64,000 bases of DNA from an uncultured Bdellovibrionales bacterium. Its GTDB lineage: Bacteria; Patescibacteriota; Minisyncoccia; Moranbacterales; UBA1568. Every line of letters begins with the position of its first letter. Position 1 is the stretch's first letter. The stretch lies in assembly GCA_964500505.1 (NCBI GenBank), contig CAZCNN010000001.1, forward strand, positions 131,826 through 195,825. The letters are read 5' to 3'. Position numbers and translations under genes: made by a program. This document shows, in pieces, positions 1-64,000 of this stretch. The notes under the pieces were generated by a model. The model searched no databases, was not told the DNA's origin, and saw nothing but the letters and a program-made list of their open reading frames with translations.

Positions 1-945
1 ACGAACGGGCACCGTAAGAGTATCAGATGGTTCTACATCGGCGCGACCCTCAAATGGGAGGTCCACTTCTTGCACCGTTCGATACGGTACGACATGCACC
101 TCTGCTTTGGGGAGAAAGAGAAATATCGCCACACCGATGAGTGACAAAAGTGAAATGCCTCCAAGTATGGCAAAAATTCGACCAGCCTTGGGCGACGTCA
201 CGGGGACGCGAGGTGCGGATGAGGGGGCCACTTCGGCCAACTTGGGCTCTGACTCATTTCTCGGTACACCGCCTTGAGTAAAAAAATTGCGGAGGCGAGC
301 TTCTCGGACAGTTTGAGTATCCTCGCGATTCGCCACACGTTCACTTGGGGTCGGAGGCACGACAGGCATCGAGCGCTCAATCGGGAGTACTATCTGTGGT
401 CGGAGACCCTGCGGAGCGGGTTTCGCTTGCATACTCGGCGCACCATCAAAGCGCTTAGAATTGAGACTCGGTGGCCGTTCGGGTGTAGCATTGCGGATAC
501 GGAGTGTCCGCGTGGCTGGCGCCACCGGTGCGCGAGGTGGCACACTCATCGGAGGTTTGGTCCCCCCTCCATAAAAATCACTACTTCCGATATCCTGAGA
601 TCGGAGCCCACCGAACGTGGGCTTGATGGTAGAAAGAGGCGCAGGTGTCACTTCCGGGGTGAGTTCGATATGCTCTGCAGCGCGTGAAAAATCGTCCGTA
701 TAGCGCTCGGCCGTGAGCCCAGCCTTCTCAGCGAGGAGCATCCCAGCCTCGTCTTGGGTCACGATCACGATGCGTTTGCCAAGCTTTTCTGCTTCACGTT
801 GAAAGAGTCGCAAGTTGACAATACTCTGAAGGACTAGCGCACGCTTGGGAAAGACAAAGTAATTCTCCTCGGATGATGAGCGACGCAATCGCCCAATCAC
901 CGAGATTATTTCTTCGTCGTTTTCGATATAAAATGTCTGAGGCAT
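1..945 (-). CDS. Partial hypothetical membrane protein (C-terminus runs off the window): about 90-aa N-terminal domain, Pro/Arg-rich linker, one TM segment (IFAILGGISLLSLIGVAIFLFL), then an extracytoplasmic part. It sits immediately downstream of ftsA where ftsZ would be expected, but it is not FtsZ.
   Basis: I scanned the plus strand in frame 1-3 for TTA/CTA/TCA and found none from position 1 to 945, so the minus frame is open to the window edge. ATG (cat) at 943-945 with AGGA about 8 nt upstream. No recognisable catalytic motifs. Confidence 0.45.
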   Translation of the reverse strand, partial: MPQTFYIENDEEIISVIGRLRRSSSEENYFVFPKRALVLQSIVNLRLFQREAEKLGKRIVIVTQDEAGMLLAEKAGLTAERYTDDFSRAAEHIELTPEVTPAPLSTIKPTFGGLRSQDIGSSDFYGGGTKPPMSVPPRAPVAPATRTLRIRNATPERPPSLNSKRFDGAPSMQAKPAPQGLRPQIVLPIERSMPVVPPTPSERVANREDTQTVREARLRNFFTQGGVPRNESEPKLAEVAPSSAPRVPVTSPKAGRIFAILGGISLLSLIGVAIFLFLPKAEVHVVPYRTVQEVDLPFEGRADVEPSDTLTVPVR

Positions 946-969
946 ACCACTATCCTATTATGTGTTTGA

Positions 970-2238
970 CTATTTTTTTTCAAGTGATTCCATACTCCGA
1001 TGGAGGATAGCAGAGAGCATCTTTTCTTCCTCGATAGCATCGAGAAGCGCCAGATGAGCGAGGCCAATCGGGGTCATATCCTGAGGATTATTGAGCTCGC
1101 CCGTCTCATCGGTGATACTCGCTACATCATGAGGCTGGAGAAAAGAAACCTGGGGTGGCTTGGAAAATGGTAGCGTCCCAGCCCATTCTGGAGTAAGGAG
1201 TGACTGTTTGATACCCGGGAGCGCCGAACCACCACCACAGAGAAAAATACGTGATGGCAGGAGATCAGTCTCAGCAAACTCCATAAGGGAAAGCTCCACT
1301 CCACCGAGCCAAATCCGACAGTCATCGGCAAACAGCGCTGCTACCCGCTCGGCATCATCGCTCTTGAGTCTCCCGTTGGCGTAGTCGAGTTTCATAGTTT
1401 CGGCCAGCTCAAAAGACAGACCGAACTCTTGGGCCAAGCGTTTGGTAAAAGCACGACCGCCGAGAGCAAACATTTTGGTCCCTTCGAGACCGCCATTTCT
1501 GACGACTGCGATATCCGTCGTCCCACCACCGACATCAATAAATATGGCACTAAAATCCATCATATCCTCAACCTCCACCGAACGGGCGACCGCGTAGGGC
1601 TCGGCCGCTACTGAGAGGAGGTCGAGATCAAGCTCATCAGCAATCGTCTCGAGAGCTCCCAAGTGAATCATTGGGGCGTAGGCGTTAAACACGCTCATTG
1701 ATACTGACCGGCCCTGGAAATCTATGGGGTTCAAGACATGATAGCCATCGATACGGACATCTACCATGGCAGCATTGATGAGCTTCACATCGATATCATT
1801 CTGACCCGTCTCCCACGACAGCTGGCGCTTGATACGTTCATAGGCCTTTTCCTGAACCTTTTGAATGATCATCTTGAGCTCGGACACGCCGATGTGCATC
1901 TCTGGATTGACTCGCTCATAGTGTACAGTCGTTGTCGTCCCCTTGACGAGCTCACCAGCGATACCGATAATACTCTTCTCAATACGCTTGACCCCTGCCT
2001 TTTCCTTGGCGATAGTGATGGCCTCTCGCGCAGATTCAATCACGCCACTGATGTCAGAGACGGCGCCACTTTGCATATTGCCAATCTTCTGAGCTGTCCG
2101 GCCGACACCAATGACGACACCACGACGCGCACCCTTTTCAATACGAAGAATAAGCGCTTTGACCACCTCGGTCCCGATATCAAGCGCCAAGACCAGATCT
2201 GAATCTTTACGAAATGAGAGACTACCAAAAAGACCCAT
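970..2238 (-). CDS. ftsA: Cell division protein FtsA (actin-like ATPase)
   Basis: N-terminal LALDIGTEVVKAL, phosphate-2 FIDVGGGTTDIAV, C-terminal LCGGGSALPGI and an amphipathic tail; 422 aa, typical FtsA length (PilM is shorter). Confidence 0.8.
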   Translation of the reverse strand: MGLFGSLSFRKDSDLVLALDIGTEVVKALILRIEKGARRGVVIGVGRTAQKIGNMQSGAVSDISGVIESAREAITIAKEKAGVKRIEKSIIGIAGELVKGTTTTVHYERVNPEMHIGVSELKMIIQKVQEKAYERIKRQLSWETGQNDIDVKLINAAMVDVRIDGYHVLNPIDFQGRSVSMSVFNAYAPMIHLGALETIADELDLDLLSVAAEPYAVARSVEVEDMMDFSAIFIDVGGGTTDIAVVRNGGLEGTKMFALGGRAFTKRLAQEFGLSFELAETMKLDYANGRLKSDDAERVAALFADDCRIWLGGVELSLMEFAETDLLPSRIFLCGGGSALPGIKQSLLTPEWAGTLPFSKPPQVSFLQPHDVASITDETGELNNPQDMTPIGLAHLALLDAIEEEKMLSAILHRSMESLEKK

Positions 2239-2273
2239 AGTATACGCGAAATGTTTGTGTTTCTATTATAGCA

Positions 2274-3299
2274 CTACCCGAGTCGTTCCGGGGTGATACT
2301 CTTTCTCATGGCCTCCATCGTTGACTCATCGAGGAGCCCCTCGATGGCACCATACTCCCCGACGACGCTTCCGCTATTGGCAATCCCACAGGCAAGCGCC
2401 TCAGGCAGTGTCCGGCCAGCTAGGTGCGCCCCAAAGAAGCCTGATCCAAACGCGTCACCTGCTCCGGTACTATCTACTACCGTAGTGCGTGTATGAATCG
2501 GACAGTACCAGAGTTCCGTCCCGTCATAGCCCCAAGCCCCCCGCTTACCATCAGTCATCCCAATCATCTTGACACCATGACGGGCGAGACTCCGGAGGAG
2601 AAAGGCTTCGTCGTTCAGTTCATCATCAGTCGGTCGAGGACTCGACTGCATGAGGAGCTCGATGGCTTCGTCTTTATTGAGGAGAAGCACGTCGACCTCG
2701 GGAAGCATCTCAAAGATATACTTGGCATCCTCACGGATATTGTGTTGCCCCGGATTGAGCGCGAGCTTTTGTCCATACTGCTTTTTGGCCTCGCGTATGG
2801 CCAAGAGATTAGCGTGCCAATCGCCGTTTAAAGCACTGACAAAAAGCCACTCTGCCCCCTTGAGTCGAGATGACTCGACGACGAGTCGTTCATTGGCATC
2901 ACGATTGTGAAAGATAGTGCGCTCACCAGTCTCCATGACCACAATGATAGCCGAGAGGTCAGTCTTGGCATCGGGATACGTCGTAAGGAGGTCTGTGGCG
3001 ACACCGATACGGTCGAGTTCGTGCATGATGTACCGACCAATTTCGTCTCCGCCGATACAACTGTATGTTGCGACAGAGCGACCGAGTCGTGCCAAACCAC
3101 AGGCGACATTGGCCGCTACACCACCAATCGCTTCGTAGCGGTCCGCGACGCGGTACTTACCACCGAGCTCAAACGCGATTTTCTCTTTGGCTGTGATATC
3201 ATCAGGCGTCTCGAATATGATGCCTTCATCGGTCGGAAAAAATATATCCTTCGAAGAGGAGCCGATACAAATAACCTCTGGACTTTTATGAAACCACAT
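2274..3299 (-). CDS. PfkB-family carbohydrate kinase (ribokinase-like)
   Basis: C-terminal DSTGAGDAF anion-hole motif and N-terminal GG motif of the ribokinase superfamily. Confidence 0.75.
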   Translation of the reverse strand: MWFHKSPEVICIGSSSKDIFFPTDEGIIFETPDDITAKEKIAFELGGKYRVADRYEAIGGVAANVACGLARLGRSVATYSCIGGDEIGRYIMHELDRIGVATDLLTTYPDAKTDLSAIIVVMETGERTIFHNRDANERLVVESSRLKGAEWLFVSALNGDWHANLLAIREAKKQYGQKLALNPGQHNIREDAKYIFEMLPEVDVLLLNKDEAIELLMQSSPRPTDDELNDEAFLLRSLARHGVKMIGMTDGKRGAWGYDGTELWYCPIHTRTTVVDSTGAGDAFGSGFFGAHLAGRTLPEALACGIANSGSVVGEYGAIEGLLDESTMEAMRKSITPERLG

Positions 3300-3310
3300 A
3301 GTGGACTCGC

Positions 3311-4621
3311 TTATTCAGTTAGTGTGACAGGTATCTCAACCTTCTGAAGCTCTTGATAGATTTCGGAGAGGCGATTGTACTTGGCGAGGCGTTCACCTCG
3401 GGAGAGCGAGCCTGATTTGATGAATTCAGCCCCTGTCCCGACAGCCAAATCAGCGATGAAATCATCTGGTGTCTCACCAGAACGATGAGAGATGATGCGG
3501 TTCATGCTATTTGCTTGAGCAAGGCGCATACAATCCAGGGTCTCCGTCACCGTTCCGATCTGATTGACTTTGATGAGGACCGCATTGCAGGCCTTTTCAG
3601 CAATCGCTTTTTCCAATCGGGAGACATTGGTCACCAAGAGATCATCACCGATGAGCATCACGGTCTGGTGCCATGAGGCTGGCTCACGCTCGAGCTTTTC
3701 CTTCATGGCGGCCCATCCCTGCCAGTCTTCTTCATGGAGACCATCCTCGATCGACACGATAGCGTGCTTAGTCATCCATTCGCGGTAGAGATTGACCAGT
3801 GATTCTCGTGACAGCTTTACGTCTTCGGGCTTCAAGAGATACTGATCCTCTGTCTTATCATAAAATGAATCAGCTGCCACATCGAGCCCGACATAGATCT
3901 GCTCCCCGAGCACGTAGCCTGCCTCGCGCACTGCCTCGCCGATGAGTTCGAGTGCCTGAGCATGTCCCTCCACTCGTGGCGCAAATCCACCCTCATCGCC
4001 CACCGCGGTGGTGAAGCCACGTTGATGGAGCAATTCTTCCAAGGCGTGAAAAATCTCACTCCCAGCCCGGAGTTGCTCAGGAAATGAGGCAATGCCAAAG
4101 GGAACAATCTTGAATTCCTGCACGGAGAGCCCAGAATCGGCGTGTTTACCACCATTCACGATGTTGAACATCGGGACTGGGAAATGCCCCTTGGCTTCTT
4201 TCTTGCCATACAAACTGGCGATATGAGTATGAAGCGGTACACTTGCGGACAAGGCGGCAGCACGACAGACAGCAAGTGACACCCCGAGGATAGCGTTCGC
4301 CCCGAGTCGCCCCTTGTTGGGCGTCCCATCGAGCGTCCGCATCGCTTGGTCGAGCTCGGTCTGTTTCGATGCCTCCATGCCTCGCACCGCATCAGCTATG
4401 AGCGTATTTACGTGCGCCACGGCCTGAAGCACTCCTTGGCCACGGTATCGTCTGGTGTCGCCGTCACGAAGCTCCAATGCCTCAAAAGCACCGGTTGACT
4501 TCCCTGAAGGGACCCCTGCCTTGGCCACGGTACCATCGTCGAGTGTCACCCGAACCTCGACGGTCGGATCGCCCCGTGAATCAAGAATTTCACGCGCCCA
4601 CACTTCTAGAATCTTGGCCAT
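3311..4621 (-). CDS. eno: Enolase (phosphopyruvate hydratase)
   Basis: Classic enolase N-terminus (ILDSRGDPTVEV), SIEDG and KVNQIGT motifs; 436 aa. Confidence 0.95.
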   Translation of the reverse strand: MAKILEVWAREILDSRGDPTVEVRVTLDDGTVAKAGVPSGKSTGAFEALELRDGDTRRYRGQGVLQAVAHVNTLIADAVRGMEASKQTELDQAMRTLDGTPNKGRLGANAILGVSLAVCRAAALSASVPLHTHIASLYGKKEAKGHFPVPMFNIVNGGKHADSGLSVQEFKIVPFGIASFPEQLRAGSEIFHALEELLHQRGFTTAVGDEGGFAPRVEGHAQALELIGEAVREAGYVLGEQIYVGLDVAADSFYDKTEDQYLLKPEDVKLSRESLVNLYREWMTKHAIVSIEDGLHEEDWQGWAAMKEKLEREPASWHQTVMLIGDDLLVTNVSRLEKAIAEKACNAVLIKVNQIGTVTETLDCMRLAQANSMNRIISHRSGETPDDFIADLAVGTGAEFIKSGSLSRGERLAKYNRLSEIYQELQKVEIPVTLTE

Positions 4622-4671
4622 ACATGATGTTTTTAGAGGCGACTTGTGCTCACTCCTACTGGTCTATTATA

Positions 4672-5721
4672 TCACGCCTGGAGAGCCACGAGACCCGGGA
4701 GACTGTCTCCACTCAAGTACTCAAGCATCGCTCCACCACCAGACGACACAAAACTAATTTTGCCAATGGCATCCGCCTTTTCGAGTACTGCGAGCGACTC
4801 TCCGCCACCAATGACAACATAGGCTTTGCTTTCGAGGATAGCGTGGAGGATAGCGTCGGTCCCTATGTCATACGGCTTTTCTTCAAACTTACCCATCGGT
4901 CCATTCCAGATGATGGTCTTGGCGGTAGCAATAATCTGCGTATAGTACCCGATGGTTTGCGGTCCGATATCGAGACGGAGCGATGAATCAAAGTCATTCG
5001 GAAGGAGTACTCTCTCTGAGAATGCAATTTTCTGATCCAACGCTTCATTGGCGATTCTCCCACCCACCAAGACCGCATCATAGCTCTGTTCGAGCGCCTG
5101 AATGAGCGGGAGTTTGGTCTCGATCTTGGCACCACCGATGATAGCGATGGCCGGATGCTCGGGAGCGGTCCGCACCCGATCAAGCTCGGTCAACTCCTCC
5201 ACGAGCCGTAGTCCAGCGTAGGATGGCAGGAGCCTGGTCACGGCCTCGACCGAGGCATGAGCGCGGTGACAAACGCTAAACGCCTCATTGACGTAGTGAG
5301 TAAACGGAGTCACGAGTCGCTTGGAAAATTCTCCATCGTTCTTTTCTTCTTCGGCGTAAAAACGGACATTTTCGAGGAGAAGCACCTGCCCCGGGAGGAG
5401 TGCCTCCAGTGCTGTCACGACTGAATCCCCGACACAGTCAGGCACAAAGACGACTTCACGGTCGAGCGCTCTGGCCACAGCATCGGTAAGTTTGGCCACC
5501 GAGTACCCCTGGTCCGGCTTGCCATCCGGACGGCCAAAATGAGTGAGGAGAGCGATTTTGACATGGGCACTTTCAGCAATCCGGTCCACGGATTTCTTGA
5601 CGATATCTAGTCGGAAATGCTCTTCGATGTCACCGATATTACTCTGCTCGATGTTGAAATCAACTCGCATGAGGACACGTGCACCGGAAAAATCTACCCC
5701 CTCCATACTGCGCAGTTCCAT
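4672..5721 (-). CDS. pgk: Phosphoglycerate kinase
   Basis: VLMRVDFN motif near the N-terminus. Start placed at MELRSM (ATG at 5719-5721), not at the longer ORF start at 5847, which would overlap mraY. Confidence 0.9.
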   Translation of the reverse strand: MELRSMEGVDFSGARVLMRVDFNIEQSNIGDIEEHFRLDIVKKSVDRIAESAHVKIALLTHFGRPDGKPDQGYSVAKLTDAVARALDREVVFVPDCVGDSVVTALEALLPGQVLLLENVRFYAEEEKNDGEFSKRLVTPFTHYVNEAFSVCHRAHASVEAVTRLLPSYAGLRLVEELTELDRVRTAPEHPAIAIIGGAKIETKLPLIQALEQSYDAVLVGGRIANEALDQKIAFSERVLLPNDFDSSLRLDIGPQTIGYYTQIIATAKTIIWNGPMGKFEEKPYDIGTDAILHAILESKAYVVIGGGESLAVLEKADAIGKISFVSSGGGAMLEYLSGDSLPGLVALQA

Positions 5722-5750
5722 AGGTTTCTTGTCTTCAAAAATTACTGAAA

Positions 5751-6887
5751 TTATTCGCCCATGCCGAGGATACCGATCATGACACCAATGAGCGCGGTCA
5801 GTGCCGTAAATATCCAGGCGCGCATAACAATCTTGGGCTCTGGCCATCCCTTGGCTTCAAAATGATGGTGGATGGGGGCAGCGAGAAATACTTTGCGACC
5901 AAAGAAACGCTTGGAAAGGAGCTGAATGGCGACACTGCCTGACTCGATAGAGTAGATAGCCACGATCACAAAGAGGACGAGAGCAGAATTCGTGAGCATC
6001 GCGACCACCCCGAGTGTCGTCCCGAGCGCAATGGCACCCGTATCGCCCATAAAGAATCGTGCCGGGTAGATGTTGAACCAGAGAAACGCGAGGAGTGCTC
6101 CAGCGAGCGCTGCACAGAACGCGGCGAGATCCATCTTGTTGTGTACAAAGGCAATGAGCGAAAAGGCACTGAAGGCGATGAGCAGTACTCCACCGTTTAA
6201 CCCATCAAGTCCGTCGGTTTCATTGGAGGAAATAGCTGCAAACAGAATAACAAAGATAAAAAGCGGGACATACCACCAGCCGATAGTGAAGTCACCGACA
6301 GCCGGGATATGAATCTCATCCCAACCAAGCTTGCTATAAAACCACCAGGCCCCAAATCCTGCGATAAGAAACAGCCACCAGAACCGAAAAGCGAAACGCA
6401 TCCCGCCACCCTTGTTGGTCCCTTTGCCACGGACGCTCATGTAGTCATCGAGGAGGCCCAGGAGGCCAGCCGTGACGAGGACAAAGAGTGGGAGCCACAC
6501 CTGAGAGCGCTTGAAGAAATCCAGCCGAGCGATGAAGTTCGTATTAGTCCACTCAGCGATAAACGGGAAAACATAGTGGGAGAGGAGTACGAGAAGGAGC
6601 ACCGTCACCCAGACGATGACTCCACCCATTGTCGGTGTCCCGGCTTTACCCGCATGGAGCTTGTTCACAAACGTGAGCTGCTCACCATTAACTGAGCGCT
6701 CTTTGATTTTGATGCCAAATTTGTACTTGTAGAGAAGATGCGTCCACAGCGGCGTCAATCCAAACGCGATAAGAAACGCCAAGAGACCCGTGGTCAATAC
6801 TTTGAGCACGTTTATGATCGTGGGAACACTCTGAATCTGCGCAATTTGTATAGCATCCATACCGAGTAATTTAATAACTATTTCCAA
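5751..6887 (-). CDS. mraY: Phospho-N-acetylmuramoyl-pentapeptide transferase MraY
   Basis: NETDGLDGL and PIHHHFE motifs; polytopic membrane protein. Confidence 0.9.
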   Translation of the reverse strand: MEIVIKLLGMDAIQIAQIQSVPTIINVLKVLTTGLLAFLIAFGLTPLWTHLLYKYKFGIKIKERSVNGEQLTFVNKLHAGKAGTPTMGGVIVWVTVLLLVLLSHYVFPFIAEWTNTNFIARLDFFKRSQVWLPLFVLVTAGLLGLLDDYMSVRGKGTNKGGGMRFAFRFWWLFLIAGFGAWWFYSKLGWDEIHIPAVGDFTIGWWYVPLFIFVILFAAISSNETDGLDGLNGGVLLIAFSAFSLIAFVHNKMDLAAFCAALAGALLAFLWFNIYPARFFMGDTGAIALGTTLGVVAMLTNSALVLFVIVAIYSIESGSVAIQLLSKRFFGRKVFLAAPIHHHFEAKGWPEPKIVMRAWIFTALTALIGVMIGILGMGE

Positions 6888-7921
6888 TCATGCGCCTGAA
6901 AACTCCAGTCAAACATAGACCGGATACTCTGCCAGCGTGACTGATCATCGAGGACTACGGCCACTACTTTGTGATTCGCAGTATAGTCAGTCGCTACGGC
7001 GAGAAGCGAGTATCCAGCGAGTGGGGTAAAGCCCGTCTTGGTGCCGATGAGATTCGGGAATTGGCCGAGCAGTTCATCAGTATTGAAAATTTCATGCTGG
7101 TAGCGACCATCGGCCGAAGTGATAAACTGCTTTTCATTGCGCATAATTTCCCAAATTTCCGGGTATTTGAGAGCATGGATGGTCACTTTCGCGATATCTG
7201 CCGCCGAAGAATAACACTCCGCCTCGCGTCCATCTGGCTCCAGTCCCGAGGGCGTACAGAAGTTTGAATTTTCTAGCCCGAGCTCCTTCGCTCGCTCATT
7301 CATAATCTTGGCAAAGCCATCCTGCGTCTTGCCGATGTGTTTGCCTAAAGCGATAGCAGCGTCATTGGCGCTATTCATAAGGGCCGCCTTCAAGAGATTT
7401 CGAACGCTCATTTGCTCCCCCGGCTTGAGGCGAACGCCGTTACAGAACCCGGAGCGTGGACATCCGACTCGTGTCCCCTCCGCATAGACCGCTTCTTCAT
7501 CGATGGTCACGAGTTCATCAAGATCCTTGACCCGCTCCATGACGATCGTAGCCGTAAAGAGCTTGGTAAGCGAAGCAATCTGACGCTGTTCATGGGCATT
7601 GCGCTCATAGAGCACTTTGCCTGATTCAGCATCCATGATAATCGAAGCATGCGCCGTTACTATAGCCAGACGAGGCGAATATTCTTTCAGTTCTGGTTGG
7701 AAACTAGTAGCGAGCTCCCGACTTTCTTCCACCACTGGCTGTACTTCTTGCGCGACGCCGAGCACCGCCGTCGCTACTGGAGCATCAAATCGGTCCGCTT
7801 CAGAAAAATAAGCATCGAGCGTTGACTCGAACCACGCGAGAAGTGGCTGACTCCCACCGCTGTACCACCCAAAAGCAAAGGCGGTTGCGACAAGCATAAG
7901 ACTGAGTAAGAAAAAGCGCAT
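6878..7921 (-). CDS. Serine-type D-Ala-D-Ala carboxypeptidase (PBP5/DacA-like), secreted
   Basis: Signal peptide, SLTK (SxxK) active-site motif, S11 peptidase-like layout. Confidence 0.75.
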   Translation of the reverse strand: MRFFLLSLMLVATAFAFGWYSGGSQPLLAWFESTLDAYFSEADRFDAPVATAVLGVAQEVQPVVEESRELATSFQPELKEYSPRLAIVTAHASIIMDAESGKVLYERNAHEQRQIASLTKLFTATIVMERVKDLDELVTIDEEAVYAEGTRVGCPRSGFCNGVRLKPGEQMSVRNLLKAALMNSANDAAIALGKHIGKTQDGFAKIMNERAKELGLENSNFCTPSGLEPDGREAECYSSAADIAKVTIHALKYPEIWEIMRNEKQFITSADGRYQHEIFNTDELLGQFPNLIGTKTGFTPLAGYSLLAVATDYTANHKVVAVVLDDQSRWQSIRSMFDWSFQAHDWK

Positions 7922-7924
7922 AGA

Positions 7925-8533
7925 TTATTCTTCGATGGGTGATGACTTTTTTGTTTGCGTCTCCTCATCAGATGCGACATCTGGCTGTCCAGCCAAGATG
8001 AGCTTGAGTCGCTCATCCTGGGAGAGAGTCTCAAAATCCGGTAACTCCGAAATCTGCCCCAATCCCAATGACTCAAGAAATCGGAACGTCGGGCGGTAGA
8101 GATACCCCCGACTGTCACTCGGATTCCCCTCACGTGAAATAAGGTCTCGGAGGAGAAGGTTGCGGAGCGTAAAGCTACAGTTGACTCCGCGGATAGCATC
8201 GATTTCAGAGCGCGATATCGGGGAGCGATACGCGACAATCGAGAGCACCTCTAGCGCCGCTTTGCTCAGGTTTTCTTGGAGCTCGCTTTTGGTCAGGGCC
8301 TCAACGATTGGGGCGTGCTCAGGTTTGGTAGCCATAAGTAACGACTCGCCATCCGAAAGAATCATGAGTCCGCGCAAAGCATTACTCTGATATTCTACCG
8401 CCAATGCTTGTCCTGCTGCTCGTATCTCATCTTTGGGTACACCGAGAATTTTCTCCAGACGAACGAGAGACAGTGCCTCCCCACTGACAAAAAGGAGCGC
8501 TTCGAGTGATGACTGGAGGGAGGATTGAGACAT
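7925..8533 (-). CDS. scpB: Segregation and condensation protein B
   Basis: SLEALLFVSGEALS N-terminus typical of ScpB; adjacent to scpA. Confidence 0.8.
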   Translation of the reverse strand: MSQSSLQSSLEALLFVSGEALSLVRLEKILGVPKDEIRAAGQALAVEYQSNALRGLMILSDGESLLMATKPEHAPIVEALTKSELQENLSKAALEVLSIVAYRSPISRSEIDAIRGVNCSFTLRNLLLRDLISREGNPSDSRGYLYRPTFRFLESLGLGQISELPDFETLSQDERLKLILAGQPDVASDEETQTKKSSPIEE

Positions 8534-8536
8534 AGG

Positions 8537-9244
8537 CTAAGAAACCAATCTTTTTATACGGATATCGCTAAAATACCTCTCCTGCTCCACCGAGATAAAG
8601 CGTTGCTTGATGAGCTCGAGCATAGCGAGAAATGAAACGATGACTTCCACCCGATTCTCGGCATTTTCGATAATCTCTCGGAACGATGACTCTACCCGCG
8701 CGCCGAGGGTCGTCTGGAGATGTGAGATTTTTTCCTCAAGGGTAATCACGAGGGCGATTTCCTTTTCTGGTAGGACTTCAAATACAGGAATATCACCGAG
8801 GACATCGACAAAGTGCTGGCGTAGCATTTCTTTGGTCAGTCCCTTGGGAGGATAAAAGACCACCTGTGTGCCAAGAAAACTCTCGCGATGATAGGCGCTT
8901 TTCCTCGTCCGAAAAAAGTTTCCCAGTCCCTGTGAAGCCTCACGAAACAAGCGATAGGCTTTGAGATGATACTCGAGGTCCTCCATCGCCTCTTCTTCTT
9001 CATCACTAAAGGTGAGAATAGGGAGGAGCGCTCGCGACTTGATCAGGATGAGCCGAGCCGCGATGGTGAGAAACGCCGAAAGATTCTCAAGCGACAGATG
9101 CTCTTCATCTCGAATGTAGGCAAGGTACTGATCGGCCACCTGGGCGAGACTGACTTGGGTGATGTCCATCTTCTCCTTTTCGATGAGCGTGAGGAGGAGA
9201 TCAAGTGGTCCCTCAAACTTTTCCAGATGAAATTGATACGCCAT
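8537..9244 (-). CDS. scpA: Segregation and condensation protein A
   Basis: MAYQFHLEKFEGPLDLLLTLIEKEK start typical of ScpA. I chose the internal start at 9244; the longer ORF start is 9271. Confidence 0.8.
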   Translation of the reverse strand: MAYQFHLEKFEGPLDLLLTLIEKEKMDITQVSLAQVADQYLAYIRDEEHLSLENLSAFLTIAARLILIKSRALLPILTFSDEEEEAMEDLEYHLKAYRLFREASQGLGNFFRTRKSAYHRESFLGTQVVFYPPKGLTKEMLRQHFVDVLGDIPVFEVLPEKEIALVITLEEKISHLQTTLGARVESSFREIIENAENRVEVIVSFLAMLELIKQRFISVEQERYFSDIRIKRLVS

Positions 9245-9339
9245 AAGAGTCAAAACGGAGTAAAAGCGCACAAATGAAAGAGGAAATGGGACAATCCACT
9301 TCCTCTCTACGATACCATTTTTATGCCTTTTTTGAAACC

Positions 9340-11301
9340 TTACCCAAAAAACCCAGCCACCTGAGTCACCAAGACCAGGGCTGCGAGAGCAATAGCGATA
9401 GCGATAGTAGCATAGGTCACGATCTTCTTGCCTGTTTCTGCCTTGCCTTCATCTCCTCCAGCCGTGAGATACATGAAGCCACCGATAACAAGCATGATGA
9501 TCGCGATGATGCCGACGATGGAGAGGAGGAAGCTTAAGACCTTAGAGGCTATCTCAGTAAAGGTTTGGGCTTCTTCGACGACTTGGGTTACTTCTATCCA
9601 GCCTAAAAGTTCTCCAATTTCTTTGAGGAAGGCAGGAGCAGCGATAGCGAGAGCGAGACCGACTACCGAAGCAGTGATAGCCACTTTGGCTTGAGAGACT
9701 CGTGATTCATTCCCGGCCGAGAGGATATACATGACCGCTCCTACGATAATCATGATGATAGAGAGGACGACGATGATACTTTGGAGCGTTGAGAGGACGG
9801 CAGTTAGCACGCTGTCTAGGGAGTTGTACTTGAGGGGGTTGAAGTAGCCTACTCCAGGAGAAGGGAGGGCGAGTGGGGCACAACAAGAGAGTCCGGTATC
9901 ACCACAGGTGCCAGGGGCAGGCTTGTATTTATCAGGTGCACACCCTCCTGAAACACAGGTATTGGGTGATTGGCAGGTGCCGTCGCCACCAGGGGAACTG
10001 GGTGATCCTGGTGACGGTGATCCAGGTGGGAGGGGTGGAGGCGGGGTATTGTTACCTTCTACCAAGACAGTAACTCCTCTTTTCGGACCACTGCCCTTTG
10101 ACTTGGTAGGGTCTTGACAAAACAGAATATATTCCGTACTCACCTGAGGAGAAACAACCAATGATCCTTTCTGCGTACCACTGGCTGTTGATGGACTGGC
10201 CAGTGGCTCTCCACTCATATTCCGATTATCCCACAGTGTACAACCAAAAAAAGCTTCGTGTTTAAACTCCCAAACAAGCGTAACAGATTGGCCGGGGTAG
10301 ATCTGTTGAGGTGGGGCTGGCGAGGCAAAGAATTTGACGATAGTAGTAAAGTATCCAACCTTCACCAAAGCTCCCTTGATCTGCGCATTCGGATGAGAGC
10401 CGGTCTCAGTAGCTACTCCACTACTATCGAGACACCGCAGATTATAATACCCGGTCTGGGTCGGCCATCCTTCAATACTCCCATTCACAGAGACATCTTG
10501 CCAGTCAGACCAATTTGGATCGTAATCCGCTTTCATCTGACAACTCACTGCTCCTGGTGCCTCCCACGAAATCTCCGTGGTGTTTCCCAGCTCTATCTCA
10601 TCAGGATTAGCATCTATATCGATGGGAATATTAGGAGAAGAAGGGGTGCCATTCGAATCCTGACATACACTGTTAAGCCCATCTGGGTTGTATACATAGC
10701 CACTTTTACACCGAAATTCACATTTTTGATTCGTATCCGTTTCAGAATAGGTCCATGCGACACTACCCGTTACATTATCCGTATCATTAGGATAAACTTC
10801 GACATTATCCCCATATGGCATTTGCCCGGTACAGGAGAAATTCCCTCCTCCTACTACCGTAATATTGACCACTGGAGAGGCTGACGTATAGGTAGATAAG
10901 TCGCTACTGACATATCCACAGCGAAATTCATAGATAGTGTTTTGGGTAGGGGTGTAAGAAAATACTTTTTTCGTCAACTCATCATGGAACTCAGGGGCTG
11001 AAGTAGCGCGGATTATCTCTGAATATCCGCTACTATCCGAGATAACACAGGCTAAAGGCTGATTAGAAAGGTTACTTGGCGTGCTGGAGACATGATATAT
11101 GATCCTAATAGTCTCCCCCTTATTAATGGTTGCCGTTGATGGCACCACCCCTTTCGTATCATCCCAACGATCCATGTAAATAACCCAGCCATCAGTCGCA
11201 AGAGATACGGGTGAAGTCAGTCCAAAACTCATGATGAGTCCCATGATGCCTCCGAGGAAGAGGGTTCGAAGATGGGTGTGGGTACATGGGGTGGGTGACA
11301 T
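9340..11301 (-). CDS. Large secreted/surface protein: signal peptide, roughly 400-aa extracellular region, Pro-rich linker, Cys-knot, two tandem TrbC/VirB2-like (T4SS-pilin-like) 2-TM modules (paralog A)
   Basis: Probable start MSPTPCTHTHLRTLFLGGIMGLIMSFGLTSPVSLA (ATG at 11299-11301). C-terminus has two repeated modules, IVGAVMYILSAGNESRVSQAKVAITASVVGLALAIAAP and VIGGFMYLTAGGDEGKAETGKKIVTYATIAIAIALAAL. Linker PPPPLPPGSPSPGSPSSPGG. Paralogous to the gene at 28455-30410. Confidence 0.7.
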   Translation of the reverse strand: MSPTPCTHTHLRTLFLGGIMGLIMSFGLTSPVSLATDGWVIYMDRWDDTKGVVPSTATINKGETIRIIYHVSSTPSNLSNQPLACVISDSSGYSEIIRATSAPEFHDELTKKVFSYTPTQNTIYEFRCGYVSSDLSTYTSASPVVNITVVGGGNFSCTGQMPYGDNVEVYPNDTDNVTGSVAWTYSETDTNQKCEFRCKSGYVYNPDGLNSVCQDSNGTPSSPNIPIDIDANPDEIELGNTTEISWEAPGAVSCQMKADYDPNWSDWQDVSVNGSIEGWPTQTGYYNLRCLDSSGVATETGSHPNAQIKGALVKVGYFTTIVKFFASPAPPQQIYPGQSVTLVWEFKHEAFFGCTLWDNRNMSGEPLASPSTASGTQKGSLVVSPQVSTEYILFCQDPTKSKGSGPKRGVTVLVEGNNTPPPPLPPGSPSPGSPSSPGGDGTCQSPNTCVSGGCAPDKYKPAPGTCGDTGLSCCAPLALPSPGVGYFNPLKYNSLDSVLTAVLSTLQSIIVVLSIIMIIVGAVMYILSAGNESRVSQAKVAITASVVGLALAIAAPAFLKEIGELLGWIEVTQVVEEAQTFTEIASKVLSFLLSIVGIIAIIMLVIGGFMYLTAGGDEGKAETGKKIVTYATIAIAIALAALVLVTQVAGFFG

Positions 11302-11326
11302 AGAAGAATGCTCCAAGTGAATTAAA

Positions 11327-12526
11327 TTATGATGTGTACGTATGTGTGGCCTCGGGATGAACCGTAGTATCATGAAGGAAGCAAGTTTCAAAGAGTGCGA
11401 CGAAGAGGACGATGGCCACGAGGAAGAAAATACTCTGCACTGGGAAGACAGCGAGCATCAGTGCTGAGAGGAGTGCGGCCAGGATATTAGCGACGGGCCG
11501 AGCGGTCCGGAAAAACGCAATGATATCCATGTCATCAGGACCAATCTGCTTGTAAAAGTACGAGTCACGAAGGATCTCGATACCCGCGATACCGACCCGG
11601 GTCATAAAGAGGGCCGTCCCCCACACCACGATGTCACCCGGCGCGAGAAATGGCAGGATAAAGGTGGCTGCGGCTGCGATGGCAATACTCCCGATGAGCA
11701 TCTCTTTCTCTCCGAAATAGCGATCAGCCAACCTCCCGAGTGGGTACTGGAGGAGGACAAACGGGAGGAGCATGACGGTAAAGATGATCCCAATCTCACT
11801 CCAGGCAAAACCACTCTCACGGAGATAGAGAGGAGTGTAGACAATCATCAGGGCATAAAAGAACTCAAGCGCGAGCGATACGTGGTAGATTCGGGACAGA
11901 TTCCGCGAAGCGAGCATCTTGCCGAACGTCGCCCGAAATCGAATTTTCTTCTGAATGGTCCGATTATCCAACCGAAAACCGACCAACGTGGCAATGAAAA
12001 TGATGGTATAGCCAATCACCAAGGCCAAAAAGATCCCGCTGTAATCATAGGATTCAAGCGTTTTCACCGAAAGAACTGGAGCAATGAGGAGCCCCGCGTT
12101 CATGATAGTGAGGTAAAGACCCCGGATACTTCCCGACACCTTATCCTCCGAAAAGCTCTCAAGGAGAATATCGAGTGTCACCCAGGTCACATTGGTCGCG
12201 ATAAGGAGAAGGAGTGCTGCCCCAAGCGAAATGTAGGCCGAGGTCGCCGACGCGAGAACCGCAGAAGCGCAGATCGAGAGACCGAGTGAGAGATAGAGGG
12301 CGCGAGCCCGTCCGATAATCCGAATCAGGGGCTGGAGATAGAAGAGACTTCCCAAGACGACGACGTAGGCAAGGAGGTAAAAAACACTAACATTGTCACT
12401 CCCTGATACCTCTGCAAAAAAAGTCGAAAGGATGTAAATAAAAAAAGCGTCGAGAAAACCGAACACGAACGATACGGCACTCACGAAGCGAACTTTTTTC
12501 TTGTTGAGATTTTCTTTGTGCGGCAT
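11327..12526 (-). CDS. MFS-type transporter
   Basis: About 12 predicted TM helices in a 6+6 layout over 399 aa. Confidence 0.65.
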   Translation of the reverse strand: MPHKENLNKKKVRFVSAVSFVFGFLDAFFIYILSTFFAEVSGSDNVSVFYLLAYVVVLGSLFYLQPLIRIIGRARALYLSLGLSICASAVLASATSAYISLGAALLLLIATNVTWVTLDILLESFSEDKVSGSIRGLYLTIMNAGLLIAPVLSVKTLESYDYSGIFLALVIGYTIIFIATLVGFRLDNRTIQKKIRFRATFGKMLASRNLSRIYHVSLALEFFYALMIVYTPLYLRESGFAWSEIGIIFTVMLLPFVLLQYPLGRLADRYFGEKEMLIGSIAIAAAATFILPFLAPGDIVVWGTALFMTRVGIAGIEILRDSYFYKQIGPDDMDIIAFFRTARPVANILAALLSALMLAVFPVQSIFFLVAIVLFVALFETCFLHDTTVHPEATHTYTS

Positions 12527-12630
12527 GCTTTTTGTTTTACCCTGAGCTCGTCACCGTGGTTACGAGAACGACGTGACACGTCGAAGGGTTTTCTCTGTAT
12601 GTATTGAGTATATCACAAAGCCATGGACTG

Positions 12631-13050
12631 TCACTTCATACAGCTCGCGACATAGCCCCGCTTCTCCGCTTCTTCCTTGGTTGCAAAGCAGAGGCGATTC
12701 TCCGGTTTGATCCGCTTGGCCGCTGCGCACGTGGCAAGGTGATACTTGGTGCTATTTTTGCTCCCGACAAACACACACTGCCCCATCTCTGCCCCGACCG
12801 TGACCACTGGCTTGGGAGTACCAAGGATATTCTGTGACGCCGGTACCGTGACCGACTCTCCGGCCACTGCCTGAGCTGGCACCACGCTCGTCGGCATAGG
12901 TGGGAGCGTCACCACAAGTGACCCCTCAGCTTGACTACCTCGGTAAAAATACCCAGCCTCAAAGGACAAAACGCCCACCAAAAACATCCCCAAAAGGAGG
13001 CCGAGACGCCCACCATGCTCGCGAAACCAGTTGATGAGTTGGTCTTTCAT
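12631..13050 (-). CDS. Membrane-anchored hypothetical protein with a C-terminal Cys/His-containing module (YHLATC...RIKPENRLCF...EEAEKRGYVASC), possibly an Ada-like metal-binding fold
   Basis: Start placed at MKDQLINW (ATG at 13048-13050), followed by one TM segment. Divergent from rpmA. The fold assignment is a guess. Confidence 0.4.
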   Translation of the reverse strand: MKDQLINWFREHGGRLGLLLGMFLVGVLSFEAGYFYRGSQAEGSLVVTLPPMPTSVVPAQAVAGESVTVPASQNILGTPKPVVTVGAEMGQCVFVGSKNSTKYHLATCAAAKRIKPENRLCFATKEEAEKRGYVASCMK

Positions 13051-13067
13051 ACTCTTCCTTGCCCTGC

Positions 13068-13096
13068 TTGACCATTCGGGAAAGCCGTGATATACT
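13068..13096 (+). promoter_or_regulatory. Near-consensus sigma70-type promoter for rpmA (TTGACC-17 nt-TATACT)
   Basis: TTGACC at 13068-13073, a 17-nt spacer, TATACT at 13091-13096; AAGGA RBS at about 13131 and the rpmA ATG at 13145. Confidence 0.55.
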
Positions 13097-13144
13097 CTCT
13101 CTACAGTATATCGCAATTCTTCTAATGTGTAAGGACCCCCTCCT

Positions 13145-13441
13145 ATGGCAACCAGAAAAGCGGGTGGATCAACCGCCCTCGGCCGTGACTCGATTTCCAA
13201 GCGCCTCGGCGTCAAGATTTTCGGTAACCAGTCTGTTTCGGTCGGTAACATCATCATCCGTCAGCGTGGGACCAAGTTTCACCCCGGCAAGAACGTCAAG
13301 CAAGGAGAAGACGATACCCTCTTTGCCCTGGCCTCAGGTTTCGTAGAGTTCCAGGCCAAAAAGGTCAAGGATTTCACCGGAAAGATTGTTTCTCGCACGT
13401 TCGTGAATGTCCTCCCAGAAAAGAAATCCGAACAGCAGTAA
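13145..13441 (+). CDS. rpmA: 50S ribosomal protein L27
   Basis: [25 protein letters not shown]...[13 protein letters not shown] matches the L27 signature. Confidence 0.9.
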
Positions 13442-13455
13442 CGTTCGTCCCATCA

Positions 13456-13492
13456 AAAAACACCCCCGAGATTTTCGAAGGGTGTTTTTTGT
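13456..13492. terminator. Bidirectional Rho-independent terminator shared by rpmA (+) and the DUF2207 gene (-)
   Basis: AAAACACCC...GGGTGTTTT 9-bp stem flanked by an A-run (13455-13460) and a T-run (13485-13492). Confidence 0.6.
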
Positions 13493-13503
13493 ATCCATAT
13501 ATA

Positions 13504-15219
13504 CTACCATCCACCGCCCCCGCCCCCACCACCGCCTCCACCCGAGGAGCCTGAGCCACCCGAACCGGAAGGCGTCCCGGTATTCGAAGCAATACTCGAC
13601 GAAAGGGACTCGATGTGGGATGAAAAGCTCTCAGTATCGAAACCTCCCATATCCGACGCCACAAACCAGGCTGGATGATAGCCAGTGAAATACGCTTCGC
13701 CGTAGAGCTCTCGCATCTTGGCGACCCACTCCTTGGTCATCCCAAACACGATTGCAGCCGGGAGCAAAACTTCAAAAATACGCTCTTTTTCATAAAACTG
13801 TTGGCGCGCCTTTTCGGCTGTTTCCATATAGAGTTTGAGCCCTCCGATCTTCCAATTCGTCTCAGTGCCAAGAAGCGTGCGCTTGGGCATCACGAGTCCA
13901 AAGCCGATGAGAATAAGACCCGAAAAGCACACTGCCCCTGCTGCTACCAAGTACGAATGAGCGAGCAAGAAAACGCTCGCCATAATCAAGAGCACTCCCA
14001 ATATCAGGAACAAGACTCGATACTTCAGTCCCTCTTTCACGAGCAATCCCTTGGTAGCGAGTGACTCGGTGACTGACTTTTTGATTTCTGGCACCACTCT
14101 ATAAAACTTATTTTTGAGCGCTGAGAGTTTCACGCTATCGCCGGTGGCAAATATGGCATCAAGGAGAAGCTGCTCTGCTTTCGTCAGCGTGAGACCAGGG
14201 CGTTCATGCTTTTCCAAGATAAACTCCTTGGTCGAGAAAAACAGAATCTTGGTCTCCTCCTCTCGAATAGAAAGTGCTCCCTTGACCGCGAGCTCGATGA
14301 TGCCAGCCGTCACAAACTCGTTCTTCCAGTCACCATTGGTCGAAAGCATGCCGAGTTCAAGAGCATTCAAGTGTGCTGGGATTTCATATTCCGGGATCAC
14401 GACTTTATCCCAAGCTGGATCGTCACCATACTTCCGCCATGTGCGGTACGCCGATCGCCAAACAAGGAAGGGCAAGAGCCAGACGAGATAGGCGCCATAG
14501 GTTTCCCACCAGCCGAATTGATACGGAGTAAATATCCCCTTTGGGACACTGACTGAGAGGGTGATGCCCTCGCCCGGTGCGAGCATCCGCTTGCCGACGA
14601 TAATCAGTCGTTCTCCCTGCCAGCTCGCCTCGGCAAGAGTATTGTCCTTGGCTCCAAGTACCCCGCTATAGAGCGAGAGATTATTCTCCTCACGAGTCAC
14701 TCCCGCCGGAAACACGATACTCGCCTCATAGGCATCGATGTCCATGTCCCAAAAATGGCCATTCACATTCCAGTAAAACTCGTCTGAGGCCGGGTTCGAC
14801 CGGATGACGTTACGCACCTGATACACGATTTTGTATTGGTGGACCCCCGTAACCGTCACATCAGGATCGCCAATCTTCCACGTGATGGTCGCATCACCAC
14901 GATTGACTGTCTCCGTATACGGATAGGACTGCCCGGCAAAGTCAGTGATCGAGATGAGCTCCGTCGGAGTCTTGATCGTTTCTCTCTCAGTTCGGGCCTC
15001 GGTCGGCACAATCCGGAAAATCCCGTGCTTCCCCACACACTCGCCACAGTCAGCCGTGATCCACTCCGTCACCGTCATAGTCGAATCCGGTGCGAGCACA
15101 AACTCGGCTCGGAGATCCTTCACATACCAATTGGACACATTCTCCCGCGCTTCTGCTCCTGATATTCCCATCATGAAAAGCATGAGAACAACTCCGAAAG
15201 TACCAAGAACTCTACCCAT
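13504..15219 (-). CDS. DUF2207-family membrane protein with a C-terminal poly-Gly tail
   Basis: Signal peptide, large extracytoplasmic N-domain, 3 TM helices, cytoplasmic region ending SGGSGSSGGGGGGGGGGGW; architecture typical of DUF2207. Confidence 0.7.
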   Translation of the reverse strand: MGRVLGTFGVVLMLFMMGISGAEARENVSNWYVKDLRAEFVLAPDSTMTVTEWITADCGECVGKHGIFRIVPTEARTERETIKTPTELISITDFAGQSYPYTETVNRGDATITWKIGDPDVTVTGVHQYKIVYQVRNVIRSNPASDEFYWNVNGHFWDMDIDAYEASIVFPAGVTREENNLSLYSGVLGAKDNTLAEASWQGERLIIVGKRMLAPGEGITLSVSVPKGIFTPYQFGWWETYGAYLVWLLPFLVWRSAYRTWRKYGDDPAWDKVVIPEYEIPAHLNALELGMLSTNGDWKNEFVTAGIIELAVKGALSIREEETKILFFSTKEFILEKHERPGLTLTKAEQLLLDAIFATGDSVKLSALKNKFYRVVPEIKKSVTESLATKGLLVKEGLKYRVLFLILGVLLIMASVFLLAHSYLVAAGAVCFSGLILIGFGLVMPKRTLLGTETNWKIGGLKLYMETAEKARQQFYEKERIFEVLLPAAIVFGMTKEWVAKMRELYGEAYFTGYHPAWFVASDMGGFDTESFSSHIESLSSSIASNTGTPSGSGGSGSSGGGGGGGGGGGW

Positions 15220-15231
15220 ACAATTGAAAAG

Positions 15232-16881
15232 CTATTTTTTCTTTTTACACGCTTCGAGAAAAGCGACGAAAAGCGGATGCGGGTGAAGGAGTGATGACTG
15301 GAACTCCGGATGAAACTGGGTGGCGAGGAAGAACGGATGGACGCTCTTCGGTAGCTCGGCTATCTCCATGAGGATGCCATTCGGTGAAGTGGCCGAGAAG
15401 ACCAACCCAGCCGCTTTCAACTGTTCTACATATTCCGGATTCACCTCATAGCGATGACGATGACGCTCCAGAATCTTGGTCGTACCGTAGGCCTTAGCAG
15501 CAAGCGTCTTCGGTAGTACGAGCGCTCTATACTCCCCGAGGCGCATGGTGGCGCCATAGTCCTTCTTCCGCAACTTTTCTTTCTGCTCGGGCATGATATC
15601 GACGACCGGATAAGGCGACTTTTGGTTCACTTCGGTCGTGTTCGCCCCGGACAAACCAAGAATATGGCGAGCATATTCGATCACAGCGAGTTGCATCCCA
15701 TAGCACAGGCCAAAATACGGTATCTGATGCTCTCGACAGTAGCGAATCACCGCTATCTTGCCCTCGATACCCCGACTGCCAAATCCCCCCGGGATAAGAA
15801 TACCATCATACTGCTTGAGCGTGCGGAGGAGCTTGGGATCCTCCTCAAAGTCGGTACTCGCAATCCAGGTGAGCTCGGCTCGGCGCCCCGTCGCACATGC
15901 CGCGTGTTTGATGGCCTCTATGACGCTGATATAGGCATCCGAGAGCACAAAATCACCTGTTTTGAAGTATTTGCCCACGATGCCAATTTTGACCGTTTCT
16001 TTAGCATTCTTGATGCGTTTCACCCGTTTCTCCCATTCCCCCGCTACCATCGCTCGCTTGATTTTTAACCCAAGTTTCTTCATCAGGATTTCACTCAGAC
16101 GATCCTTTTCAAAATTCAGTGGCACATCATAGATACTGTCGACATCAGGAGCGCTTATGACGTCTTCTTGATGCACGCCACAAAAGACGGCGAGTTTCTC
16201 CTTTCGCTTTTCATCAAGGGGCCGATCGGCTCGGGCGATGATGATATCTGGTTGAATACCAGTGCCATTTAAGGTCCGGACGGCGTGCTGAGTTGGCTTG
16301 GTCTTCATTTCTCCGACCCGAGAAGGGGTAGGCACATAACTCACTATGACGGTGGCGATATCACCAGGCGACTCAAATTTGAGCATGCGAATCGCTTCCA
16401 AGAACAAAATGTTTTGGTACTCACCGATGGTTCCGCCTATTTCCACGATGGCAATGTCGGCCTTTGCTTGTTTGGCTGCGTGCTTGATTCGACCGATGAC
16501 CTCGAGTGGGATATGTGGCACCACCTCGACGCATTTACCCCCATATTCCAAGTTTCGTTCCCGCTCGATCACCCGCTGATAGACCGATCCCGTGGTCATG
16601 TAATTTTCCCGAGTGAGCTTGATATTGAGAAATCGCTCGTAGTTCCCCATGTCCTGATCGGTCTCATAGCCGTCAGCGAGCACAAACACTTCGCCGTGCT
16701 CGGTCGGATTCATGGTTCCCGCATCCACATTGATATAGGGATCGATTTTGATAGCAGTTACCACTAGACCTCGAGACTGGAGAATCTTGCCGATAGAAGA
16801 CGCCGTAATACCCTTGCCAACGCCACTCATCACACCCCCTACCACAAAGATATATTTCGTCCGCTTTGCTGTTTGTTTCAT
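15232..16881 (-). CDS. pyrG: CTP synthase
   Basis: KYIFVVGGVMSGVGKGI N-terminus and a GATase C-terminus (GLCYGMQ). Confidence 0.95.
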   Translation of the reverse strand: MKQTAKRTKYIFVVGGVMSGVGKGITASSIGKILQSRGLVVTAIKIDPYINVDAGTMNPTEHGEVFVLADGYETDQDMGNYERFLNIKLTRENYMTTGSVYQRVIERERNLEYGGKCVEVVPHIPLEVIGRIKHAAKQAKADIAIVEIGGTIGEYQNILFLEAIRMLKFESPGDIATVIVSYVPTPSRVGEMKTKPTQHAVRTLNGTGIQPDIIIARADRPLDEKRKEKLAVFCGVHQEDVISAPDVDSIYDVPLNFEKDRLSEILMKKLGLKIKRAMVAGEWEKRVKRIKNAKETVKIGIVGKYFKTGDFVLSDAYISVIEAIKHAACATGRRAELTWIASTDFEEDPKLLRTLKQYDGILIPGGFGSRGIEGKIAVIRYCREHQIPYFGLCYGMQLAVIEYARHILGLSGANTTEVNQKSPYPVVDIMPEQKEKLRKKDYGATMRLGEYRALVLPKTLAAKAYGTTKILERHRHRYEVNPEYVEQLKAAGLVFSATSPNGILMEIAELPKSVHPFFLATQFHPEFQSSLLHPHPLFVAFLEACKKKK

Positions 16882-16957
16882 ACGGTATTTAAAGAGAAAG
16901 AGCCGCTACCAGAGATGAAGTGGCGAGCGGCTCATTGTAAGTTACGTTTTCGCGTGA

Positions 16958-17398
16958 CTATTCCGATTCTACCACAAGTTCAAACGAGGCTTTCACACCA
17001 TGACCAAAATCAGCCGAGAGAGCGAACTCTCCAGTCTCTTTGATGGCTTTGTCGAGGACGAGCACACTCTTGTCGATGGTGATCCCCATGGCCGAGAGAG
17101 CGAGGACGACTTCTTCGCGTCCGACCGAACCAAAGAGCTTGCCATTTTCTGCCTTACTCTTGATCACTACTTTCTTGCCAGAAAGTGCGTTGGCCAAAAC
17201 ACGGCTTTCTTCCGTCATTTTTGCCGACTCTGCCTGACGCTTGGCGACAAACCGCTCGGCCTGCTTGAGTGCTCCGGGCGTAGCCAAATCAGCCAACCCT
17301 TCGGGGAGGAGATAGTTGAAACCGTAGCCATTCTTCACTTCTTTGACTTCAAGCGCCTTCCCAAGGCCCCGAACGTCTTCCAAAAGGATTACTTTCAT
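16958..17398 (-). CDS. rplI: 50S ribosomal protein L9
   Basis: MKVILLEDVRGLGKALEVKEVKNGYGFNYLLPEGLA; start at ATG 17396-17398. Confidence 0.9.
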   Translation of the reverse strand: MKVILLEDVRGLGKALEVKEVKNGYGFNYLLPEGLADLATPGALKQAERFVAKRQAESAKMTEESRVLANALSGKKVVIKSKAENGKLFGSVGREEVVLALSAMGITIDKSVLVLDKAIKETGEFALSADFGHGVKASFELVVESE

Positions 17399-17457
17399 AC
17401 CAAAATCAGTCACCTATTAACTCAGACCAGGATAGCCTACTTCCGGCCTTTTGACAA

Positions 17458-17488
17458 GGTACCACACCAATCATATTGGTGTGGTACC
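17458..17488. repeat. Perfect palindrome GGTACCACACCAAT-CAT-ATTGGTGTGGTACC in the rplI upstream region, plus a half-site TTGGTGTGGTACC at 17508-17520
   Basis: 14-bp arms with a 3-nt centre; the same core recurs at 23845-23901. Confidence 0.6.
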
Positions 17489-17541
17489 AAGGTTCCTACT
17501 CAACAGTTTGGTGTGGTACCAGGGCATCAACGTCTAGCGAA

Positions 17542-18603
17542 CTAGAGAATGAGCATACTATCCCCAAAAGAGTAGAACGCATAGCGCTCCTGGATAGCGA
17601 GGTTATAAAGGTCCATAATGTCCCGCTTAGCCCCCTTATGCCCGAGAAAGGCATCGACTAAGAGCATGAGTGATGTCTCGGGGAGATGAAAGTTGGTCAT
17701 GAGAGCATCTACGGCTTGGAAATGATAGGGCGGGAAGATAAAGATGTCGGTCGGACCACTCATGGGGCGCACCTGGCCACCCTCCATGGCCGACTCCAGG
17801 GTCCTGGTCACCGTTGTCCCCACTGCTACCACTTTCTCCCCCCGCTCATGGGCTGTATTGATAGCCTCAGCCGTTTCCACGGGAATGTGAGCATACTCAC
17901 AATGAAGTCGCTTGGTCTCAAAGTTTTCCGGTCGGAGCGGCGCAAAGGTTCCGAGGCCGACATTAAGCGTCAAACGAGCTGTTTCAATGTTTTTCTGCTG
18001 TAAAGACTCAATGACTCGCTCGGTAAAGTGAAGTGACGCGGTCGGGGCGGCGACCGATGCCCCAGATTCTGCAAAGACCGTCTGATAGCGCTCCCTGAGC
18101 TCCGTCTCAGGTGTACCAGCCCCCTCGAGATAGTGTGGGAGTGGCGTCTCACCAAACTGATCAAGAAGAGCGAGGAGACCCCCTTCAGAGTGAAGTTTCA
18201 CCGAAAAAATATTCTCGGCCTGATCGACCACTTCACAGTATTCACCATTGGGAAAATACAATTTCTGACCGAGAGTGACTTTGCGATCCACGAGGACCGG
18301 GATACGCTCTTCATCCTCAATCTGATTGGCGAGTACAAACACCTCAATCTTACCCCCGGTCTCTTTCGTGAGCCACAGGCGCGCCGGAAGTACCCGGGTG
18401 TCGTTCAAGACCACCAGTGACTGGACCGGAAGATACTTGGCCAGGTTGGCAAAAGTACCCATCGACACAATGTCTGTCTTGGTGTCATACACAAACAACC
18501 GGGCGCTATCACGGGGTTCTAGACCTTTGGTCCTCACAAGTTCCGCCGGTAAATCATAGCGATACCTGGCCAAGTCGGAAAAATGCATCATCTCAATCAA
18601 CAA
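17542..18603 (-). CDS. queA: S-adenosylmethionine:tRNA ribosyltransferase-isomerase
   Basis: TPLPHYL, GTTVTRTLES, HLPETSLMLLV and FYSFGDSMLI motifs. Confidence 0.9.
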   Translation of the reverse strand: MLIEMMHFSDLARYRYDLPAELVRTKGLEPRDSARLFVYDTKTDIVSMGTFANLAKYLPVQSLVVLNDTRVLPARLWLTKETGGKIEVFVLANQIEDEERIPVLVDRKVTLGQKLYFPNGEYCEVVDQAENIFSVKLHSEGGLLALLDQFGETPLPHYLEGAGTPETELRERYQTVFAESGASVAAPTASLHFTERVIESLQQKNIETARLTLNVGLGTFAPLRPENFETKRLHCEYAHIPVETAEAINTAHERGEKVVAVGTTVTRTLESAMEGGQVRPMSGPTDIFIFPPYHFQAVDALMTNFHLPETSLMLLVDAFLGHKGAKRDIMDLYNLAIQERYAFYSFGDSMLIL

Positions 18604-18653
18604 AAATTGATAGCAACACCTTGGTTACATAGAAGTACCTTTGAGCTCGCCCT

Positions 18654-19337
18654 TTAGAGATATTTCAGTGCAAAAAATCCGAGAATGAGGAGGGCAACAA
18701 AAACAATCGAGAGGGTATCTATATACTTTTCAATCGAATCCTTGTACCGCTGTCCTAGATGGTACATAAAGGTGGCCACTAGGAAAAACCGCATCCCGCG
18801 TCCAATAAGTGAGGCCAGGACAAACATGAGGAAGTTGATGTGGAACACGCCACCCGCAATCGTAATCAGCTTGTACGGGATCGGCGTAAAAGCCGCTGTA
18901 AATACCGTCAAAAAGGCATTGTCCTGGTAGCGCTGCCCTATATACACGAACTCCTCCTGCAATCCATAGGTGTTCACGATCCAGGCACCAATAGTACTGA
19001 ACAACAACAGTCCGATGACGTAACCGAACATACCCCCAAACACACTGGCAACTGTACAAATAGCTGCATGGCGGAGAAAGGAGACTGGTCTGGCCATGAC
19101 CATAGCGATGAGGAGCGGATCGGGCGGAATCGGAAAAAACGAACTTTCCACAAACGATACGCCGGCCAGAGCCTGTTCGGCCCGCTTGGTCTCAGCCCAG
19201 CCCACCACCCAACCATACATCTTGCGAATCATCTTTCGTGGCCAAGAAAAGAACGACAAAACAAGCAATATCGGTTTCGACGTGATAAACGCTTGAAAGA
19301 GCGGAGCATCACGCCATACCTGTAGAGTTTTGAACAT
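18654..19337 (-). CDS. DedA/YqaA-family membrane protein
   Basis: VESSFFPIPPDPLLIAM DedA signature; 5-6 TM helices. Confidence 0.7.
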   Translation of the reverse strand: MFKTLQVWRDAPLFQAFITSKPILLVLSFFSWPRKMIRKMYGWVVGWAETKRAEQALAGVSFVESSFFPIPPDPLLIAMVMARPVSFLRHAAICTVASVFGGMFGYVIGLLLFSTIGAWIVNTYGLQEEFVYIGQRYQDNAFLTVFTAAFTPIPYKLITIAGGVFHINFLMFVLASLIGRGMRFFLVATFMYHLGQRYKDSIEKYIDTLSIVFVALLILGFFALKYL

Positions 19338-19363
19338 ACCCAGTATCTTTAGCTTAAATAAAA

Positions 19364-19391
19364 TGGTGGACTTGGCGAGAATCCCTGCCCG
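19364..19391 (-). repeat. Degenerate duplicate of the tRNA-Cys 3' half (T-arm plus acceptor plus CCA)
   Basis: Minus strand reads GGGCAGGGATTCTCGCCAAGTCCACCA; the genuine tRNA 3' end reads GGCAGTTCGATTCTGCCTAGGTCCACCA. The copy does not fold into a full tRNA. Confidence 0.5.
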
Positions 19392-19445
19392 CCCTTGGAG
19401 GGGGCCGCCGCCCCTGCCTACGGCAGATTAATCTGCAATGCTCAC

Positions 19446-19553
19446 CCTGTTAGACGTATCGTTGGTGGACCTAGGCAGAATCGAACTGCCGTCTCCACAA
19501 TGCGAATGTGGCGTCGTACCACTAGACCATAGGCCCATAAAAGTCTAACAGGG
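19446..19553. repeat. 11-bp perfect inverted repeat (CCCTGTTAGAC ... GTCTAACAGGG) bracketing tRNA-Cys
   Basis: Arms at 19446-19456 and 19543-19553, 6-7 nt outside the mature tRNA ends; could pair as a leader-trailer processing stem. Confidence 0.5.
19463..19536 (-). tRNA. tRNA-Cys (anticodon GCA)
   Basis: Hand-folded cloverleaf: acceptor GGGCCTA/TAGGTCC, anticodon stem CCACA/TGTGG with loop TTCGCAT, T-loop TTCGATT, encoded CCA. Confidence 0.8.
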
Positions 19554-19666
19554 CGCGTGTAGCGTTGTACCCTTAGACCCCGCCCAAATCTCACTCAAGT
19601 GAGAAATGTGGCGGGACAGGTACAGGCCCGGACACTTGGGTAGGATAGCAAATAGCCGGAATGGTA

Positions 19667-20812
19667 TCAAGAAACCTGTGCCGTAAAGCCGAGTGGTGGC
19701 TTCTTGATTCGAGTGAGGAGATACCGTCTCAACTCTTTCCAATCAACTGTTGCTTCACTCAAAATATCTTCATGTAGCAAATGTATCCGCTCGCTCATAC
19801 CCAATGCATCGGCGAGAGCGTTTATTGTCCTTGTGTAGTTTAGTACATTGTAGAGTGCATAGACATCCTCTTCGCTCAGCGCTATTTGGCCGGTTATATA
19901 CGAGTACAGAGCCTGCTGACCCCGGAGGAGCATCCCTGTATCAGCACCCGGATAGGCAGCATCAATGAGGAGATGCTGCCACGACTCTCCCGACTTCATA
20001 AAGACGACGTTATTTTTTCCTGCGAGATCAAGAAATTCATACGTATTCTGACTGTACTCTATGGCGCGTGAAACAAAATCCGAGAGCGTTTCCCGAAATT
20101 GAGCGTCGGTCTCGGCGAGTACTATCACCTTTTCCAAGGACGGACTTTGAAGACAGCTAGAGAACGTCTTCCGATCAAAGTTTTTTGGTGATTCACGATT
20201 CAAAACCCACTGATCAGACCCTTGTGAATACAACTCAAGCTCACCTGGGTCATCACTCAACTTCTCTTCTGCATACGAACTCGTAAGATCCAACAGCGTT
20301 TCTCTTTCACGAAGATCAATTGCTTCCTGAATTCTCACAACTACGGGCAGAGTTACACTATCTTGACCTGAAGGAAGTAGGTCTTCATTATAAAGGTCTC
20401 GAAGAATATGGGCCGGGATAGGGAGATTCATAGTACTCACTCTCTGTCGTGCCATATGTTCACGCCCAAAAAACTCCTCTATGTCAGCCAATTTTGCCCG
20501 TGCCACGACCGCCTGGTGTCGCAACGTGCGTTCTGCAAGCACTCCCCCTGAACCCTCTCTACTCTCGACATCATGGAGCGTGGCTACTATCATATTGTGT
20601 GCCACTTTGAATACAATTTTCTCATGACCAGGTATTGTAAATACCAAATGCTCGCCACCCCGGCCTGCAAATTTTGGGTTATACTCACCATATAAGGCAT
20701 GATCATCTTTACCTAAATCAAATTTAGGTCGCGGAAGTTCGGCACTTCTCAGAGTCTTAGTCTTCTCTGGTTTAGTGCTCAGATGTGGTTGTTCGAGAAC
20801 TTCGAGTGACAT
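19667..20812 (-). CDS. Hypothetical protein, possibly an atypical protein-kinase-like/APH-like phosphotransferase
   Basis: Gly-rich GRGGEHLVF followed by KIVFKV (a VAIK-like Lys), then DLAGKNNVVF and LIDAAYPG resembling the HxDLxxxNxL and IDFE brace of APH/choline-kinase folds. Weak, by eye. Confidence 0.45.
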   Translation of the reverse strand: MSLEVLEQPHLSTKPEKTKTLRSAELPRPKFDLGKDDHALYGEYNPKFAGRGGEHLVFTIPGHEKIVFKVAHNMIVATLHDVESREGSGGVLAERTLRHQAVVARAKLADIEEFFGREHMARQRVSTMNLPIPAHILRDLYNEDLLPSGQDSVTLPVVVRIQEAIDLRERETLLDLTSSYAEEKLSDDPGELELYSQGSDQWVLNRESPKNFDRKTFSSCLQSPSLEKVIVLAETDAQFRETLSDFVSRAIEYSQNTYEFLDLAGKNNVVFMKSGESWQHLLIDAAYPGADTGMLLRGQQALYSYITGQIALSEEDVYALYNVLNYTRTINALADALGMSERIHLLHEDILSEATVDWKELRRYLLTRIKKPPLGFTAQVS

Positions 20813-20815
20813 AGA

Positions 20816-21913
20816 TCAAGATTTTGTTTCGGTGATATAGGTGGTACTGAGGCCCTGTTCAGCCTGATGGCGCTCGAGCGCGAGATCGATCAGCCGGGTG
20901 AGGAGATCGGTATACGAGAGACCACTCGCTTCCCAGAGCTTGGGATACATGCTGATAGCGGTAAAGCCCGGGAGAGTATTGATCTCATTTACCAGTATCT
21001 CACCATTTTCGCGCAAGAAAAAGTCTACGCGCGCCAGTCCAGCACACTCAAGGACACGAAAGGCATGGCAAGCCACCTCCTGAAACATTGCGATCTGCTC
21101 CTGGGAAAGCTTGGCTGGAATCTCGAGACGAGCACCGGCCTCATCGAGATACTTGGCCTCATAGGTATAAAACTCTTTGGTGGGGATAATCTCACCCGGG
21201 ATGGAGGCCTCTGGATGGTCATTGCCGAGGACTGAGACCTCAATCTCGCGCCCGACGATACTCTCTTCGATGAGAACCTTGGTATCGTAGAGGAAGGCGT
21301 CCCTGAGGGCTCGTTCATACCCCTCATGGTTTTTTACTTTGTGGACCCCGACAGATGAACCGGCGTTGGCTGGTTTGACAAAGACGGGCGTGCCCAAGGT
21401 CTCTACCACCGACTCATATGAGGGAATAGTAGCCCGTCGAATGGTGAGGAAGCGTGCGACCGGGATACCAGCATCGCGGAGGAGTCGCTTCATCACGTCC
21501 TTATCCATCCCGATAGCTGAACCAAGGACCCCTGCCCCGACAAAGGGCACACCAGAGAGTCGGAGGAGCCCCTGGATCGTCCCATCCTCACCGGCACCAC
21601 CATGCAGAACCGGAAAGATGACATCCAGAGCCTGGCTCACACCACCTGCCACTCCGATCTGACCATGGCTCTCCGGGAGAAACATCACACTTTCATCACC
21701 CTCTTGTCGGGTGGTGACATCAGTGAGACCACTCTCGAGTGCTCGGGGGTCACGCTCCGGGAGGAACCACTGCCCAGCTCGGTCGATGGCGATAAGGACC
21801 GGTTGAAATCGGTCCCGATCCAGACTCTCCAGCACGTTTTTGGCTGACCAGAGAGACACTTCGTGCTCAGTTGACTTGCCACCACAGAGGATACCGACGC
21901 GGAGTTTTTTCAT
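20816..21913 (-). CDS. ddl: D-alanine--D-alanine ligase
   Basis: KLRVGILCGGKSTEHEVSL N-terminus and an ATP-grasp C-terminus. Start placed at MKKLRV (21913); the longer ORF start at 21946 lies within the TTACGTAA repeat array. Confidence 0.9.
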   Translation of the reverse strand: MKKLRVGILCGGKSTEHEVSLWSAKNVLESLDRDRFQPVLIAIDRAGQWFLPERDPRALESGLTDVTTRQEGDESVMFLPESHGQIGVAGGVSQALDVIFPVLHGGAGEDGTIQGLLRLSGVPFVGAGVLGSAIGMDKDVMKRLLRDAGIPVARFLTIRRATIPSYESVVETLGTPVFVKPANAGSSVGVHKVKNHEGYERALRDAFLYDTKVLIEESIVGREIEVSVLGNDHPEASIPGEIIPTKEFYTYEAKYLDEAGARLEIPAKLSQEQIAMFQEVACHAFRVLECAGLARVDFFLRENGEILVNEINTLPGFTAISMYPKLWEASGLSYTDLLTRLIDLALERHQAEQGLSTTYITETKS

Positions 21914-21947
21914 AACAGTTGTTACGTAACGAATTACGTAATTCATT
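21912..21947. promoter_or_regulatory. Three tandem 12-bp units each containing the palindrome TTACGTAA (gTTACGTAAcga / aTTACGTAAttc / aTTACGTAAttg): a candidate operator upstream of ddl
   Basis: TTACGTAA at 21912, 21924 and 21936, an exact 12-bp phase; located between the upstream Nudix gene stop and the ddl start. Confidence 0.55.
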
Positions 21948-22422
21948 ACGTAATTGAGAGTTCATTCACTTCCTCGACGTGATTCTCGAGGACCGAGTCT
22001 CCTTCACCAAAAAGAAACCGGGTCCGAAACTTCTTGCCGGCGAGAAACACTGGTATCCAGTGGATATCGTCTGGCCACATGGCATCATAGGGAATAGCAT
22101 CGGTAGTAAACCACTGGGGGCGCATCTCCTCAGTCTCACGAGGCTCACCTTCCCAAGCAGTGACTCGGTAGACATAAACCTCGAGGATATTGCCCCGGTC
22201 GCGGGCAAATTCAAACTCGTGCATCCCTACGGCCTCCATCTCGGTAATAGTCACACCGGATTCTTCCAGCGTTTCACGCTTGGCTCCCTCTTCGATACTT
22301 TCGCCCTCTTCAACTTTCCCACCGAACCCATTCCATCGACCAGCACCAAAACCACGCTTCTTCATCCCAAGGAGGATGCGACCGTCGCGGACAATGAGGC
22401 AAAGAGTAAGAATGGTTCTCAT
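21946..22422 (-). CDS. Nudix hydrolase
   Basis: Nudix box GGKVEEGESIEEGAKRETLEESGV. Confidence 0.8.
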   Translation of the reverse strand: MRTILTLCLIVRDGRILLGMKKRGFGAGRWNGFGGKVEEGESIEEGAKRETLEESGVTITEMEAVGMHEFEFARDRGNILEVYVYRVTAWEGEPRETEEMRPQWFTTDAIPYDAMWPDDIHWIPVFLAGKKFRTRFLFGEGDSVLENHVEEVNELSIT

Positions 22423-23795
22423 AATTTGGATTCAGCTACTACCGGCCGATACATGAGATTCTCAGCGACATAGGGATTGTCTTTCTTCCAGATGACGTTG
22501 TCAATGAAGTAATGATGGATATTGAGAAACACCGTAAAGAAAAAGAAATAAAGCGAGGTCCCAAAGACAGTGGTCGGGTAGCTGAGCCACGCGGGTGCTG
22601 TCCCCCGAGCAACCCAGAGGTCGAGCCAGATCGGGATCAGAGCAAAGAAGAGTGCTCCCAGGAAATAGGCGGAACCAAAAAACGTCACTATCCCCCATCG
22701 GCCTCTTGCCTGCCGATGATACAGGAGCGTGAGCATCCCGACGGAGAGACAGAGGAGTGCGCCCGTGACCCAGCCAATCGTCGTGAATCCTGAGGAGAGT
22801 GTCATGATATAACGATCAAGGGTAAGAGTCGCCGATTCCTTGAGTGACAGACCGATTAACACCGCCGGCAAGAGGAGGAGGAAAGCACCGCCCCAGAGGT
22901 TGTAGCGACTCGCTGTATTCCGCGTCACAGGAGTGTCTCTCTCTTCACGGATGGCCTGATTACGTCTCGCAGCAAAAACAAAGAGGAGATACTGGAGCGA
23001 ATGAAAGAGTGGGATGATATAGAAAAAGTACGGGTGAGAGAGGGCGGGAATGTACCAGAGGTAGATCGAAACGAGTGCGATCACTGCCGAGACTGGTGGG
23101 GTCACTCGCGAAATGATGTACTTCACGATAAACATGGCAAGAAGGAGGTTACTGGCGACAAAGAGCACCTGCTCCGACAGCTTGAGCCACAGAGGCGGGA
23201 GCGTCCAAGCAGTATAGGGCACCTGATAAAACATATTGTGTGCCCCAGAGATATTGGCCGAGAAGAATGACAAGGCCCACAGGAGGTAGAGTGGGAGGAG
23301 GATTGCGGTACGCTCGAGACGACTATAGTACACTTTTTTCGTGGCTGAGAGGACGACCACACAGCCAAATATCTGCTTGATATAATGCCAACCGACAAAA
23401 AAGAAGAGAGCATTCACGAGGTAGCCCATGAGCATGATACTCCCCTGCGACTTGGCGTAAAGAAAATACCCAATAAGGAGTACCGGGACAGCGAGCCCCG
23501 CCCACCACATCTTGATCATAAATCTCCGTCCCGTTCGTAGCGATCCAAACGATTGGCGAGCATCGCCATACATGAGGAGATAGGAGGCAGCAAAGTGCGG
23601 GAAATTGATGAGAAACGCGGCGTAGTAGAGCGCGATGGACCAGGTAAAGATATCGGCACCTTTACTCACCGCCACTTGGAGTATGATATAGGCGATGATA
23701 GACACGCCTCCGACGAGCATGCTATCGAGAAAGGGTGAGACGAGTGACGTCTGACTCGGTGCAAACCAGCCCTGAACCATCCTTATTATGCGCAT
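22419..23795 (-). CDS. Polytopic integral membrane protein of unknown function (about 12 TM)
   Basis: Hydrophobic throughout; sits between two Nudix genes. Confidence 0.55.
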   Translation of the reverse strand: MRIIRMVQGWFAPSQTSLVSPFLDSMLVGGVSIIAYIILQVAVSKGADIFTWSIALYYAAFLINFPHFAASYLLMYGDARQSFGSLRTGRRFMIKMWWAGLAVPVLLIGYFLYAKSQGSIMLMGYLVNALFFFVGWHYIKQIFGCVVVLSATKKVYYSRLERTAILLPLYLLWALSFFSANISGAHNMFYQVPYTAWTLPPLWLKLSEQVLFVASNLLLAMFIVKYIISRVTPPVSAVIALVSIYLWYIPALSHPYFFYIIPLFHSLQYLLFVFAARRNQAIREERDTPVTRNTASRYNLWGGAFLLLLPAVLIGLSLKESATLTLDRYIMTLSSGFTTIGWVTGALLCLSVGMLTLLYHRQARGRWGIVTFFGSAYFLGALFFALIPIWLDLWVARGTAPAWLSYPTTVFGTSLYFFFFTVFLNIHHYFIDNVIWKKDNPYVAENLMYRPVVAESKL

Positions 23796-23844
23796 ACAAG
23801 CCTTGTTACATGACCCTATTGTATCACGAAACAGCCTGTACTAT

Positions 23845-23901
23845 ACCACCACACCAACATACCCCACACACATCTGCTTGCATAAATGTTGGTGTGGTGG
23901 T
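23845..23901. repeat. 16-bp perfect inverted repeat ACCACCACACCAACAT ... ATGTTGGTGTGGTGGT (25-nt spacer) upstream of the membrane-protein gene; same core as the 17458-17488 palindrome
   Basis: Arms at 23845-23860 and 23886-23901; a second hairpin GGTGTCAgccatTGACACC follows. Confidence 0.6.
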
Positions 23902-24153
23902 AAATTCGAGGTGCGAGGATTCGGGGATTGCAGGGGCTTCGGTGTCAGCCATTGACACCACAATAAAGCAACGCCTTTCTTTTTCCCTCTCCCCTCCTCG
24001 CTCCCTTCTACAGCGCGAAGCTGTACCGATGAGGCCCTATGAACCCATAGGGCCTCAAAAAATTTCTTAGACACTTATGATCCGGTTGACATCTCCATCG
24101 AGAATCTCTGGTTTCATACCGAAAATCGTGATCCTCTTAGGCCCAGTGATATT

Positions 24154-24609
24154 TTAAATTTTTGCACCTGCTTCTCGAATCATTTTCAAATGCTTACGAG
24201 TCATTGAATGAAGTGGTCGAGGAAGCTTATCAATAGGAAACCAGCCAATATCGTCCATCTTGTCTGGCTCACCTATCTTTGCTTTTTTCGGATCTACCTC
24301 AGCCGTAAACAAAACAGCAATCCAGTGTGTTCTCGTCTTACCATTCCATCTCAGTGCATTATTAACAGCCCAAAACTTGAGATTTTTTGGCGTCACACAA
24401 TACTCTTCCTGAATTTCTCGCTTGGCGGTCTCGAGGAATGTCTCTCCAAATTCCATCGATCCCGAACCCGGATCCCATCGCCCATGCTCATCGCGACAGT
24501 TTATACTTCGTTTGTGCATGAGCAAATTACCCTTGCCATCATGACAGTAAAATACACAAGTCACCCCGATGAAGTCTACGCCCTTCTTCAGATCAAAAGA
24601 TTGTTTCAT
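24154..24609 (-). CDS. Nudix hydrolase (second copy)
   Basis: Nudix box GSMEFGETFLETAKREIQEEYCV. Confidence 0.75.
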   Translation of the reverse strand: MKQSFDLKKGVDFIGVTCVFYCHDGKGNLLMHKRSINCRDEHGRWDPGSGSMEFGETFLETAKREIQEEYCVTPKNLKFWAVNNALRWNGKTRTHWIAVLFTAEVDPKKAKIGEPDKMDDIGWFPIDKLPRPLHSMTRKHLKMIREAGAKI

Positions 24610-24668
24610 ACGCTATGCGCGATGGCACCCGCCCACATCCGTCCCAGAAGTGTGTCGGGCAAGCTTCT

Positions 24669-27371
24669 TTACTTTTTATGCTCTGGAGCGTTGATCATCC
24701 CACAGCGCTTGTACTTCAAACCAGAACCGCAAGGACAAGGGTCATTACGACCAGTAACTTCCTGGTTCACTATTGGAGCTTGTTTCGCGGCCTCTCCGGA
24801 CTGTGTACTCCCTCCGCCAGCTACCGCTTCACCCTTGAGGGTAGCGAATGATTCTATGTTTTCACTGGCACCACGAAACTGCATCTCGCGGGGCTTTTCT
24901 TCCGTGAAAGAGTCTGTCCGTTGTTCTATCTTCATGATGGTCATGAGATAGGTCTTGCGCACAGTGTCCATGAGACCGAGGAAGAGGTCAAAGGCCTCAC
25001 GCTTGTATTCGATGAGCGGATCACGCTGACCATAGCCCCGGAGGCCGATACCCTGACGCAAATAATCAATCTCGTCGAGGTGATTCATCCAGAGCGTATC
25101 GAGTGAACGGAGGTAGAGCGACTTCTGGATAGCGTTCCAAGTCTCTTTGCCAATCATGGTTTCCTTGGCCCGATAGATGACCTTGCCTTCACCGAGGAGA
25201 TACTCGAGGATGAGACCACGCTTCTCTATCTCGTCTTTGGAGCGATCGTCTCGGATAGATTCCAGCTTTTTGAGAGCGCTTTCCTCATCGAGCGCCGAGA
25301 ACATAGCATTCCCTTCGTTCACGATCTCCTGCATATTCCACTCCCCTTCTTCGACTGAAGTGTGAAACGAGATGACATGATCGAGCTCTTCTCCGAGGAG
25401 GCGTAGGGTCTCTTGTTCGAATTCGCTCATCTCGAGAATTGTGCGGCGCTTGCGGTACACTACCTCACGCTGTTTGTTCATCACGTCATCGTAGTCGAGC
25501 ACGTGTTTGCGAATATCAAAGTTGAAGCCCTCGATCTTGGACTGAGCACCTTCAATAGTCTTCGAGATAATACCGTTCTGGATCGGCTCATTGTCTGGGA
25601 GCCCGAGCGTCGTCATCATGCTCTTCATCTTTTCACCCCCGAAACGTCGCATCAGTTCGTCCTCGAGCGAGACAAAGAACTGTGACCTACCAGGATCGCC
25701 CTGACGTCCAGCCCGACCACGGAGCTGATTGTCGATGCGACGCGCCTCATGCCGTTCAGTCCCGATGATGAGGAGTCCGCCCACTTCGCGCACGCCGTCA
25801 CCGAGTTTGATGTCAGTCCCCCGACCGGCCATGTTGGTAGCAATAGTGATAGCGCCTTTCTGACCGGCGAGCGCAATAATCTGAGCTTCCCGTTCGTGGT
25901 TCTTAGCGTTCAAAACCTCATGCGTGATACCCTCGCGTGTGAGCAGTGCCGAGAGATACTCAGACTTTTCGATGGCCACGGTACCGATGAGGACCGGCTG
26001 GCCAGTCGCGTGCACACCCTTCACATGCTCCACAATGGCCTGGAACTTGGCTTCTTCGGTCTTGTAGACGATATCTGGGAGGTCCTGGCGAGTCATGGGA
26101 CGATTGGTTGGGATCTCAAGGACATCGAGCTTGTAGACCTTGGCCAATTCTTCGGCCGAAGTCGAGGCGGTACCTGTCATACCGGCCAGTTTATCGTAGA
26201 GTCGGAAGTAGTTCTGAAAGGTGATAGTAGCGAGAGTCTTCGACTCGCGCTGGACGGTCACACCTTCCTTGGCCTCTATCGCCTGGTGCAGTCCCTCACT
26301 ATACCGACGTCCCGGCATGAGACGCCCCGTAAAGTCATCGACGATAATGACCTGATCGTCTTTGACCACATAGTCCCGGTCCAATTTGAAAATGATATTG
26401 GCCTTGAGTGACTGCTCAAGGTGGTGAACATACTGGACATTGCCGGATGCGTAAATGTTCTCCATACCGAGGAGTCGCTCCACCACGTTCATACCCTCGT
26501 CGGTGAGGGTCACGGCCTTCATCTTTTCATCAACCGCGTAGTCGGTCCCAGCCTTGAGATTGGGCACAATCTTGGCAAAACGCTCGTAGAGCTTGGTCGA
26601 CTCGCTGTCCGGAGCTGAGATGATGAGTGGCGTCCGCGCCTCATCAATGAGGATCGAGTCTACTTCGTCGACAATGGCGAAATGGAGTGGTCGCTGGGTC
26701 ATCTCCTCGAGGGTTGACACCATATTGTCACGGAGATAGTCGAATCCGAACTCGTTGTTGGTCCCGTAGGTGATATCGGCCGCGTAGGCTTCTTTGCGCG
26801 TAATAGCGAGGAGATTCTCCACCTGCCTGCCGGTAGGCAAGGTCTCGACGCTCACTTCATCAGTGTCTTTGATCTTGGAAACATACTGGTATGATATGCC
26901 TTGCCCGACGATACAGGCGGTCGTGAGTCCAAGGGCTTCATACACTTTGCCCATCCAGTTACAGTCACGTTTGGCCAGGTAGTCATTGACCGTCACGACG
27001 TGGACCCCCTTGCCAGTCAAGGCATTGAGGTAAATGGGGAGAGTCGAAGTAAGAGTCTTCCCTTCTCCGGTCTTCATCTCAGCAATCTTGCCCTGATGGA
27101 GCGCGATACCACCAAGCATCTGAACATCGTAGTGACGCTCACCGATTACGCGTTTGGCCGCTTCCCGGACCACAGCATAGGCCTCGGGCAAAATATCATC
27201 AAGCGTCGCCCCCTTGGCGAGGCGCTCTTTGAATTCAGTTGTCTTCCCCCGGAGCGATTCATCAGAGAGAGAGGCTAGGGTCGCGTCAAAGGTATTGATA
27301 GTCGCCACGATCGGACGGAAGCGGTTCACCTCACGTTCGTTTGAGCCAAAGAGTTTTTCGAGGAATGACAT
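24669..27371 (-). CDS. secA: Preprotein translocase ATPase SecA
   Basis: 900 aa; DEAD-like motor (MKTGEGKTL) and a C-terminal zinc motif CPCGSGLKYKRC. Confidence 0.95.
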   Translation of the reverse strand: MSFLEKLFGSNEREVNRFRPIVATINTFDATLASLSDESLRGKTTEFKERLAKGATLDDILPEAYAVVREAAKRVIGERHYDVQMLGGIALHQGKIAEMKTGEGKTLTSTLPIYLNALTGKGVHVVTVNDYLAKRDCNWMGKVYEALGLTTACIVGQGISYQYVSKIKDTDEVSVETLPTGRQVENLLAITRKEAYAADITYGTNNEFGFDYLRDNMVSTLEEMTQRPLHFAIVDEVDSILIDEARTPLIISAPDSESTKLYERFAKIVPNLKAGTDYAVDEKMKAVTLTDEGMNVVERLLGMENIYASGNVQYVHHLEQSLKANIIFKLDRDYVVKDDQVIIVDDFTGRLMPGRRYSEGLHQAIEAKEGVTVQRESKTLATITFQNYFRLYDKLAGMTGTASTSAEELAKVYKLDVLEIPTNRPMTRQDLPDIVYKTEEAKFQAIVEHVKGVHATGQPVLIGTVAIEKSEYLSALLTREGITHEVLNAKNHEREAQIIALAGQKGAITIATNMAGRGTDIKLGDGVREVGGLLIIGTERHEARRIDNQLRGRAGRQGDPGRSQFFVSLEDELMRRFGGEKMKSMMTTLGLPDNEPIQNGIISKTIEGAQSKIEGFNFDIRKHVLDYDDVMNKQREVVYRKRRTILEMSEFEQETLRLLGEELDHVISFHTSVEEGEWNMQEIVNEGNAMFSALDEESALKKLESIRDDRSKDEIEKRGLILEYLLGEGKVIYRAKETMIGKETWNAIQKSLYLRSLDTLWMNHLDEIDYLRQGIGLRGYGQRDPLIEYKREAFDLFLGLMDTVRKTYLMTIMKIEQRTDSFTEEKPREMQFRGASENIESFATLKGEAVAGGGSTQSGEAAKQAPIVNQEVTGRNDPCPCGSGLKYKRCGMINAPEHKK

Positions 27372-27454
27372 TTCGGTAGAATTTAGAATATTGAATATCG
27401 AATGCAGGCCAAAAAATAACCTCTTATTTAAGCCATAAAATCCATTTAATTATA

Positions 27455-27486
27455 GCAAAAAGCAAAGCTCTCGTAAAGAGAGCCTC
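27455..27486 (-). terminator. Rho-independent terminator after hpf, with the secA -10 element (TATAAT on minus at 27449-27454) just downstream
   Basis: Minus strand GGCTCTC-TTTAC-GAGAGC followed by TTTGCTTTTTGC. Confidence 0.5.
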
Positions 27487-27521
27487 ACTCAATGGAACTA
27501 TTCTACGTTCTACATTCTTCT

Positions 27522-27872
27522 TCAAAACCGAGCGGATTCGTCGACGGTCAGTTTCTTCTTGATCGAGCGATTGCCACGAAGTTTCAGATCACGATTACGG
27601 TTCTTTTTCTTATCGATCTGGGCCTCAAGCTCGTCAATCACGACGTCAGTTGATCCTTCGATACTTACCGTCGTTTCTTCGGCCCGATAGAGGTTGTGCG
27701 GGGTCTTGACCATGATTTCCACTCGAAACTTGCCTTTCTTGTCCTGATCAATCTCAATCGAAAAGTCACTCACTGGATCAACGAGTTTCTCGATACGGAC
27801 CAAACGCTTCTCGATATAGTCTCTCGTCCGGTCATCGATCTCCACTCCTTTGAATAAAAAGCGCGTATTCAT
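27522..27872 (-). CDS. hpf: Ribosome hibernation promoting factor / RaiA-family protein
   Basis: 116 aa; MNTRFLFKGVEIDDRTRDYIEKRL...FRVEIMV pattern of HPF/YfiA. Confidence 0.75.
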   Translation of the reverse strand: MNTRFLFKGVEIDDRTRDYIEKRLVRIEKLVDPVSDFSIEIDQDKKGKFRVEIMVKTPHNLYRAEETTVSIEGSTDVVIDELEAQIDKKKNRNRDLKLRGNRSIKKKLTVDESARF

Positions 27873-27891
27873 ACTCGTTTCGTTAAAGAAA

Positions 27892-28095
27892 TTAGAGTCC
27901 GTAAGCAGTCGAGAGCGTGCTCAAGAAAAACGGGACTGCAAAAACAAGACCAATAAGAGGGAGTACAAACGTGACGAGCGTCGCAATCATCGTCCACAAG
28001 AAATACTTGCGCGTCTTCTCAACAGACTGATAGATCTGCTCGAGCCGTTCATCCTGCGCCTCCAGTTTTTTCTTGAGTTCTGGGTCCATACCCAT
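27892..28095 (-). CDS. Small membrane protein (67 aa, 2 TM), hypothetical
   Basis: Charged N-terminus then two hydrophobic helices; tightly packed after the zinc-ribbon ORF. Confidence 0.35.
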   Translation of the reverse strand: MGMDPELKKKLEAQDERLEQIYQSVEKTRKYFLWTMIATLVTFVLPLIGLVFAVPFFLSTLSTAYGL

Positions 28096-28155
28096 AGTAT
28101 AGCACTCCTTGAGAAAGAAAAAAGGAGGTCCAGGAAACTCCCATAACCTCCAGAG

Positions 28156-28434
28156 CTACTCCATCTGTGCCTCTCCGCGCTTGCGCGGAGCCACTTCACT
28201 CACTTGTGGTGAACGACGCAAACCATCACCCATGTGTCGCACGGGGTCAGATTCAGCAAACTGTACTGCTGGGGCATCCGGTACCCCTTGGTACTGATAT
28301 CGCAGGTGCCACTCGTCACGACACGGAAGCGAGCACAGTCGAACTTCGTACAAGTCGTGATAGCCATCAGCCCAATCAAATGTCCCCTTACACTGAGGAC
28401 ACACAGCGATATATACAGCCATCTTGTCCTCCAT
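28156..28434 (-). CDS. Small zinc-ribbon protein (CPQCKG...CSLPC), hypothetical
   Basis: Four Cys in CxxC...CxxxC spacing. Start placed at M9 (28434) to clear the upstream stop; an ATG at 28422 is an alternative start. Confidence 0.4.
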   Translation of the reverse strand: MEDKMAVYIAVCPQCKGTFDWADGYHDLYEVRLCSLPCRDEWHLRYQYQGVPDAPAVQFAESDPVRHMGDGLRRSPQVSEVAPRKRGEAQME

Positions 28435-28454
28435 GTTGGTTCGAAAGAACGAGA

Positions 28455-30410
28455 TCACCCCCCAAAGAACTTCGCCACCTGAGAGATGATAACGAGAGCT
28501 GCAAGAGCCACCGTGATACCAATAAGGGAGTATTTGACGATAGATTTACCGGTATTGATCCGGTCTTCATCTCCAGTGGCCGTGAGGTACATGAGGCCTC
28601 CAATCACGAGCATGATAATCCCGATGATACCAATGACTGAGAGGAGGAAGTTCAGGATCCCTGTAAGAATCTCGGTGATACTCTTGGCACTGTCTGCTGG
28701 GCTACCATCAACCGCTCCCCAGCCTAAGATAGCGCCAATCTCTTTGAGGAATGACGGTGCAGCGAGAGCGAGAGCAAGGCCAATGAGAGCGGCGGTAATA
28801 ATGAGTTTGCCGGTAGAGAGCTTGGAGTCATTGCCTCCGGCCGTCATGTAAACTATGGAGCCAATCACAATCATGATAAGAGAGAGGATGACGATAATCG
28901 CTTGGAGGAAGCCTAAGAGAGAGGTAAGAATCTCATCGACGGTATTAAAGGCTAAGGGGTTACTAATGGGGATAGTGTAGAGGACGGCTTCAGAGCCAGT
29001 TCTCGCAAGGCAACAGACTCCCGTACCATCTTTGGTCCGACCGACCACTTGTTCGGTGGCGTCGTTACAGCTCGCTTTGGGGGTGCCTACATCACATTTG
29101 CTGTTGTCGGTGGGAGGATTGCCAGGAGCTGGTGAGCCTGGTGGCAGAGGAGGTGGAGTATCACCAGAACCAATTGTAACCTGGACAGTCTCTTTAGGAC
29201 CAAATCCATAAGCGCCGTCCTGCCGTTGACAAAAGAATATATAGGTTGTTGTTGCTTTTGGCGCTACAACCCGACTCCCAGTCTGGGGACTATTATCCTT
29301 CGCTACAAATAAAACAGCATTATTGCCAAGTTGTCCATCATTGCGTGTGTTCTCCTCCAACCTACAATTAGTGCCGTTTTTGATACTCCAGAAGAGAGTG
29401 GTCGTCTCCCCTACTGTTTGGAGAGATAAAGGCTCAGCATAAAAATCCAAAATTTGTGGATAAAAACCAACATTTACATAAGCAGAAAAGTGAGGGCCAT
29501 AATTACTCGTAATAGCCCCTACGCCCTTACTATCAACACACAGCATGTTATACGCCCCAGATGCAGTAGGCTGAGAGGTCATACTACCATTGACTGGGAC
29601 ATCGACCCAAGATGCGAGATTTGAATCTTGATCTGCCTTTATTTGACAACTCACTGCCCCCTGAGTTATCCAAGACAACTTGGTTGTTTCACCTGGTTCT
29701 ATGTATTGTGGATTGGTAGTAAGAGATATGTAGCTTACCTCGGAGACTGATGGAGGAGGACCAGAAGAAGCCTCTATGCAAGCAAAATTACCTAGTTGAT
29801 CCTGACCCGGGACATGATTGGGACCACAATGCCACTCACACTTACGAGCAGTATCCGCCACACTATATATCCAAGACGTATCGGCTAGGACATCGATACT
29901 ATCAGTAGGATATATCTCTATACCACTCGTTACTAGCCATGGTTCGAGTCCCGTACATTTGCCATTGGCGATGACATTAACCGTTACCTCGTCATACAAA
30001 AGGTTCTCTTCGGCAAGATACGCATACCCGCAACCAAGGCGATACGTGACCTGTCCAAGTGATGTTGGGATAAAAATACGTGGCTGAGTATGAATCGGAT
30101 GAAATTGATCCTGGATATCGGGTACCATCGAATCTGGATCAAAATACAGAGTCGCAGTTGCTACCTGTCGATAGCCATCACTGCTAGTAAAAACACATTG
30201 CTTTGGCTCGGTATCACGAGGGAACTGGTCAGCTTGGATGAATAACTCCACTTCTTCGCCAAGTCCAATTGTAGCCGGACTCTCTAAAACAAGATCAACA
30301 GACTCATTTGCTGCTTGCGCTGAAGTGATGAGACCGAGACTCATGGTAAAACCTAGGCCACTCACTAATAGCAAATTTCTAAAATACGCCTTGCATGAGA
30401 TAAATGGCAT
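28455..30410 (-). CDS. Large secreted/surface protein with C-terminal tandem TrbC/VirB2-like 2-TM modules (paralog B)
   Basis: Signal peptide MPFISCKAYFRNLLLVSGLGFTMSLGLITSAQA, shared domain (SCQIKADQDSNLASWVDVPVNGS, cf. SCQMKADYDPNWSDWQDVSVNGS in paralog A), linker TPPPLPPGSPAPGNPPT, Cys-knot, then IVIGSIVYMTAGGNDSKLSTGKLIITAALIGLALALAAP and VIGGLMYLTATGDEDRINTGKSIVKYSLIGITVALAAL. Confidence 0.7.
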   Translation of the reverse strand: MPFISCKAYFRNLLLVSGLGFTMSLGLITSAQAANESVDLVLESPATIGLGEEVELFIQADQFPRDTEPKQCVFTSSDGYRQVATATLYFDPDSMVPDIQDQFHPIHTQPRIFIPTSLGQVTYRLGCGYAYLAEENLLYDEVTVNVIANGKCTGLEPWLVTSGIEIYPTDSIDVLADTSWIYSVADTARKCEWHCGPNHVPGQDQLGNFACIEASSGPPPSVSEVSYISLTTNPQYIEPGETTKLSWITQGAVSCQIKADQDSNLASWVDVPVNGSMTSQPTASGAYNMLCVDSKGVGAITSNYGPHFSAYVNVGFYPQILDFYAEPLSLQTVGETTTLFWSIKNGTNCRLEENTRNDGQLGNNAVLFVAKDNSPQTGSRVVAPKATTTYIFFCQRQDGAYGFGPKETVQVTIGSGDTPPPLPPGSPAPGNPPTDNSKCDVGTPKASCNDATEQVVGRTKDGTGVCCLARTGSEAVLYTIPISNPLAFNTVDEILTSLLGFLQAIIVILSLIMIVIGSIVYMTAGGNDSKLSTGKLIITAALIGLALALAAPSFLKEIGAILGWGAVDGSPADSAKSITEILTGILNFLLSVIGIIGIIMLVIGGLMYLTATGDEDRINTGKSIVKYSLIGITVALAALVIISQVAKFFGG

Positions 30411-30519
30411 AAGTGCACTCTTCTTTATATTTCGTTTGTTTAATTATAGCACATACGAGTAACGCTCACCAGAAAAAACACACCCTTTAAACTTCCTTGC
30501 CATGGGTGATATAGTTTGA

Positions 30520-31452
30520 TTAAAATCCAACCAATTGCACTTCTTCTTGGAGTTTCACGCCAAGTTCGTCGCGGACACGGGTCTTGACGAGGCTCGCCAG
30601 CATGACGATATCAGTTGCCGAAGCGGTCCCAGTATTTACGAGATAGTTCGGGTGTTTGGGACTCACCTGAGCACCTCCGATGGTCTTGCCCCGTAGTCCC
30701 ACGTGATCGATGAGCCAGCCTGCTGGGAGCTTGCCATCCTTCGAGGAGTTGCCGGTATCCTTTTCAAATTCTTTGAGTAAGTGTTCGTCATTCACCAACG
30801 GATTCATAAAAAATGAACCAGCGCACTTGGCATCCTGAGGGTGCTTGGACTCACGAGTGGCCATGGTTTCCTTGATAGTACGCTCGAGGAGTACCCGATC
30901 GCCCCCCTCACGGAGTGAGAGCTCAGCCGAGAGGACCACGAGTGACGGATGCTTCTTAAAATGGCTTGTTCGGTAGGAAAATTCACATTCGGCCTGCGTA
31001 TATTCATGCACCATGCCCGTCTTCTGATCAAGCGCTTTGACCGACGTCACATACTGCCCTATTTCTGTCCCAAAGGCACCCGCATTGCCCCGGACCGCCC
31101 CGCCAAGTGACCCAGGGATACCAGCGAGTTTCTCGATTCCTGAAAGTCCAGCGTCTTTAGCAGACCAGACAACATTCATAAGCGGGACACCGGCTCCGAC
31201 CATGATTTTTACTCCCTTTACCTTGATACCCCCAGGTACAATTCGGGCAACAATTCCCGGGAAGCCTTTGTCTGCAAAAAGAACGTTGCTTCCTCCTCCG
31301 AGGACCCAAAGCGGGAGCTTGTGTTTTTCAGCATAGTCAAATACCTCCGAGAGTTCAATGGCCCCCGAGGCTTCGGCATAGTAGCGTGCTTCTCCTCCGA
31401 CCTTAAACGTGGTAAATGGAGCGAGTGGCACATGTTCACGAAGCGCAATCAT
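30520..31452 (-). CDS. murB: UDP-N-acetylenolpyruvoylglucosamine reductase
   Basis: MIALREHVPLAPFTTFKVGGEARYY FAD-binding N-terminus. Confidence 0.9.
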   Translation of the reverse strand: MIALREHVPLAPFTTFKVGGEARYYAEASGAIELSEVFDYAEKHKLPLWVLGGGSNVLFADKGFPGIVARIVPGGIKVKGVKIMVGAGVPLMNVVWSAKDAGLSGIEKLAGIPGSLGGAVRGNAGAFGTEIGQYVTSVKALDQKTGMVHEYTQAECEFSYRTSHFKKHPSLVVLSAELSLREGGDRVLLERTIKETMATRESKHPQDAKCAGSFFMNPLVNDEHLLKEFEKDTGNSSKDGKLPAGWLIDHVGLRGKTIGGAQVSPKHPNYLVNTGTASATDIVMLASLVKTRVRDELGVKLQEEVQLVGF

Positions 31453-31464
31453 TTGAAAGGAGAA

Positions 31465-32877
31465 TCATCGTTTAGCGAGCGCATGAGATATCTCCCACAC
31501 ATTGCCCGCACCTACGGTAATAATAACATCGTTTCGGCCCATTGTCTTCTCAAGCTCGGTCGTGAGTGCCATACTATCAGTCACATACTCTGCTTTGCCC
31601 GGAAAATAACGATTGAGCTCGTTCACCAAGTCAGCCGACGATACATGGCCAGCCACTTCACGGGCACTACCGTAGATATCAAGGACATAGACCCGATCGG
31701 CATCATCAAAGCTCTGGGCGAATTCCGAGAGGAGTGCCTCGGTCCGGGTAAATGAATGCGGATGAAAGATAGCGGTGATTTTTTTATCAGGATAGAGATC
31801 GCGGAAGGCACGGAGCGTCACGCGGAGCTCCTCTGGATGATGAGCATAATCATCGTAAAGCATCGCACCATAGCGCTCACCGATATACTCAAAGCGTCGC
31901 TCGGTCCCGGTGAACCGCTCAAGGGCCGCTGTCACGCGCTCATTCTTAAGCCCCAGGGTCGAGAGGAGCGCCACCACGGCTGTGGCATTCAAGGCATTGT
32001 GGACCCCAGCGAGACGCAGACGATAACTCTCAGCCTGTTCTCCAGTTACCACCGAAAGGCTCTGGCGAAACATGTCCTTCTCGGTCACAAATCCCGGTGT
32101 GACAGGTAAATAGTCAGTTACCCGAAACTCTGCCTCCTTATGAGTCCCGTAGGACACTTTGCGACAGTGAGCATGCTCCGCTATCCGAACGACACTGGCT
32201 GAATCAGCGCAATAGACGAGGACTCCCTGGGCAGGGATACGAGCGACAAAATCGATAAATGCCTGTTCGTAGGACTGTTCGGTCAGGAAAAAATCCGGAT
32301 GATCATAGTCGACACTGGTGAGGATGACCGCAAACGGCTGGTAGTGAGCCAGTTTGTTCTGATACTCATCTGCTTCCAGTACCAAGTAGTTCCCATGGCC
32401 CGCGAGCGCATTGCCACCCCAGCTTATGATGCGACTGCCGACAATGGCCGAAGGATCTTGGCCGAGATACTCGAGGGTGTCGGCGAGGAGCGCGCTCGTC
32501 GTCGTCTTGCCATGCGTGCCGCAAACTGCCAGAGTGAGTTTTTCACGAGTCAGGAGGCCGAGCGCTTCGGGATAACTGAGTACCGGTCGCTTACTCGCCA
32601 GAGCGGCCGCGAGTTCCGTATTTCGCTCGGGTGTATAAGCCGTCGAATAGATGATGAGGTCAGCATCCTCCGGGATATGCTCGGGAGCAAACCCCACCTC
32701 TACCACTATCCCGAGACGATTGAGTATCTCGTCGGTAAAAAAGACCTCGTCTGTATCGGATCCCGTGACCGCCATCCCATTCCGAAGGAGGAGCTCAGCC
32801 AAGGCCGTCATCCCGGCCCCCTTGATACCAATGAGGTGCGGCTTTTTGTAGCGAAACAAAGAAAGAGTGTCTGACAT
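31465..32877 (-). CDS. murC: UDP-N-acetylmuramate--L-alanine ligase
   Basis: IGIKGAGMTALAELL and Mur ligase central/C-terminal motifs. Confidence 0.9.
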   Translation of the reverse strand: MSDTLSLFRYKKPHLIGIKGAGMTALAELLLRNGMAVTGSDTDEVFFTDEILNRLGIVVEVGFAPEHIPEDADLIIYSTAYTPERNTELAAALASKRPVLSYPEALGLLTREKLTLAVCGTHGKTTTSALLADTLEYLGQDPSAIVGSRIISWGGNALAGHGNYLVLEADEYQNKLAHYQPFAVILTSVDYDHPDFFLTEQSYEQAFIDFVARIPAQGVLVYCADSASVVRIAEHAHCRKVSYGTHKEAEFRVTDYLPVTPGFVTEKDMFRQSLSVVTGEQAESYRLRLAGVHNALNATAVVALLSTLGLKNERVTAALERFTGTERRFEYIGERYGAMLYDDYAHHPEELRVTLRAFRDLYPDKKITAIFHPHSFTRTEALLSEFAQSFDDADRVYVLDIYGSAREVAGHVSSADLVNELNRYFPGKAEYVTDSMALTTELEKTMGRNDVIITVGAGNVWEISHALAKR

Positions 32878-32879
32878 AC

Positions 32880-34013
32880 CTAGCGGACAATAATCGAACG
32901 GATACCAGTCGCTATCGCCTCGGCTGCATCCGGATGATGAAAGACTGAGAGCTTCTCGCCCATCGACTGACGGAGTTCCGGATTGTTCACGAGTTCGATA
33001 ATTTTTTGGGTCAAGAGATGCTCGCCGAGGTTCGGCTCTTCGAGGACGATGGCTCCCCCGATAGCGGCGACATCATAGGCATTCATCCGCTGTTCATCAT
33101 TGGCCGCTCCAAGAAGTGGCACGAGGATGGTAGCCTTTTTGGTCGCCGCGAGCTCAGCGATAGAGCTAGCACCAGCCCGCGATAGGACCACGGTTGCCAG
33201 AGCCAGAGCGTCCGCGAGTTCGGGCGCAGTCAAGAAATCACGCACCACGTAGCCATTGCCTGGTGCGATGCCATTTTCTGCGAGTACCTTTTGGATGGTA
33301 TCAAAGTTCTGTTTGCCTGACTGATGAATAATCTGGATACCGGCCTGGAGGAGTTCGAGAAGGATGCGGAGGACGGCTTCATTGAGTACCATTGCCCCCT
33401 GGCTGCCGCCTAAGACGAGGAGAGTCGGTTTGTCCATAGATAAGCCATAGGTACTCGCCGCGCGACTAGCATCACCCGAGAGGATTTCTGCCCTCACCGG
33501 GTTCCCCGTGAGTGCGGTCTTGCCCTCAAGGAAATAGGTACGAGCGCTCGGATAGGCGATAGCGATCCGCGTCGCAAAGCGAGCGAGGAAGCGATTGGCA
33601 CGCCCAGCCACTGCGTCTGAATCATGGAGTACGACCGGAATCTGGTAGAGCCAAGCGGCGATAACAACGGGGACCGAAGCCGATCCGCCCTTGGCAAAGA
33701 CGACATCTGGCATGAAGACAAAGAGTCGCCACAGGGACTGAATGATGCCAATCGGCACTTTAAAAGGATCGACAAAGTTTTGCCACGAAAAGTAACGGCG
33801 CATCTTGCCGGTCATGACATACTGTGCGGGGATATTTTCAGTGGCCATGGCGTCACTCTCAAACTGGCCACGCGACCCAATAAACAAGAACTCTATCCCT
33901 TCGGGAAATTGTGCCCGAAGAGCGCGCGCCACAGCAATAAGTGGAAAGGTGTGTCCGCCAGAAACACCGCCAGAGAGGACCACGCGAGGAATAGCCATAA
34001 TAAGATGAATCAA
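32880..34013 (-). CDS. murG: Lipid II-forming UDP-GlcNAc transferase MurG
   Basis: LSGGVSGGHTFPLIAVARAL; GT28 layout. Confidence 0.9.
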   Translation of the reverse strand: MIHLIMAIPRVVLSGGVSGGHTFPLIAVARALRAQFPEGIEFLFIGSRGQFESDAMATENIPAQYVMTGKMRRYFSWQNFVDPFKVPIGIIQSLWRLFVFMPDVVFAKGGSASVPVVIAAWLYQIPVVLHDSDAVAGRANRFLARFATRIAIAYPSARTYFLEGKTALTGNPVRAEILSGDASRAASTYGLSMDKPTLLVLGGSQGAMVLNEAVLRILLELLQAGIQIIHQSGKQNFDTIQKVLAENGIAPGNGYVVRDFLTAPELADALALATVVLSRAGASSIAELAATKKATILVPLLGAANDEQRMNAYDVAAIGGAIVLEEPNLGEHLLTQKIIELVNNPELRQSMGEKLSVFHHPDAAEAIATGIRSIIVR

Positions 34014-34083
34014 GAATCAGGAATTATGAATCAGGAAAACAAAGAAAAGTATTTTCAGGCTCACTCTTCGTGCTTCTGTATTC

Positions 34084-35199
34084 CTAATTCCGCTCCTTCA
34101 GTGTACTGTGCTTGCTTATATTAAGCAAGATTCCCATGGCTGCCAAAATCACTGCCAGTGACGTCCCTCCGTAGCTAATAAATGGGAGTGGAATACCGGT
34201 GAGTGGGATGAGTCCCGTGATGGCAGAAATATTGATAAAAGCCTGAAATACGATCCACGAGACGATACCGACGGCGAGGAGTCGCCCGAATTCATCCGGC
34301 GCTCGAGCGGCGATACGGAGTCCGCGCCACGCGACAAAGAGAAAGAGTGAGACCACCACGACAGCGCCGATCATGCCGAGTTCCTCACCGAGGACTGCAA
34401 AGATAGAGTCGGTCACCGGCTCGGGGAGATAGTTGAACTTTTGACGACTCTGGCCGAGCCCGGCCCCGACGATGCCACCCGACCCGATGGCGAGGAGCGC
34501 CTGGGTCATCTGATACCCAAAGCCCATCGGATCATGCTCGGGATTCATAAAGACGAGAAAACGCTGCATCCGATACGGGGCAATCTGGATGAGAATAAAA
34601 AGAAACAAGAGCCCCCCAGCAAAGAGACTGAGGATATGACGGATACTGGCCCCGGAAGCAAAGAAGATAGCGAGCGAAATAAGGAAAATGAGTCCGAGCG
34701 TCCCGGTATCAGGCTGTTTGATGATGAGAAAGCCGACAATGGAGAGAAGAGCGAGAAATGGCACCAGCCCTTCAAAGAGATCAGATGTCTTGGCCCGACC
34801 TTTGCCGGAGAGCCAGGCCGAGAGGTAGAGAATAATAGCAAATTTCATCACTTCCGATGGCTGAAAGGAAATCGGTCCAATCTCGACCCAGCGAGCCGCT
34901 CCATAGACCGTGGTCCCAAACCCGGGGATAAAAACGAGGACCAAGAGGACGAGCGCCGTGATAAAGATAGGGAGGACAAACCGGCGCCACACCCGATAGT
35001 CGATTTGCTGGAGAATCAAGAGAAACGTGAGGCCCACTCCGAGACCAAGGAGTTGCTCCTTCAAGAAATAATAGTCATCACCAAAGCGCACTCGACCGTA
35101 CACCACACCGGCACTGGCGATCATGATGAGGCCGAGACCGAGGAGGGATAGGAGAGCAAAAAACAGCGGTCGGTCAAAATTAAACGTTGGTCGTTTCAT
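34084..35199 (-). CDS. ftsW: SEDS-family protein FtsW/RodA (probably FtsW)
   Basis: 10-TM SEDS pattern; position between murG and trmD. Start placed at MKRPTF (35199). Confidence 0.75.
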   Translation of the reverse strand: MKRPTFNFDRPLFFALLSLLGLGLIMIASAGVVYGRVRFGDDYYFLKEQLLGLGVGLTFLLILQQIDYRVWRRFVLPIFITALVLLVLVFIPGFGTTVYGAARWVEIGPISFQPSEVMKFAIILYLSAWLSGKGRAKTSDLFEGLVPFLALLSIVGFLIIKQPDTGTLGLIFLISLAIFFASGASIRHILSLFAGGLLFLFILIQIAPYRMQRFLVFMNPEHDPMGFGYQMTQALLAIGSGGIVGAGLGQSRQKFNYLPEPVTDSIFAVLGEELGMIGAVVVVSLFLFVAWRGLRIAARAPDEFGRLLAVGIVSWIVFQAFINISAITGLIPLTGIPLPFISYGGTSLAVILAAMGILLNISKHSTLKERN

Positions 35200-35881
35200 C
35201 GGTTTCTGTTGTTTTGGTATGAGTTTTGGCGACACTCTCACGCCACTTGGCGATGGCGGCATGGTGACCGGAGAGGAGTACCTGTGGGACGCGATTCCCC
35301 TGCCAAACTTCTGGCTTGGTGTACTGCGGATGCTCGAGGACGCCAGCTACCGTGTGTGACTCGGTTACCGCACTCTCATCATTGCCGAGTACCCCCGGCA
35401 CGAGTCGGGCCACCGCGTCGACGACGATCATGGCGGGGAGTTCTCCGCCCGTGAGCACATATTCGCCGATCGAGAGCTCCTCATCGACGAGATGCTCCGC
35501 GACGCGCTCATCGACCCCCTCGTAGCGTCCACAGAGAAGAATCAGCCGATCGTAGGTGGCGAGCCGCTTCACATCATCTTGGGTCATGATTTTACCCTTG
35601 GCAGAAAAGAGGATGGTTCGAGTAGCTTGTAGCGTGTAGGTGGTAGGTAGTAATTTTTTAACTGTTTCGAGCGCTTCAGCAATCGGCTCGACTTTGAGGA
35701 CCATGCCTGCCCCACCACCATACGGTGTATCATCGACCGTCTTGTGCTTGTCATGAGCATAGTCACGCAGTTGATGTGTCTCTACCTCAATCAGCCCCTT
35801 GTCAGAGGCGCGCTTGAGCATCGACACGCCAAAATACGAGTCGAAACTTTCTGGAAAGAGTGAAATAATATCAAATCTCAT
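35180..35881 (-). CDS. trmD: tRNA (guanine37-N1)-methyltransferase
   Basis: MRFDIISLFPE..., TPYGGGAGMVL and SIGEYVLTGGELPAMIVVDAV motifs; start at ATG 35879-35881. Confidence 0.9.
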   Translation of the reverse strand: MRFDIISLFPESFDSYFGVSMLKRASDKGLIEVETHQLRDYAHDKHKTVDDTPYGGGAGMVLKVEPIAEALETVKKLLPTTYTLQATRTILFSAKGKIMTQDDVKRLATYDRLILLCGRYEGVDERVAEHLVDEELSIGEYVLTGGELPAMIVVDAVARLVPGVLGNDESAVTESHTVAGVLEHPQYTKPEVWQGNRVPQVLLSGHHAAIAKWRESVAKTHTKTTETDETTNV

Positions 35882-35989
35882 GTGAGTCATGTTATCGCCT
35901 ACATTATCATCCATTGTAGCATAGCTCCATTCGCTTTTGTAGAAAAAAAAGCCGTTGAGATATGTCCCAACGACTAACACATACACGGC

Positions 35990-36793
35990 TCAGGCGGTCG
36001 CCACATCCCCGACATCCGTGAGAACGGGCAGGACAAAGTCGCGGATCAGCCGCAGATCTCTGGCGTCATTCGGCGCGAGAACGCCAGGATAGACGTCATG
36101 CAACCGCCAAGTGATGTCCGTTGACATGTCAGGATGTCGCTCGCTCACCAGAAACACGGTAACTGGATTGGCGAACACATCAAAACGCGTCTTCACGCCG
36201 ATCGGAATCAGGTGATCCTGCTCAGGTGGCACCCACACATCGAGAGCATACCTGCCGCTGACCATGACATCAGGACAATCGGCATCAAACAGTAGGCTGA
36301 GTACTCGGCCCTTTGACGGATAAATGGCCGTCTTATGCAGGACACCTGACAGGCGACACTCAGAGCCATAGTAGCGTCCAGTGCGCGCCAGGTCGCTCAT
36401 GTACCAGGCTTTCCGCCACTTGATATAGCGACGTATCCCGTACCACTCGATGACGCTCGCGCCGGTCAGCACCAATACAAGACTCGGCCAACCACTCGTC
36501 CATCTCGAGAACAGGAAGAGCAACATCATGTTGAAGCAGAAGAAAAGCAGTCCCCTTCGCCACGAGATGCCACCGTCAAATCGCTCGAGATCTCGAGCGA
36601 GCGCTGGTCTCGGATAGCCGGTGAAGAACGCACCCGTGCGAGCGCAGTGCTTCTGCAAAAAGCGCTCGAGATAGCGTTCAATATCGAGGAGGTTCATCCC
36701 CGACCAATGCGCCAGCATACCCGCCATCGCAAAGGTCCCGATGAAATAAAAACTCGAGATGAATACCTCGAACGCCGTCAGTTCAAATCGCAT
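35990..36793 (-). CDS. Hypothetical membrane protein (N-terminal TM helices plus a soluble C-domain)
   Basis: ORF with several TM segments; no motif recognised. Confidence 0.45.
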   Translation of the reverse strand: MRFELTAFEVFISSFYFIGTFAMAGMLAHWSGMNLLDIERYLERFLQKHCARTGAFFTGYPRPALARDLERFDGGISWRRGLLFFCFNMMLLFLFSRWTSGWPSLVLVLTGASVIEWYGIRRYIKWRKAWYMSDLARTGRYYGSECRLSGVLHKTAIYPSKGRVLSLLFDADCPDVMVSGRYALDVWVPPEQDHLIPIGVKTRFDVFANPVTVFLVSERHPDMSTDITWRLHDVYPGVLAPNDARDLRLIRDFVLPVLTDVGDVATA

Positions 36794-36998
36794 GAGAAAT
36801 CTCCTGCGCCGTAGCGCCTTGTTGTAAAAGCCTCAGATGAGGCGATGGAAAGAACGCTGCCAAATTGTATGCAAACAAAAAGGCAGTAGTGAAGGGGTAT
36901 CAAGAGCACATGCAGGATACCCCTTGGCTACTGCCTCGAAACTGCGGGTTTCGAAACAGCTGGAACCCGCATCGAGTGCGGGATGACGCAGAATTACG

Positions 36999-38393
36999 TC
37001 ATTTAATCTCACTATATATTGTGTTTCTATTGAGAGTAAACGTCTTGGTTTCTTTGGTGCCATCAGCCTGGATGACCGTGACTGAGACTGGCACATCGTT
37101 GAGACCTGGTTGCTTCTCTACCTTCAAATCATACCATGTCCGCTCCATGTCCTTCGGCAAGGTATAGCGAAGCGTCACTGTCTTTTCGGTACCGAGAGGC
37201 ACATGGACGAGCATCCCAAAATACTTTTTGTTGGCAAACTCACCAAATACGGGTTCGGTCGCGGTATTGGTCGCACTCGTGAGATAGCTCCCCTGTGGCA
37301 CATAGACCCGGAGGAACGTCTGATAGTCCTTAGTAAACCAGTCTCTCTTCTCGGCGGTATGACGATACGTCACCGCAAGCGTCACTTCGGGGGCGTCCTT
37401 ACTGAGGTCTACGGTATAGTCATACGAGCGCTTGACGAAATAGTCACTCTTAAAGGAGTTCAGGTTCGCATCCACGAGGAGGAGATAGTCATTCTGCCAG
37501 TCAATATCGAGACGTCCGTCCCAACCCGCTGCCACCACCGTCTCCTGCAGGTTCTCATCACGAAACAAGAGCTGGACGTCTTTGCGATTGAGATCATCGA
37601 GCATGACTTGGAAGAGCTCATATTTCTTGTTAAGCGGCAGAGCTTTGACTCGATCGAGTATCTCGAGTCCGAGGATTCCCATCACTGATTTGCGTTCGCC
37701 AAAATCGATATTTTGCTTGAGATAGCCCTGTTCTACCTGATACTCTAGATCGAGGATCGCGTTGTCAGCCCCATAGGTACCTGGGTAGCCCTCAAGTTCC
37801 ACCGGTCCAGTTACCCGGAGGAATGACGTGAGGACGTTCGTAGTCACCCCGATGATACCATCAAACTTTTCGCCACCCTGCCCCATCTGATAAAACGTTT
37901 CGGCCCACTTGGCATTTTCGGCAAAGTCAGGAGAATAGTTGGAATCACGAAACTTCCACGAAGGAATCTTGAGGGTTTCCTTCATGGGGTACGGCGGAGC
38001 AACCGTGTCGGGGATACGCCCGTCAAAGTTGCCGGTGTCATGGACCAGAAACTGGGTGATATGACCATCACGAACCTTGAGAATACCAAAACTCCCGATG
38101 AAGCCACCTCCTGGGCGGAGTTCCATGCTGTTCTGGAACAACAAAAGAAATGTTTTTTCCTGGCCATCAGTATCGAGGAGTGAGTCAGCGAGCGAGATGA
38201 CGGTGTCGAGATCGGTCCGTGTCTCTTGCCCTACCGGGAGAATCCCAAGGAGACGCTTCAGACTCTCGAGCCCGTGAGTGCGCACTTCCCAAAACACAAA
38301 CCAACCGGTCAAAAAAATGACCGCCACGGTAACAAAGATGATCCAAAACTTCTTAGAATGCTGCATGGTGATAGAAAAGAAATTATTTTCCAC
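36999..38393 (-). CDS. DUF4012-domain protein (envelope/polysaccharide-locus associated)
   Basis: N-terminal TM helix plus LLLFQNSMELRPGGGFIGSFG, matching the DUF4012 core motif as I recall it. Confidence 0.7.
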   Translation of the reverse strand: MENNFFSITMQHSKKFWIIFVTVAVIFLTGWFVFWEVRTHGLESLKRLLGILPVGQETRTDLDTVISLADSLLDTDGQEKTFLLLFQNSMELRPGGGFIGSFGILKVRDGHITQFLVHDTGNFDGRIPDTVAPPYPMKETLKIPSWKFRDSNYSPDFAENAKWAETFYQMGQGGEKFDGIIGVTTNVLTSFLRVTGPVELEGYPGTYGADNAILDLEYQVEQGYLKQNIDFGERKSVMGILGLEILDRVKALPLNKKYELFQVMLDDLNRKDVQLLFRDENLQETVVAAGWDGRLDIDWQNDYLLLVDANLNSFKSDYFVKRSYDYTVDLSKDAPEVTLAVTYRHTAEKRDWFTKDYQTFLRVYVPQGSYLTSATNTATEPVFGEFANKKYFGMLVHVPLGTEKTVTLRYTLPKDMERTWYDLKVEKQPGLNDVPVSVTVIQADGTKETKTFTLNRNTIYSEIK

Positions 38394-39393
38394 CTGAAAG
38401 GAGTTCGTTCAGACGTCGTTTGTATTCTTCGATCGTCGGCTCATCCTTCTTCACTGGTTCCGGTGTGGCCGGCGCAATCGGCGTCGACTCGACAAAGCCA
38501 TTCATGACCGGGAGATCGGCGAGCTCGGTCGTCTCCTCTGCTTCATCATCTGGGAAATTGGTCTCAAACTGAAAAGGGAGCTCGGTCGCATCCATCCCTG
38601 GGAGCAGTCGCTCCGTAGTCACACTTTCCGTCTCCGCTTTAGCCGGCGTCTCGGGTGTCTCTCCCCGTGTTTTGGGAGCGGACTCAAATGTCATCACCGG
38701 ACGCTCCGGGACAAATTTCTGAGGATCGATATATGGGACACTCGCCCCGACTGGAAACTCAGGCGTCCGTCCTAGATCCCGACCAAAAAGAGTCGGGAGG
38801 AGCGACAGAAGCATAAAGAAAAGAGTGGTCAAAAAAAGCGCACTCCCGAGGCTCGTCACGACATACCGTATCGGCTCCCCGACAACCGTCTTGATGATTG
38901 GTTCATCAACGACGCGGAGATCGATATCGGTCTTCACATTATAATAGAAAGCAGCCACCGCAAACAGGGCCCGCCCGGTCTCTTCTGAGAGACGCTTGGC
39001 CGATTCTGGTGACGCTTCGCGCGCGGTCACGACGAGTACGCCACTTTGAGCGCTACGATTGACGGTCACCATCTCGTTCCAGGCAGCTTTACGCTCATCC
39101 TTGGTATACCCTTCGAAATGATCATCAATGAGATCATTGCCAGCGAGCACTCGCTCATAGAACGACAAATTGCGTGAAAGCTCGGTAAAGTTCTCAACCA
39201 CCTGATCGGTTGCGACCGTAGGCACTTTGCCAATGACGAGGATACGCATCTCTGACTGATACACCCGGTAATCATCCAGCCAAAAGAGAAGCGACGCGAG
39301 GGTGACAAAAAAAAGCGCCACAAAAAAAGAGCGACGCCAGGACGCATGAATCGGAATAAAATTAGCGACCTTGAGATTTGACATAGTGTTCAT
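38383..39393 (-). CDS. Wzz-like polysaccharide chain-length determinant family protein (paralog 1), with an acidic Pro-rich C-terminal extension
   Basis: TM1, periplasmic domain, TM2 topology; WNEMVTVNRS block shared with the 53413-54075 paralog (WSKMVTVNKN). Confidence 0.5.
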   Translation of the reverse strand: MNTMSNLKVANFIPIHASWRRSFFVALFFVTLASLLFWLDDYRVYQSEMRILVIGKVPTVATDQVVENFTELSRNLSFYERVLAGNDLIDDHFEGYTKDERKAAWNEMVTVNRSAQSGVLVVTAREASPESAKRLSEETGRALFAVAAFYYNVKTDIDLRVVDEPIIKTVVGEPIRYVVTSLGSALFLTTLFFMLLSLLPTLFGRDLGRTPEFPVGASVPYIDPQKFVPERPVMTFESAPKTRGETPETPAKAETESVTTERLLPGMDATELPFQFETNFPDDEAEETTELADLPVMNGFVESTPIAPATPEPVKKDEPTIEEYKRRLNELLSGGK

Positions 39394-40531
39394 TCAAATT
39401 GCCTCCCGTCACATCGCGGTACACTTCGATCGTTTTCTTGGCCACGGCTTCCCAGCTGTAGTGCTCACGGACTCGCTCCTGAGCGGCCCGACCGAGGACA
39501 GCTACTTCGTCACTTTTGTTGATGAAATAGGCCAATTCTTTTTTGAGCCCTTCAATATCTTTGACCGGGAAGTAAGCGCCGGTATTGGCTACAGCCTCTT
39601 TGTGTGGTTCGATATCACTCACAAGTGGCAGGAGTCCATGTCCCATCGCCTCAAGGAGAGCGAGTGACAATCCTTCTTGTTCAGATGGCTGGACGTAGAG
39701 GTAGGCATGCGAATAGAGTGATTCCATCGCCTGTCCTGTCCGCTCACCGGCCATGATGATATTGGAGCGTCCCTCTGCCAAGTGCTTGAGAAACTTTTCG
39801 TACTCTTCAGTATCAGCATGTGTCCCCACGATCACCAACTTAAAGTTGTTGGGGATACGATTGGTGTCCTCCAGTTCCTTAAAGGCCTTGATGAGATAGT
39901 GTGTCCCTTTGTGTGGGACGAGCCGATGCACCGCGAGGAGATAGCGCTTGGAACGAAGCCCGAGCTCGGCAAGTACGGTTGTATCTGATTCAAAAGCTAC
40001 TTCAGCCCCACTCGGGATAAAGGCCACCGTGCGACCATAGGTCGATTTGGCATAGTCGATGAGGGTCTCACTTGAGACGATGGTACGCTCCGGCACCGTA
40101 CACGTGATGTATTCGGCCATATGGAGAAACGTACGCGCCATCCATCCCCACTTCTTGTGGGTATAATCTCGACTGTGAAACGTCGCGACGACGCGACACT
40201 TGGGCTTCAAGAGCCGTGGGATGATGGAGAGGATGCTCGGCCCAATCGACTGATAGTGGATCACATCATACTCCGCAAAGAGAGCATGGAGCGTCGCAAA
40301 CAGTGTATGTGAGATAGCATCGAGATGCTTGGTGTGGATACTCGGGACATGCACGAGCTTCACCCCCTGAAAGGTCTCGAGTGTCGCCGGGGTATAGTGT
40401 GAACGGACATAGACCGTCACCTCATGACCCTCAGCCACGAGACGTGTAGAGAGTTTCTCGACGTGCTTCTCCACCCCGCCCGCGATGGCAGGGATTCCCT
40501 TCTGGCCGATGAATGCAATTTTCATACTCAA
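39362..40531 (-). CDS. Glycosyltransferase family 4
   Basis: GT-B fold; C-terminal EQEGLSLALLEAMGHGLLPLVSD (E-x7-E motif region). Confidence 0.8.
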   Translation of the reverse strand: MSMKIAFIGQKGIPAIAGGVEKHVEKLSTRLVAEGHEVTVYVRSHYTPATLETFQGVKLVHVPSIHTKHLDAISHTLFATLHALFAEYDVIHYQSIGPSILSIIPRLLKPKCRVVATFHSRDYTHKKWGWMARTFLHMAEYITCTVPERTIVSSETLIDYAKSTYGRTVAFIPSGAEVAFESDTTVLAELGLRSKRYLLAVHRLVPHKGTHYLIKAFKELEDTNRIPNNFKLVIVGTHADTEEYEKFLKHLAEGRSNIIMAGERTGQAMESLYSHAYLYVQPSEQEGLSLALLEAMGHGLLPLVSDIEPHKEAVANTGAYFPVKDIEGLKKELAYFINKSDEVAVLGRAAQERVREHYSWEAVAKKTIEVYRDVTGGNLNEHYVKSQGR

Positions 40532-40561
40532 ACGGTCATGAGAGACGAGTCTCTCGGTGGG

Positions 40562-41518
40562 TTAGAAACCACGAAGTACCGGTGAAGTGCTGCCGACACG
40601 ATTGGTATCGATGCGATTGTCATTGACCCCTGTACCGAGAATAATACCACCGAATGACTTGTAGCCGTTAGCAGTACGAGCGACACGAGCGATACCGTAG
40701 CGTCCATTGCCTACCAACTGGGCCTTCTTCAAGCCCACGTTACCGGCGGCACCATACGAGTTCACTTCGACACCCTCACGGGCGTTGTTGCGGATACTGT
40801 TGGATTTGGACCAGACCGAAGCGCCATCGAGGACCACCTTGATACCAGATCCACCGTTACTGTTGATGCGGTTGTCTTCGAGCCATGCCTCCATGCTGGC
40901 AGCCAGGTCGAGACCATCGCTCTTGTTGTTATGGATATTGCTATTGATAACGACGATATCACGCTTCTCAGAGTAGATACCGGCGCGAGCACTATCTCGC
41001 ACTTCAACGCTGTCGATCAGGGCTCGGTGCTTCTTATCACGAGGAGCCGAGTCGATATGGATACCATCACGGCCACTCTTCTTGATGGTCACCTTGTAGA
41101 TCTTGGCCTTGGCATCCTCGAGGACACGCACGCCATGACGACCACCCTCAATCGTGAGGAAGTTGAGTTCCGTCTGATGCTTCATAGTCACCGTCGGTTT
41201 GTCGCCGTTGTCAGACTTGATCACGACATCACCGATATCTTTCTTCTTCCCAAAAAGCTTCACGCCCTTGGGGATGGTGATGTTTTCTTTGTACGTTCCC
41301 TTGGAAATATGAACGTTCGTTCCTTCCTTGGCGTTCTTGAGCGCTTTGGAGATACTGTGATATGGATGATTCGAGGTTCCCTCTTCGGAACCCTTGGCGT
41401 CCTTATCGACATAAACGTCTTTGGAGCCACCCAAAACAATCACCGGGACGGCGATCAATAGAGTCAGTGCGGTACCGAGTAAAACCTCTCGGGAAAGCCA
41501 AAAGTTACGAGTTTGCAT
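40562..41518 (-). CDS. Secreted right-handed parallel beta-helix repeat protein
   Basis: Signal-anchor MQTRNFWLSREVLLGTALTLLIAVPVIVLG, then repeated N/G/D-rich about 22-aa units typical of pectate-lyase-like beta-helices. Start placed at M38 (41518). Confidence 0.6.
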   Translation of the reverse strand: MQTRNFWLSREVLLGTALTLLIAVPVIVLGGSKDVYVDKDAKGSEEGTSNHPYHSISKALKNAKEGTNVHISKGTYKENITIPKGVKLFGKKKDIGDVVIKSDNGDKPTVTMKHQTELNFLTIEGGRHGVRVLEDAKAKIYKVTIKKSGRDGIHIDSAPRDKKHRALIDSVEVRDSARAGIYSEKRDIVVINSNIHNNKSDGLDLAASMEAWLEDNRINSNGGSGIKVVLDGASVWSKSNSIRNNAREGVEVNSYGAAGNVGLKKAQLVGNGRYGIARVARTANGYKSFGGIILGTGVNDNRIDTNRVGSTSPVLRGF

Positions 41519-41571
41519 AGGGAGCCATGAGTCAATTTTTAGACCTTTTATCTTAGCAAATTTTCGGCTTT

Positions 41572-41600
41572 TTGTCAAGGGTACGGTTTTGCGGTAAAAT
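41572..41600 (+). promoter_or_regulatory. Candidate sigma70-like promoter for acd (TTGTCA-17 nt-TAAAAT)
   Basis: TTGTCA at 41572-41577, TAAAAT at 41595-41600, about 35 nt upstream of the ATG at 41635; the region is divergent from the beta-helix gene. Confidence 0.4.
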
Positions 41601-41634
41601 AGAGACACAAAATAGCCTAAAACAAACACTCCGT

Positions 41635-43740
41635 ATGAATCTCCATCCTCTCTTTTCTCCGCGTTCTATCGCCGTCGTCGGTGCTTCGACCAAAGTCGGC
41701 AGTGTCGGCTCAAGTCTCACCAAGAACCTCCTCTCCTACGGCTACACCGGGCACATCTACCCCGTCAATCCCAAAACTGACCGTCTCTTTGATCTCCCCT
41801 GCTACCCCAGCCTCTCCGATATCAAGGAAGAAATCGATCTCGCCATCATCATCATCCCGGCTGCCCTCGTACCAGCCGTACTCCGGGAAGTCGGTGAAAA
41901 GGAAATCCCCGCAGCGGTCATCATCTCATCAGGATTCAAAGAGACCGGTGCCGACGGTACCACACTCGAGGATGAAGTTCGTGAGATCGCCGAAGAATAC
42001 AACATTGCCCTCCTCGGACCCAACTGTCTTGGCTTTCTCCATCCCGCGCTTGGTCTCAATGCCTCGTTTGCGAGTGGTATGCCCAAAGTGGGGGGTATCA
42101 CCTTCTTTTCCCAAAGTGGCGCCCTCTGTACAGCCCTCCTTGATCTCTCGGCGGGACGACTCGGATTCTCAGCCTTTGTGAGTGACGGCAACAAGGCCAT
42201 CCTCAGCGAAATAGAGTTCCTCGAGTACTTTGCCCAGGATGAAGAGACGAAAGTGCTCTCCTTCTACGCGGAGGGTATGCGCGATAGTGAACATATCATC
42301 GAGACTGGTCGCGCCATCCTCGCTCGCTCCGAGCCCAAGCCCGTAATCGCACTCAAGTCCGGCACCACCGATGCCGGGACCGCCGCCTCAAGCTCACATA
42401 CCGGGGCGCTTGCTGGGAGTAACGCTGCCTATGAAGCCCTCTTCCGTCAAGCTCGCATCATCCGCGCCGAGTCCCTCCAGTCACTGGCCAACCTCCTCAT
42501 GGTCTTTTCTCGCAATCCCCTCCCCGAGGGGAAACGGATTGGGATCATCACGAACGCCGGTGGTCTCGGCGTCCTCGCTACCGACATGGCCTCGCAGTGT
42601 GGCCTCACCCTCGCCACCCTCTCCGGAGAAACCGTCACCGCCCTTGACCCTCTCCCACCCTCGGCCTCGCGACACAACCCGGTCGATGTCTTGGGTGATG
42701 CTCCAGCCGACCGCTATCGTCTTGCCCTCGAGGCACTCGCCCGTGATCCCGAAGTCGACATGCTCCTCGTCATCATCACTCCCCAAACGACGACTGAGGT
42801 ACGTGACACGGCGCTGGCTATCGTCGATACCAAACATCATACCGAGAAACCGATCGTCGCTATCATGGCCGGCGCTGGCGCCTTTGCCGAAGGGATAGCG
42901 ATCCTCGATGAACACGAAGTAGCCGTCCTCACCTATCCCGAGGACGGGGCTCGTGCCCTTGGAGCGCTCGCTCAGGTCGCCAATTGGCGCACACACCAAC
43001 TCTCTACTCCGTTTGCCTGGAGTGATATCGACCGAACCAGCGCGCAGAAGATTATCAAACAGGTGAGGGCTGATGGACGGACCACGCTCTACGAATCCGA
43101 AGTCTGGGACGTCCTCTCGGCCTATGGGTTTCAGTTCCTCCGAAGTGCTACGGTACACAGTGCCGACGAGGCCAAAGCGGCGAGCCGGGATTTCACTGGT
43201 CCGGTCGCCCTCAAAATAGTCTCCCCCGATATCAGTCACAAGTCTGATGCTGGTGGTGTCATGCTCAATGTCAAACCAGAAGAGGCTGGGGAGCAGTATG
43301 ACGCGCTCCTCGCCCGAGTGGCCGAACATGTGCCCGAGGCCAAACTCGAGGGCGCGCTCATGGTCGAGATGGCCGAGACCGGTGGTCGTGAGATTATCCT
43401 CGGGATGAAAGAAGAGCCAGGACTCGGCCAGCTCCTTATGGTGGGACTCGGTGGTATCTATGTCGAGACCTTTCATGATGTGGCGTTCCGCTTTGCTCCA
43501 CTCACCGAAGAAGACGCCCGTGAGATGTTGAGTGAGCTTGAGAGTCTCCCGCTCCTCACTGGTACTCGGGGGCAGGCTGGCATCGATATGGACACGCTTC
43601 TCGGTGCCATCGGCCGGCTCTCACTCCTTGTCCGCGACTTCCCAGAAATTGCCGAACTCGATATCAATCCCCTCCTCGCTTTCCCCGAGGCCTCGCGTTT
43701 CCGGGTCCTCGATGCCCGCATCCGATTGAAAGAAAGCTAG
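41635..43740 (+). CDS. acd: Acetyl-CoA synthetase (ADP-forming), fused alpha/beta
   Basis: CoA-binding N-terminus RSIAVVGASTKVGSVGSSLTKNL and a C-terminal ATP-grasp; about 700 aa. Confidence 0.85.
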   Translation: MNLHPLFSPRSIAVVGASTKVGSVGSSLTKNLLSYGYTGHIYPVNPKTDRLFDLPCYPSLSDIKEEIDLAIIIIPAALVPAVLREVGEKEIPAAVIISSGFKETGADGTTLEDEVREIAEEYNIALLGPNCLGFLHPALGLNASFASGMPKVGGITFFSQSGALCTALLDLSAGRLGFSAFVSDGNKAILSEIEFLEYFAQDEETKVLSFYAEGMRDSEHIIETGRAILARSEPKPVIALKSGTTDAGTAASSSHTGALAGSNAAYEALFRQARIIRAESLQSLANLLMVFSRNPLPEGKRIGIITNAGGLGVLATDMASQCGLTLATLSGETVTALDPLPPSASRHNPVDVLGDAPADRYRLALEALARDPEVDMLLVIITPQTTTEVRDTALAIVDTKHHTEKPIVAIMAGAGAFAEGIAILDEHEVAVLTYPEDGARALGALAQVANWRTHQLSTPFAWSDIDRTSAQKIIKQVRADGRTTLYESEVWDVLSAYGFQFLRSATVHSADEAKAASRDFTGPVALKIVSPDISHKSDAGGVMLNVKPEEAGEQYDALLARVAEHVPEAKLEGALMVEMAETGGREIILGMKEEPGLGQLLMVGLGGIYVETFHDVAFRFAPLTEEDAREMLSELESLPLLTGTRGQAGIDMDTLLGAIGRLSLLVRDFPEIAELDINPLLAFPEASRFRVLDARIRLKES

Positions 43741-43800
43741 GTAAAGAAAAAAGCAGCCGCCCGCGAATGCGGTGACTGCTCGAAGGTTCCGGTCAGATGC

Positions 43801-44304
43801 TCATGTACGGAGACCAGGGTCATCCGTGCGACGAAGGATTGACTCTCGCCGGCGCTTGAAATGCTCGGACGAAAATCGTTCGACAAACACCAAGAGATCG
43901 TCGACCGAATCGAAGACCCCGATTCTTTGGAGACCTTTGTCTCCAGCCCACAGCCGGTCCGAGAAACACTCAGCCCTGAAATACGGGTCCGTCTTCTCAC
44001 CCGTCTTAGAATTTCTGAGCTGAAGGACCATTGCCTCACACTTGGCGGGCTCCACGTAGCGGGTCCCGTCCTGCATGGGGTGCATGTACTCGCCCACCTG
44101 CTGTTCGAGCACCCACATGATGGCCCGAGCACGGACAGATTCTTCCCGTGAGGGACGCACCACTTCTACGGGGATGAAACGATCCCCAGCTACGGCATTC
44201 TTGGGCACGTAGACGACAGAAAATTCGCCCTCGCCCGCAAACGCAGCCGTCACGGTCAACAGGTAACCCAGCAACAAGGACCAGAAAATTTTCAACGCGG
44301 TCAT
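43801..44304 (-). CDS. Secreted hypothetical protein
   Basis: Signal peptide MTALKIFWSLLLGYLLTVTAAFA; no motif recognised. Confidence 0.5.
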   Translation of the reverse strand: MTALKIFWSLLLGYLLTVTAAFAGEGEFSVVYVPKNAVAGDRFIPVEVVRPSREESVRARAIMWVLEQQVGEYMHPMQDGTRYVEPAKCEAMVLQLRNSKTGEKTDPYFRAECFSDRLWAGDKGLQRIGVFDSVDDLLVFVERFSSEHFKRRRESILRRTDDPGLRT

Positions 44305-44346
44305 TACTCCCCCTCAGGGTGGTTGGAAATGTTAAACAGCTACAAT

Positions 44347-45348
44347 CTAGACTCGGTTCCATTTTACGAACCGAGCGACGTTCATGTCAAACCAAGAGGT
44401 CCGAATGACGGGCTCATGAACGTATTTCTCCTTGAGATAGGCATGGGTTTTTTCCAGTCCGACCTCAAGCGAGGTCATCGGGTAGTACCCAAATTCTTCG
44501 CTCGCCCGACTGATGTCAAGCACGATTTTTTGTACGTCAAAAGGACGCTTTTCCAAGCGTTTCATGCGAGGCATCGACTGGGTCGTTTTGGCGAGCATGA
44601 GGACGAGCTCAAAGAGCGCCACGCCCCGGCCACTCCCCACATTGTAGGTTGAGTTCTTGTGCTTCTCGGCAAAGTTGTCCGCCATAAAGCCGGTCACATC
44701 TTTGACGTAGACATAGTCACGCACCGTGTTGCCATAGAGTTCAATGAGCTCATTCTTCATCATGTGCTTCATGAAGATCGGGATCGCCCCTTGGATACCA
44801 TTCGGATCCTGGCGTTCACCGTAGGGATTGGCGATACGGTAGATGACGAAGGAGAGACCGTACTGACGTCGGTAAAAATGCAGGTGTTCTTCGATGGCGA
44901 GCTTGGTCACCGCATAGGGCGACATCGGACGAGCCTGAGTCGTTTCACTCGCCACTTCATCAAGGGCATTGCCATAGACCGCACCACCCGAAGACGGATA
45001 GATGATTTTCTTGATATTATGTTTCACACACAAGTCGAGGAGCTGGAGGGTTCCTTCGAGGTTCAGTTTGATTTCACGCTGCGGATCATTGGCGGTCGAG
45101 GCGGGGGTACTCAGTGACACAAAGTGAAAGACATAGTCCATGCCCTTGAGGGCTCGGGACAGGTGGCGTTTGTTCAAGAAGTCACCTTTCTGGAATTCAA
45201 TAATCCCCTTCAAATGGTTGAGGTTCTTGATGCGACCCTTGTGGAAACGGTCAAAGACCCGCACCTCATACCCGCGGGCGAGGAGGTCGTCGACGAGGTG
45301 AGAGCCGAGAAAGCCGTCACCACCAAGTACCACACATTTCTTTCCCAT
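44347..45348 (-). CDS. NAD-dependent sugar epimerase/dehydratase (UDP-glucose 4-epimerase-like, extended SDR)
   Basis: VLGGDGFLGSHLV Rossmann motif and a YxxxK catalytic region. Confidence 0.85.
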   Translation of the reverse strand: MGKKCVVLGGDGFLGSHLVDDLLARGYEVRVFDRFHKGRIKNLNHLKGIIEFQKGDFLNKRHLSRALKGMDYVFHFVSLSTPASTANDPQREIKLNLEGTLQLLDLCVKHNIKKIIYPSSGGAVYGNALDEVASETTQARPMSPYAVTKLAIEEHLHFYRRQYGLSFVIYRIANPYGERQDPNGIQGAIPIFMKHMMKNELIELYGNTVRDYVYVKDVTGFMADNFAEKHKNSTYNVGSGRGVALFELVLMLAKTTQSMPRMKRLEKRPFDVQKIVLDISRASEEFGYYPMTSLEVGLEKTHAYLKEKYVHEPVIRTSWFDMNVARFVKWNRV

Positions 45349-45421
45349 AAGAAAAGACCCATTTACTGATAACGGGTCATATTACACTATTTTTGCCATT
45401 CTGTCAAGGGGTACTGAATGG

Positions 45422-46648
45422 CTATTTTTTGGCTCTAGTAAGGGAAGAATAGAGACTGGTGATGGCCGAGAGGTAGGTCGCCTGGTCAAGCGCCATGACG
45501 CTCTCCCGGGCGTTTTTCTGGAGTTCTGGGAGTGATACAGTGTCAAGCGCTCGAATCCTGTCCGCCAAATCATGGGCATCCCCTGGCGTAAAGAGAAATC
45601 CATTGTACCCGTCCTGTACTCGCTCTGGAAGTGACCCCACACGAGCCGCGATCACGGGCGTCCCAGAGGCGAGGGTTTCGAGGAGTGCATACGGCGTGTT
45701 CTCATACCACTCGGACGGGACGACGACCGCTCGGGCTGGGAGGAGTATCTTTTGCAGATCATCGCCATACACCGGGCCGAGGAACTTCACTTTGTCGGAG
45801 AGAGCCAGTGTAGATGTGAGTGACTTCAGTCGTTCTTCTTCTGGCCCAAAGCCGACGATCGAGAGGGTCTCGCCATCATGGAGTTCGGCAAACGCCCGGA
45901 TGAGTGTCCCTATCCCCTTTTCAGCTGAGAGTCGTCCGAAATAGAGAAAATTCTTGTCAGGCTTGTCTGGAAGTGGCTCCGTGAGATCAGGAAGTGGGAC
46001 GAGAGGCTGCGGGAGGAGCTGGATATCATAAGGGAAGCCCAGGCGCTTGTAGGTATCGATGAGGAATTGGCTGAGCCCGATATAAGCCCCTACCTGGCCA
46101 TAGGTACCGAGGAGTCGATGGAGCCATTGCTCAACGGCACACACGAGACTCTTGCCATACGAATCTTTGACACAACGATCGACGAGACAGCGGAAGCCTG
46201 ACGCATGCTCCCAAATCTGACCCCGTACAAACAGGCTATAGTTCGGTGAGGCAAGTTTGTAGTCACAAAGCGTCATCACAATCGGGACCCCTTTCTTCTT
46301 GAGGGCCCAGATGATGGAGGGTGAGAGCTGGTGATAGGTAACAAAGAGGTGAGCGACGTCAGGTTTGTACTCATCGATGAGGGCCTCGAGGTTACGCTTG
46401 GCCTCGGGATTCCAGATGATGTTGCGCGCCACGATGAGCTTGTCCCAGAGTGACAACTGATTCGCCTCTTCGTAGTCCACCTGCTTCACAAAGTATCGAC
46501 TCCACTCGGTCGGCTCATTTTTGGGATGAGCCATGGCAAAAAACGCGACCTCGTGACCCTCCGCCCGGAGGAGTTTGGCCGTATCAAAATACAAACGCTG
46601 CGGACCAGCGTACTGGCGATGATATTTGTCGATGAGGAGGACGCGCAT
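45422..46648 (-). CDS. Glycosyltransferase family 4
   Basis: C-terminal YENTPYALLETLASGTPVIAARVGSLPERVQDGYNGFLF; start at MRVLLIDKY (46648). Confidence 0.8.
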   Translation of the reverse strand: MRVLLIDKYHRQYAGPQRLYFDTAKLLRAEGHEVAFFAMAHPKNEPTEWSRYFVKQVDYEEANQLSLWDKLIVARNIIWNPEAKRNLEALIDEYKPDVAHLFVTYHQLSPSIIWALKKKGVPIVMTLCDYKLASPNYSLFVRGQIWEHASGFRCLVDRCVKDSYGKSLVCAVEQWLHRLLGTYGQVGAYIGLSQFLIDTYKRLGFPYDIQLLPQPLVPLPDLTEPLPDKPDKNFLYFGRLSAEKGIGTLIRAFAELHDGETLSIVGFGPEEERLKSLTSTLALSDKVKFLGPVYGDDLQKILLPARAVVVPSEWYENTPYALLETLASGTPVIAARVGSLPERVQDGYNGFLFTPGDAHDLADRIRALDTVSLPELQKNARESVMALDQATYLSAITSLYSSLTRAKK

Positions 46649-46705
46649 ATTTTGACTTTTTGGCTTAACAATGGCATTATACAATAAAGCATACCCAAAA
46701 ACAAT

Positions 46706-47365
46706 ATGTCGCTCATCGAAACTATTGCCTATCGTATCTCGGCTTCGAGTCGAGCCAAGAAGTTCTCGCAGTTTCTCACGCTCATGGCGCCACAACCCCA
46801 CGAATCCATCGTGGACGTCGGGGTCAACACCACTGAGTACTCAGATACCGACAACTATCTCGAAAAGTTTTACCAACATCCCGAAAAAATTACCGCGGTC
46901 GGCATGGGAAGCGATACCGAGGTAGCCAGTTTCCGCGCCCGCTATCCGCTTGTCACGACCGTCGCGGGTGATGGTCGGGCTCTTGCCTTTGCGGAGAATA
47001 GTTTTGATATGAGCTACTCCAACGCCGTCATCGAACACGTTGGCAACTTTGATGACCAACGTCGCTTCCTTGCCGAGCTCTACCGAGTCAGTCGACGGGG
47101 CTATCTCACCACGCCCAACCGTCATTTTCCGATCGAGCTCCATACCCGCATCCCGCTCCTTCACCTCCTCCTCTCCAAGAGGAACTTTGATCGCTTTGTC
47201 ACCTGGATCGGTAAAGGTTGGGCAGCTGGCGACTATATGTCTCTCCTCTCCGTATCCGACCTGCGACAGCTCCTCTCGGACGTCGGTATCACTCACTCTA
47301 CCCTCATCCCCAACCGCTTCTGTGGTCTCACTATGACCTATACCATCATCTGGCACAAAGACTAG
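46706..47365 (+). CDS. Class I SAM-dependent methyltransferase
   Basis: VVDVGVNT motif-I-like block; Methyltransf_11-like size. Confidence 0.7.
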   Translation: MSLIETIAYRISASSRAKKFSQFLTLMAPQPHESIVDVGVNTTEYSDTDNYLEKFYQHPEKITAVGMGSDTEVASFRARYPLVTTVAGDGRALAFAENSFDMSYSNAVIEHVGNFDDQRRFLAELYRVSRRGYLTTPNRHFPIELHTRIPLLHLLLSKRNFDRFVTWIGKGWAAGDYMSLLSVSDLRQLLSDVGITHSTLIPNRFCGLTMTYTIIWHKD

Positions 47366-47366
47366 T

Positions 47367-48722
47367 ATGCATTCACTCTCATCGATGAAAATCCTCCTCG
47401 GCCTCTCAGCCATCACCACCTTTGGGGCGATGCTCGGTCTCGTCGTCGGATTTTCACCCCTCCTCCCTGTGGTAGGAGCGGCCGGGATACTCGCTCTCTT
47501 TCTCCTGTTTCGGGCTCCTCTCATGCTCCTCTTTGCGCTCATCGTGGTCCGGATGTCACTCGACTATTCTTCACAGTATGTGAGCCTCACACTGTACCAG
47601 ATTACCCTCACGCTCTCTCAGCTCCTCGGTGTCGGTATCGCGTGCCTCGGATTCCTCATCATCATCCTCAAGCGTCAGTATCTCACTCGCTACCCACTCA
47701 ACGCACCCTTTCTCCTCCTCTTTATCTGGGGCGGTCTCACCCTCTCGTATAGTATCGCTCCCGGGACCACTCTCTCCGAACTCCTCCGCATCTTTGATCT
47801 CTTTGTCCTCGGCTTTCTCGCTTACGCCACGGTGCGCACAGCTGATGATTTCCGCCACCTCCTTCAGTCGTTCTTTGTCTCGAGTATCCTCCCTATTGGC
47901 TTTGGACTGTACCAATTTTTCTTTCACATCGGTCTCGCAGATGAGAATGTCTCCATCCTCCGCATCTTTGGCACCTTTAGTCACCCAAACGTCTACAGCC
48001 TCTACCTCTTTGCTCTCGTCGTCTTTGGGACACTCTACCTCACCCTCTTTGCCCGGACCATGTGGCAGCGTCTACTCATCCTCACGCTCCTCGGCCTCTT
48101 TACCCTCATGCTTCTCCTCACCTTTGCTCGGGTGGCCTGGATCGCACTCTTTCTCTTTGTCTTCTTGATCGCGCTCTTTCGCTATCGCCTGCTCCTCTTT
48201 CCGCTCTTTCTCTTCCCCTTTGTCCTCTTTGTCTTTTCGCAGAGTTTCCAGGCCCGCGTGAGCGAGAGTCTCCAGTCTGATCCAGATAGCTCGCTCCTCT
48301 GGCGCGTCACCCTCTGGCAAGACGTCACCCGCTACTCGGTCCAAGAAGAACACGCTCTCCTCGGGTCCGGTATGGATACCTTTCCTCGCGTCTCGGAGAG
48401 TCTCCGTGGTACCTCTCATGGTCCCAATGATCCGCACAATGATTTTGTGAAATTCTTTATCGAAGGTGGAGTGATCGGGATTGGAGTCCTTGTCCTCTAC
48501 CTCGGACTCATCGCTCGCCTCCATATCCGTGGTTACCGCATGAGTCGCGCTGGGAGCGGGCTCCAGATAGCATTTGGCATCATGCTCGTCTTTTTCCTCA
48601 CCCTCGAAGCCTCGGCCCTCACCGACAATATATTCAAAAACACCCCCGTCCAGTGGCTCTTCTTCACGGCCCTCGGCGCCCTTCTCGCCCTCTCCGAAGC
48701 CAAGAAAAAACTTGATCAATAG
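47367..48722 (+). CDS. O-antigen ligase / Wzy-like polymerase family membrane protein
   Basis: About 12 TM with a large loop late in the sequence; position within the polysaccharide locus. Confidence 0.65.
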   Translation: MHSLSSMKILLGLSAITTFGAMLGLVVGFSPLLPVVGAAGILALFLLFRAPLMLLFALIVVRMSLDYSSQYVSLTLYQITLTLSQLLGVGIACLGFLIIILKRQYLTRYPLNAPFLLLFIWGGLTLSYSIAPGTTLSELLRIFDLFVLGFLAYATVRTADDFRHLLQSFFVSSILPIGFGLYQFFFHIGLADENVSILRIFGTFSHPNVYSLYLFALVVFGTLYLTLFARTMWQRLLILTLLGLFTLMLLLTFARVAWIALFLFVFLIALFRYRLLLFPLFLFPFVLFVFSQSFQARVSESLQSDPDSSLLWRVTLWQDVTRYSVQEEHALLGSGMDTFPRVSESLRGTSHGPNDPHNDFVKFFIEGGVIGIGVLVLYLGLIARLHIRGYRMSRAGSGLQIAFGIMLVFFLTLEASALTDNIFKNTPVQWLFFTALGALLALSEAKKKLDQ

Positions 48723-48791
48723 CCAGTTTTCTCTCTTTATCTTTTGTTTTTCAACTTTTCCCTGTATCTCCACCTATCTCCCATCTCTTTC

Positions 48792-48826
48792 GGCTCCCGA
48801 AATCGCGGTCGCGAATATACGAGCCA
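48792..48826. repeat. Repeat copy 1: GGCTCCCGAAATCGCGGTCGCGAATATACGAGCC
   Basis: Direct repeat of 49401-49434, with the central GGTC replaced by GACC (inverted core) and a C/G difference near the 3' end. Confidence 0.7.
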
Positions 48827-48836
48827 TCATGCATGT

Positions 48837-49382
48837 ATGAGACTTGGACCAACACAGCAAAAGATACTTCTCCTGCTTCTTGGTGGACTCGCCCTTGGTT
48901 GTTCTTTCTCACCAAAAACCAGTTTTCGTGTTGTCAAACTCGTGCACCGGGGATGGCGGGACATCAATCAGAAGAATCTGAATCGATCTTTACGACTCCT
49001 TTATACCCAACAGCTGATCACTGATCGAAGGAACCCTGATGGATCTATCTCTCTCATTCTGACGCCAGAAGGAAAGCGCCAAGCCACACTCGGACAACTC
49101 CTCGGTCTCAAAATTAAAAAACCAAAGCGTTGGGACCAGCTCTGGCGCATCGTGCTTTTTGATATTCCAGAAAAACACAAAAAGTTTCGCGATATTTTTC
49201 GCTCTCACCTCAAAGCCATCGGCTTCCATGAACTCCAGCACAGTGTCTTTGTTTTTCCCTTCCCTTGTGAAAAAGAGATACTATCATTGGTCGAACTCTA
49301 TCATGCCACACCGTACGTTCGCTTCATTACTGCCAAACATATCGATAACGAGTCGACGCTCAAAAAGAAATTTTCTTTATAG
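48837..49382 (+). CDS. Winged-helix regulator-like protein with a PaaX C-terminal-like block (WDQLWRIVLFDIPEKHKKFRDIFRSHLKAIGFHELQHSVFVFP)
   Basis: Start at ATG 48837; resembles the PaaX-family C-terminal motif (WDGxW..V.F.VPE..R..R..LR..L...GF..L...VW). Confidence 0.5.
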   Translation: MRLGPTQQKILLLLLGGLALGCSFSPKTSFRVVKLVHRGWRDINQKNLNRSLRLLYTQQLITDRRNPDGSISLILTPEGKRQATLGQLLGLKIKKPKRWDQLWRIVLFDIPEKHKKFRDIFRSHLKAIGFHELQHSVFVFPFPCEKEILSLVELYHATPYVRFITAKHIDNESTLKKKFSL

Positions 49383-49400
49383 AAGCAATTTCTTTATACT

Positions 49401-49434
49401 GGCTCCCGAAATCGCGACCGCGAATATAGGAGCC
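49401..49434. repeat. Repeat copy 2: GGCTCCCGAAATCGCGACCGCGAATATAGGAGCC
   Basis: See copy 1. Confidence 0.7.
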
Positions 49435-49495
49435 ACTGGTATAAAATTGGTGCGATAGGGTTCGATAGTAGGATAGATGGAAAAATATAATTTGG

Positions 49496-49540
49496 GTAAA
49501 AAAAGAGGAGTTCCAGAGTGCGGTTGCACTTGAAACTCCT
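49496..49540 (-). terminator. Rho-independent terminator for the 49594-50235 gene
   Basis: Minus strand GGAGTTtcaagtgcaaccgcactctgGAACTCC followed by TCTTTTTTTACC. Confidence 0.55.
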
Positions 49541-49593
49541 GTTGTTGAACCGCATCAGCGATGCGGGGCTTGGCCTTGCCGGCGCCGGGATGC

Positions 49594-50235
49594 CTAGGCG
49601 GCGTCCTGGCAGGCGCTGGCGTACTCCTCGCGGTTGTACTTGTCGGCCTCTTCCTTGGTGGCCGGCCGCCAGGTGCCGTTGGCTTCGACGAAGAAGACGC
49701 TGGCCTGTTGCGACTTTCCCTTGCACGTGAGCTGTTGACGCGCTTCGGCCGGGTGCGAGACCCAGGTGATGTGCTTGCCGCTGTTGTCGCGGAGCTCCGG
49801 CGTCATGGCGACCACCTCACCACGGACGTCGGTGGCCACCTGGTGCTTGGCCACGCCCTTGGCACTCACCGTCGAGCACGACATCTGGCTCCAGCCCTTT
49901 CGGCCGACGCCACGCCAGCACAACTTGTAGTTGGCCATGCCGACGTTGTCGCCGAAGCTCGAGATGTTGGCGTTCTTGCTCGGATCGCTCGTGTCGGGCT
50001 TGGTTGCCTCGACCTTGAGGCCAGCCGGCGCCGTCTCGTCCGACAGAACCACCATCTTGATACCGGAGGTCTTGAAGATGGCCACGCCAGGCTTGCCCTT
50101 GACGTTCTCGATGGCGACCGACGTGTCGCCGTCGCCGACCTGGTTCACGTTCTTCTGCGAGGTGAACTGAGCCAAGGCCGGGAGGGCTGCGAGTGCCACG
50201 ACGAACGTGGCGAGGATCTTGGAAACGAACTTCAT
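49594..50235 (-). CDS. Secreted hypothetical protein (island gene 1)
   Basis: Signal peptide MKFVSKILATFVVALAALPALAQ; strongly GC3-biased codons unlike neighbouring genes. Confidence 0.6.
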   Translation of the reverse strand: MKFVSKILATFVVALAALPALAQFTSQKNVNQVGDGDTSVAIENVKGKPGVAIFKTSGIKMVVLSDETAPAGLKVEATKPDTSDPSKNANISSFGDNVGMANYKLCWRGVGRKGWSQMSCSTVSAKGVAKHQVATDVRGEVVAMTPELRDNSGKHITWVSHPAEARQQLTCKGKSQQASVFFVEANGTWRPATKEEADKYNREEYASACQDAA

Positions 50236-50428
50236 GGCGCTGTCCTTTCAGACAGTTGTGGTTGAGTTGATGCGCCTGATAATCAACCCAACCGAGTCGA
50301 TGAATTCAGGCGCGAGGAACAGAAACCGTCCAACGGGCACCTCTTGACGAGGTATCCACTGAACAATTCAGTATACACCCAAATGGCTCTTTTGTCAAGA
50401 GCTAATTGTGGGCAGAAATAAGCCTAGA

Positions 50429-50471
50429 ATAGCGCGTAAAAAAGACTTAGGCCGGGATCCTCGATGAGTTC
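50429..50471 (-). terminator. Rho-independent terminator for the 50672-52261 gene
   Basis: Minus strand TAGGCCGGGA-12 nt-TCCCGGCCTA followed by AGTCTTTTTTAC. Confidence 0.6.
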
Positions 50472-50671
50472 CCGGCCTAGTTGTGCGATGTTGTCGCTGA
50501 CTGTTTTGCTCTCGCTACCTACATCAAATCTCGTCGTGTACGTCGCATGTGCATGTTCTGCACCTTGGCGCGTAACCTTTTTATAGAACGTGAGAAGAGC
50601 CCAAATGGTTTCTCAGACGCTAGATGCTCCTAGGGAGCACCTACTTAGATGTTGAAGGTAGAGAATGTCTA

Positions 50672-52261
50672 TCAGTCTGGCGTTTCGTCGTCGGGGTCGA
50701 GCGGGGTCATGACAGTGCCGTTACCGAGCACGGCCGTCTTCCCGTCACTCACCTGGTCCAGGCGATAACCTTCACGACCGACTTCGACCAACTTGACGCC
50801 GTCGCACCACCAGCCGTAGCCGGGTGCTTCGCCACCATGAAGGAGATCAAAGTCGAACCCTATGCCAACACCACAGACCCTGAGGGGGTCCGAGATGCCA
50901 AGGCGCAGATTGGCCGTCTGAGAGAACGGGAGTTCACTGAAGAACCCTACCCGTGCCCAGAACGTCGCGAACTTCGCGTCGTAGATGTCCTGGTGGACAC
51001 CGGCCTGAAACACCACGCTGTGGCGCTCCAGTTCCGACGCGTCAGTCGGTTGCAAGAAGTTGCTCGCCGTGGCCCGCACTGAGGTCGGGATACCCACGCT
51101 AGCGTAGATGCGCGTTTCCGGCATCCACTTCTTGCCCGCCAAACGATTCGAGTAATCGTTGTAAGCCACCGAAGCGCCAACAAAATCGATTTCCCGTTCG
51201 TTGCGGTACTGTGCCTGGCTGAATGCCTGGTGCATGTGGCCAAAGAGCAACTTGCCCTCTGCCGTCCAGCCCTTGTCGCTGATCCGCTCAACAGCAGGAC
51301 CAAAGGCGAGTGATTGACCGTGAGCCCTTCCGGACCCAAAGTTCACGCGCACATCCCACCATGAGTTCTGGAGGCCGACACCCCACCCCGTGTAGCCGTC
51401 CCCAACCCGCTTGATGCAGTACAGGGCAGCCGTCACAAAGGTTGAGTGAGACTCGTTGCCGTTGTCGTTCGGCTCATGCTCTTGTCCGAACACGAGCTTG
51501 GGATCAAGGAGGCAACGCCTCTCTGCAACCACCGTCTTCGGCGGGATGACGAGCTCGCCGATTTCTTCCTCTTCCACCACCTTTTTGCGAGGTGGTATGA
51601 CGAGCTCGCCGATTTCTTCCTCTGCCGTCCGCGTTGTGATTGCAGGCGGGAGTGGCGTACCAACGACCCAGTTGTTGCAATTACGTACCCAGTGGAAGAC
51701 CTTGCCACTCTTGAGGATGTAGGTCCTCGCGAGCACCACGGTCTTCTCGCTCCAATCGGCCAAAACGTTCTTCTCGAACGACACCTTGCCGTCCTTACAG
51801 AACGCCACTGCCTGGAACCGATCACCGGGCTTGAAGAAGGTGTATGCTGGATGTGGTTGAGCCGACACCAGTCCGCGGAGTTCGGATTTCTCCTCGTCCG
51901 TGAGACCCATCTGGGTCCACGCTTCTTCATTCAGCACCGCTTCGGTCTTGTTGCCGCAACCATAGAGCGGTGCGCCCCCGACCTTCTTCCAGCGAAATTC
52001 GCCGGCTTCGGTCGAGGCAACTGCCGACACGGACCGCGTACGGACACCAGCCGGGAGGATATAGCTCTTCCCAGCGATGATGCCGTTGCAATTCGTGATA
52101 CGACCAGCGACCTTGTTGGCGTCGCACACCGCTTGGGCATGCTTGCCGAAAACCGCTGACAGCGTGTCTCCGCGCTCTGCCCGATACTCGGACTGAGTCG
52201 CGTGTGCACCACCCACTCCGGAGAGCAAAGCAGCGCACAGAGGAATCATGAGCCATTTCAT
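50672..52261 (-). CDS. Exported protein with an N-terminal LysM-like motif, a tandem 17-aa repeat and a beta-rich C-domain (island gene 2)
   Basis: Signal peptide MKWLMIPLCAALLSGVGGAHA; YRAERGDTLSAVF...SYILP resembles LysM; EEEIGELVIPP occurs twice; C-terminal about 270 aa has alternating hydrophobic/aromatic strands. Confidence 0.55.
   Translation of the reverse strand: MKWLMIPLCAALLSGVGGAHATQSEYRAERGDTLSAVFGKHAQAVCDANKVAGRITNCNGIIAGKSYILPAGVRTRSVSAVASTEAGEFRWKKVGGAPLYGCGNKTEAVLNEEAWTQMGLTDEEKSELRGLVSAQPHPAYTFFKPGDRFQAVAFCKDGKVSFEKNVLADWSEKTVVLARTYILKSGKVFHWVRNCNNWVVGTPLPPAITTRTAEEEIGELVIPPRKKVVEEEEIGELVIPPKTVVAERRCLLDPKLVFGQEHEPNDNGNESHSTFVTAALYCIKRVGDGYTGWGVGLQNSWWDVRVNFGSGRAHGQSLAFGPAVERISDKGWTAEGKLLFGHMHQAFSQAQYRNEREIDFVGASVAYNDYSNRLAGKKWMPETRIYASVGIPTSVRATASNFLQPTDASELERHSVVFQAGVHQDIYDAKFATFWARVGFFSELPFSQTANLRLGISDPLRVCGVGIGFDFDLLHGGEAPGYGWWCDGVKLVEVGREGYRLDQVSDGKTAVLGNGTVMTPLDPDDETPD
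51546..51647. repeat. Two tandem 51-nt repeat units inside island gene 2 (encode EEEIGELVIPPRKKVVE / EEEIGELVIPPKTVVAE)
   Basis: ATGACGAGCTCGCCGATTTCTTCCTCT occurs at 51546 and again at 51597. Confidence 0.7.
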
Positions 52262-52366
52262 GGCGTCACTCCTTGTGAATACGGTTGAGAAGCCAGGATT
52301 GGACTACGTGAGCAGCCCAAGTCCTGGCACGAATGCCTAACTTTTTGGCTACTTTCATTTCCTTTC

Positions 52367-53218
52367 CTAGTTACTCTTTTTCGCAAGGCAGTCCTCCTGA
52401 GTGGCAACATGAATGTTGCGCACCAGAGAGATCGCCACGAATACCGGGATCAAGCCTGGCGAGACCGTGAACGATCCGCAGGAAATGACCCGGTCGGCCA
52501 CCGAACTGAGATTGGTGAACTTGCCCATGATCGTCTTGGCATCTTTGGTACCAGAGTACCAGATGTCATTGACCACCAGGGTTTCGCTGAAGCGCCACTT
52601 GAGATACGAAATGATCGGATCGGGGCTCTTCAGCGTAAGAACCTGGCGCAGGTCAGAGGGATGTTCACGGAAAAAGCCCTGGGGCAGTTGCCGCAAATCC
52701 TGACCGACTGGCAGTGTCACCATTTTCTTGCGCCCCGTCATGAGCCACGTGCCGTCAGACGACACGATGACCAGGTGCCCCCGGAGAGCCGCAGCCCGTT
52801 CCAGTGGCAGATTGACGAAGAACATCCGGTAGTCAGGATGAAAGATTGCATCGAAGAGCTCAAGCAGCCTGCCATCCTCGTTGTAGAGCAAAGCGCGCTC
52901 TACTACACGGACCAGTGGCTTTGACACCACCTTGCCATCGACCTGCTTGGCCGGATAGACGCGCCCTTCATCGACCAGCTCGTTTTCCCACTTGAGAGGG
53001 AACGGCTCTGGCAAATTGAATGGCGCTACGGCCAGCGTCTCGATGGCACTGACGTTGCCCATCAACGTCACATTGTGCCATGGCTCCTGACGCACTACTT
53101 CAGCCGACTTCGGCTGCACAGTGAATCCAGAACCCTCTTTGATGCTCGCGCATCCCGAAAGGACAACGAGAGCAACGGAGGTTACAAGAACCCCCGTCAA
53201 ACGACGAATATTGTTCAT
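52367..53218 (-). CDS. Hypothetical lipoprotein (island gene 3)
   Basis: MNNIRRLTGVLVTSVALVVLSGCAS lipobox; start at ATG 53216-53218. Confidence 0.55.
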   Translation of the reverse strand: MNNIRRLTGVLVTSVALVVLSGCASIKEGSGFTVQPKSAEVVRQEPWHNVTLMGNVSAIETLAVAPFNLPEPFPLKWENELVDEGRVYPAKQVDGKVVSKPLVRVVERALLYNEDGRLLELFDAIFHPDYRMFFVNLPLERAAALRGHLVIVSSDGTWLMTGRKKMVTLPVGQDLRQLPQGFFREHPSDLRQVLTLKSPDPIISYLKWRFSETLVVNDIWYSGTKDAKTIMGKFTNLSSVADRVISCGSFTVSPGLIPVFVAISLVRNIHVATQEDCLAKKSN

Positions 53219-53322
53219 GTGACCTCCAGAGTGAAATGACATCACGCCTACATCCGACCGGACATAAGCGTTTTAACACTAAAACTGATAGACAGATTGT
53301 TAAACTACAACATTCGAATCTA

Positions 53323-53375
53323 TCCTAGGAAGAAAGCAGTGGTGACGATAACGCCGCACCGCTCTCTTCCTAGGA
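53323..53375. repeat. 15-bp imperfect inverted repeat (TCCTAGGAAGAAAGC ... GCTCTCTTCCTAGGA) at the right edge of the high-GC island
   Basis: 14/15 matching arms with a 23-nt spacer, between the island lipoprotein start and the Wzz-like paralog stop. Confidence 0.5.
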
Positions 53376-53412
53376 ACCAAGAGGGTTGAAGCTCTCAGTC
53401 TAGGAGATGGCT

Positions 53413-54075
53413 TTAGGCCATCGGGTCATTGAAAGGTACATGGGTGCCTCGGACGATCGTGGCACGGGATTCCTCCTTGGCAATCACAAAGAAGGCACTG
53501 AGGAGGAAGCCGGCGACAAAGGCGAGGAGGACTACCTTGAGAATCTTGGCGACGTTCGGACTCTGTTCGAGGATCGGACCAGAGAGGATACGGATCTCGA
53601 CACTCTTTTCATCACCACTGCGGAAGAGAGAGTTGCGCTCCGTCAGTACCTGGGCGATACCGTCCATGATACGAGCGACATCGCGCTCTCGGTCACCCGA
53701 GACGGTCACGCTGATGATTCCGAGTTCGAGGTTCTTGTTGACCGTGACCATCTTCGACCAGGTGGCGAGACGCTCCTGCTTGTCGAACGGGAGAAATTCT
53801 TTGTTCACTTTGCCAGTCTCGACGAGGGCATCGATAAAGCGGTCGCTGTAGACTGCTTCAGAGAGAATCTTGCCAAGATACTCGGACGACTTGAACAGCG
53901 TATAGAAGTCCTGATTGTTGGCATTCGACTGCACCACGAGGAAATCCATCTTGGTCTGAAATGGCTTCTCGGTCACCATGAGACCAAAGAAAGACAGTGC
54001 ACCAAAGAGGAGCCCTACGATAACGAGGGTACCAAATTTAGAGCGGAGCAGTGCGAAAATGTTCTGATTGCCCAT
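53413..54075 (-). CDS. Wzz-like polysaccharide chain-length determinant family protein (paralog 2)
   Basis: TM, periplasmic domain, TM topology; shares the WSKMVTVNKN block with 38383-39393; start at M14 (54075). Confidence 0.5.
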   Translation of the reverse strand: MGNQNIFALLRSKFGTLVIVGLLFGALSFFGLMVTEKPFQTKMDFLVVQSNANNQDFYTLFKSSEYLGKILSEAVYSDRFIDALVETGKVNKEFLPFDKQERLATWSKMVTVNKNLELGIISVTVSGDRERDVARIMDGIAQVLTERNSLFRSGDEKSVEIRILSGPILEQSPNVAKILKVVLLAFVAGFLLSAFFVIAKEESRATIVRGTHVPFNDPMA

Positions 54076-54197
54076 AGGGTATATAGAGTATTTAACGACC
54101 TTATATATTACCAAAAAATACGAGAAATGTCAATAGCTAGCCGAGACAAAGGAAAAACCCCTCATTTGAGGGGTTTTTGGCGGTTCCAGCAAGAGAA

Positions 54198-55346
54198 TTA
54201 CGAGAAGAGCCGGGTCAGCTTGTCGAGGATCTGAAATTGGGCAAAATCACGTACCGTGACGAGGAGCATGAGGACCAAAAGGAGGATAAATCCGACTTGG
54301 TGGATCATCCCCTCCACGCGATGACTCACTGGACTCCCCTTCAACTTCTCAATCAGGATAAAGAGGATGCGTCCACCATCAAGCGCCGGAATCGGGAGAA
54401 TGTTGATGATGCCGAGGTTGATAGAGAGGAGCGCGGCAAACTGGAGGAGGTACGGGAGACCAAGATCGCTCATCTGCTTGGTCAGGTAGACGATGCCGAC
54501 TGGGCCCGTGACGTCGAGCGCCGTCTTGGCTCCGCCAAAGAGTGAAGCAATCATCATCCCAAAGGCACCGAGGATAGCGAGCGTAATGTCATAGGTCGCG
54601 ATAGCTCCCCGATAGATAGCCTCGTACCATGGGTAAGACACTACTGCGGTCTCGGAAAAAGAAATCCCAAGTGCGCCCTCCGTCGCTGGATACTCAGTGC
54701 GAGGAGTCCCGGAGAGGGTGAGGGGCTTGCCAAATCGGTCTACCACCACTGTGATAGTCTGTCCCTTGTGGCTACTGATAGCCTGGGTCACCTGATCCAG
54801 TGTCGTGATGGCCTCACCGTTGATACTCACGATAGCATCACCCATACTGAGACCCATCATCTCGGCTGGGGTCCCCTTGCCGACGGCGAGGACCTGGATC
54901 TTGGCATCAGCGAACTTGCCATGATCAGCTGGCTCAATCGGCTGAGGCAAACCGAGCATAAAGACGACTGAGATGAGGAACCAGGCAAAGAGAAAGTTCA
55001 TGAAGACACCGGCAGCGAGTACCCGGATCCGGGTCCAGGCGGACTTGCCCGCGAAACTGGTCGGGTCGGTCGTATCGTGTCCATCCTCACCAGCGATTTT
55101 CACAAACCCGCCGAGAGGAATCCAGTTGAGCGAATACACCGTCTGCCCACTCGGCATTTCTTTGCTCCCCCACACGAGCTCGTACTTGCCCTCGGCATTC
55201 TTGGTCACCCCAAAGAGTCGGGGCGGGAAACCAAAACCAAATTCGTCCACCCGGATACCATTCCATCTGGCGACCAGGAAATGTCCCAACTCATGCACAA
55301 ACACGAGGAGACCGAGGATGATGACAAAAATGAGGATAGTCAGCAT
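54198..55346 (-). CDS. rseP: Site-2 protease (M50 family) RseP
   Basis: HELGHF zinc motif in the first TM helix, a PDZ-like middle region and a C-terminal LDGG motif. Confidence 0.85.
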   Translation of the reverse strand: MLTILIFVIILGLLVFVHELGHFLVARWNGIRVDEFGFGFPPRLFGVTKNAEGKYELVWGSKEMPSGQTVYSLNWIPLGGFVKIAGEDGHDTTDPTSFAGKSAWTRIRVLAAGVFMNFLFAWFLISVVFMLGLPQPIEPADHGKFADAKIQVLAVGKGTPAEMMGLSMGDAIVSINGEAITTLDQVTQAISSHKGQTITVVVDRFGKPLTLSGTPRTEYPATEGALGISFSETAVVSYPWYEAIYRGAIATYDITLAILGAFGMMIASLFGGAKTALDVTGPVGIVYLTKQMSDLGLPYLLQFAALLSINLGIINILPIPALDGGRILFILIEKLKGSPVSHRVEGMIHQVGFILLLVLMLLVTVRDFAQFQILDKLTRLFS

Positions 55347-55448
55347 AGTTTACAGATGAATACTGAATAATGAGTTATGAATCATGAATAAGAATCCGGA
55401 GAAAGACACTCTTCATACTTCCTGCTTCGTACTTCATGCTCCAGCTTT

Positions 55449-56006
55449 CTAGACGGTCATCACTTCTTCTTCTTTCTTTTTGCGGAGGACTTCAAGTTTC
55501 TGATTGTATTCATCGATGACTTTCTGGAGTTCGTCCTTGCCAGCGAATTTGTCGTCTTCGGAGATAGTCCCTTCCTTTTCAAAGTCCTGGATGTCTTTCC
55601 AGATTTCTTCGCGGATGTTGCGGACGGCGATACGAGCCTCCTCGGCGCGCTGGTTCAATGACTTGACCAGGGTCTTGCGGGTCTCCTCGGTGAGAGCCGG
55701 GAGGGTGATCCGGAGGGCGACACCATCATTGCCGGGATTGAGTCCCAGGTCGGATTCACGGATGGCTGCTTCAATGAGGACCAGTGACCCCTTGTCCCAC
55801 GGCGAGATGAGGATCTGACGGGCCTCGGGGATACTGATGCTCGCTATCTGACGAAGTGGCGTGCGCGTACCATAATAATCCACCGAGAGGTTCTCGACGA
55901 GTCCCGGATGAGCCCGGCCCGTACGAATCTTGGCCATTTCAACAGAAAAATGTTCGATAGCACTCTCGAAACTGGCTCGCTTGTCTTCAATCAGTTCTTT
56001 GACCAT
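55449..56006 (-). CDS. frr: Ribosome recycling factor
   Basis: 185 aa; FSVEMAKIRTGRAHPGLVENLSVDYYG typical of RRF. Confidence 0.9.
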   Translation of the reverse strand: MVKELIEDKRASFESAIEHFSVEMAKIRTGRAHPGLVENLSVDYYGTRTPLRQIASISIPEARQILISPWDKGSLVLIEAAIRESDLGLNPGNDGVALRITLPALTEETRKTLVKSLNQRAEEARIAVRNIREEIWKDIQDFEKEGTISEDDKFAGKDELQKVIDEYNQKLEVLRKKKEEEVMTV

Positions 56007-56044
56007 AGTCGTTCACTTAACAATCAACAATTATTAGGGGTATC

Positions 56045-57169
56045 TCACTTGATATTGCGGAGGGCCATATAGATGATACTGGAATCGGCGGGGTCATAAG
56101 CGAGGACTGAGACGCTACGGTCGATGTAGAGATCGACCACCGCCCAGGTATCACCACCATTGGTCGAACGATAGAAGGCGGAGCCGGCGGAAAAGATGAT
56201 TTCTTGGGAGTTGCGCGGATTCACGACGACGGTACGCACGGGGAACTTCTCAGCACTTTCGATGATGTTGACCTTGTTCCACGTCCGGGTAAAGTCATCG
56301 CTCCGGTAGAGGCCGCCATTCTTCGTCGCGTAGAGACGCCCAGAGACGATTGGATCAGCGGTGATAGAGAGGGCCATATCTGGTCCGCCGGTCGACGTCG
56401 TAGCAGGAGCATTATTATTGGTATTGGTCACTTGCATCTGGTCAGTCCACGCTACGCCACCATTGTCCGAATAATAGATTTTCTTGTTGATACTCAAGGC
56501 ATAGATTGACATGGGCTCGACTGCATCGAACGAAATCTCGGTAATCGGACCATCGAGGGTCTGACCGACGTTCTTCCAGGTCTCACCACTATCGGTACTC
56601 TTCACCACGGTCCCGGCGCTCGTCCCAGCAAAGAGGACATTGGTATCTCGTGGATGCTGAGCGAGGATAGTGATCACTACGCCCGCGCCTGGCTCAGTAT
56701 AGACCGCGCGCCACTCGGTACCTCCGTCATCCGTCCGAAAAATCTTGCCGAGATTGCCGATGGTCCCCGAGGCGAACATGCGATTGTCCGGGTCGTTACG
56801 GTCTAGGATGAAACTATAGATTTTCTTCGGGGGAAAGACTATCTGCTCCCAGTACTCTCCGGCATCCATGGATTTGAAGATGCCGTGATCGGCGGTCGCG
56901 ATATAGAGGATGTTCGAGTCATTGGGATGAAACGAGAGCGCCAACACGTCGGCTTTGGTGATGGCTTGTTTGTCATCCACCCGTGACTTGACCTCAAAAG
57001 TCTGGCCTGAATCGATACTCTTCCAAACACTCCCCGCCTGAATCTTTTTGCCAAAGACATCGGTCGGTTGCTCGCTCGCGGTTGGTGTCGGGACACTGAA
57101 TGGCAACTGGATGGTACACCCGGACAAAACGACCGCCGACACCACGAGTAAGAGTGATTTTTTGAACAT
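56045..57169 (-). CDS. BNR/Asp-box repeat beta-propeller lipoprotein (Ycf48-like)
   Basis: Lipobox LSGC; repeated S/T-x-D-x-G-x-T/A-W Asp-boxes (TDDGGTEW, STDSGETW, SDNGGVAW, STNGGDTW). Confidence 0.65.
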   Translation of the reverse strand: MFKKSLLLVVSAVVLSGCTIQLPFSVPTPTASEQPTDVFGKKIQAGSVWKSIDSGQTFEVKSRVDDKQAITKADVLALSFHPNDSNILYIATADHGIFKSMDAGEYWEQIVFPPKKIYSFILDRNDPDNRMFASGTIGNLGKIFRTDDGGTEWRAVYTEPGAGVVITILAQHPRDTNVLFAGTSAGTVVKSTDSGETWKNVGQTLDGPITEISFDAVEPMSIYALSINKKIYYSDNGGVAWTDQMQVTNTNNNAPATTSTGGPDMALSITADPIVSGRLYATKNGGLYRSDDFTRTWNKVNIIESAEKFPVRTVVVNPRNSQEIIFSAGSAFYRSTNGGDTWAVVDLYIDRSVSVLAYDPADSSIIYMALRNIK

Positions 57170-57274
57170 AGTTTTGATAGATTCTTTGACTTCAGTATAG
57201 CAGAAAATATCCCCGGGAAACAGGGCCTCTCTGGCTCGTTTCTGCCAAATCTCTCCCTATGCTAGAATCGGAAT

Positions 57275-57700
57275 ATGTCACAATCTCTCCTCCCCACTGG
57301 TATGGTTTTTGGTGTTTTTGATGGATTTCATCCTGGACACCAGTTTTTCCTCTCGCAAGCTCGAGCACGCTGTGAGAAACTCGTCGTCGTGGTCGCCCTC
57401 TCGGAGGTAGTCGAGCGGATGAAGAAGCGTCCGCCACTCTATAGCTACGAAGAGCGCGTGGCTCGCATAGAGGAGTTCGATAGTAGCCTCACGGTGGTCC
57501 CGAGTGACCCTGGTCTCGGTGACTGGCAGGTACTCAAAGATCACCAGCCTGATATCGTATTCCTCGGGTATGATCAGGTCGCTCTCGGCCAAGCCCTCTC
57601 AGATATCTCCATGCCCCACACCTTTATCGACTCGCACCACCCCGAAAAATACAAGTCCGGTTTGCTCCGTTCGGCGCAAGAAACTCAGGAGGGCAATTGA
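57275..57700 (+). CDS. Cytidylyl/adenylyltransferase-like protein (HxGH nucleotidyltransferase, RibF N-domain-like)
   Basis: GVFDGFHPGHQ matches the FAD-synthetase/CTase (H/T)xGH motif; 141 aa. An alternative start at M10 (57302) is possible. Confidence 0.55.
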   Translation: MSQSLLPTGMVFGVFDGFHPGHQFFLSQARARCEKLVVVVALSEVVERMKKRPPLYSYEERVARIEEFDSSLTVVPSDPGLGDWQVLKDHQPDIVFLGYDQVALGQALSDISMPHTFIDSHHPEKYKSGLLRSAQETQEGN

Positions 57701-57748
57701 CGGATTGGCTCAAATTCATTAGACTACACACTGTTATGTGAAAATCAT

Positions 57749-57824
57749 GGGTGCGTAGCTCAGTCGGTAGAGCAGTGGCCTTTTAAGCCAACGGTCGAGG
57801 GTTCGATTCCCCCCGCACCCACCA
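57749..57824 (+). tRNA. tRNA-Lys (anticodon UUU)
   Basis: Hand-folded: acceptor GGGTGCG/CGCACCC, D-loop AGTCGGTA, anticodon loop CTTTTAA, T-loop TTCGATT, encoded CCA. Confidence 0.8.
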
Positions 57825-57829
57825 GACGA

Positions 57830-57857
57830 AAAGTCCCCGTAAGGGGATTTTTGTTTT
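57830..57857 (+). terminator. Rho-independent terminator after tRNA-Lys
   Basis: TCCCC-GTAA-GGGGA followed by TTTTTGTTTT. Confidence 0.6.
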
Positions 57858-57911
57858 GGGGTAGGAGGAAGCCAACTGCTTGGCTTACGAGAGGGATGAG
57901 AAAGGCGGAGT

Positions 57912-57962
57912 GATATTTCGCGAGCACGCGAAACCACGAGCCGGGGTCGCGGAAATATGGCC
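57912..57962. repeat. Divergent copy of the CGCG/AAATAT repeat family seen flanking the PaaX-like gene (ATATTTCGCGagcaCGCGAAA ... GGTCGCGGAAATATGGCC)
   Basis: Compare GGTCGCGAATATACGAGCC at 48808-48826; lies inside the tRNA-Lys duplication scar. Confidence 0.4.
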
Positions 57963-57989
57963 ACGTCGGTGGACAGATTATCTGTGACC

Positions 57990-58009
57990 GATTCCCCCCG
58001 CACCCACCA
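57990..58009 (+). repeat. Exact 20-bp duplicate of the tRNA-Lys 3' end (GATTCCCCCCGCACCCACCA)
   Basis: Identical to 57805-57824, 166 bp downstream: an att-like direct repeat. Confidence 0.75.
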
Positions 58010-58012
58010 ATC

Positions 58013-58045
58013 AAAAAAAAGACCCTATTTCAGGGTCTTTTTTCT
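58013..58045. terminator. Bidirectional terminator (serS on minus; tRNA-Lys region on plus)
   Basis: A8-GACCCT-ATTTC-AGGGTC-T8. Confidence 0.65.
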
Positions 58046-58060
58046 TTCTAACTAGGCATT

Positions 58061-59383
58061 CTACCCCTTCGGTCGAATCACATCCTTGCCGACAAAGGGA
58101 CGGAGGACTTCGGGGACGATGACTGAGCCATCAGCCTGTTGGTAGTTCTCGAGGATTGAGATAAAGATACGCGGGCTCGGGAGAGCTGTGTTGTTGAGCA
58201 TGTAGACATGCTTCTTGTCGCCGTTCTCGTCCTTGTACTTCACATTGAGACGACGTGACTGCCAGTCGAGGAAGTTCGAGGCTGATCCTGTCTCTCCGTA
58301 ACGGTTCATCCCTGGCATCCAGGCTTCGAGGTCAAAGGCACGGTATTTGCCGGCGCTCATGTCACCGCTACAAATCTGGATCTTGCGGTATGGGAGACCG
58401 AGCTCACGATGCATCTCTTCGGAGACAGCGATCATTTCTTCCTGAAGCTGGTTGGCCAGTTCGATATCGGCCGGACAGAGGACGACCTGCTCAACTTTCA
58501 TGAACTCATGTACGCGGTACATGCCCTTGGTGTCCTTACCATAGCTCCCAATCTCACTGCGATAGCACTGACTGAACCCCGCGAGGCGGAGTGGCAGCGT
58601 CGCACCATCAAGCACTTCGCCCGAATAGTACGCGAGGAGTGATGGCTCGGCAGTCCCGACCAAGAACTTGGCTTCTTTGGAGACACTCCCATCGGCTTCT
58701 TTGTCTGAGGTAGCGACCTGATAGATCTCATCGACGCCACCATCATATTCGAGTCCCTTGAAGTAGCCACTACCAAAGAGCGGAAAGCCCTTGACCAAAG
58801 TCGGTGGAATCATCGGAGCAAATCCCTTCGCGACCATTTTCTGAATAGCATAGAGCATCACACCCATGACGAGGAGCGTCCCTTCGTTCTTGAGATAATA
58901 GCCCCGATAGCCAGACACCTTGGTCCCCCGCTCGAGGTCGAGGATATCGAGCATCTGGCCGAGTTCGATGTGGGTGCGCGGAGTGAAATCAAACGACTTT
59001 ATCTCGCCGTACTTTCCGACTTCTTGATTCTCAGCATCACTCTTGCCCCGTGGGGTATCTGGAGAAATGATATTGGGTACCTGGGCCATAAGCACTTCGT
59101 ACTCATCTTTCACCCGAGCGAAGAGTGGTTCGAGCGCCTCGGTTTTTTGCTTGATTTCTTTGCCTTTCTCGATCACTTCGGCCCGCTCTTCGGGAGTCTT
59201 CGCCTGCTTGATGAGGTCATTGATATCATTCTTGAGCGACTGGAGCTCTTCAATTTCTTGGAGAAGTGCGATCCGCTCTCGGTCCTTGGCCAAAAGAACA
59301 TCAATATCGACTGACAGATTCTTGGCGGAGACAGCCGCTTTGACGGCATCGACATTGTTTCGGATGAATGCGATATCAAGCAT
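58061..59383 (-). CDS. serS: Seryl-tRNA synthetase
   Basis: N-terminal coiled coil, class II motifs, 440 aa; MLDIAFIRNN start. Confidence 0.95.
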   Translation of the reverse strand: MLDIAFIRNNVDAVKAAVSAKNLSVDIDVLLAKDRERIALLQEIEELQSLKNDINDLIKQAKTPEERAEVIEKGKEIKQKTEALEPLFARVKDEYEVLMAQVPNIISPDTPRGKSDAENQEVGKYGEIKSFDFTPRTHIELGQMLDILDLERGTKVSGYRGYYLKNEGTLLVMGVMLYAIQKMVAKGFAPMIPPTLVKGFPLFGSGYFKGLEYDGGVDEIYQVATSDKEADGSVSKEAKFLVGTAEPSLLAYYSGEVLDGATLPLRLAGFSQCYRSEIGSYGKDTKGMYRVHEFMKVEQVVLCPADIELANQLQEEMIAVSEEMHRELGLPYRKIQICSGDMSAGKYRAFDLEAWMPGMNRYGETGSASNFLDWQSRRLNVKYKDENGDKKHVYMLNNTALPSPRIFISILENYQQADGSVIVPEVLRPFVGKDVIRPKG

Positions 59384-59434
59384 ATGGGTAGCTTATAACT
59401 TTTAGCTTCACTAGCCTATAGAATTCTAAAAATT

Positions 59435-59511
59435 TGGTGGTCGCACCTGGACTCGAACCAGGGACCTCTGCAATGTGAATGCAGCATTCTAACCAACTGA
59501 ACTATGCGACC
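59435..59511 (-). tRNA. tRNA-Val (anticodon CAC)
   Basis: Hand-folded: acceptor GGTCGCA/TGCGACC, anticodon stem CTGCA/TGCAG with loop TTCACAT, T-loop TTCGAGT, encoded CCA. Confidence 0.7.
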
Positions 59512-59526
59512 AAATTTTTGACACTC

Positions 59527-60987
59527 TTACTCTTTGTCTTTCATCGGCGGAAAGATGACCGTCTCGCGGATGGAACGGTTCATGAGGATAGCAAAGAGTC
59601 GCTCGCTCATCCCAAACCCGCAAGCTGGTGGCATGCCGTACTCAAGCGCCTGGATAAAATCCTCGTCAAGCATCATCCCCTCTTTGTCGCCAGCATCACG
59701 GAGCTTCATCTGCTCCTCAAAGCGAGCCCGCTGATCGATCGGGTCGTTGAGCTCTGCAAAGCCGTTCCCGAGCTCACTCTTCCCAGCAATCGGCTGAAAA
59801 CGGAGGGTTCGGCGAGGATTGTTCGGGTCGAGTTTGGCAAGCGGCGACACTTCGAGTGGATGTCCCACCAAGAAACACGGCTGAAGCAATTTCTGACGCA
59901 CCGTTTTCTTGTAGATGGTATCAATCATGCGGCCCTTGCCGTAGTTCTTTTCGTACTTGATATGGAGTTCATCGGCTTTCTTCTGGAGCTCCGCGACGGT
60001 CACCTCGCCAGAGAGATCAATCCCCGTTTCTTTCTGAAACTCAGTGAAATAATCAACGCGAGGGAAGTCCACGTTCCAATCAATCGTCACGTCTTCATAG
60101 GTAGTCTGCATACTCTCACCAACCACGGCTCGAACGATGTCCTTGTAGAGGCGTTCGACGAGCGCCATGCCCTGCTCCATGTTCATGTAGGCAGCGTAAA
60201 ACTCCATGTGATCAAACTCCTGGAGGTGCTCACGGTCGATGCCCTCATTGCGGAAGACGCGACCAATCTCAAACACGCGTTCATAACCACCGACGAGGAG
60301 ACGCTTGAGCGCGAGCTCAAGTGAGATACGGAGATAGAAGTCGGCATCGAGGGCATTGTGATGCGTCACAAATGGTTCGGCTTCGGCGCCTCCAGGGATG
60401 TGTTCGAGGACTGGGGTCTGGACTTCGAGGAAACGCTCCTCGGAAAGAATCCGTCGGACCGTCTGCCAAAAGGCGTTTTTCTTCACAAAGAGATCGCGTG
60501 TCTCCTGATTCATGAGGAGGTCGAGGTAACGACGACGGAGGAGCTCTTCTTCGTCCTTCAATCCATAGAATTCACTCGGGATAGGACGGAGAGACTTACA
60601 GATCATCTGCCAAGACTCGACGCGAATACTCTTCTCATCTTGCTTGGTGAGAAAGACTGCACCCGTGAGCGCGAGGAAATCACCGAGGTCGACCGTCTCT
60701 TTGAACAATTTGAAAGACTCGTCACCAAGGGTCTCAAGTGCAAAAAATCCCTGTACCCGACCGCTCCCGTCTTCGACATGACAAAAGGCAATCTTGCCCA
60801 TGACCCGGAGCGACTTAACGCGTCCGACGACTGAGACCGGAGTCGCAGCGCTTTCAAGCGCTGTGAAATCCCGGAGCACCTCGGCGCTAGTATGAGTCCG
60901 AGTGACCGTGTCAGGATAGGCCGTCTTGGCGGCTCCTGTAATCTTCTCGAGCTTTTCGAGTTTGGTTGTGAGAATATCTTCACGCAT
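59527..60987 (-). CDS. lysS: Lysyl-tRNA synthetase (class II)
   Basis: OB-fold N-domain, class II motifs, 486 aa with a LysS-like C-terminus (GMPPACGFGMSERL, GMGIDRL-type motif). Confidence 0.95.
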   Translation of the reverse strand: MREDILTTKLEKLEKITGAAKTAYPDTVTRTHTSAEVLRDFTALESAATPVSVVGRVKSLRVMGKIAFCHVEDGSGRVQGFFALETLGDESFKLFKETVDLGDFLALTGAVFLTKQDEKSIRVESWQMICKSLRPIPSEFYGLKDEEELLRRRYLDLLMNQETRDLFVKKNAFWQTVRRILSEERFLEVQTPVLEHIPGGAEAEPFVTHHNALDADFYLRISLELALKRLLVGGYERVFEIGRVFRNEGIDREHLQEFDHMEFYAAYMNMEQGMALVERLYKDIVRAVVGESMQTTYEDVTIDWNVDFPRVDYFTEFQKETGIDLSGEVTVAELQKKADELHIKYEKNYGKGRMIDTIYKKTVRQKLLQPCFLVGHPLEVSPLAKLDPNNPRRTLRFQPIAGKSELGNGFAELNDPIDQRARFEEQMKLRDAGDKEGMMLDEDFIQALEYGMPPACGFGMSERLFAILMNRSIRETVIFPPMKDKE

Positions 60988-61108
60988 ATAGACCCATAAT
61001 AGCCTCTCCTAAAGCAAAAAGCAACCCGCCTACAGCGCTAGGGCGCAGTATGGCGGGCATGGCCCTATTTCAGAGAGGGCGGCTTTCAGAATTTTCAGAG
61101 ACACAACA

Positions 61109-61564
61109 CTAGTTCACAGAGAGGATTTCGTACTTGACGGTGGCGGCGGGAGTGGTCACTTCTACTTTGTCGCCCTTGCCCTTGCCCAAAAAGGCCTGGC
61201 CGAGTGGGGATTCGTTAGAAATCTTGCCAGCGGCTGGATCTACTTCGTTCGAACCCACGATTTCAAAATTAAATTCTTTGCCTCCAACTTTGACGGCAAG
61301 CTTGGAGCCCATACCGATGGTCTCAGTGCTCTTGTGCTTCTCGGCCACCACCGAGTCCTTGAGCATACTCTCAAGCTCAGCAATGCGTGATTCGTTTTCG
61401 TTCTGATGATTTTTGGCTTCACTATATTCGGCGTTTTCGGAGAGGTCGCCCTGCTCCTTGGCTTCTTTGATGGCATCGGCAATCTCGTGGCGGATTTTGG
61501 TCTTCCGCTCTTCGAGTTCGGTCTGCAATTTTTTGAGCCCTTCCGGAGTAAATATTTTTGCCAT
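61109..61564 (-). CDS. greA: Transcription elongation factor GreA
   Basis: MAKIFTPEGLKKLQTELEE coiled coil plus an FKBP-like C-domain; start at ATG 61562-61564. Confidence 0.9.
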   Translation of the reverse strand: MAKIFTPEGLKKLQTELEERKTKIRHEIADAIKEAKEQGDLSENAEYSEAKNHQNENESRIAELESMLKDSVVAEKHKSTETIGMGSKLAVKVGGKEFNFEIVGSNEVDPAAGKISNESPLGQAFLGKGKGDKVEVTTPAATVKYEILSVN

Positions 61565-61691
61565 AAAAGCGTGTTGATACAAAAGAAAATTCTCTCCCAA
61601 GAGGAAAGAATGGAATTAAGAGTTCCTCAATACTACCAAAATACGAGGAATTGTCAATCCTCATTTTTATGGCTTATAATAGCAAAAATAT

Positions 61692-63578
61692 CTATTTCTC
61701 GCGGTTGAAATACCATTGATAGACCTCTTTGGTCACCGGGACGGCATTGTAACCCTCCTCTCCCTGTCCCTCGACAAGGACAATGATGGCGAGCTCGGGC
61801 GCTTCAAACGGTGCAAAGGACACAAACCAACCGTGCGTCTTGTCCTCGTTGCCGAACTGAGCGGTGCCGGTCTTGCCGGCCACAGCAACGGGGAGATCAG
61901 CCAACTGCTGGGCCGTCCCCTCGGTCACGGTCTCCCGCATACCCTCGCGCACGATACGGAGGATATTGGCATCAATGAATTTCTCCCGAATGATCCGCGT
62001 CGGCACGGCTGTCACTTTGCCGTCATAAGAGCGAATCTGGGAAACGATGCGCGGTTCGTAGAGCGTCCCGCCATTGGCGATAGCGACGATGGAGTTGAGG
62101 ATTTGAAGCGGAGTGGCTGTCACATAGCCCTGACCAATCGACGAGTTGTAGTCATCACCGATGTACCAACGTTCACCAATCTTTGTTTGTTTCCAAGTAG
62201 CATCCGGCAAAAGTCCCGTGACCTCACCGCCGACATCGATGCCAGTCTTGGCTCCATACCCAAAGAGCTCCTCATACTTTTTCATCCGGTTCATCCCGAG
62301 TCCCTGTATCCCGCCATATCCCCCGCCAATAGAATAGAAAAATACATCGCTCGACACAGCGATAGCTCTCCTGATATCGGTAAAGCCGTGAACTTTCCAG
62401 TCACCAAAGAAGAATCGTCCGACATTGATCCCTCCCCGACTCTCTATCTGCGTATGTTCATCCACCACCCCCTCAGTGAGAGCAGCCGCCGCGAGGACTG
62501 GCTTGATAGTCGATCCAGGTGGGTAGGCTCCGGCCACCACCCGATTGAAGAGAGGCTCCGATGGATCATTCAGAAGTGCGCGATAGTCCTCGCCAGAGAT
62601 TCCCCCAGCAAAGAGATTATTGTCGAAACTCGGGAGACTGACGAGTGCCCGTACGGCGCCACTCCGCGGATCGATAGCGACCGCTCCAGCCCGCTTCAAA
62701 TCATTCTTCTCGAGAATCGTCTGGAGACTATCAAAAATTTTCTTCTGAAGGTCGGCATCGATATTAAGGATGAGGTCCTGTCCGGGGACTGGCTGGACAA
62801 CGCCGAGCTCTTTCTTGACCTTGCCAAAGGCATCCACCTCAACCCGCTCCCACCCGTGCTTGCCACGGAGAGCCGACTCGTAGCTCTTTTCTATCCCCTG
62901 TTTGCCAATCGAATCAGTGAGGAGATAGTCCGGGTGCGCCTCGAGCTCTTCTTTGCGAATCTTGCCCTCGTAACCAAGGATATGAGAAAAGATGAGGCTA
63001 TCGAGATACTGACGACGGGTCGTCTGATAGAGGCCTACTCCGGGGAGTTCATGGCTCTGACTCAGATACAGGAGCGTCTCTTCTTGACCGATACGTTCCT
63101 TGAGGAGAATCGGGAGAGTCGAACGCCGGTCCAACTTGGCAAAGGCGTTGTCGATGACCTCACTCTCGAGACCAAAGAGCGTCGCCATCCGACGCTTCAG
63201 TTCGGCCTGGGCTCCTTCATCCGTCGGTACGTCAGCGGGTACGAGCACCGCGTCGACACTGGGGATATTCTGGACCAGGGGCTTACCTGTAATGTCGTAC
63301 ATAATCCCTCGAGGGGCTGGGATGATGAGCGCCCGGAGGCTGTTCTTGAGCGCGATGAGACTGTATTCTTCGCCTTTGATGACGCTCAAGAAAAATATCC
63401 GTCCACCGAGTACGACGAGAAAGAGTATCATCCCCATGAGAAACCAGCGTGAGACTGATCGATTGAGAGGCCATTCCATTTTGACCGCGTCCTTTTCGGA
63501 GAGGGTGAGGACGGCATCATCAATCTCCATACTTCCCCGCTCATGGAGGAGTTCGTCTTTGCGAATAAAGAGTTTCAT
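61692..63578 (-). CDS. mrdA: Penicillin-binding protein 2 / peptidoglycan D,D-transpeptidase
   Basis: N-terminal TM helix, dimerisation domain, and transpeptidase motifs STIKP, SSD and KTGT. Confidence 0.85.
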   Translation of the reverse strand: MKLFIRKDELLHERGSMEIDDAVLTLSEKDAVKMEWPLNRSVSRWFLMGMILFLVVLGGRIFFLSVIKGEEYSLIALKNSLRALIIPAPRGIMYDITGKPLVQNIPSVDAVLVPADVPTDEGAQAELKRRMATLFGLESEVIDNAFAKLDRRSTLPILLKERIGQEETLLYLSQSHELPGVGLYQTTRRQYLDSLIFSHILGYEGKIRKEELEAHPDYLLTDSIGKQGIEKSYESALRGKHGWERVEVDAFGKVKKELGVVQPVPGQDLILNIDADLQKKIFDSLQTILEKNDLKRAGAVAIDPRSGAVRALVSLPSFDNNLFAGGISGEDYRALLNDPSEPLFNRVVAGAYPPGSTIKPVLAAAALTEGVVDEHTQIESRGGINVGRFFFGDWKVHGFTDIRRAIAVSSDVFFYSIGGGYGGIQGLGMNRMKKYEELFGYGAKTGIDVGGEVTGLLPDATWKQTKIGERWYIGDDYNSSIGQGYVTATPLQILNSIVAIANGGTLYEPRIVSQIRSYDGKVTAVPTRIIREKFIDANILRIVREGMRETVTEGTAQQLADLPVAVAGKTGTAQFGNEDKTHGWFVSFAPFEAPELAIIVLVEGQGEEGYNAVPVTKEVYQWYFNREK

Positions 63579-63580
63579 AG

Positions 63581-64000
63581 CTAGCGTATATTGCGAAATT
63601 GGCGCTCGCTCATCTGTCTCACAAAAGTCTCAAATCGGGAGATGCCTGCTACCGTAAGCATAAACACTGGGAGAAAAACAAGCAACGAAAAAATCAAACT
63701 CTCATCGGTAGGAGTCGAGAATCCAAAGACTCGCTTCATCCCACCCTCAACCGAAAGCGCTCCGTATAAAAATTGGTAAAAGAGCGCCGCGAGATAGGAG
63801 AGGAGTCCATAGAGTACCACACCGATACCCTGATGCTCAAGAAGGAGGCGGCGGAGGAGAAAGCTCGTGACGTAGGAGAAAACGACCGCGTAGACCGAGA
63901 ACCACGTCACTCCCCCAAAGGTCACCGCATCATAGAGGAGCGTGAGGGGCACAACCACCAAGAGTGCAGAGGGGAAATTGCGGGCTAGCGTGAGCGAAGC
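63581..64000 (-). CDS. mreD: MreD-like rod-shape membrane protein (N-terminus off the window)
   Basis: Small polytopic membrane ORF immediately upstream of PBP2; the frame stays open to the window edge. Confidence 0.45.
   Translation of the reverse strand, partial: ASLTLARNFPSALLVVVPLTLLYDAVTFGGVTWFSVYAVVFSYVTSFLLRRLLLEHQGIGVVLYGLLSYLAALFYQFLYGALSVEGGMKRVFGFSTPTDESLIFSLLVFLPVFMLTVAGISRFETFVRQMSERQFRNIR

What the first reader, a model, noticed from the sequence alone, without database searches (positions are those of the whole stretch)
57749..58009. tRNA-Lys with an exact 20-bp 3'-end duplicate 166 bp downstream: an att-like scar containing the CGCG/AAATAT motif
GATTCCCCCCGCACCCACCA occurs at the tRNA 3' end (57805-57824) and again at 57990-58009. 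Duplication of a tRNA 3' end is the classic footprint of tyrosine-integrase-mediated integration (attL/attR). The intervening 165 bp is too short for an element, so this reads as a scar after deletion or excision. That spacer contains ATATTTCGCGagcaCGCGAAA and GGTCGCGGAAATATGGCC, which resemble the repeats flanking the PaaX-like gene 9 kb away. This suggests one small mobile/repeat element family operating at both places.
Basis: partly seen in the sequence, partly recalled or inferred. Interest (0 to 1): 0.6.

Follow-up and report, generated by a model that had tools for sequence, protein, structure and literature searches.

The report
tRNA-like RNA module behind tRNA-Lys
The 165 bases between the two copies of the tRNA-Lys 3' end are not a scar but one intact copy of an undescribed, conserved, folded RNA module that sits behind tRNA and tmRNA genes in Moranbacteria (candidate phyla radiation bacteria) and uses a second copy of that tRNA's tail as its own 3' end.

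Summary
GATTCCCCCCGCACCCACCA occurs exactly twice (57805-57824, the tRNA-Lys(UUU) 3' end, and 57990-58009); chance expects none.

The "scar" reading fails. The spacer plus the second 20-mer (57854-58009) is a full-length member of a conserved family of about 155 nt. I found it in 15 other distinct loci from Moranbacteria-type genomes and metagenomes. It always lies directly 3' of a tRNA (Lys, Tyr, Arg, Ser, Leu) or tmRNA gene, in the same orientation. It ends in a copy of that gene's 3' part starting at T-loop G57; one copy is truncated and one is cut by a contig end.

Structure is well supported: 45 consensus pairs, 22 with compensatory changes against 8.4±1.9 in shuffles. Three hairpin domains are closed by helices that use the duplicated tRNA tail. 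Rfam has no match.

Relatives have clean empty tRNA-Lys sites, so this is an insertion with target duplication. No integrase, transposase or reverse transcriptase is in the window or next to any copy. No larger element occurs at 13 orthologous loci.

The claimed link to the repeats flanking the PaaX-like gene is at chance level. Function and insertion mechanism remain inferred.

The parts
57697..57725 (+). Promoter-like site (TTGACG, 17 nt, TAGACT) upstream of tRNA-Lys. It is probably the only promoter for the tRNA plus the module.
   Evidence: Consensus scan. The same block (ttgacg...cattagacta) is conserved upstream of tRNA-Lys in L013, L014, L016 and L026. No promoter-like site lies between the tRNA and the module.
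57749..57824 (+). tRNA-Lys(UUU) gene with encoded CCA.
   Evidence: ARAGORN; Rfam tRNA model, 69.4 bits, E 1.4e-14.
57804..57824 (+). Proximal copy of the repeat (CGATTCCCCCCGCACCCACCA): tRNA positions C56/G57 to CCA.
57833..57857 (+). Hairpin GTCCCC-GTAA-GGGGAT followed by TTTTTGTTTT. It looks like a terminator and forms the leader of the module. Lys- and Tyr-linked copies share it; Arg-, Ser- and Leu-linked copies lack it.
   Evidence: Read from the sequence; fold; comparison of copies.
57858..57868 (+). 5' closing strand GGGGTAGGAGG. It contains GGGTAGG, which equals the acceptor 5' strand of the tRNA-Tyr in L030. It pairs only imperfectly with the Lys-type distal copy.
57867..57888 (+). 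Hairpin P1 (GGAAGCCAA / CTGC loop / TTGGCTTAC).
   Evidence: RNAalifold. All 9 pairs show compensatory changes somewhere in the family.
57893..57896 (+). GGGA, the 5' strand of the T-stem-like helix. It pairs with TCCC at 57993-57996 inside the distal tRNA copy.
   Evidence: Consensus pairs 63:190 and 64-66:183-185, two of them with compensatory changes. Independent minimum-free-energy folds agree.
57904..57942 (+). P2 domain: GGC/GCC, GTG/CAC and the hairpin TTTCGCG-AGCA-CGCGAAA. This is the near-invariant core of the family.
   Evidence: The U:A pair of GUG/CAC changes to C:G in L032 and L033.
57945..57989 (+). P3, a long hairpin (GGTCGCGGAAATATGGCCAC / GTCG loop / GTGGACAGATTATCTGTGACC).
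   Evidence: 18 pairs, 10 with compensatory changes. G:U pairs fall on this strand only.
57990..58009 (+). Distal copy of the tRNA-Lys 3' end (G57 to CCA). It is the 3' strand of the module's closing helices and was the ancestral tRNA 3' end.
   Evidence: Collinear, together with the following terminator, with the native tRNA end in L014 and L016. It lies inside the covariance-model hit.
57854..58009 (+). The whole module as matched by the family covariance model. It is the only copy in the window.
   Evidence: Model R1, 171.5 bits, E 8.7e-44, model positions 1-156 of 156.
58013..58043 (.). A-run, hairpin GACCC-TATTTCA-GGGTC, then T-run: a two-way terminator shared by the tRNA/module unit and the convergent serS gene (58061-59383, - strand).
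   Evidence: Sequence; fold. The homologous hairpin follows the tRNA directly at the empty sites in L014 and L016.

Best explanation
Positions 57854-58009 encode a tRNA-like structured RNA of about 150 nt, read in the same direction as tRNA-Lys and most likely from the same promoter. It has three conserved hairpin domains (P1, P2, P3). These are enclosed by an acceptor-like helix and a T-stem-like helix whose 3' strands are the second copy of the tRNA-Lys tail (G57 to CCA). The duplicate is therefore a working part of this RNA, not debris.

The module belongs to a family that sits behind different tRNA genes and a tmRNA gene in Moranbacteria. Each member ends in the tail of its own neighbour. 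The family behaves as a small, non-autonomous insertion module: it enters at the 3' end of a tRNA-type gene and duplicates positions 57 to about 73, sometimes more. The upstream tRNA stays intact, and the displaced native tail and terminator become the 3' end and terminator of the inserted RNA.

Shown: the repeat, the family, its structure, its strand, its constant position, the empty sites, and the absence of a recombinase gene nearby.

Inferred: that the RNA is made and processed like a tRNA (RNase P at the 5' end, tRNA-type 3' trimming), what it does in the cell, and which enzyme or recombination route inserts it.
For: Family and position:
- A genome-collection scan gave 8 loci, one per assembly. 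A metagenome scan gave 4 more.
- With the serS-anchored loci, the model R1 finds full-length copies at 124-176 bits. They lie behind tRNA-Lys (window, L011, L018, L019, L024, L026, L035; L029 is cut by a contig end), tRNA-Tyr (L028/L031, L030), tRNA-Arg-UCG (L022, L023), tRNA-Ser-GCU (L027), tRNA-Leu-CAG (L032) and a tmRNA gene (L033; Rfam tmRNA E 6e-45).
- Each copy ends in its own neighbour's 3' part, starting at G57; L030 keeps only GAATCC and L029 is cut off.

Structure:
- 97.3% of cells are paired. 22 of 45 pairs have compensatory changes against 8.4±1.9 in shuffles (0 of 500 reach the observed value). Slid controls give 29-44% pairing.
- G:U pairs occur on the tRNA-sense strand only.
- Independent folds give the same four-way layout, with perfect 7+5 bp closing helices in the Leu and Ser copies.
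- The 5' strands fit their own distal copies better than other copies (permutation p=0.004; rank 4 of 720).

Insertion:
- Clean empty tRNA-Lys sites exist in L013, L014/L015 and L016/L017, with the same downstream terminator.
- One assembly (GCA_964531045.1) has an empty tRNA-Lys site (L015) while the module sits at tRNA-Tyr (L028).
- The Tyr-linked L030 copy is 95-98% identical to all Lys-linked copies, whereas the Tyr-linked L028 copy is only 76-78%.
- The window's 5' strand is Tyr-type.

Selection during vertical descent:
- L022 and L023 are orthologous (neighbouring protein 83% identical). Only the tRNA and the module align, with compensatory changes in P1 and P3.

No recombinase:
-.

Not previously catalogued:
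- No Rfam family matches. No phage or plasmid match.
Against: - There is no expression data, so transcription and processing are inferred.
- In Lys- and Tyr-linked copies a terminator-like hairpin with a U-run lies between the tRNA and the module. No separate promoter is visible, so the RNA would depend on read-through.
- In the window itself the acceptor-like closing helix is weak. Its 5' strand fits a Tyr tail better than its own Lys tail.
- The Lys-linked copies have kept that mismatch across hosts whose SerRS is only 77-100% identical. This weakens the claim that the closing helix is essential.
- L030 has lost most of its distal copy.
- "One copy per genome" rests on a strict 20-base pattern and on incomplete metagenome-assembled genomes.
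- Relocation could partly reflect horizontal exchange of the whole tRNA region, or gene conversion, rather than true transposition.
- The sample is 13-16 sequences from one bacterial lineage, and several are closely related.
Confidence: 0.62

Rival explanations
1. Classic att scar. A kilobase-size island carrying a tyrosine integrase once integrated into tRNA-Lys, and nearly all of it was later deleted. That left attL, 165 bp of junk, and attR.
For: The direct repeat of the tRNA 3' end is the standard island footprint (Islander paper PMC4383910). tRNA and tmRNA genes are the usual island targets.
Against: - The 165 bp is conserved at full length, with covarying helices, in 15 other distinct loci and behind six kinds of target gene. 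Independent decay cannot leave the same 165 bp each time.
- No larger insert is bounded by tRNA-Lys tails at any of 13 orthologous loci.
- No integrase is in the window.
- No phage, plasmid or viral-contig match.
Confidence: 0.04
2. A purely DNA-level miniature integrative element. The hairpins are recombinase-binding or single-strand DNA structures and the two tRNA tails are attL and attR. A recombinase encoded elsewhere, or a host one, moves it, as with CIME or IMEX elements. Any RNA made from it is incidental.
For: - Target duplication with a constant left edge at G57 and a variable right edge, from position 73 out to +44.
- Tandem arrays with three tRNA tails in L024, L033 and L034.
- Empty and filled sites.
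- Recent relocation between tRNA-Tyr and tRNA-Lys.
Against: - G:U pairs sit on the tRNA-sense strand only.
- Orientation relative to the tRNA is always the same, and a terminator always follows.
- 5' strands co-vary with the distal copy even where the copy has drifted from the tRNA (L028, L011, L033).
- A core of about 50 nt is nearly invariant, loops included, which suits an RNA-protein or RNA-RNA interface better than simple att arms.
- No recombinase has been identified.
Confidence: 0.15
3. A vertically inherited housekeeping small RNA gene that is not mobile. It arose from tRNA-gene duplicates, and its 3' end is kept like the neighbouring tRNA by gene conversion. Presence or absence reflects deletion between the direct repeats.
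For: - A single copy per assembly.
- Orthologous Arg-linked copies evolve by compensatory change.
- The distal copy tracks T-loop polymorphisms of its tRNA: GATC in both copies in L019, and A57 in both copies in L023.
- Deletion between 17-21-bp repeats would give clean empty sites.
Against: - The same core sits behind six different genes, each with a matched tail.
- A Tyr-linked copy is 95-98% identical to Lys-linked copies although their hosts have diverged.
- Lys-linked copies carry a Tyr-type 5' strand.
- Other, unrelated bodies (types B, C, D) occupy the same kind of site.
Confidence: 0.15
4. A chance or slippage duplication of 20 bp with no biological meaning.
For: None beyond the shortness of the repeat.
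Against: No matches in 100 shuffles. The same arrangement recurs in many genomes.
Confidence: 0.01

Closest known systems
Genomic islands and prophages integrated in tRNA/tmRNA genes by tyrosine integrases (attL/attR; Islander database, PMC4383910)
   Same: The targets are tRNA and tmRNA genes. The insertion leaves an intact gene plus a displaced 3' fragment as a direct repeat. The repeat starts in the T-loop. Tandem accretion with three repeats occurs.
   Different: The insert is about 165 bp with no ORF. No integrase lies in or near it. The insert is a conserved structured RNA. The same insert carries a different, target-matched tail at each kind of tRNA. The displaced fragment is reused as part of the inserted RNA.
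Non-autonomous integrative elements moved in trans: CIMEs derived from ICEs, and IMEX elements that exploit XerCD (own knowledge, not tested here)
   Same: They have att-type repeats but no recombinase of their own. Tandem arrays occur. Presence and absence vary between relatives.
   Different: Those elements are kilobases long and carry fixed att sequences. No helper recombinase is identified here, and the target repertoire spans at least six genes.
tRNA-like non-coding RNAs: the tmRNA tRNA-like domain and bacterial Y RNAs (YrlA; PMC4201824)
   Same: An acceptor-like helix formed by the 5' and 3' ends, stacked on a T-stem-like helix, with a 3' NCCA. The rest of the tRNA is replaced by other domains.
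   Different: There is no intact T-loop: the loop is replaced by the P2 and P3 domains. There is no tag reading frame and no Ro-binding helix. Neither ARAGORN nor Rfam recognises it. Its tRNA-like strands copy whichever tRNA lies upstream.
Casposon and CRISPR-type integration with long target duplications at tRNA 3' ends (own knowledge)
   Same: A long duplication of 17-21 bp at the 3' end of a tRNA gene. New units are added next to the repeat, giving repeat-insert-repeat arrays.
   Different: No Cas1 gene and no terminal inverted repeats were found. The right edge of the duplication varies, up to 64 bp in L037, which a fixed staggered cut does not predict.

Membership tests
tRNA-integrated genomic island (tyrosine integrase attL/attR) | Direct repeat made of the 3' part of the target tRNA gene, with an intact gene at one end and a displaced fragment at the other | tested here: met
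   Exact 20/21-mer at 57804-57824 and 57990-58009. The native terminator follows the second copy.
tRNA-integrated genomic island (tyrosine integrase attL/attR) | Integrase gene inside or next to the bounded segment | tested here: not met
   The bounded segment is 165 bp. Pfam scans of the long non-overlapping ORFs across the window, plus several shorter alternative-frame ORFs, found no integrase, transposase, Cas1 or reverse-transcriptase domain. None was found beside copies in other loci.
tRNA-integrated genomic island (tyrosine integrase attL/attR) | A kilobase-size element present between the repeats in at least some relatives | tested here: not met
   At 13 orthologous tRNA-Lys loci the site is empty or holds inserts of 85-200 bp. 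No second tRNA-Lys tail lies within ±10 kb in L013, L014 or L016.
Non-autonomous integrative element mobilised in trans (CIME/IMEX-like) | Flanking att repeats without its own recombinase, with filled and empty sites among relatives | tested here: met
Non-autonomous integrative element mobilised in trans (CIME/IMEX-like) | A helper recombinase that excises and integrates it; circular junction products | not testable with these tools
Structured non-coding RNA (generic) | Conserved secondary structure supported by compensatory base changes on one strand | tested here: met
   22 of 45 pairs have compensatory changes and 0 of 500 shuffles reach that; slid controls collapse; G:U pairs fall on the sense strand.
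Structured non-coding RNA (generic) | Evidence of transcription and defined RNA ends | not testable with these tools
   No transcriptome data are available. Only the upstream promoter and downstream terminator are seen.
tmRNA | tRNA-like domain with an intact T-arm, plus a tag reading frame and pseudoknots | tested here: not met
   ARAGORN finds no tmRNA in the window. Rfam tmRNA does not hit 57825-58009 at E<=10. The one candidate reading frame examined (TTG at 57881) is not preserved in L011, where a 19-nt insertion shifts the frame (read).
tRNA gene or pseudogene | Cloverleaf with D, anticodon and T arms | tested here: not met
   No ARAGORN or Rfam tRNA hit on the module. Only the acceptor-like and T-stem-like helices remain.
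Any Rfam 15 family | Match to a curated covariance model | tested here: not met
   No hit on the module at E<=10 in the window, or at E<=1 in 10 other loci.
MITE | Element-specific terminal inverted repeats, short fixed target duplication, many copies per genome | tested here: not met
   There is one copy in 64 kb and one pattern hit per assembly. The only end complementarity is to the target-derived tail. The duplication is 17-64 bp and variable.
Casposon/CRISPR-like integration | Cas1 integrase and a fixed-length duplication | tested here: not met
   No Cas1 domain in the window. The right edge of the duplication varies.
   Alignment p=0.03 and 0.10; 4% of random window pieces score as well. 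No model hit. The PaaX repeats occur only beside that gene, in the window and in L002.

The most novel reading that the evidence does not exclude
A new class of mobile RNA gene in candidate phyla radiation bacteria. These would be small structured RNAs, of several unrelated body types, that carry no enzyme of their own. They insert at the 3' end of tRNA and tmRNA genes and duplicate the tRNA tail from the T-loop onward. They then use that tail, paired with an internal guide-like 5' strand, both as their attachment site and as the tRNA-mimicking end that lets host tRNA-processing enzymes mature them. The internal strands complementary to the tail may even select the target gene.
Probability: 0.3. 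Interest if true: 0.85.

Novelty: new variant of a known kind. Interest (0 to 1): 0.7.

Why it matters
tRNA-tail repeats are routinely read as island footprints. Here the material between them is a conserved, covarying RNA of unknown function that no RNA database lists, in a bacterial lineage with very small genomes where every retained non-coding element is notable.

If the RNA is expressed, it adds a new kind of tRNA mimic, one that borrows its acceptor and T strands from whichever tRNA it lands behind.

If it is mobile, it shows tRNA and tmRNA genes being targeted without an element-encoded integrase. That raises the question of which host or helper activity does the work.

It also matters for annotation. 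Such fragments may be miscalled as tRNA pseudogenes or used to mis-delimit islands.

Tried and rejected
- Known RNA family: Rfam at permissive thresholds on the window region and on 10 related loci gave nothing on the module.
- tmRNA, or a tRNA with an intron: ARAGORN and Rfam were negative. The one candidate reading frame examined is not preserved in L011. The paper on group I introns in Patescibacteria tRNA genes concerns position 35/36 only.
- Hammerhead-like and sarcin-ricin-like strings seen by eye in the window copy are not conserved in the family.
- Phage or plasmid origin: no hits in viral contigs with three patterns or by blastn against phages and plasmids.
- Integrase or other recombinase nearby: none.
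- CCA on the distal copy as a sign of reverse transcription of a mature tRNA: rejected. Empty sites such as L016 encode CCA natively, so the distal CCA is simply the native flank.
- Link to the PaaX-flanking repeats: chance level.
- Literature searches for a described equivalent found none, but the search matches words only and is not exhaustive.
- The terminator scan tool missed hairpins that are obvious by eye, so I read the terminators from the sequence and from the folds.

Full report
**Observation.** tRNA-Lys(UUU) lies at 57749-57824 on the + strand (ARAGORN; Rfam tRNA 69.4 bits). Its last 20 bases, GATTCCCCCCGCACCCACCA, recur exactly at 57990-58009. There are no other matches with up to 3 mismatches and none in 100 shuffles. 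With the preceding C the repeat is 21 nt. The repeat covers T-loop G57 through the T-stem 3' strand, the acceptor 3' strand, the discriminator and CCA.

**Setting.** The flanking genes are housekeeping: a cytidylyltransferase-like gene at 57275-57700 (+) and a convergent serS at 58061-59383 (-). Nearby are RRF, an M50 protease, LysRS, GreA and a PBP2-type protein. SerRS homologues carry the source names Candidatus Moranbacteria/Moraniibacteriota. Pfam scans of the long non-overlapping ORFs across the 64 kb, plus several shorter alternative-frame ORFs, found no integrase, transposase, Cas1 or reverse transcriptase.

**The second copy is the ancestral tRNA end.** Loci with an identical SerRS carry the identical 361-bp intergenic region. 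In relatives with 85-86% SerRS identity (L014/L015, L016/L017) the tRNA-Lys is followed directly by the same A-run, hairpin and T-run terminator that follows the second copy in the window. L013 (90%) also has a single tRNA tail. The window therefore carries a 185-bp insertion: 165 bp plus one copy of the tail.

**The 165 bp is not debris.** L011, whose SerRS is 98% identical but whose context is rearranged, has the same sequence after its tRNA-Lys, with two extra hairpins inserted into helices. L018 and L019-L021 (84-85%) have it too, with the tRNA and module inverted as a unit relative to serS.
- A scan of one genome per species with GAAAGGCGGAGTGNNNTTTCGCG gave 8 loci, one per assembly.
- A metagenome scan with a second pattern gave 4 more.
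- In every case the element lies immediately 3' of a tRNA-type gene and in its orientation: tRNA-Lys(UUU), tRNA-Tyr(GUA), tRNA-Arg(UCG), tRNA-Ser(GCU), tRNA-Leu(CAG), and in L033 a tmRNA gene (Rfam E 5.9e-45).
- Each element ends in a copy of that gene's 3' part beginning at position 57. The exceptions are L030, whose copy is truncated to GAATCC, and L029, which is cut by the contig end. A strong terminator follows in nearly all copies, but not in L011 or L030.

**Structure.** An alignment of 13 distinct copies (A2) gives an RNAalifold consensus of 45 pairs:
- P1, 9 bp with a CTGC loop;
- a P2 domain that is almost invariant over about 50 nt;
- a long P3;
- a helix joining the segment after P1 to the T-loop/T-stem part of the distal tRNA copy.

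In the pair count, 97.3% of cells are paired and 22 pairs carry compensatory changes, against 8.4±1.9 in shuffles (0 of 500). Sliding the partners by 1-3 columns drops pairing to 29-44%. G:U pairs fall on the tRNA-sense strand (one pair is G:U in 12 of 13 sequences). Together with the constant orientation and the terminator, this points to an RNA read in the tRNA direction.

Independent single-sequence folds reproduce one architecture: an acceptor-like closing helix, P1, and a T-stem-like helix enclosing P2 and P3. The Leu and Ser copies have perfect 7+5 bp closing helices. The tmRNA-linked copy has 7+11 nt of internal strands complementary to the tmRNA tail. Its 5' strand GGAGATG is the Watson-Crick complement of the tail, not a copy of the tmRNA 5' end GGGGATG. 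Across copies, the 5' strands fit their own tails better than other tails (p=0.004; rank 4 of 720 over six target types).

A covariance model (R1) finds one full-length copy in the window, 57854-58009 at 171.5 bits. Rfam has no family for it.

**Signs of selection.** L022 and L023 are orthologous Arg-linked loci; their neighbouring M23 peptidases are 83% identical. Only the tRNA and the module align, at 79.5%, and P1 and P3 differ by compensatory changes. Where a distal copy has drifted from its tRNA, the drift mostly preserves or improves pairing with the element's own 5' strand: GGACAG:CTGTCC in L028, GGGGT:GCCCC in L011, and C-to-T changes that keep G:U pairs in L033.

**Signs of relocation.**
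- Lys-linked copies are 93-96% identical to each other although their hosts' SerRS is only 77-100% identical. The Tyr-linked L030 copy is 95-98% identical to all of them, while the other Tyr-linked type (L028) is 76-78%.
- The 5' strand of the window copy contains GGGTAGG, which is the acceptor strand of the L030 tRNA-Tyr. Other Lys-linked copies contain GGGCAGG, the acceptor strand of the L028 tRNA-Tyr. Only the tail is Lys-type, so the window's closing helix is poor.
- An older-looking Lys-linked copy, L035, has GGGTGGG, which nearly matches Lys.
- Assembly GCA_964531045.1 has an empty tRNA-Lys 3' site (L015) and the module behind tRNA-Tyr (L028).
- The distal copy also tracks T-loop polymorphisms of its tRNA: GATC in both copies in L019 and A57 in both in L023. 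This indicates continuing exchange between the two repeats.

**The site type is a hotspot for several body types.**
- L034 and L037 hold an unrelated structured unit of about 85 nt between two tRNA-Lys tails. In L037 the repeat is 64 bp and includes the terminator.
- L024 holds the main type followed by this second type, with three tails in all.
- L036 holds a third body of about 150 nt whose 5' strand GTCGTGCAGGGA is a perfect 12-nt complement of its tail.
- The L023 tRNA-Arg(UCU) has a 51-nt hairpin plus a 17-18-nt tail copy, where the orthologous L022 site is empty.
- Of 42 tRNAs in the held loci, 13 have a downstream tail copy and none has an upstream one. That set is biased by how the loci were collected.
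- The left edge of the duplication is always at G57±1. The right edge varies from position 73 to well beyond the gene.

**Interpretation.** The data support a small, non-autonomous insertion module that encodes a tRNA-mimicking structured RNA and reuses the displaced tRNA tail as its own 3' strand.

How it inserts is open. A recombinase acting in trans, with its crossover at the T-loop side, fits the constant left edge, the variable right edge and the tandem arrays. Homology-driven Campbell-type insertion or gene conversion fits the variable repeat length. A fixed staggered cut fits the 17-21-bp cases but not the 64-bp case. Reverse transcription is not needed, because the distal CCA is the native flank (L016 encodes CCA).

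What the RNA does is unknown. An acceptor/T-like helix with NCCA would make it a substrate for RNase P and tRNA 3' processing. That is the most economical reason for keeping the tail, but it is inference.

One unresolved difficulty is the terminator-like hairpin at 57833-57857 between the tRNA and the module.

**The PaaX claim.** The 35-nt repeats at 48792-48826 and 49401-49435 flank a PaaX_M-domain gene. They recur only in the conspecific L002. Their similarity to the spacer is at chance level, and the family model does not hit them.

**Verdict.** The insertion idea is partly right. The "scar", "integrase footprint" and "shared repeat family" readings are not supported. What is there is an undescribed tRNA/tmRNA-linked structured RNA module. 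No equivalent was found in Rfam or in the paper library, although that search is not exhaustive.

Noticed in passing
window 19363-19462 (- strand), downstream of tRNA-Ala(CGC) 19463-19536: About 80 nt after tRNA-Ala lies GATTCTCGCCAAGTCCACCA, which is 16/20 identical to the tRNA-Ala tail GATTCTGCCTAGGTCCACCA and is followed by TTTTATTT. An upstream GGUGAG can pair with the diverged CUCGCC. This is the same layout as the tRNA-Lys module with a different, shorter body. The fold alone is not significant (z=-0.1).
   Followed up: partly
L034 4487-4620, L037 4716-4895, L024 4183-4305 (- strand): A second conserved unit of about 85 nt (GGAATCGAAGGGCRYGAGTAGAATG…GAGTCGGAGCGAGGAG) lies between copies of the tRNA-Lys tail. 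In L037 the direct repeat is 64 bp and includes the terminator. In L024 the unit follows the main module in tandem. It has no Rfam match.
   Followed up: partly
L036 4387-4572 (- strand): A third body type of about 150 nt lies behind a variant tRNA-Lys. Its 5' strand GTCGTGCAGGGA is a perfect 12-nt complement of the duplicated tail TCCCTGCACGAC, giving a continuous acceptor-plus-T minihelix.
   Followed up: partly
L023 3975-4047 (- strand) versus L022 3667-3693: The L023 tRNA-Arg(UCU) is followed by a 51-nt hairpin and a 17-18-nt copy of its own tail, ahead of tRNA-His. The orthologous spacer in L022 is empty.
   Followed up: partly
L011 12060-12163; L014 11446-11550 (- strand); L035 4385-4511: An insert of about 100 nt lies upstream of tRNA-Lys. 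It begins with a copy of the tRNA 5' end (GGGTGCGTAGCTC) and contains the conserved string CAGGCAGGCAGTCGG(T)ACCTCCTTC. It mirrors the 3' phenomenon. The window does not have it.
   Followed up: no
window 48792-48826 and 49401-49435: Two 35-nt direct repeats, each an imperfect palindrome (GGCTC…GAGCC), bracket a small PaaX_M (Cas2-like domain) gene. They are conserved in the conspecific L002 and absent from the other held loci. They may be operator sites, and they are unrelated to the tRNA module.
   Followed up: partly
L033 797-940: Behind the tmRNA-linked module lies a second, different unit. It shares the P3 frame (GGGGTCGAG…CTCGTGACC) and ends in a third, degenerate copy of the tmRNA tail, after which comes the terminator.
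   Followed up: no
L032 10670-10714 (- strand): An isolated P3-like hairpin (model positions 92-136, E 4e-5) lies far from any tRNA, which suggests that P3 is a reusable motif.
   Followed up: no
window 9340-11391 (-) and 28455-30410 (-): Two large proteins (683 and 651 aa) each have a C-terminal T4SS_pilin domain.
   Followed up: no
L018 5524-6837 and L002 1839-2180: Gene callers in public assemblies ran ORFs across the module or the neighbouring region (a 437-aa BNR protein with an N-terminal extension, and a 113-aa ORF). The module appears to cause annotation artefacts.
   Followed up: no
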